A stretch of DNA of 32,571 nucleotides from Ionaspis alba (taxonomy: Eukaryota). The stretch's first letter is position 1, and every line of letters begins with the position of its first letter. The DNA is taken from contig CAXUUL010000102.1 of NCBI GenBank assembly GCA_964255285.1, positions 1 through 32,571 of the forward strand. The letters are read 5' to 3'. The notes under the pieces were generated by a model, which was given only the letters and a program-made list of their open reading frames with translations, had not been told where the DNA came from and searched no databases. The position numbers and the translations under genes were made by a program. Below, piece after piece: positions 1 through 32,571 of the stretch.

Positions 1-627
1 CCGGGGGCAGACACACGGAACACACGGACCCCACCCCTGGAAGCGAGAACACTGGAACTTTGACATCACGTGTGTCTAATCTAAATTCCGAGTAAGACGA
101 TCATTGGATCACCGGCAGGTATCAACCGATCGACGAATCCAGATTGGAACATGATGACAGTCACGTTAGACTACTCTCAGAAGTTCCTGTGCGAAGAGGC
201 GCTAGACACCTCCAGGGAATCGCAGTTTCTCTATACAAGTATAGTCTATATCATAGAACATGGCAAGAAGTCTGGCGACACTTTCTCTTCTAGATGATAA
301 AGTTGTGGCACATCTTGCCAGCTCTTGAATCTACCTAACCGGGATGTTATAGTGATGGACTCGACTAGCTGTTCCGGTGGTTAGAGGTCTGAGCAGAACA
401 GAAATGCCATAAGGCGACCCGCAACTTGCAGTCTAAAATATCTTTGGTGATCTCGTGCCTCCGTCCAAGATCTGATTAAAGTGCTGGCTACATCGTAACT
501 CATCTGGCGACCCAGCAGCCGTGCTATTGGCCTTTGGTGGCATGGACGAGCATGAGGCCTGCGTTGAGGCAAGGTGACTGCCATTATCATGGCTATTGTG
601 GACCTGCAGCGGGATCATTCATCCTGA

Positions 628-1632
628 CTAGGCAGCAAACATCCTTGGTAGATAAGCTCTGGCATTTTCATATACCAGGAACGTAACACAATTGCTAGGC
701 ACAACCCGGAGCAGGTTGGGTCCCAGACCTTTGTAGAAGCCCGGCATGCCCTCTTTCGTCCATATCTGACGTACCACATCTCTTGCACTCCTGTAAGTCT
801 TTTCGGCGTCATATGTTTGTAACCTGGCACGGATGACTTGATAAGGGTATGTCGCGCTTCCAGCGATTATCTTGCTCAAAGCACTGTAGGTCAAAAAGTC
901 CATATTACTCAGTCCCTTGTCTGGTATTTTCATACTGGCTCTTCGGTACTTCTTCATCTGTTCGTAGGCCATGAACTGGAGGGCTCCGTGCGAAACCCCA
1001 AACAAGGACGGCACCAACCCGCGATAGAATCCCCATATACCATCTGCACGGTAGATGCGCTGCGTGCCATCGAACATTGAGGTGTATGCACCAGTATGGC
1101 CTGAGGAAGTAGATAGCATTCGCGTCTTGATGACCCAGATAGGATTTGTCATGAAAGCAGTCAACACTCCTACATTTTTCGTGTCAGGAATCAGTAACGC
1201 TTCGTGGTAGATCAAAGAGCCTACCAGCAGTCCCAGAAGCCAGAAAGTAGTCGTAATATGACAATGTCGACTCTTCCCCATGTCGTTCGGAAAGCCATTG
1301 TTTCACCTTTCCATACCACAAAAAGTAGAGCGCCCAGCTCACAGAGTTTCCGATTAGGTTGGGAGCAAGGCCTCGATAGAAGGCGGGCAAACCTCCTTCG
1401 TTTCGAAGTACATGCTGTGCGATACGAAGGGAAGCGCCCAGTCGAGTTGAGGATGTTCGGTCGACTGAGCAACTGTCAATTGAAGGAACGACAAATTAAA
1501 AGATCAAGACTGACCTTGAAGGCGTGTCTTCAATAGATCGAGAGGATGTACCACAACAGTGGTGGCTACTCCGGCGGTAAAGCCAGCGATGGTTTCGACA
1601 AGTGGTTGGGGAAGCGTACGGTTCTGGTTCAT
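628..1632 (-). CDS. FLX1: Mitochondrial carrier, FAD/folate transporter (Flx1/SLC25A32-like); 3 exons
   Basis: Spliced ORF MNQNRTLPQPLVETIAGFTAGVATTVVVHPLDLLKTRLQ|VDRTSS...FYRGLAPNLIGNSVSWALYF...|NPIWVIKTRMLST...YPYQVIRARLQ...KGLGPNLLRVVPSNCVTFLVYE. It has three PX[DE]XX[KR] carrier repeats, with the NPIWVIKTR variant typical of the FAD/folate subfamily. Two GT-AG introns. Confidence 0.88.
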
Positions 1633-2728
1633 CTTGCATCGAAAATTATAGCTGGGCCCAAGGATTCCTACAAGACCCGGCTCAAACGCACTACTACGCC
1701 ATACATTTCCTGGATGACCACATCGCGGCTGCACATTCATAATAAGGACTATCTCAATGATGAAAAGTTTTACTGCCTTAGAATTGTTGTGACATTCATG
1801 TAGAAGCTCGCCTGATCTAAGGCAAAACTATTTCAGGTGAAAGGCTGGGTAGGCATGCTCATACCCTTCACATTATCCGGCTCGGTCGCTATTCCCCCTG
1901 TATATAAATCTTATACAAATCTCTGTTCGCCAATACGATGTTTTTGCGGTGCCTTCCCACATCCAATTGAAATTCCCTTCGTCCAGACTGCCCATGATCA
2001 GAGAGGAGTGTTTGTACAGTAGAAGCTGTGGTGGTTGATAAAGCCGATTTTTCATGCCAGAGGTGAGAAGAGCCTGAGTGAGATAAGCACATGTATTTCA
2101 CATCCGAGGGAGAGCGCTCTTTTACCGTATGAAGGACGGTTTCGGATCACTGCGTGTATATCCTAAGGGACAAATCAATCCTCGTTCTAGCACTCTTAGA
2201 AGAACACTTACCGAGATAAATGATCAAGGGCAAGTAGCCACTGAGTCGGTCAGCACTGCCACTGTTCGGCGCTCATAGCTATGATACGCACTAATGAATG
2301 GCGACCCGTGATACATCGATGACTTTGGTGATGCGCTCCTGCGAAGAAGGTTAGTGTTGATGATGTAACAGCATGGGGACTCTTGCCTTGGATTCTTCAG
2401 AGAGCTGAAACATGACTGGAGATGTCTACCGTGAAGATTTCGTAATCTCGAGGAACACAGCTAGATGGAGTTGGCAAGGTAGATGGAGCTCGAATTGCTC
2501 TGGAAAATCTGCCAATCCCTAGGAAGATATTCATTTTTAGTCGTGCTGGCACCCCTGTCAGCAATGACGCTAGAGCTTTTGATCTGTTTTGGCTTCAGCC
2601 CTGTCCATCAGATATATTCGGCGTGGAGGATGTTACATAGCACATGCTCGTTCATAAGTGATCCTTGTCTACCACAGTGCCGATCGTTTCTGTTCATGAG
2701 CTGAAATCTGTCTGCGAGAGCCGTTGCA

Positions 2729-3837
2729 ATGTCAGGCGCGAGACACTGGTAGGATATCTGTCCTGGGATAGGTTCATGGCTGACGCACCATAGGGAACAA
2801 GACAAAGAGGCAACGGTCTATATTGGAAATCTTGACGAACGAGTCTCAGACAGCCTGGTATGGGAATTGATGCTCCAAGCTGGTCGCATCGTCAACGTGC
2901 ACCTTCCAAAAGACCGGGTCACTCAGACGCATCAAGGCTATGGCTTCGTGGAATTTATCAGCGAGGAGGATGCCGAGTACGCTGCGAGAATCATGAACCA
3001 AGTCAGGCTGTACGGCAAGCCGATTAGGGTGAACAAAGCTTCAGCAGATAAGCAGAAGACTGTGGAAGTGGGCGCAGAACTGTTCATTGGAAACCTTGAC
3101 CCTATGGTCTCTGAGCAGACGCTGTACGATACCTTCAGTCGTTTTGGGAGCCTTATAGCTGCACCAAAGGTATGGACTGTGATTTCCCATAGTCCTGATC
3201 CTCCTTGCTAAGCGCTCCTCAGGTTGCGCGCGACGATGCCAATTTATCCAAGGGTTACGGATTCGTCTCCTTCTCCAACTTTGATGCCTCGGATGAAGCG
3301 ATAGCGAATCTCAACGGCCAATACTTGATGAACAAGGAGATATCTGTCCAGTACGCGTACAAAAAAGACGGGAAGGGAGAGCGTCATGGTGACCAAGCGG
3401 AGAGGACTCTAGATGCCCAAGCGAGGAAGCACAACGTCCAACCTATCACCCAACCCCTACCAGCCGGCCTCTTCTCGGGTGGAGCGCCTAGCGGTCCGGC
3501 TGCTATGATGGACCCAGAAGTTGCTCGCATGATGGCGAGTACCCCCACTACACCTGGAATGTTTATGGGTGGTAGAGCAGGGCCACCGGTGGGAAGCTAC
3601 CAGAATATGCCCTCATCTCAGCCACAACGACCTCCTCCACCGTCCCAGCCTTTGCCAGCACCGCCGTCGGGGTTGCCGGCACGGCCTCCTCCATCTCAAG
3701 CTGGGTACGGTGGACCACAAGGTTTTCTGCCACCAGGCTTCAATCCTCCTCAACCCCCTAGCTTTGGTCCCCCACCTGGCGCTGCACCAGGACTTCCACC
3801 CGGCTTTCAGCCCGCCCCATTCGTGAGAAATAGGTGA
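2729..3837 (+). CDS. HSH49: Splicing factor 3b subunit 4 (two RRMs plus Pro/Gly-rich tail); 3 exons
   Basis: [61 protein letters not shown]...[21 protein letters not shown], the diagnostic SF3B4/Hsh49 sequence. Confidence 0.96.
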
Positions 3838-4238
3838 TAACATCTATGCATGCAACGAGTATATTGTGGCTCGAAGGAATCATGATGTTGATGGGAGGCT
3901 GGAGACAAGATGACAATCGAACCAAGGTGAGTCGCAAGATATGACAGGGACCAAGTTCCTTAAATGACCCTCATGTCTGCCAGACCTAGATAACGAACAT
4001 TAAACTCGGGTCCACGCTCCGGTAATGGGCCAGATGTGGATTGTGTACGGTCTATGCTTGATTGGTCAAGATCAGAATCTGGACGTTGGACTTAGGCACA
4101 AAGGGAAAGATCGTAGCCCAATTTAATAAACGCTCCTCAGGTAACATCATTCTATGTGTGAAAGGTGTAACCCAACATATGAAGACACGCCAAGCCGGCT
4201 CCGTGACCTGGGAAACCTCCAACACCTTCGCTGACAGC

Positions 4239-4660
4239 TCAAGAAAACGATACGAATTTGGGGTCTCGCGGCCTCCCATCGGGCCCAATATTGTTCTTCG
4301 CGAATCTCTTCTCTGTGTATATCCTCCTCGCTTCATCAAAGCCAACCTTCTTGCTACGCATGATCTTCCTCACCTCCCTCTTCCCTTGTTCATCGAGTCC
4401 CGAACGCGAATCACCAGAGCCCACATTAGCTGCAAGATCGAAGTCCCCGGACGTAAAGCCTTCTTCTATGTCGTTCGCGAAAGAAGATGGAAGTCGGCGA
4501 TAGATGTAGTCAGGGATCGGGATATGATGCATCCAGCGGTCTCGAGTGAAGAAAAGAACTGGTTCCGTTAGCATGAGTAACACGATACGTGGAGTAGACG
4601 CATACTCGTGGCGAGGATTAGAAAGCAGAAGGAAGTCGTATAGAGTAGATAACCGGCCAT
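4239..4660 (-). CDS. DUF2015/UPF0357 small fungal membrane-anchored protein; 2 exons
   Basis: MAGYLLYTTSFCFLILAT|ILFFTRDRW...SFANDIEEGFTSGDFDLAANVGSGDSRSGLDEQGKREV...FDEAR...NNIGPDGRPRDPKFVSFS. The C-terminus matches the DUF2015 family as I recall it. The intron is GTATGC...GCTAAC...CAG. Confidence 0.85.
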
Positions 4661-4986
4661 ATTCTTTGTACGTTGATATGAACTTAGTTCGAAGGCTGAG
4701 AGGTAGTGCAGAAACCTCAAGTAGGAAGACGTGAAGCTGACAGTCTCACTAGAAGCACGACATGCTGGCTGGCTGTAGAAGCATAAAACAGTCGTGGTTA
4801 GGATTGCGTCGCAAGCGTTGCATGAGTCGGCCGTTAGAGGCTCTCCGAGGTTCCGTCGTCAGCTTGTTTCGCTAACGATCCCCGCTAGCGCAAGCGCAGC
4901 AAATGCACGAGCCACACTCCAGGGTTTAGAGTCGTCCCACAATGTGGAATTGAGCTCAATTTCACGAATTATAGCATACAACAACT

Positions 4987-5704
4987 ATGCCGGAAAACGC
5001 TCCAAGCTCGAATGTCTCTGCCGACCTCATCTGGGAGATTGCACGTATGTAGTTCCCTCTACTCGATTAGAGGTGATATTCATGATAGTGGCAGGAACGA
5101 ACAACTCCTACCTGGTGAAGCGACGAAGCGGTGGAGGAGCACAATTTTCTCGAGATCCCCTCAATCTTGTGAACAAACATTCGCGGAAGGTTTGAGGTGT
5201 AGTATCAACCTCCTTGCACGGGTTTGCTAACAGACTTCTATAGCATGCCGGGTTTCTCAACGACAAGGTTCGTCAAATCCTGTCAAGTGTCCTCCTAATA
5301 TACAATTGACCGATACTGATGTGGATCTACTCATTAAGGCAGTCGGTATCCACGCTGGCGAGCGAGGTGCCATCATTGTGAAGACCAAGAAAACCAAAAA
5401 CCAAAATCGTCCAGCAGCATATGGAAGTGAGACTTCATTCGCGGGACACAAGTCTGGGCCGAAGTCAGTCCATTGACATCCACCCTGTCGATGTGAATCT
5501 GAGGCTAATCTTCCAATATATAGAATCTACAAGAACATCATCAACCAAACCGCAAAGCAAGGGTACCGTCCAGATCTTCGACAAGCAGCTGTGGCTCGCG
5601 CGAGCGCCTTACGTCAAGCCTCACGGCCAGTGAAAGACACACCGGAGAGGAAACCTCGAGGAGCAAAAGCTAAGAAGGCTGCGGCTGCGGACAAGGAGTC
5701 ATAG
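4987..5704 (+). CDS. RPL28: 60S ribosomal protein eL28 (L28e); 5 exons
   Basis: MPENAPSSNVSADLIWEIAR|TNNSYLVKRRSGGGAQFSRDPLNLVNKHSRK|HAGFLNDK|AVGIHAG...|IYKNIINQTAKQGYRPDLRQAAVARASAL. These are L28e hallmarks (metazoan nomenclature, not yeast RPL28/uL15). Confidence 0.93.
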
Positions 5705-6277
5705 GTCCAATGAGTTGATAATAATAGCTACCGTGGCATAGATATCAAGGATCTGTTTGTCGATCGATCGACCGAAGCTATACTCTTTCAGACACTGAAT
5801 CTAGCATTGGTGTCATTGGCATGAGTAGAATTGCAGGAACTCAGTCGGATGCTGTGATCGATTGCATTCTTCCGTACCCTGAGTATCTGAAAGGGATAGT
5901 GTCTCAGCAGCAGCAATTTTTATGGTATTGCAAGGCCACTTGGGCCACTTCCTGTGAAGAGACACACACATCCAAGCCACAAAAGAGAGTATACATTTTG
6001 GTGTCATGTGATTTTGAGCCAGTAAAACAAGCGGAAATGAGTTTATTTTCGACCAATAGCTCGCTCCTTCCCCTACCCCGCCAACTGCATTTTCTCGCAA
6101 CGGGCAAATGGTGGGGTGGATGTTTCGGCTCTTCACAAGCGCACCATCACCGCAAGTTGTGCAGAGCATTTCACAACGAACACCAACCTCAATCCTAAAA
6201 ACCTCATCTCAATACCTGACCTCACCACAAGACAATCACCTTAGCATCTCCATTGAGTTCTTTAGACAGACACAATC

Positions 6278-7664
6278 ATGGTCAAAGCTGGTAAGAGGAT
6301 CTGAATGAGTGAGTATGGGAGTAATTTTTGAATTGACAACCGTTCTAGTCGTTCTTGGAGCTGCCGGTGGCATAGGCCAGGTGAGCTTACCAGACCATTG
6401 GCAAATGTCATGTAGCTAATGGAGACTTGTTTAGCCACTCGCGCTTCTGCTGAAAGCTTGCCCCATCGTCGACGAGCTGTCCCTCTACGATGTTGTCAAC
6501 ACTCCGGGTGTGACGGCAGACCTATCTCACATCTCGTCTGTGGCTGTATGGACTCATCAATCTTCATCAGTGCGCCCATAAGCTGATGTAACGCAGAAAA
6601 TCACGGGCTACCTGCCCAAAGACGATGGATTGAAGCACGCTTTGACCGGCGCCGATGTGATCCTCATTCCAGCAGGCATACCTCGTACGTATCTGCTACT
6701 GTTTTGGCGATGATCTGAATCCTCACCACTGGCCTAGGCAAGCCCGGCATGACCCGTGATGACCTTTTCAAGATCAATGCTGGTATTGTCAAGACTCTGG
6801 TTGAGGGTATTGCAGAGTATAGTCCCAAGGCCTTCATCCTCGTCATTTCCAATCCGGTCAACTCTACCGTTCCTATAGCAGCAGAGGTCATGAAGAAAGC
6901 TGGGGTTTTTGACCCGAAGCGTCTCTTCGGCGTTACGACCCTCGACGTTGTTCGTGCCGAGACTTTTGTCCAAGATATCACAGGGGAGAAAGATCCAGCA
7001 AAGACAGTCATTCCTGTGGTTGGTGGGCATTCTGGGGAAACAATCGTTCCCCTGTTCAGTATGGCAAAGCCTCCTGTGAAGATCCCGGAAGACAAACTTG
7101 ACGCTCTAGTCAACCGTACGTGTCTGGGAACATTCGTTATACGCAAGTGAAGCTGATGATTAGGACAGGTGTCCAGTTCGGTGGTGATGAGGTGGTCAAG
7201 GCCAAAGATGGCGCAGGCTCTGCAACACTATCAATGGCATATGCTGGATTCCGGTAAGAGCCTCATCATACTTCGTTTGATGAAGATTTTGAAGGCTGCT
7301 AACCGGGTGGTGGTACAGCTTCGCGGAGAAAATCATCAAAGCAATGAAGGGCGAAAAGGGAATCGTTGAACCGACATTCGTCTACCTGCCAGGTGTGTCT
7401 GGTGGTGATGCCATTGCGAAGGAAACCGGTGTCGATTACTTCTCTGTACCAGTTGAGCTAGGAGTATGCCATTCTAACCTTCGTTGCTCAATCCTTCGCT
7501 CTATGCTAACCGTTCTAAAGCCATCTGGTGCCGAGTCGGCCAACAATCCTCTGCCACACGTAAACGAGTACGAGAAGAAGCTCCTGAGTGCCTGCACCGC
7601 AGGTTTGAAGGGGAACATCGAGAAGGGCATTGAATTTGTCCACAACCCACCACCACCAAAGTGA
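6278..7664 (+). CDS. MDH: NAD-dependent malate dehydrogenase, non-mitochondrial (cytosolic/peroxisomal) type; multi-exon
   Basis: [22 protein letters not shown]...[19 protein letters not shown]...[15 protein letters not shown]...[15 protein letters not shown]...[12 protein letters not shown]...[23 protein letters not shown]...HNPPPPK*. No N-terminal presequence: there is an in-frame TAG at 6263-6265. Confidence 0.96.
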
Positions 7665-7828
7665 ATTACCCAGCCGGTCTCACCCCTGTTGGTCTCAATT
7701 CTCCTGAAAAGCATGAATTTGACCTGTGGTCTTCAAATTCGTCCATTCCCTTTCCAAAAGCAATAGAGTGAGATTCCGATAATGGTCGAGCCTGTGACTG
7801 ATCGGTGGCGTCTCTAGGTAGACTTTGA
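7661..7828 (+). other. Cryptic terminal intron of MDH with tandem 3' acceptors; the alternative last exon encodes PTS1 (-PKL*)
   Basis: Donor AA|GTGAAT at 7661, branch point GACTGAT at 7796-7802, acceptors TAG 7815-7817 and TAG 7819-7821. The distal splice gives AAA CTT TGA (K-L-stop at 7826-7828). Confidence 0.78.
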
Positions 7829-8043
7829 GCCTGTGTGTCCAGCGGAAATGCAGATATGGAGGTGCATAAGTTGGCCACGTGTATCTAGCAGTCCCATAAA
7901 CAATGCAAGCTCTATGTTGCAATTACCATCTCCCAGTGCAGCCTTTCTAGCCCTTCAGGACATATTTGTAGCAGAGTTTGTGATCGCTTCGTACACTTTG
8001 AGATGTGCTCGGCGCCTTCTAGGTTCCATGGCGTTCCTTTCAT

Positions 8044-8870
8044 TCATGGTTTGGCCGTAACGGTCTTGATTTGAAATGTAGCCCCTGGTAGCTCTGAAGA
8101 CTCAGCCAGGACGGTAGCATCGATGCCCATGCTAGCAAGAGCTCCACGTATGACACCAGAAGGAAACCACAGGAACTAGGAACTCCATCAGTATCTGCTA
8201 CTGTACTGAAAAGAAATTCAACGTACTGGCTGAGCGCGTGTAACAGCTTCTGATGAGGACTGCATGCTCATGCGTGAGAAAGGCTTGAAGCTGTTGTCGG
8301 TGAGAACATAAACACCCTTAAATGAGATTGGCCATTAGTATTTTGCTTCAGTCTCTTGCCCCCGCTAGGATAGAATGGAGCTCTCGTACCCGATGATTTG
8401 TCTTGAGATTATCAATCTGTTTTCGGAATAAAAGCGTCCACATGTCCTTGCATAGAAATTTGATCACATCCAAGGTGTCCATGAACCTGGGCCGATCTCT
8501 TGAGAATCTACAGAAGTCAGCAACGAATTCGAATGCCCGACCATCGCATAGAGATTGCGTCTTCCCAGCTCCCTCACCGATCATCACGATGGGTGGGGCT
8601 GGAGCGCCTGCCGTACGAGGGTCCTCACCTCTCCACCAGACCCTGTCCGACCCGGTATCCCATTGTTTCAAGCCTCCGGAAAGCTGCTTCCCTTTGCTCT
8701 TCCTCGTCTATCTGTCTCGCTCCTCCCTCAGAGCGGATCGAGAGCTCGCCTGCAAGCCGCGTAGCCATGGGGACGAGTTCGATGAGGAGAAGGTCCATAC
8801 AGGACGCGCTGAGGAACGTGGCATAAGGATCCGACGCATTGTAGGGAGGCAGTGGAGAATCGAAAGACAT
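8044..8870 (-). CDS. TRS33: TRAPP complex subunit Trs33 (Bet3 family); 4 exons
   Basis: MSFDSPLPP...[14 protein letters not shown]...[64 protein letters not shown]...|[18 protein letters not shown]...ATFQIKT. Confidence 0.93.
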
Positions 8871-9295
8871 GATGGAGGTCGAATAGATCAATTATTTGCA
8901 ATACAGTGCATGATTACACGTTATCAAGCCATCCGCGTCAATCCTCAGCAGAATTATTGTCTGCGCACAGGTGTCAAAATCATAAAATTGTGGAGAGGTT
9001 ATTCATTGATTGCTCGGCAATAGCCCAAAATCGTCGAGTTCGATGGAATATCTAGTCTAGCTTTACAAGCACCTAGGGTATGTAGTGCACTAAAATTTCA
9101 CAGCTCTTTGAGCTTCCGTGACGCCGTTGCCTTTCCCACCGGACGCCGCGCTTGTCATATTAAAATCGTCATTGTGGAAATCCGATATCATGCCTAATGC
9201 TCCCGTACGCCATCTGGTGCAAGGCCATGGCCCGACAATTAGATGCTCCCTCATTGTAAGGAGCAGTGAACATGAAATATCGAAGGTCATAGCTA

Positions 9296-11363
9296 TCACC
9301 GGCCACCAGGGTAGTCCGATGAGCCCAGTGACCTTTCAAGAACGGACTTTGATAGAGCGGTATAGGGTAGTCCCTCAGATCGTGGGAAGGAACTACCAAA
9401 ACTCGGCGAGGCATAAGAATGTGGATTGGAGTTGGCGGAAGCTTGGGTGACCTGCCGTTTCGGGCCTCGGATAGGCTGGTCGTCTTCATCGCTGCTGTAT
9501 GTAAGATCAATGACATTGCCAATGGGTCGTTTGCTTGAGGAGCGTGGTGCCGAACTCGTGGACGCTTCCCGTGATGAAAGAGGTGATGTTCTGGACATTG
9601 ATGCTGGAGTTGGGAGGGCTTCATCCTTGATCGCGACCAGCCGTGGTTCTTGTATTTCGATCAGTTCGTAATCATCGTCACTACTGGACTGTGCCCCGCT
9701 CGTTCGAGTCGGAGTCTCATTTTGCGAGATTGGTGCCCACTTCCCGTTGGGCTCTATTGTCACTTGTTCGACCGATCGAGGTACGGACCTCAATATGTCA
9801 TTCACATACCTAGCACGGTCAGAGGTCTTCGAACGCAGATAGATAACATGACTTACTGATCGATCTGTAGAGCTTCGAACGAAACCACCTTATTGCAGAC
9901 TGGGCAAGTCCAAGTAGGCGCTTGTTCTTGCAATTGAAGAAAAGAGAGTGCGTCGAAGCACTGGTTGTGCGTACAGATGGTAGATCGGCACGGTGTATCA
10001 ATCCGTAAAGTTGACAAGGGGCACTTGAGAGACATTATGGAAGACGTGGCCACGATGTCGCTATCTTGAGCTTTACTGACCACTGCGGGCGATTTCAGTC
10101 AGCTACAATGACAGGTAACCCATATTATATGAGGCGCGCATACTTTCTCGAATGACTTGCTCCTTTGAGATAGATTTCCCGCTGCGAAGCTTATCGACTA
10201 GGGTCTCAGGGGGAATCTGTATGGCGAGGTTGACGACCATGAAGAACTTCTGCAGTACGAATCAGTATCTTGGGAAAGGAAATCATTGAGCATATAGTGC
10301 CCATTCGAGAGGAAAAGAACGCTTAGCAGCACTTAAAAAGAGCAGGTGTACGTTACTTTATTGGTCAACGCATATGTCACCGTCATACTGTTCTCATAGC
10401 CCGCACGTTTGCGGAGAAGATTTGTAATATCAGCTGGTCTTGTTGAGCCCGGTTTGTTCTTGAGGCCGCGCAGCAAGTTCGATTTGATTTCGTCTTGGTT
10501 GACCCTTATCTCGACTTGATGGGGAAATGCTATATCGACCTTGCTGAATGGAGAGATGGGCTCGGCGGCGCAGTAGATGAGGATCTTCAATGAAGGATTT
10601 CGGCTTATCCTATCTACTACGTCTGCTTTGAGGACTATCTTGCACTCCAGCTGATCTCGAGTCTGTTCTCGTACTGCGATGTGTAGGTCAACTATTGAAC
10701 CCGAGAGTAGATGAGTACAAGGCTTTCTGGAAACCTTGAGCCCTAAATACCTTTACACTCCATGACAGACGTCAAAGGCTGAACTATTGTGTAGAACGGG
10801 CTATCTTTGAAGTTCAGGCGGACTATGTGTCGGTCAGTGGAGATCGTTGTGGTGATACTCGAGAATGTCCCCTTGCTGACCTTGAGAATACGCTGTTGAG
10901 GGCATGTTGTAGAGACCAGGTGACCGGGCAGAGCTGAGATGCACATTCGCTTGAGGTTGGGGATGAGGAAGGGTGGTATTGGTGGACGAGTTTCCGCTGT
11001 ACGATGTTCCATGCTTGTAGACCGAGTCCTTAATTCGACCGAAGCCGGCTAGGTCACCATTTCGAATGGTAGTATCTATATCTGTTCCCAGAAGAATCGT
11101 ATCAGCCTATGAAACGCGCACATGTAATAACTTATGTGCAGCCAGCTAGGCGATATTGTAGGTTCTGAGGAAACTCCAACATCGGAGTTGGATTGCTAGA
11201 GCAGCTTACGCTTGAGTATTCGCTCTTGCAAGACTGCCTTCGGGCCGGAGAGAGTCAGATGCTCATCTCTGAGGGTGTCCTTCAAGTAGTTGTTGGTCAA
11301 GGTCTTGACCTTCGCTATCAAGGCGCGTGCGACGGTGGGATCGACGAGCCCATTGGAAGCCAT
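9296..11363 (-). CDS. SIZ1: PIAS/Siz-type SUMO E3 ligase (SAP-like, PINIT, SP-RING/MIZ zinc finger, SIM); multi-exon
   Basis: SP-RING: SLKCPLSTLRIDTPCRSTICTHNQCFDALSFLQLQEQAPTWTCPVCNK. PINIT-like: FPHQVEIRVN...GLKNKPGSTRPADIT. SIM: VIDLTYSSDEDD. Exon 1 is MASNGLVD...LSGPKAVLQERIL. Paralog assignment (Siz1/Pli1) is approximate. Confidence 0.88.
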
Positions 11364-11803
11364 TTTCCGTCACAGATTTTGGGCAAGTAAGGCTCGTGAA
11401 GACTGAACCATCCGGGAATACATTCCAGGGTGAGGATTGTATTGATTTCTCTCGTGAGGACGAGAGTCAAAGTAACGTTTCGAGCATAACAGGAACAAAT
11501 CGTAAACGAGGTGCCTTAATGAAGTCAGATCTATATGACGTTCAATTCACAAGCGAATGAACTCGCCGCTCCAATAATCTTCCCGCTTCCGTTCGCTTAA
11601 GCATAATATCCCGCAGAACTTCTCAGGCGTGTTTGGACAGAAAACGCCCTATAAGCTAGACCAGATGATTTGAGATTTGTCGCTTTGAGATTGACAGTGA
11701 TAAAGCTTTTGTGCAGCAGACATCACTGACTCTACCGCGCTACTTGACTACTGCTCGGAAGTTGTGTACCTACCCTACGAGCTCATACCCCGAATAGGAC
11801 CAG

Positions 11804-12316
11804 ATGGCAAAAGGTCTGCGGTCAAGCACGAAGAAGGCAAACAAAACGAAACTACGCGCCAGGGTGTTCGGGCCAGTAGAGGACGCGCGGACGGAAAGAT
11901 TATCTGCAAAGTTACTCGAATTGGCTAGGAGACCTGGACCGACAAGAGACGAGGATATAAGGATGGAGGATCAGAACAAAGGTGTTATTCGTGTTAGCAA
12001 ACCAGTTCCGAAATCACATTACTGATGCCACGCATTGTAGAGTCGACGCAACAGGAGAAGGACGTCGACGCGGAGGGTAATTCCCTGCAGCCTGAAGGTG
12101 ATCATCTCGAAGCTTCATGTGGCATACAGGGAAAGGTGGAGCTGATGCATACCAGACATGGATATCGACCACGAATCTATAACGACAAAACCTCACCGTC
12201 CGTCGACTTCCGGTAGAATACAGAAAAGAAGACGAGGGAAGGCAACTGCCTCTATAATTTTTCCTGTTCACCAAAAAGGCAAGCGTCTTGGGGCACGGCG
12301 AAAGAACCGGAGATGA
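11804..12316 (+). CDS. DUF2423/UPF0642 small basic nucleolar-type protein; 3 exons
   Basis: The N-terminus MAKGLRSSTKKANKTKLRARVFGPVEDARTERLSAKLLELA is typical of DUF2423. The spliced C-terminus is DMDIDHES...GRIQKRRRGKATASIIFP...RRKNRR*. Confidence 0.82.
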
Positions 12317-12909
12317 GACACCGTGGACGCCATTAGAAGGGATGTCATCTCACGCTCTTGTGGAGTCCGTAACAATAGAATAGAATTGTGAAGTTCCACA
12401 GCAAGCGGAAGGGTTAAGGCGTACCGGCCTCTCAACGATACCGTAAGCGGAGAGGATGGCACTATATTGGCGCCAGATTTTGACTACTCGTGCGAGTTGC
12501 ACTCGGTTCCTCGCATCATCTGTGGGTATATAATCTACACGAGCTGCAGATGATAGTCTAGGCACAATAGATGCGAAGTAGAAGCAAACAAGTTGAATGA
12601 TTGAACGACGGGTCCTCAGACGCACATGTACTTGGCAACTTTCATTATATGTAGGGATGTAGATTTGAAGTGACTTCCTCGCTGCCGCGCGTGTACCTCG
12701 GTTCTTCCTCGAGACGGGCCCGAGTCTCCTTCAGTCCAATGCTTTTTTTGTGCATAAACAGTCCAAGGGACTGCGACATATGGTGCCTTGCTCTGCAGCT
12801 CCCTGTCATCAAGGCATAGAGTACAAGAGCCAGGAAAACACGCGTCGGACCAAAAATTTGCTGTACAACCACATGATATGGAGCACAAGCCTATCCAAAT
12901 CCTTCAATC

Positions 12910-15900
12910 ATGCCCTTCAATTTGGTGTCGACCACCTTGTTGGTGGTCGCTAATCTTCTCGTTCCTCTTGCAATCATGATTTTTGCCTCTGGTTTCTTCC
13001 CTTATAAGTCATTCATACCAGGTCGTGCTCATTTTGAGGCTGAGCAAGTTCAATTCGCTACGCGTTCTCCTTTCGATAAGGTTATCTTTATGGTGGTCGA
13101 CGCACTGCGCAGGTTCGCATTAGCCAAGGTCATCTTTCCCACTCAGACTAATGGTTTAGTGATTTTGTATATTCTAACGAATCTAACTTCCTTTATACTC
13201 AGGGGTATTTTTCTACGTGGTCCTCATTTGGTTCCATGCTTGTGGCTGACCTATACGAGCAGACTCATCAGATCAGGAGCAGCCCTTCCATTCACTGCCC
13301 ATGCCATGTCCCCAACCATCACCATGCCTCGCGTCAAGGCCATAACTACAGGATCTGTTCCCTCCTTTCTCGACGTGATCTTGAACTTCGCCGAGTCGGA
13401 CAAGTCATCTACCTTGGCAACTCAAGACACATGGCCTGCACAGTTAGCCGCCTTGCCAGGAGGAAAACTCCTGATGTATGGAGACGACACTTGGCTCAAA
13501 CTCTTTCCAAACACCTTTTCCCGTGCTGATGGTGCATCGAGCTTCTTTGTTTCGGTCAGTACTTTCCTGTGGGTACGATGTAATGTAGCTCAAGTCGTAG
13601 CAGCTGAGAGATCGATGCTAGGATTTTACTGAAGTGGATAACAACGTGACGAGACACATATCGCACGAGCTTGACCAGTCCGATTGGAATGGCATGATAC
13701 TGCATTATCTCGGTCTGGACCATATTGGTCATAAATCCGGGCCTCGAAGGTACCTTAGCATTCTTAGCTTCTCAAATTATATATCGGCTGATAAGTCGCT
13801 AGTCCTCATATGATGCCCAAGCAAGCAGAGATGGATGGCATAGTGAAACAGATTTACAGCGCAATAGAGTCCCAGCCTCATCTCAGGTCAACATTACTCG
13901 TACTTTGCGGAGACCACGGGATGACCAGTACCGGTAATCATGGAGGGTCTGCTGCAGGAGAGACGTCACCAGCCCTAGTCTTTATTTCTCCAAAAATCAA
14001 GACCATCTCCGATGGTTTTGATTGCCCTATCGAGAGCCAGCAAGGAGAGTTTCAGTATTACAAGGTCGTGGAGCAATCCGACATTGCACCTACTCTTGCC
14101 GGCCTCCTGGGGTTTCCAGTCCCCCTAAACAATCTGGGAGCTTTCATTCCAGAACTGCTGCTGTTCTGGTCAACTGGTGAACCGTATACCTTCCATCCAG
14201 CAAGCCCTTGACTGACTGATTGTGCGGACAGACGAGCAGATAAAGCTACTGCAGGAGAATGTCGATCAGGTTCTTGAGGTTGTCCGAGCCACCTTTGGCG
14301 ATGTGTTTCCCGGCAGGGGAGTGGTGTTATCAGACTGTACGCAGTCTACAACAAAACAGGATGACCTACGCTACCGGTGGAGATCAGTGCAAAGCCTGCT
14401 TAGCAATCACAAGGTACCTCCGAGTGATAGGATCAATGAGTTGGCCGAGGTAAGTCATTCAGTCCAATCAACCGGTACCTGAGCTCATAGCACTAAGTTT
14501 TTGCGTTTCGCCCGAGATACTATGAGCGATACTGCAAGTGACTACAATCTGCCCAAGCTCCAGGCTGGAATCATTGTTGCCGGGGCTGCATCTCTGGCAG
14601 CATTCTCTGCTTCTTTTTCTGCCATTCGGATACGCAATGTCGGGGCATCAATCCTCCCGTTGGCATATGGCGTCATGCTCTTTGCGAGTAGCTATGTCGA
14701 AGAGGAACACCACTTTTGGTATTGGGTATCGTCCGCATGGATCTTGTGGCTGTTCTTTGCGCTGTATGATATTATCAGCCTGCGAATCCTGGCCAGTAGC
14801 TAACAGGGTGAGAGTAGTTCACTACGCGGAAGCAGGACTCGTACCGCTCGGGCAGGCTTTTTGATCGCTTTATTGGCCATCTCCCGGCTTGTGCATCGCT
14901 GGAATCAGACAGGTCAGAAACATGCTGCAGATCCTGACATAGGGAGAACGTTCATGACTAAACATAACTTGATCCTCTGGGGTCTTGTAACGATAGCATT
15001 CTTAGACCTTGCTCGCCGCTTGGCTCTTTATGGGCTACCACGAGCACCACGCCAAGTCTCCAGCATTGTAGCGGTTGCGTTGTGTCTCTCGGCTGTTGGT
15101 TTCAAAGTGGCATTCACGAAAGCCGATGCCCCTGAGCTATTGAGCGATGTGCCCCAGTACGTCTTAACACCTATGGTGGAAACGCCACTGGTCACACATG
15201 TCCGGACAATATTCCTTGGAATCACCTTATCATTGGTGTATGGCTGCTTCCAACGAGTTTACTGGACATCACAATCAAGAGCAACCAGGCTTGGTTCGTG
15301 AATATATTCCGCCGAAAAACAAGTCTTCGCTCGCTAAAGTTTACAGGGGTTGAATGGGCCGTTCATGACCTCCTCACGGTCTTTTTAGTAACGCAGAGCA
15401 GAGCCAACAACATCCCTCTTTTCCTGCTCTTCCATCTGGAGCTTCAAATTCTCGGCTCGCTCGATCTCCATCCGGAAGAAATATCAATAACTTCGTTGAT
15501 ATTCCAACACACTTCGTTTTTCGCATTCGGGGGGTCCAACGCCATCTCTTCCATTGATCTCTCCAACGCTTACAATGGAATCACCGGCTACAACGTCCTC
15601 GGCGTGGGTGCCTTAACATTCATCAGTAACTGGGTAGGACCAATCTGGTGGGCATCGGCGGCTGTTCAGCTCATATTGTACGGACCGTATTCGGAGCAGA
15701 AGAATGTCTTTCGGCACCATGTCTCCTTGCTCACCACCTTCACCGCCAGCAGTATATTCTTCGTCATGCTTGCGTGCACCTCGCTCCGAACGCATTTGTT
15801 CATCTGGACGGTCTTCTCACCGAAATTTCTCTATAGCATGGCTTGGGCCTTGGGACAGCACCTCTGCATAAACATCGCCATGAGTAGTCTCCTGTATTGG

Positions 15901-15930
15901 GTAGGTTCAGGGGGGATAGTTGATATGTAG
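12910..15930 (+). CDS. GPI7: GPI ethanolamine-phosphate transferase 2 (PIG-G/Gpi7); about 9 exons
   Basis: FASGFFPYK, FDKVIFMVVDALRSDF, PTITMPRVKAITTGSVPSFLDVILNF, LHYLGLDHIGHK, LCGDHGMTSTGNHGGS, QSDIAPTLAGL, FASSYVEEEHHFWYW, GGSNAISSIDLSNAYNG, LRTHLFIWTVFSPKFLY. Confidence 0.94.
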
Positions 15931-16035
15931 ATAGTTGTACTGTAGCCGAGAGCTCGAATGCATAGCACCTGCAAACAGGTGGGTAACATCAATAAAATTG
16001 TTGCCACCACAGTAGAAGCACAATACGCAGGGCGG

Positions 16036-16738
16036 TTATCGAAGTCCACTGAATATATCGTCGATGGCGTTCTTGCCTTTACGCTTTCGCTTCTTGGTAG
16101 GCTGGTCCTCAGACCCTTGCTCGTCTTCTGCTCCAACAGATCGATGTTCACTCCGGGAATGAGCTTTACCCCCACGAACGGTCTCAAGCACAGATCGATC
16201 GTCTGCAGAGTGACTGCTCATTTGCGTTTCCTCCAATCTCACGGTCAAAACATCAGAAACGGGGCCCTGTCTTGATACACGTTCTCCCATATCCTCCCGG
16301 GGCATCTTCAGCTCGAGGTCGATTGGAGTCGGAGCATTAGATCTTTCGACGACTATACTACCCGGCGAACGAATTTTCGGTAAAACTGCGTTGATACGCG
16401 CAAGATTGGCCAGAAGAGCAAGTCCCAATCCGGCGAATTGTCCGTCCGAGACTACTTGGAAGAAATTTCTGCACCTGGCTGAGCAGGGAGGTCATGGACA
16501 AATGGGAGGCGAAAACTCACAGATAGCATTTCGGGAGTAGCGTGGCATGTAGGTAGCGTACTCTAGCATCTACTCGGACATGCTGTGTAGTTTTGAGTTC
16601 ATCGAGTAGTTTCATGATACACCGTCTAAGCATCGCGAACCACCGCCACCATTTGGCCAGACGATGTTGATTTTTGTTTCGATGGTAAAGTAGATGCAGC
16701 AGTCTGAGGGCATCTTCTAGTTGGAATGTGTCATGCAT
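16036..16738 (-). CDS. RMP1: RNase MRP protein subunit Rmp1-like; 2 exons
   Basis: LHLLYHRNKNQHRLAKWWRWFAMLRR...LPKCYL|NFFQVVSDGQFAGLGLALLANLARI...EDMGERVSR...KKRKRKGKNAIDDIFSGL, the characteristic Rmp1 motifs. Confidence 0.85.
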
Positions 16739-16868
16739 CGAATAATCTTCATTATTTGAGAATGAGGATATTTGACCACTTATCTGGGCTTAGCGAACAT
16801 GGAAGCTGATCCCACAAATTCAACGTCACGTGGTAGGACGAGTCCAATTTGCAAGAAAGCTCAATCTC

Positions 16869-17078
16869 AGCTATTTTACACACTATCTATCTTCAATAAT
16901 CAAAGAAAGTGTCTCTAGCTACANNNNNNNNNNNNNNNNNNNNNNNNNNNNNNNNNNNNNNNNNNNNNNNNNNNNNNNNNNNNNNNNNNNNNNNNNNNNN
17001 NNNNNNNNNNNNNNNNNNNNNNNAGCTATTTTACACACTATCTATCTTCAATAATCAAAGAAAGTGTCTCTAGCTACA
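16869..17078. other. Scaffold gap (100 N, 16924-17023) with a 55-bp exact duplication on both sides; likely assembly artefact
   Basis: 16869-16923 is identical to 17024-17078. Confidence 0.9.
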
Positions 17079-17406
17079 CCAGCAAAGGTCTGTTCCATCT
17101 CCAAGTACCATACATCTGGCAATCATTGTAGCTCAAGAAGCAAAGACGAGAAGGACATCGGCAACAAAAGCACAGGTCAAAAAAGACCGCTCAGATGTAC
17201 AGCCATGCGAAGCTCCTTGCAAGACCCTCCAAACAACCTCATATACAACCGAGATGCTTTCCTTCCGACTTTTCGGCTTTCACCAATGGGCCGACCAATT
17301 CGAGCTTTTCCCAATCATCCATCCACCAGCAAAGGTATGCCATCACCAGGCACGGACCAGAATTGCAACTGTGAGGAGAAGCGACTAGAAGATCCGAGGG
17401 AGGCCT

Positions 17407-20377
17407 TCAGTAATCTCGAAGCTGGGAGCTCCCATAGTCATGAAATTGACGAGGGGATGGCATAGGCCTTGAATGACTGAAAGCACCCCGGTGATCAAAC
17501 TCGTCGTAGTCATATGAATCCTCGATCTCCGCCAGACGTGTGCCGCGGTCATACTGAGACCGACGACGGCGTTGTTCATCTCGAAAGTGCTGCCCTGCAC
17601 GAGGTGCGAACAACCCTGACAAATGTTATCAACGTTGAAGCCCTGACTATAAGACTTCTGGTATCCACTTACCAACATGCTCGGCGTTCTCAACACTTCG
17701 GCGCATCTTGGAAGGATTATCGGGTCCAGGAAACTTGTCCTCCTTGCCGGCCAAGTCAGTCGGTCCGGTATGGAAGATCTTGAAGCTGTCAGCGACAGCC
17801 TTAGAACCAATTCGAACCTTTTACAAACCTTGGGACGGAAGGATGGATGTTCAAGCATAACGGAGCTGTTTCGAAACTTTTGAACGAGGCAATCCTTTCC
17901 TTGAATGGCTGGAGGCACGCGTTCAGTCGTTTTCGTCTTGCAGTTGGGTATACTTACTAGCGTAGGAAACTTCGGCAACCTTGTCACTGTTGAAGCGATT
18001 CCTGCAAGCCGGTCAGCCAAGTTCCCTCCGAAAATGGCAGCATGCATTACCAGCGATGACCTGCACGAGCCTTGACAAACTAGTGTACGTAGAGGTGAGC
18101 CAATTGAAGTCAACAACAGCTATACTGTTGTCACATACGTTGATGATGAACCAGGGCTGGTCCAAGTTAGCCACGGGCCAGCAATCAAGCAGATCATTCT
18201 CCGGAACTCACATCTTCAAAATTGATGAAGGCGTATCCGACACTACGCATGTTAAGGTGATTTTCGTTGGCCGAAGCACCAGGGACCGGGTACATACTTG
18301 CAGTTGTTCGCAAAGTCTAAGCCAGATGATCAGCATTACAAACGTCTTGGGACTTGTGACCACACACCTATACGAAGATACATGAAATCGTACTGTCCGT
18401 AGCTTGTTTCATCCACGATGTCCTTAAGCATAGACTAGTTCTCGCTCAGCGTGTGCTTCCCCAGTCTGCAAATTGGAAAATAGTACCTGATCGATCTTGT
18501 TGGGGATGTTTCGCAGCATGATCTGGGAACGTAATGAGTGCCCACGCCACAAGATGGAACACTTTGGATCTCTCACCGTGGTGCGAACATCCAGCCCATG
18601 ACGGATACGCTCGACATCAACAACATTGTGATGACCAGAGGCATAGTCATTAGTTTGTCGAGGAACTTGTTTCTGGAGAAGACGTTGCTGATGGCCGACA
18701 GGACCGGCGCGAGGACGCACGAAGGGAGGTACGGCGCGGTGTTGTTCAGCTACGCTGGGTTTGTATGATGGCAATGGGATCAGCGGCATGCCGAAAGCTG
18801 GAATACCCAACGGCAGCACTCCATAAGGATTGCCGCCTGTCTCAATTCCAAATCTCGGGTCATAGGCGAGCGGTGAGACGTTCGGTACGTAATTCTGATA
18901 CGTTGGCTGGGCGGCAACTGGATTGCTGATGGGATGAGAAGAGTTGGAAGCTAGCATGCGCTGCCTTTTCCCAACTGTGTCAATCTGCGAAGACTCGGAC
19001 GTACCGCCAAGGCTCAAGTGCCTCAAGCTATCGTCGAAATCTCCATCATCTTGGCCGATAATCAGTGGACTACGAAGACTGGATACTGCCTCATTTCCAG
19101 CCGAAAGGTCTGGACTGTATTGCCCCACGGTAAGTTGAACGGCCTGACAGAGGTTAACATTTGTAGGTTGATTCGAAGGCGTTATCAATCAAAGCTTACG
19201 GCAAGTTTGAACCCGTTGAGCTGGGTTACCGCCTTCTCGGCTGACGTGGTGTCGTAGAACTCAGCGCGAAGGGTCACGTTGGGAAAGTTAGCAAGACCAA
19301 CTTGGCAAGTCATGAGATCGCCGAAGTTCTCCAGAATATCTTTGACCAAGCAGACAATGGTTCCCATGTCGAAAGTGTGTCGGTCGCCAGTGTAAAAGGC
19401 AGTCACGAAGATGTGACCTTCGAAATCCGAGGTACGAGCTAATTCCTGGGGCTTGTAGTTGAGCATGAAGTCCTTTGCACGGATGAATTGCACACGCCAC
19501 TCTAGCTGGCAACATTGCAATGCCGAGAAGGCCTGACGAGCATCACGCAAGTCAGTGTACTTGACATAGATGATACCACGATTAGCCAGGTCGGTGATGA
19601 CAATGAGCTTTGGAACTGAGAAACTCAGGTTCTAGAGCTCGTGATTAGTACATGTACAGCTTTGATAAGAAGAGTGCTCACGCCGAAAATGCCATTAAGC
19701 TGTTGGGGCGACGTCTGCGTAGATACTTGGCTGATTTTAAAGTATCTCGAGCAGTCGATCCCCGCAAGACACGGTCCTGCAGACGAACCATCTGCATTTG
19801 AAGATGGACTGCTCAGGGTACCGGGTGCCGGTGGACCTATAGGGGGCAAGATGACTCCTCCTGGATACGATAGGAGATTCTGAGGTGGCTTCCGGTGCAA
19901 TGGAGCTGAGTCGGGAACCGATGTAGCATTCAGGTACGCCACTCCTAGGTGTTGAGAAGCTGCATTCGAAGTTGGCGGCCCGAAGGCAGAGACCTGAGAC
20001 CCGTTGACAATGGTGAGTTCAGATGTCGGCTGCAGTGGCGTGAAAGTGGCAGCGGTAGGAGAAAGCTTTGGTCCAGTCACAGCACCTGGATCTGCCATAC
20101 CCACATTGGATGTGCTGGAAGTAAAAGGATCCTGGGCTCCTTGAATGGCCGAGCGAGCCTTACCATTGGGACTGAGCTTCATCGGAACACCTTGCAGAGC
20201 AAATGTTGGAGGGAGATTGACCTTCATCCCGCCGGCAGTGACAGATTTTGGCTCAGCACGGCAATCCTCCGGGGAGAACTCAGTGAGCTTAGTTCCGGGA
20301 GTGCCATGATGAGACTCTATGTCTACGGACGAAGGAGAGGAGCTGGCCGAGAGGGTGGCAGAGTGTTGATTGGACAT
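17407..20377 (-). CDS. mei2: Mei2-like RNA-binding protein (degenerate N-terminal RRMs plus C-terminal RRM3/RRM_2); about 13 exons
   Basis: Spliced RRM3: GLDVRTT|IMLRNIPNKIDQ|SMLKDIVDETSYGQYDFMYLRI|DFANNCN|VGYAFINFED|PWFIIN|FVKARAGHRW|NRFNSDKVAEVSYA|TIQGKDCLVQKFRNSSVMLEHPSFRPK|IFHTGP...MRRSVENAEHVG|LFAPRAG. Confidence 0.9.
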
Positions 20378-20519
20378 CTTCAACGCACTTGGTCTTGCTC
20401 ACGCCTTGACCAGGTAACAACGCAATAGAGATCAAATTGTACAGAAGAACTTGAGCTGACACCTTAAACAGAAGGTGACAATGGGTAGTGAGAGACACGG
20501 TAAGAGTGAGAAGATGTAG

Positions 20520-20780
20520 ACGAAGTCTCAATTGGCAGGAGGACACCGTAAGGTGCTCAACACAACGTAACAACGCGATGAAGGAGGGAGTGAAGGAGGT
20601 AGAAGAGTGAGTGGAAGTGGCGAAGATGAGGAAGGCAAGGGGATGAAGACGAAAGATTGCAGATGACCAAGATGAGATGAGGTGACCAAGAAGAAAGAAA
20701 AGGTAAGGAGAGAAGGAAAGACCAAGAGAAGAGAGAAGACCAGAGAGGAAGGTAAAGGCGAAGAGGAAGGGACAGCCCGG
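20520..20780 (-). promoter_or_regulatory. Long CT-rich (polypyrimidine) tract upstream of the Mei2-like ATG; CT-box / 5' leader
   Basis: The plus strand is strongly GA-rich (gaagaaagaaaaggtaaggagagaaggaaagaccaagagaagagagaag). CT-rich stretches commonly mark fungal TSS regions. Confidence 0.55.
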
Positions 20781-21366
20781 AGCTAGATGAAGACTAGTCC
20801 CAAGTCGACAATTACCAGCCTCCCCTTCACAGTAGTCGCGACCTCGTCGTCACGCAAGGTAAGGCTTAGCTTAACCCTAGATTTGAAGCGGTGGGATTCT
20901 GCAAAAACTTGATGCCAGGAACGTGAGCAGAGGCTGAGACATGTATTGATCGACCCTCCGCGTTTAATCCCAGGCAGACTTGTTCGATCTGCTCATCATA
21001 TGCCCTTCTTGTGCGAAAATGGTTCATGTGCTCTGCAAGAAGCGGATCTAATCACCACCTCCATAGGGCTGGATGCGCGGAGTGTTGGGCTTCTAGCCCT
21101 CTTCATGTGTGTAGTGAATACAATTTCGGTGCTAGCTGCATGATGCTCGTTCGATCTTCCTGGCTTGCTTGAATAGATTCAATGACCTCAGTCGTTGATG
21201 ACTTGCTCGATGTTTCCACTCTGGACTTAGGTAGAAAGTCAACTGCTCTGGCCTGACGGACAAACGTAACGCAGCATATCACCATAGACCTTTTCATTCA
21301 TGTAGCATGTAATTTCAAGCATGAGGTCCTCGGATGAACTCCGTTAGCCGGACATTGATTGCCTTC

Positions 21367-21540
21367 TCTCCCTGGTGACGCGATCTCTACGCGTGAGGTG
21401 GAGNNNNNNNNNNNNNNNNNNNNNNNNNNNNNNNNNNNNNNNNNNNNNNNNNNNNNNNNNNNNNNNNNNNNNNNNNNNNNNNNNNNNNNNNNNNNNNNNN
21501 NNNTCTCCCTGGTGACGCGATCTCTACGCGTGAGGTGGAG
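21367..21540. other. Scaffold gap (100 N, 21404-21503) with a 37-bp exact duplication on both sides; likely assembly artefact
   Basis: 21367-21403 is identical to 21504-21540. Confidence 0.9.
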
Positions 21541-21800
21541 CGACATGAAAATATCTAGCTAGACCTTACATATCTTGGCTTCGAGTTTCGGCAGATCTTG
21601 CCGAGGTCAACATCGGCCAAAGAGATGCCAAGCCCGGTGCTCTCGATTCAAGTTACGGGGCAGGCCGTGCCGACACCAAATCAATGCCGCCAAAACACCA
21701 ACGACTCCAGGCAACCGTTCGACTACCTGTAAAATGTCTTTCTTTTGACTGACGCACCGTCGGCTACCTTATAATTCAAGAAAGTACATGGGAAAAGACC

Positions 21801-24156
21801 ATGCCGGCGGTGCTCGACCCTCGGAGCGAATTGGACCATCTGGTGCAGCAGGTAAGTAAGTCGGACTCGATCTCTGGTCCGGGACGATCCTGACCTCTGC
21901 CAGATTGTTCTCGCGCCTTCCGACAACGAGTACTTCGATCAGCTCATCCCCGCGATCAAGGATGCTAGCAAGGATGGCAGGGGGTATCAGCTCCTTCAGT
22001 GCCTCTCCCAGTTCTCTGACGACCGTGAGTCGGAGATCGAGAGGATCTGCAATACGAACCACCAAGACTTCACTTCCTCCGTCAATCAGCTTCTACGAGT
22101 CCGAGAGGGTACTGTCAAACTCACCTCGGAGATTCAGAACCTCAACCAGGCAATTCAATCGAGCACAGAAAAACTTGCGGAACAGAAGAAGGCTCTGGTC
22201 GAGTCGCGAGGGATCCGTCAGAACATAGACGAGACCACGCGAGCGTTGAATGACTGTTTGGAAGTTCTGCGCCTCGCCAATCAGGTGCATGATCTTCTAG
22301 CCAAGAAGAGCCATTACGCTGCCCTCAGGGCCCTCGACGAATTGCAGAACGTGCATCTTCGGGAGATCACGCAGTACAAGATTGCGGAGATGATCCAGAA
22401 GTCCGTACCGGCCACCAAGAAACTCATTGCGGATGCAGTCATGACAGATCTCAATACCTGGCTCTTTCGCATACGGGAGACCTCGCAGTTCCTGGGCGAA
22501 GTAGCATTCTACCACACAGAACAGCGGCGGACTCGCCTGAAGGATCGGGCCGAGAAGTTCAGTTATCTGGGCACCTTTAAGCTCAACTCAGCCATCGAGT
22601 TGGTTTCCGACGAAAATGTAGAGTTCGACACCCTCGATAACGAGGACGTTCAGGTCGATTTCACTCCCTTGTTTGAATGTCTACACATCCACGATGCATT
22701 GGGTCAGACAGAGAGATTTCGTGCGGATTATGCGGCAACCAGAAGGCAGCAGAAGGAGCTCCTGATGCCAGCTTCCATTACCTTGATTGACTCGGAAGAA
22801 TCGAGCCTCAGTGAATTACTTGAAGGTATTGCCGGATTCGCTATCGTGGAAAAAGCCACGATGAAGAAAGCCCCCGGTCTACGCTCGACGGCGGATGTGG
22901 ATGAGCTTTGGGACTCTATGTGTCAGGCAGCGATTGGTCTCATTGCGAAAGCTTTGCATGAAGTTGATAATGCTGAGATACTCCTCAAGATCAAAGGGGT
23001 CGTAGCTCTCTTCATCCAAACCATGGAGTCTTGGGGCTATCCTGTGGGTGCTCTGGACACTTTCTTGCTGACGCTATTCGACAAGTATGCCGAGTTGCTC
23101 AAAAGAAGGTTCAGCGATGATTTCCAAGAGATCGTTTCGACCGACGACTACATGCCCATGCCGATTAACAACATAGATGAATACGATAAGGTGGTGAATG
23201 TTAGTTGGTATACTCCGGATAAAGCACGCGATGATTTGAGGTTTCCATGCGTCCTGCCGTTCTCTCAGATGTACCCCCTATGCTGCATCGACATTCGAAA
23301 CTTCTTGAATCAATTTTACTTCTTTTCGGACGATCATTTTCAACAGCCAAGGGTCATTGACGATACACTCAAGGCTTCACTGGATGAACTTCTCTCGGAG
23401 AAAGTGTGCAAATCACTGGTCGAACGACTCAGCTCGCAGTACCTCGGTCAAATAGTCCAGATCCTCATCAACCTGGAGCATTTCGAGACAGCATGTCAGG
23501 AACTGGAGCTGTTGCTTGTAGCCGCAAGGTCTTCAAGCTCCGCAGGCGGAAGTATTGTGCTGAATGCAACGGACAATTTCCGCAGCAACAAGAAGACGGC
23601 CGAGAAGCGCATTTTCGAATTGGTCAACTCCAAGATCGATGACTTGATCGAGACGGCGGAATATGATTGGACTGCCCACATTCTCGAAAGGGAGGCCAGC
23701 AATTACATGCAAACCCTGACCCAATACCTCTCCAATATCATGACAACGGTTCTCCTCGGCCTGCCAACAGAGATCAAGGAACTGATCTACTTCGATGCAT
23801 TGAGCCACGCAGCTACCATGATCCTATCCTTGCCCTTGTCGTCCGAAGTGAAGCGGATCAATCCGAACGGCGTCGCTGCTCTTGCCAAGGACGTTCGCTA
23901 CCTCTCTGACTTTGTCGACACCCTTGGGAATCCGATACTGCAGGAAACACTTGACGAATTGCAGCAAACGGTCATGTTGATGCAAGCGGACAATTCGGAT
24001 GAATTCTACGATATCTCGACAAGGAACAAGAAGTACGGGCGAGTCGATGCAATGAACGGGCCGCTACTGCTCGAAAAGCTCACATACAGCGTGCAGAGTC
24101 CCACCAGAGCTGAGAAACTTACAGGCGCGTTCTCTTCGAAATTTGGCTACCACTAA
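21801..24156 (+). CDS. SEC15: Exocyst subunit Sec15; 2 exons (intron 21852-21903)
   Basis: MPAVLDPRSELDHLVQQ|IVLAPSDNEYFDQLIPAIKDA...IERICNTNHQDF...VDFTPLFECLHIHDALG...DDYMPMPI...LPFSQMYPLCC...QIVQILINLEHFETAC...KRIFELVNSKIDDLIETAEYDW. Confidence 0.93.
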
Positions 24157-24366
24157 AATCCCCCTGCTCCAATGGCTATTTTCGTTTCCTACAGCAACGG
24201 GAGACGTGCAACCACATCCCCATCTATCAGAAAGCCATACCGAAAAGCAGGCACAGGTGTCTGTCACGTTCTTTAATTACGCCAAACACCTCGGGCGTTT
24301 GGAAGAAAACGGCTATTGACAAGAAGCTCATAGACTCGGAACATTCTTAGAGCTGCAGATCTAATT

Positions 24367-25629
24367 TCAGCCAACCTCATAGTCACGATCCCCCTCAGCG
24401 TCCGCGTCTCCTTCGCCACCATCGTGCCGCTGATAATGATGGCCTTGACCTTGGCTTCCTGCTGTGTCCTGGCCTCGCTGGTTCACCTGGTACATCTGTT
24501 GTCCAGAGATTAGCTTGGATGCTTGGCAAGGGAAGAGGTGGATTTGGCATATTAAAATCCAGGAATTGAACTAACCTGTTGAGCAGCCATTGGGGGATAC
24601 CCATACATTTCCCCGAACATTTGCTGTCCTGGTTGACCATACGCATGCGTTGGGTCCGGTGGTACCTGTGGAGCGTACAGCGACGGTTGTTGTCTATATT
24701 CCTCCCCCGGCTGCAGTGAACTATGACCCATATAATCTGGAGGAGCCATGGGATGCTGTTGCGCAGCTTGCTGATGCGGAAGTTGCTGCTGCTGCTGGAC
24801 GTTGCCCTGCGGCGCCTGCACTTGGTTCGGCACTGCTTGCGCTGCGCCGCCACTGCCACCGCCCTGCCCACCCGATCGTTTGGCGTGGCTGGTCGCCTCT
24901 TCGCGGGGAACGATATCGATGAGGAAATCGAACATGTCGGACTTCGCTAATGCCGACGCGATGTCTGACCGCTGGAGAGTTCTCCGTTTGTTCTCTTCTG
25001 CGTGGATCCAGGCGCGCATCGTGAGCTCGGTGATGAAGATGTCGCATCCTTTGGCGAACAGAATCGGTGCTTCGGCGGATATCATCTTCACCTCCGGATC
25101 CGCTTTCATGACTTTTTTGATCCTGGCGAGGGGTAATTGGTGGATTTTGTAGTCGTGGGTGTCATTCTCGAGGTGGAGGATCATCTGCTGCCAGTATGTG
25201 CGGAGAATGTCGCTATAATTGCCATGCAGGCCCTGGTGTACCTTCTGTTGATTTAGTCCACACTGTTGAATGCAAACAGATACCCAAGCTACATACATTG
25301 AGCCAGGTTCCTTGGTATAGATCGGCGCTTGGTGCGTGGCCTTGCGCGGCAAGCTTTCATACCTGTCAGCGAGGTCATGTTCTTTCCTCAGATTGACTTG
25401 AGGACGTGTTCTTTGTATACGTACAGCAGCACTCGCGCCTGCAATTGAGATCTCCTATTAGCAATTTTCTACAATGGTAGTGTTCAGGGCGTAATGCAAT
25501 GAATTGAGTACCTGTTTGCCGATGACAGGTGGTGGGTGGGAACATACCGTAGTGTCCATTATTGGTTGGATCGTACGCCGGCTGCTGGCGCGTCTGTGAT
25601 TGCCCGGCGACCGGCGGATTGGATTCCAT
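24367..25629 (-). CDS. hapE: CCAAT-binding complex subunit NF-YC (HapE/Hap5); 5 exons including a 14-nt micro-exon
   Basis: Histone fold: [82 protein letters not shown]-terminus: MESNPP...GHYG|ASAA|LAAQG. The last exon ends DRDYEVG*. Confidence 0.95.
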
Positions 25630-26949
25630 GCTCCGCAATGTAAGCTTGCAATCGAGTTGTCGAAGGGTTTGCTGAGGAGTTTGACCCGAACGCGTCGGGA
25701 TGCCCAGACGGTTGTGGCAACACTTTCACTCGATTTCCGGATACTCAGCAAAGAGTGATGGGGTCGGTGGCCGAGGCGGTGTGAAAAGGCGTCGTCAGGG
25801 TTGTTGCTGTGGGAGTGGATGGCGGTGGAAGTGATGGTGGAATCGCAGATCAACAGGCGCGGCAGATAGATAGTGGAGCTGACAACTGGCAGTCGCTTGA
25901 TGCGACAAGTTCTGCTGTCGCGACCTAAGTATCACTGTCATAGTTAGTTTCAAGGCAGAGTTGAACCGCTGATGCAGCTGCTTGGTAGTGTAAGAAACTT
26001 GTTCTGGGACAAAAATGCGCACCTTGGGTGTTGATGGTAAATATTGGGCTCGCGGTGCCAGCGAATCAGCTCGATGGAGGCCGCGGAGGGGCGGCCTTTA
26101 AAAGAAGAATCTTGAGCGCATCAAAACAGGGAATTGAATAATCAAGTTGAAATGGATTGTGAAGGTAAGATTGAGCCTCCGGGATCGTCCAGCAAGAAGA
26201 CGTGTTAGGCAGGTCCTTATATATGTGAAGGTTCTCGCACAAAGCCTTGGGTTGTACATCAGGCAGGTCCAACGATGTTCTTCAAGTATCTACCATCCCA
26301 CGTCTATCTCGCTCTACTTTACTTTTGCACACGTTATTTGGCAAGGCGGGGCATTACAAGCGGCCAGGAAATGTCTTGATCCGTCCACGCATGTTGCTTC
26401 ACAACGTCAACAACAGGAATAGATACTTGATGAGGGAGTGCCCAGGGTATCGCATGAGTATGGCATGATCTAATCAGGCTGCCAGGTGTTGGGCTGGATT
26501 CCATTAGACTGCATCAGACAAGGCAAACAAGCGAGACAACTAATTTACTCGAGTCTCCCCAGATGAGAATGCTTGTAATATCAGATACAGCACAGTAACG
26601 GCATGAGATATCGAAGCCTCAGACGAGCAGAGCATCTTTTCACCGCCACCGAGTCCGATTCGTCGCTCTACAACTCAAGTACCTACATGAACTGCATGCG
26701 TGGGTACTTAGTGCAGGCGGGTTCACGTTAGCCCTGTCCCACTACTGCTAGCGGCGTGGGGAGAAAGTTTACAGACAATCCCAATCTTGTCATTTTCCAT
26801 TGTTCCGCTTTCTCTGTCTTCGTCGAATCATCAGGCACTTCCGAACCGCTGGTGTCCGCCTCATAGATACACGTCGCGCCTTGAAGCTGCTCACTCCTGT
26901 CATCCTAGCCAGACTCATCGACTGGAAGGCTCTGTTGTCTGCCTAAGCC

Positions 26950-27907
26950 ATGGCAAGTGACAACGAACTTAGCGACCAGCAAATCGAGCAACTCCTGCGC
27001 AATGCAGAAACACGTCTGTCAAGCGCTGGAGAGCAAGGCACTGTCAAGGCACAAGTTGCTTCAAACACGTTAGAACGACCTCTCGGTCCCAGGTATGGCT
27101 ACCACGACACGGAGTCCTTTCCGGAGTCCTTCATTGATATATCTTATACAGCATTCCGAAATTGGATATAAGCAATGTTGTTAAGCCTTATGTATCCATG
27201 GCGGGGGAGGTCAATCGTGCGAACCCATGTCGGCTTCTAGACAATAGGCTACGGCAACTGTCGGGCCAGATCCGTAAGGTGGAAGACCCTGTGGTGATAA
27301 AGCAGAAGAGCGCAAAGGTACGACTCACTGCAAGTTTGCTCTATGTTCTATCTGCCTATGAGGAAAATATTCCCATTTTCCATCTTGAAGTAGATTTCTC
27401 GGCCTCGTCTTGGGTGCCGCTCTACCACTCTGAGAGTATTACAATACATAGTTACTCTGAGGCACAGACCCTCTACTCAATACATGTTTCACCTCATGCC
27501 GATGTGCGGCTAACTCAGTTCATTAGGCCAAAAAGGCCACCGCTGGACCGGACTGGTTCGATCTGCCGAGGACCAATCTGACACCTGAATTAAAGCGTGA
27601 TCTGCAACTACTGAGAATGCGGTCTGTCCTAGATCCAAAAAGACACTACAAGAAGGAGAACGGGAAGGCAGCACCCCCAAGCTTTTCACAGGTGGGCACT
27701 GTTTTGGAAGGACCCACGGAGTTCTTTAGTGCGAGAATCCAGAAGAAGAACAGAAAACAAACATTCGTGGAGGAGGTCTTGGCCGGAGAAGCATTGACTG
27801 GTCGATTCCAGAGCAAATATGAAGACATACAGACAGTCAGGACAAGTGGGAAGAAGGCCCACTACAAAGCGCTTAAGTCGGAAAGATCACGGCGCTTGCA
27901 AAGATAA
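26950..27907 (+). CDS. FCF2: Pre-rRNA processing protein Fcf2; 3 exons (long intron 27318-27526)
   Basis: TAGPDWFDLPRTNLTPELKRDLQLLRMRSVLDPKRHYKK...SQVGTVLEGPTEFFSARI...TFVEEVL, the Fcf2 domain. Confidence 0.92.
27353..27464 (+). ncRNA. Intronic box C/D snoRNA, snR63/SNORD46(U46)-like, guide for LSU rRNA Am2256 (yeast numbering)
   Basis: Terminal stem TGCCT/AGGCA. Box C variant ATGAGGA at 27358-27364, box D CTGA at 27457-27460. The guide CATAGTTACT is complementary to LSU helix 69 AGUAACUAUG, and the D+5 rule hits the second A of UAAC. The internal hairpin has a GTCTTG loop. Confidence 0.88.
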
Positions 27908-27956
27908 GAGTCATGATTCTTGGTCATAGCCGATGATCAACCCAGAGACATCAACG

Positions 27957-29236
27957 TTATTCCTCGAGCGAATTTTGAATAAGGACGCACACCAGTTTCT
28001 GGAGCCGATCAGCACGCAGTAGAGCAAACAAGCGCACTAATCGTATTACCTGCATATCTTTAGCGGCAAGACGACCGGCCTCGAGAACCTCCTCGTGATC
28101 TGCTTTGCCTTTCCGGATGGTCTCGAGCAGTTCCTTCGTGCTTAAACCATCGAGGCTTGTGTCATCACCTTTTGGCCCACTCTCAAGAACAGCGTTGTTG
28201 GTCACGAGACTGATCGCTAGTATTCTGATCCCGCTATGCCGAGCTACAATGATCTCGGGTACAGTGGACATGCCAACAAGATCGGCGCCTAATGAATGCA
28301 ACAAGCGACACTCTGCTCGTGTCTCATAACTAGGTTCCGTCAGACCTGCGAAGTAGCAGTCTTCCTAGGTTGTTTTACCTCGGTCCTCCCACAAACGCAT
28401 ACACGCCTTCGTGAATTCGCCTTTGCGGATTTGTAAGGCTGAGCTGCTTCCACGCTTGATGTGCGCTCCTTCTTAAGGCGAGATCATATGCGTCAGAAAG
28501 TGCGGGGAATCGGACCCCGAAATCGTCCGCGTTGGGTCCACGCAGTGGATGTGTACCAGCAAGTCCAGCGAGATTAATATGCTATATGCCTTGTGAGCCA
28601 AGGCACCATAGGGAAGATTTCTTTGCACACATCGTTCAGGATGACCAAGTCGCCAACGGTATAGTTCGGGTTCAGCGCACCAGCAGCATTTGTGACTAAA
28701 CTTTTGCTGTCAATGGGAAAGACGAGCAGAGTTTTACGACACGAGTCACACAGTACCTATCAAGACATTCACTCCAAGCATCTTGAGAACCCGGATTGGA
28801 AATGTGATGTCGTGAATTGAATGACCTTCGTAGAAACTATGTGTTCACATGAGCTTGTGGTCAGCTAGACTTGCATGGCCATCGGGACTGACTGTGCTCT
28901 TCCCACCATCAGGGCCACTGGTTGCTTACTTTTCCCAAGAAGACCAAAAAGCAGCTTGCCTGCATGGCCATGTACTGCTACAGGTCAATCCAATGTCATC
29001 TCATCATCGAACGTTTCTGGGGCAAAGCAACCAGTAGTCGGAGCGAAGTGAGGAATGTCTCGGTAGGCTACCTCCACACGCAATTCATTGTCAATTGCAT
29101 CGGCCAGTCCACCCAACCCAGAGCCACATATGACTCCGATCCTGGGTTCTGCGAGAGCAATGGGTATAACGTTCCTCAAGTATTCGACACTCTCCAGCGC
29201 TTTTTGCATAAGCCCTGAAGTCTGACTTGTTTCCAT
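27957..29236 (-). CDS. PNP1: Purine nucleoside phosphorylase; 7 exons
   Basis: [12 protein letters not shown]...IPHF...[11 protein letters not shown]...GRAH|FYEGH...TNAAGALN...[20 protein letters not shown]...[10 protein letters not shown]...[20 protein letters not shown]...LVTN. Confidence 0.95.
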
Positions 29237-29568
29237 TGCCTATGAGCCTCCTGCGATTTTGATGGATTAATCTATGCAATCAAATCTTGCCGGTGCCTGT
29301 CCTCGGGCATCAGAACATAAACTACATGTAGTCCGTTTGAATGTTTGTGGTAGTGGAGGGCCTCACTAGGCAAGTCTAACCGAGCGTGCAAACAGAGCAA
29401 ACAACGCCAGCTAAGTAAAAGTAGATGAGGAACTCCATACTTGTGAAGCTCTGTCACAATATTACCCGGCAGTCGATCTCACGGAGCAGTCCGCAATTCA
29501 CAGCATTGCCGTTAGCTTCTCCTGTAAAGTCCTTCTTATTCAAAAGACTTTGCTTCGTCCTAAACGCC

Positions 29569-30579
29569 ATGTCACACCCTCTCTATGTTCGGTCACCTTT
29601 TTGTCTAGTGAAGCGATTACGACTTGGCCCTACGACGTCCATAATACCTAGAGTAGCCTCTCCGGCACCGACAAGCTCATCCTACCCAACACAGACTGCA
29701 AGCTTCAAGACTATAACACCACATAGATTGGCTGATGTACAAGCGGTGTCGACTGATCTGTAAGCCAGCACCCTGGCGCTGTCCATCTGTGGATGATATC
29801 GAGTGAGACGGACTCATTGTATCTTTAGACCCGAATTACCAACCCCTGCAACAGAAACAAGTCAAGATGAGTATGTGGCTCTCGAATCGCACTCCAATTG
29901 ACATGCTTGTTCTGACTCAATTGCAGGGCGCTGGAAGTCGACCAGGTAGACGTTGGAACCCATCCTAGACTCCCAAGGAGCGTTCAAGCAGTATACCTCA
30001 AGCCTCTGAAACGTCGAGCAAAATTCGGTGTACCCTCCTGCGACCTCCAATTGCGATCGTACAGCGTCCGAAATGTTGAATTCTTCGCCGATTTTGCGCT
30101 TCGCGCAGCATACTATCTCAACCTTCCAGCCGCTGGTCCCATACCATTGCCTAGGATCACAGAGAGATGGACAGTACCCCGTGGCCACTTCATACACAAG
30201 AAGAGCCAGGAGAACTTTGAGCGCATCACTCTCCGGCGATTGATCCAGATTCAAGATGGACATCCAGAAACTGTGGAGATTTGGCTAGCCTTTCTACGGA
30301 AACATGCCTACTATGGGATAGGCATGAAGGCAAATGTGTGGGAGCATGAAAGACTAGGTTCGTCTTCGCATAGGTCCTAGGTTGACGAATGTACTGATTC
30401 CCGTTCTAGGTGTTGGCAAGACAATGGACGTCAGCCTGGAGAATCTGAAGCAAACCCTCGAACCTAAGTGGGCTCATTTTGGGAGGAAGAAGAACTCGGA
30501 CACATCCGAGAAGGTCATGGAGATGATGAACAGTGCCCAATTTCGCCACGTTGACGATGGTCCACTAAGGAACATGTAG
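29569..30579 (+). CDS. RSM10: Mitochondrial ribosomal protein uS10m (Rsm10); 4 exons
   Basis: PRSVQAVYLKPL...CDLQLRSYSVRNVEFFADFALRAAYYLNLPAAGPIPLPRITERWTVPRGHFIHKKSQENFERITLRRLIQIQDG. The basic/hydroxylated N-terminus resembles a presequence. The start codon is inferred. Confidence 0.9.
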
Positions 30580-30917
30580 ATTTAGACGGTCAAGAAGACT
30601 GCGATGCTGTACGGGAAATCTATACGCATAGCGCTGGGTCATCTAATCCATCCAATATCATAATATACTGCTCGAAGCTCCATATTTCAGTGACTGTAGC
30701 AACGGAAAGTAGATGTCGCCTCCCTGACCTGAAGCTGTCAATATGTCCATAGAATCGAACAAAACATTTTCCCTATTCCATATCGTACATGGAGCTCAGT
30801 CCAGCTAAGTTTGGGGCCTCGTTGATGCAGGAACATTTGCGGTTGGGGAAGCGCAAGCGCGGAATGAGTACCGCGGCGTCATCAACATCCGTCCCTCTCA
30901 AAGCGTACGGTCCGGTA

Positions 30918-32292
30918 ATGTTTTCAACGCGACGGCATGGAGCTGCGAGATACATTATCCCGAAACTGTCAGCCAATAATTCCCGCCGTATTACCTGCAA
31001 GCAGTTCCTTCGACATGAATCCTCAAATGCTAGCCAAGTCATTTTCTCTGGTATTCAACCTACTGGCGTTCCTCACCTCGGCAACTACCTAGGTGCCCTG
31101 CAACATTGGGTGCATTTACAGAACAATGCTACACCTACCACCAGACTATTCTTCTCCATCGTAGATCTGCATGCCATTACCCTTCGTCAGAATAGGGAGG
31201 ACTTGCAGCGATGGAAGAGAGAGACATTAGCTACACTATTGGCCGTGGGGCTGGATCCCCAAAGAAGTACCATCTTCTTCCAGTCTGACGTATGCTTCTG
31301 CCACAGTCTCACTCTCTTATTGACACCACAATCTGAGATCCTAATTAATCCTTGTCTAGGTGCCTGCTCATAGTGAGATGATGTGGATTTTAAGCTGCAC
31401 AGCCTCTATGGGTTATCTCTCCAGAATGACACAATGGAAGGTACTGCTTCCATCTTAATTCTCGGTGTCCTTCTCTCTTTTCCCGGATGAGGCTGATCAT
31501 GATCAGAGTAAATTGGCTCTTCAGGATGACATATCTCCTCTGGATCCCAGTGCCAGAGCCACGCTAAAACTCGGTCTATTCTCTTATCCAGTTTTGCAAG
31601 CGGCAGACATCCTCGTTCACAAGTATATCAGACGGAATTATGTTTTGTTCCATTGACTTAAGGTTCTTAGGGCAACACACGTTCCTGTCGGAGATGACCA
31701 GTCTCAGCACCTTGAATTCGCCCGTGAGTGCGCAAGCAATTTCAATAGTATATATGGCGATACACTTGTTTCTCCAAGCACTATATTATGTAGGTACTAT
31801 CCCTTCGGGTACGTGTCACAGACGGCTGATCATCCTCCAGCACCAGCAAAACGGGTAATGTCACTCAAAGAGCCCTTACGTAAGATGTCGAAGTCCCACG
31901 ACGACCCTCGTTCGAGGATTCTACTTACCGACCAGCCCGAGGAGATCAATCGCAAGATCAAGCATGCCCTTACTGACTCGAGGTCTGATGTATCCTACGA
32001 TCCTGTTGGTCGCCCTGGAGTCTCAAATCTGCTGGACATATGGAGTCATCTAGATGAGTACAAAAGGTCCCCTGAAAACCTTGCCAGTGACCTAGGCAAC
32101 GCTAGTATGAGAGTGTTCAAAGAAAGAGTCGCAGCAGCTGTGATAGATGGTTTGGCGGGCATAAGACAAATGTATTCAGAGCTTGTGGAAAATGAAGGGG
32201 CTTTGACGGGGATCGCTGAACGTGGAGCGATAGAAGCGAGGAAAAGTGCAGATCTGACTTTAGGTACCATCAAAGATAGAATTGGATTATAA
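30918..32292 (+). CDS. MSW1: Mitochondrial tryptophanyl-tRNA synthetase; 5 exons
   Basis: IFSGIQPTGVPHLGNYLGAL, IVDLHAIT, FFQSD|VPAHSE, LGLFSYPVLQAADILVH, VPVGDDQSQHLEF, RVMSLKEPLRKMSKS. MFSTRRHG... resembles a presequence. The start is uncertain because in-frame ATGs also occur at 30789, 30825 and 30864. Confidence 0.93.
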
Positions 32293-32571
32293 TAGCATCA
32301 AATATCCATAAACTGAGCTTGTCTGCCTTTTGATAAACATTCAGAGAGTATTGCTATAAACAGAGTATGTAGCCGAGGTACGAACGCTAGTCCACATCTT
32401 TCGCAAACCTGGTTTAATCCAATACCCGCCTTGTAAGTTTCGTTCTTGTGGACATCGACCGTGGGCTTCTCGTGTGACATGCAACGCCTCCTCAATTCCT
32501 TGGGTTGCAAGAAACTCGACTTACTTCCAAGGATATCCCCACTGTCCAATAGCATCCTGCAGGTACGGCAC

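Follow-up and report, generated by a model that had tools for sequence, protein, structure and literature searches.

The non-mitochondrial malate dehydrogenase (MDH) gene of Ionaspis alba carries, across its own stop codon, the elements of an optional terminal intron whose three possible outcomes either leave the encoded protein unchanged or lengthen it by a single leucine. We consider it likely that this is the lichen-type orthologue of a conserved MDH splice switch that supplies both the cytosol and the peroxisome. The window analyzed here is a stretch of 32,571 nucleotides, read on the forward strand of contig CAXUUL010000102.1 (assembly GCA_964255285.1), and all coordinates below refer to it.

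The host gene

A gene model of eight exons was built and translated (Table 1), giving a product of 331 amino acids with the C-terminus HNPPPPK. The N-terminus opens straight into the GxGxxG nucleotide-binding fold, without a mitochondrial presequence. Exon 5 matches the Pfam domains Ldh_1_N and Ldh_1_C and is 82–93% identical overall to fungal MDHs of 329–333 amino acids, some of which are named cytoplasmic. The identity is 90–92% to the MDHs of lichen-forming Lecanoromycetes (Ptychographa, Lignoscripta, Xylographa and Schaereria) and 82–88% to those of Dothideomycetes and Eurotiomycetes. Taken together, the exon 5 domains, these identities and the missing presequence mark the host gene as a non-mitochondrial NAD-dependent malate dehydrogenase.

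The seven internal introns are 51–65 nt long, all begin with GT and end with AG, and all seven have a G at position +5 of the donor. Contigs of run X1 are joined across introns 6 and 7, which confirms both of them and means that X1 behaves as RNA. The X1 contig that reaches the terminal donor described below ends at 7668, 8 nt past that donor, and X1 cover is absent from 7669 to 7830. Contigs bridging 7660/7661 were looked for in X1 and X2 and not found, and a search for runs recorded as RNA gave none containing this stretch.

The genes surrounding MDH are common fungal housekeeping genes, encoding a mitochondrial carrier, an RRM protein, a TRAPP subunit, PIGO/PIGG, Sec15, an NF-Y-type histone-fold protein and a class I tRNA synthetase. 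A convergent neighbor leaves only a few hundred bases for the MDH 3' region, which we counted against the switch.

Table 1. Features of the MDH gene and of its optional terminal intron (positions in the window; a slash marks a splice junction or site boundary).
Feature	Position	Strand	Remark
NAD-malate dehydrogenase gene, non-mitochondrial type	6278..7664	+	8 exons, gene model built and translated
MDH exons	6278-6290, 6349-6380, 6435-6545, 6597-6684, 6738-7115, 7169-7253, 7319-7463, 7521-7664	+
Last sense codon AAG and stop TGA with overlapping weak 5' splice site AA/GTGAAT	7659..7666	+	upstream exon end would be 7660
Optional intron, proximal form, 157 nt	7661..7817	+	junction 7660/7818 would give AA+G TAG, ...PPPPK-stop
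Optional intron, distal form, 161 nt	7661..7821	+	junction 7660/7822 would give AA+A CTT TGA, ...PPPPKL-stop
Branch-site motif GACTGAT	7796..7802	+	CTGAT core 7797-7801, 16 nt 5' of the proximal AG
Tandem 3' splice site TAG/GTAG	7815..7821	+	AGs end at 7817 and 7821, 4 nt apart
Seven-base coding end, distal form	7822..7828	+	A (Lys third base), CTT (Leu), TGA (stop)

Anatomy of the optional terminal intron

The MDH frame ends with CAC AAC CCA CCA CCA CCA AAG TGA (7641–7664), the AAG occupying 7659–7661 and the TGA 7662–7664, and the G of the AAG at 7661 is also the first base of the putative donor GTGAAT. This donor has an A at +5, as against G in all seven constitutive donors of the gene, and the intron that it would define is 2.5–3 times longer than the other MDH introns. 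The AG of the distal acceptor is taken from the same TAG that stops the proximal form. Scripted translation of the three forms gave HNPPPPK followed by a stop for intron retention, the same ending for the 7660/7818 junction, and HNPPPPKL followed by a stop for the 7660/7822 junction. Retention and proximal splicing thus yield an identical protein, and distal splicing adds one leucine. An initial sequence-only reading of the window had placed the AAG and TGA, the donor, the branch motif and both AGs at exactly these positions, and the three outcomes that it had claimed were reproduced by the translations.

A peroxisomal form could in principle also be made by stop-codon readthrough, as for mammalian MDH1, with no splicing involved. 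Type 1 peroxisomal targeting signals (PTS1) obtained in this way are described for MDH1, LDHB and fungal glycolytic enzymes at the context UGA CU in the part of the literature given by PMC4207609. The context in the window is TGA AT, however, not TGA CT, and we regard readthrough as having almost no chance of being the route used here. It was rejected because the 33-residue extension past the TGA ends in QKQ and a stop, which is not a PTS1.

Conservation across orthologous loci

The last-exon peptide was aligned with 13 orthologous C-termini, and the alignment was used to retrieve 80 metagenome loci encoding this exon, which together with the window form 59 distinct clusters. An AAG/T donor (a terminal AAG followed by a T-initial stop, with GT at the same place) is found in 46 of the 59. 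As a Lys-Leu-stop acceptor we counted an AG lying 30–300 nt 3' of the donor, after which the frame reads Lys-Leu-stop. Such an acceptor is present in 41 of the 46 donor-bearing loci (the window and metagenome contigs), and in 34 of the 46 an acceptor giving Lys-stop lies exactly 4 nt 5' of it, so that both the Leu codon and the tandem acceptor, for which the sequence-only reading had looked to orthologues, are conserved. The heptamers YAG-RTAG or AAG-RTAG stand directly 5' of the distal exon in 34 of the 41 loci, and 35 of the 41 have a CTRAY motif 8–50 nt ahead of the point where the distal exon begins. The length of the terminal intron ranges from 51 to 242 nt across loci. When eight lichen-type loci were aligned, only three islands were conserved: the donor, the CTGA branch motif and the block AG-RTAG-RYTNTRA.

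Two controls, using the same AA exon end and scoring Lys-(Leu/Met/Ile)-stop acceptors, show how often such an arrangement arises by chance. No such acceptor occurred among 473 AGs of decoy regions 700–970 nt downstream (29 loci), and reverse-complementing the real regions yielded 3 among 872 AGs, in 3 of 46 loci. One might argue from the frequency of motifs as short as GT, AG and CTRAY, and from the other AGs in the MDH 3' region of the window, which lead to short random tails, that splice-like motifs have merely fallen together by chance in a 3' UTR. Chance does not account for the excess of real loci with an acceptor (41 of 46) over the decoys (0 of 29) and the reverse complements (3 of 46), nor for conserved islands within otherwise unalignable sequence, and the probability of this reading is close to nil; we rejected it on these counts. 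The judgment of the sequence-only reading that the arrangement is hard to explain by chance is thereby borne out.

The added codon specifies leucine in all 41 loci, through TTA (10), CTT (9), CTG (8), CTC (6), CTA (5) and TTG (3), and the stop that follows is TGA in 23, TAA in 16 and TAG in 2. The residue at position –3 of the resulting C-terminal tripeptide is A in 14 loci, Q in 12, P in 10, S in 3 and T in 2. Because leucine is kept through all six of its codons, before all three stops and beside an otherwise unalignable intron, the pattern bears the mark of selection for the encoded residue, not for an RNA element. These comparisons indicate that the switch is kept under protein-level selection in most of the environmental Pezizomycotina orthologues sampled.

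The intron might instead be spliced for the sake of mRNA regulation, acting on the 3' end, stability or translation, with the -KL isoform a tolerated by-product that has no targeting role. Since use of the proximal site leaves the protein unchanged, splicing as such could matter, and localization data for Pezizomycotina MDH isoforms were not found in the available portions of the literature on the switch. Regulation of this kind fails to explain, however, why the added residue is constantly leucine through six codons and always directly before a stop, or why the residue before the lysine is limited to A, Q, P, S or T. In the yeast Yarrowia lipolytica, moreover, the two MDH isoforms localize as predicted, according to the sections of PMC3372373 on this gene. 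We therefore hold a purely regulatory role to be very unlikely and prefer a switch that acts through the encoded leucine.

Transcript-like contigs of relatives

Seven of the 13 clusters without an AAG/T donor resemble processed mRNAs. A terminal lysine codon AAA is confined to six donor-less clusters (L009, L033, L043, L044, L070 and L077) and occurs in none of the 46 donor-bearing loci. Cluster L009 is ~94% identical to the genomic loci L045 and L017 and lacks one upstream intron together with exactly the 54-nt proximal intron; its junction reads AA/A TAG, followed by the unused Leu-stop block. Cluster L070, 90–95% identical to genomic L060, is missing the 67-nt proximal intron as well as five introns upstream of it. 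The members of these best transcript-like/genomic pairs among the 80 loci (L009/L045 and L070/L060) come from closely related but different species. The retention mRNA is represented by L058, which keeps the terminal intron with both acceptors, while the upstream introns present in its relative L078 are gone. The distal form is represented by L079, in which the upstream intron of L045 is missing and the frame closes with PPPKL, encoded up to TTA TAG. The retention, proximal and distal products are thus all present as transcript-like contigs in environmental relatives.

Weak donors, losses and simplified states

The remaining six donor-less clusters do not end in lysine, and in none of them (L041, L046, L053, L065, L076 and L054, with three -PPS, two -PPQ and one -KPE ending) was a PTS1-creating acceptor found. 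Five of the 46 donor-bearing clusters lack the KL acceptor (L004, L005, L038, L040 and L055), although the downstream sequence is short for some of them, being under 200 nt in L040 and L055 and 229 nt in L005. Seven of the 41 loci with a KL acceptor have the distal-type acceptor alone, with no proximal AG (L003, L006, L010, L013, L022, L032 and L059). The switch has been lost in some lineages, so the presence of the motif does not prove its use.

This bears on a further reading, in which the motif in the window is an inherited relic that is hardly used: nearly all mRNA would keep the intron, and peroxisomal MDH, if needed, would come from another gene or by piggy-back import. The +5 A of GTGAAT against G in 7/7 constitutive donors speaks for it, as do the length of the terminal intron (157–161 nt vs. 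51–65 nt for the others) and the losses in other lineages; a weak donor and a long intron mean that splicing may be rare. Among the nearest relatives of the window, however, the donor is equally weak, being GTGAAC in L001, GTAAAC in L002 and GTGAAT in the seven-contig cluster L023, and all three keep the Leu-stop block, which would be unexpected without selection. All elements of the switch are intact in the window as well. In Aspergillus fumigatus, too, retention predominates, yet spliced mRNAs are detected, as the MDH sections of PMC7491326 describe. We consider a disused relic unlikely.

The putative targeting signal

The strict PTS1 consensus is (S/A/C)-(K/R/H)-(L/M), from which the distal-form tripeptide -PKL departs by its proline at –3. 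An upstream positive charge usually aids weak PTS1s, and the four prolines that precede the tripeptide bring none. Nevertheless, -PKL is a member of the documented relaxed PTS1 set, as had been proposed from the sequence. In Histoplasma, mNeonGreen carrying -PKL is imported into peroxisomes, the tripeptide being sufficient (PMC13343957, in the portion dealing with this reporter), and the relevant passage of PMC3709128 cites -PKL as a working signal in human, yeast and P. chrysogenum. The -PKL form should be recognized by PEX5.

Comparison with known systems

The closest counterpart is the MDH orthologue of A. fumigatus, for which RNA-seq detected three mRNAs (Hurtig et al., 2020, RNA 26:1464, PMC7491326). 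In the account of it there, retention of the final intron is the abundant and annotated form, splicing to the proximal 3' site gives the same protein, and splicing to the distal site, which lies 4 nt beyond the proximal one, lengthens the protein by one residue, completing a putative PTS1. Both genes encode the non-mitochondrial NAD-MDH of Pezizomycotina and have the donor at the last sense codon and stop; in both, the proximal site alters only the wobble base and the stop, and the distal site lies 4 nt on (PMC7491326, same sections). They differ in fungal class, the window being Lecanoromycete-like and A. fumigatus a Eurotiomycete, and in the acceptors, which are a proximal TAG and the distal AG of GTAG in the window but a proximal AAG and a distal UAG in A. 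fumigatus, as given in PMC7491326. The A. fumigatus switch is backed by RNA-seq there, whereas that of the window is known from sequence. The same paper, where it discusses evolution, holds that Y. lipolytica MDH2 and Lipomyces starkeyi MDH descend from the arrangement seen in A. fumigatus.

In Y. lipolytica MDH2, both isoforms were localized with fluorescent tags and found where predicted (Kabran et al., 2012, DNA Res 19:231, PMC3372373). The precedent, which the sequence-only reading had also named, resembles the window in having 3' sites 4 nt apart at the last intron, of which the distal creates a PTS1 and the proximal does not, and in serving cytosol and peroxisome from a single gene, as we propose here (PMC3372373, in its description of the gene). 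Unlike the window, the MDH2 intron is described as always removed, with no retention form, and the proximal (-PAN) and distal (-AKI) proteins differ, whereas the proximal protein of the window is the retention protein (PMC3372373, same description). The event was reported there as unique to Y. lipolytica among the yeasts examined. The MDH of L. starkeyi makes a binary choice, retention giving the cytosolic form and a single acceptor the PTS1 form, as outlined in PMC7491326; this simplified state is matched by the 7 of 41 clusters without a proximal AG, while the window retains both acceptors. In Saccharomyces cerevisiae, the outcome is the same as that proposed here, with a cytosolic MDH2 and a peroxisomal MDH3 ending in -SKL, but it is reached through two unspliced duplicate genes and not one alternatively spliced gene, according to the relevant parts of PMC3798809 and PMC7491326.

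The window thus holds the donor at the stop, the tandem acceptors and the conserved coding outcome that belong to a switch of the A. fumigatus and Y. lipolytica type. Freitag and colleagues reportedly described in Nature in 2012 how fungal GAPDH and PGK gain cryptic PTS1s through alternative splicing or readthrough. As far as these cases are known to us in outline, they share with the window the principle of giving a C-terminal PTS1 to a minor isoform of an abundant cytosolic enzyme. They differ in that the signal comes with several added residues or from readthrough at UGA CU, where the MDH of the window adds one residue.

Only PMC7491326 and PMC3372373 emerged when the literature was searched for a broader treatment of the MDH switch across filamentous fungi; a third paper, PMC3597508, only cites Kabran et al. 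in the part that touches on the MDH event. The three-outcome switch claimed for the window is supported by its conservation, by the spliced contigs of relatives and by its match to the published description of A. fumigatus. The novelty ascribed to it at first was overrated, as the identical architecture is already in print for that species in PMC7491326: the window adds an orthologous instance in Pezizomycotina and no new mechanism. With it, the single-leucine MDH PTS1 switch is now seen in lichen-type fungi, the earlier RNA-seq documentation being of one member of the Pezizomycotina and two early-branching yeasts. The main added value lies in the comparative count and in a reminder that annotation routinely misses the -KL isoform.

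A model for the switch

The optional intron very probably routes part of the MDH to peroxisomes. The weak donor, with its A at +5, points to retention as the default, so that most of the protein would be the cytosolic form ending in PPPPK: the default mRNA would keep the 157/161-nt intron, and translation would stop at that lysine. When the weak donor is used, the spliceosome would pick between the two AGs 4 nt apart. The proximal AG would restore the lysine and a TAG stop, giving the same cytosolic protein, and the distal AG, lying within that TAG, would restore the lysine and add a leucine and a stop to give -PKL. This form would be imported via PEX5 and could serve NAD+/NADH shuttling (NAD+ regeneration) for beta-oxidation and the glyoxylate cycle. 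What the sequences show is the anatomy of the switch, its conservation and its splicing in relatives; for I. alba itself, we infer site use, isoform ratio, any regulation and peroxisomal import.

A more speculative extension, which we put forward tentatively and think may well not hold, is that the proximal acceptor is a conserved decoy. Together with the weak donor it would provide two independent controls, one over whether the intron is removed and one over the choice of AG, that set the peroxisomal share of MDH while total MDH stays unchanged. In lichen-forming fungi, where the donor is unusually weak (A or T at +5 in the window, L001, L002, L023, L003, L006, L010, L013 and L022), the first of these controls might be regulated by carbon source or symbiotic state. 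If this were true, the repeated loss of the proximal AG and the losses of the whole switch would mark shifts in peroxisomal metabolism.

Database orthologues and annotation

The ending is -K in 91 of the 106 database orthologues whose C-terminus is conserved, -KL in 5 and a different one in the remaining 10, which agrees with the expectation from the sequence-only reading that standard annotation misses the isoform. With 91 of the 106 ending at -K, gene catalogs of lichen-type fungi under-report peroxisomal MDH, and metabolic reconstructions that infer "no peroxisomal MDH" from such genomes are probably wrong. The five -KL orthologues end in -PKL (twice, Malbranchea among them), -TKL (Histoplasma H88), -AKL and -EKL. 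Two of the -KL entries have close counterparts ending in -K: P0013 shares 98% identity with P0010, and P0078 shares 90% with P0087. This high identity indicates that the -KL forms are isoforms or orthologues and not a separate peroxisomal paralogue.

Diversity of the last-exon acceptor among relatives

Most loci (L-numbers, metagenome loci encoding the orthologous last MDH exon) that carry the acceptor yielding Lys-Leu-stop (KL acceptor) also have the proximal acceptor that restores Lys-stop. The proximal site is absent from seven of the 41 KL-acceptor clusters (Table), and the choice in these is therefore binary, between intron retention and a -KL ending. This resembles Lipomyces starkeyi MDH, for which PMC7491326 describes a binary choice between retention and PTS1. 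Five of the seven clusters (L003, L006, L010, L013 and L022) have in common an HNPPAK C-terminus and a GTGATT or GTAATT donor.

A second Lys-Leu-stop acceptor, gag/ATTATGA, lies 22 nt 3' of the tandem acceptor in L051/L052 and L064/L066, two distinct clusters between which it is conserved.

In two intron-free, proximal-spliced contigs, the block 3' of ATAG would via the distal site yield -PKF* (L043) or -KLTRS* (L077). A clean Leu-stop is not retained in all lineages. The last exon finishes one residue sooner or differently in six further loci, those with -NPPS*, -SPPS*, -NPPQ* or -KPE* endings, and no PTS1-creating acceptor was found within 450 nt in any of them; here the switch has apparently been lost by lineage. 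At the -NPPSK loci L038/L050 and L055, an acceptor, tag/GTGAGC, regenerates AAG TGA together with a new donor-like GTGAGC, and no KL acceptor was found in the 700 nt searched. Either the switch has been lost at these loci or the arrangement is a nested or recursive one.

Genomic context and sequence variation

The open frames around MDH in the window, by their matches, form an ordinary chromosomal setting for a fungus (Table). The TRAPP-complex subunit gene is convergent to MDH, and a block near window position 8305 (gttgtcggtgag/AACATAAACA) was found again in L006, L010, L013, L022, L023 and L038, 610-673 nt 3' of the MDH donor. Synteny of MDH and TRAPP thus extends to these relatives, and the arrangement leaves just a few hundred bases available to the MDH 3' UTR.

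Table. Positions of genes in the window and of last-exon features at orthologous loci
Feature	Location	Strand	Detail
Mitochondrial carrier	window 631-1302	-	open-frame match
RRM protein	window 3199-3834	+	open-frame match
TRAPP-complex subunit	window 8268-8707	-	Pfam TRAPP on 8351-8707
PIGO/PIGG membrane region	window 15136-15927	+	open-frame match
Exocyst Sec15	window 21856-24153	+	open-frame match
Histone-fold NF-Y-type protein	window 24555-25454	-	open-frame match
Class I (Trp/Tyr) tRNA synthetase	window 30753-32289	+	open-frame match
KL acceptor without proximal partner	L003, L006/L008, L010, L013, L022, L032, L059		~155-210 nt 3' of stop
Second KL acceptor	L051/L052, L064/L066		+166/+170
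Acceptor tag/GTGAGC	L038/L050, L055		+53 from donor
-NPPS* or -SPPS* end	L041, L046, L053		
-NPPQ* end	L065, L076		
-KPE* end	L054		

In the DNA sequencing run X2, window regions 6385-6494 and 7057-7206 are each represented by two contig versions at similar depth, one matching the window exactly and the other with 6-7 differences, which suggests two haplotypes or strains in the X2 sample. Within the optional intron just one difference occurs, a T>C change at 7793 that touches none of the splice motifs.
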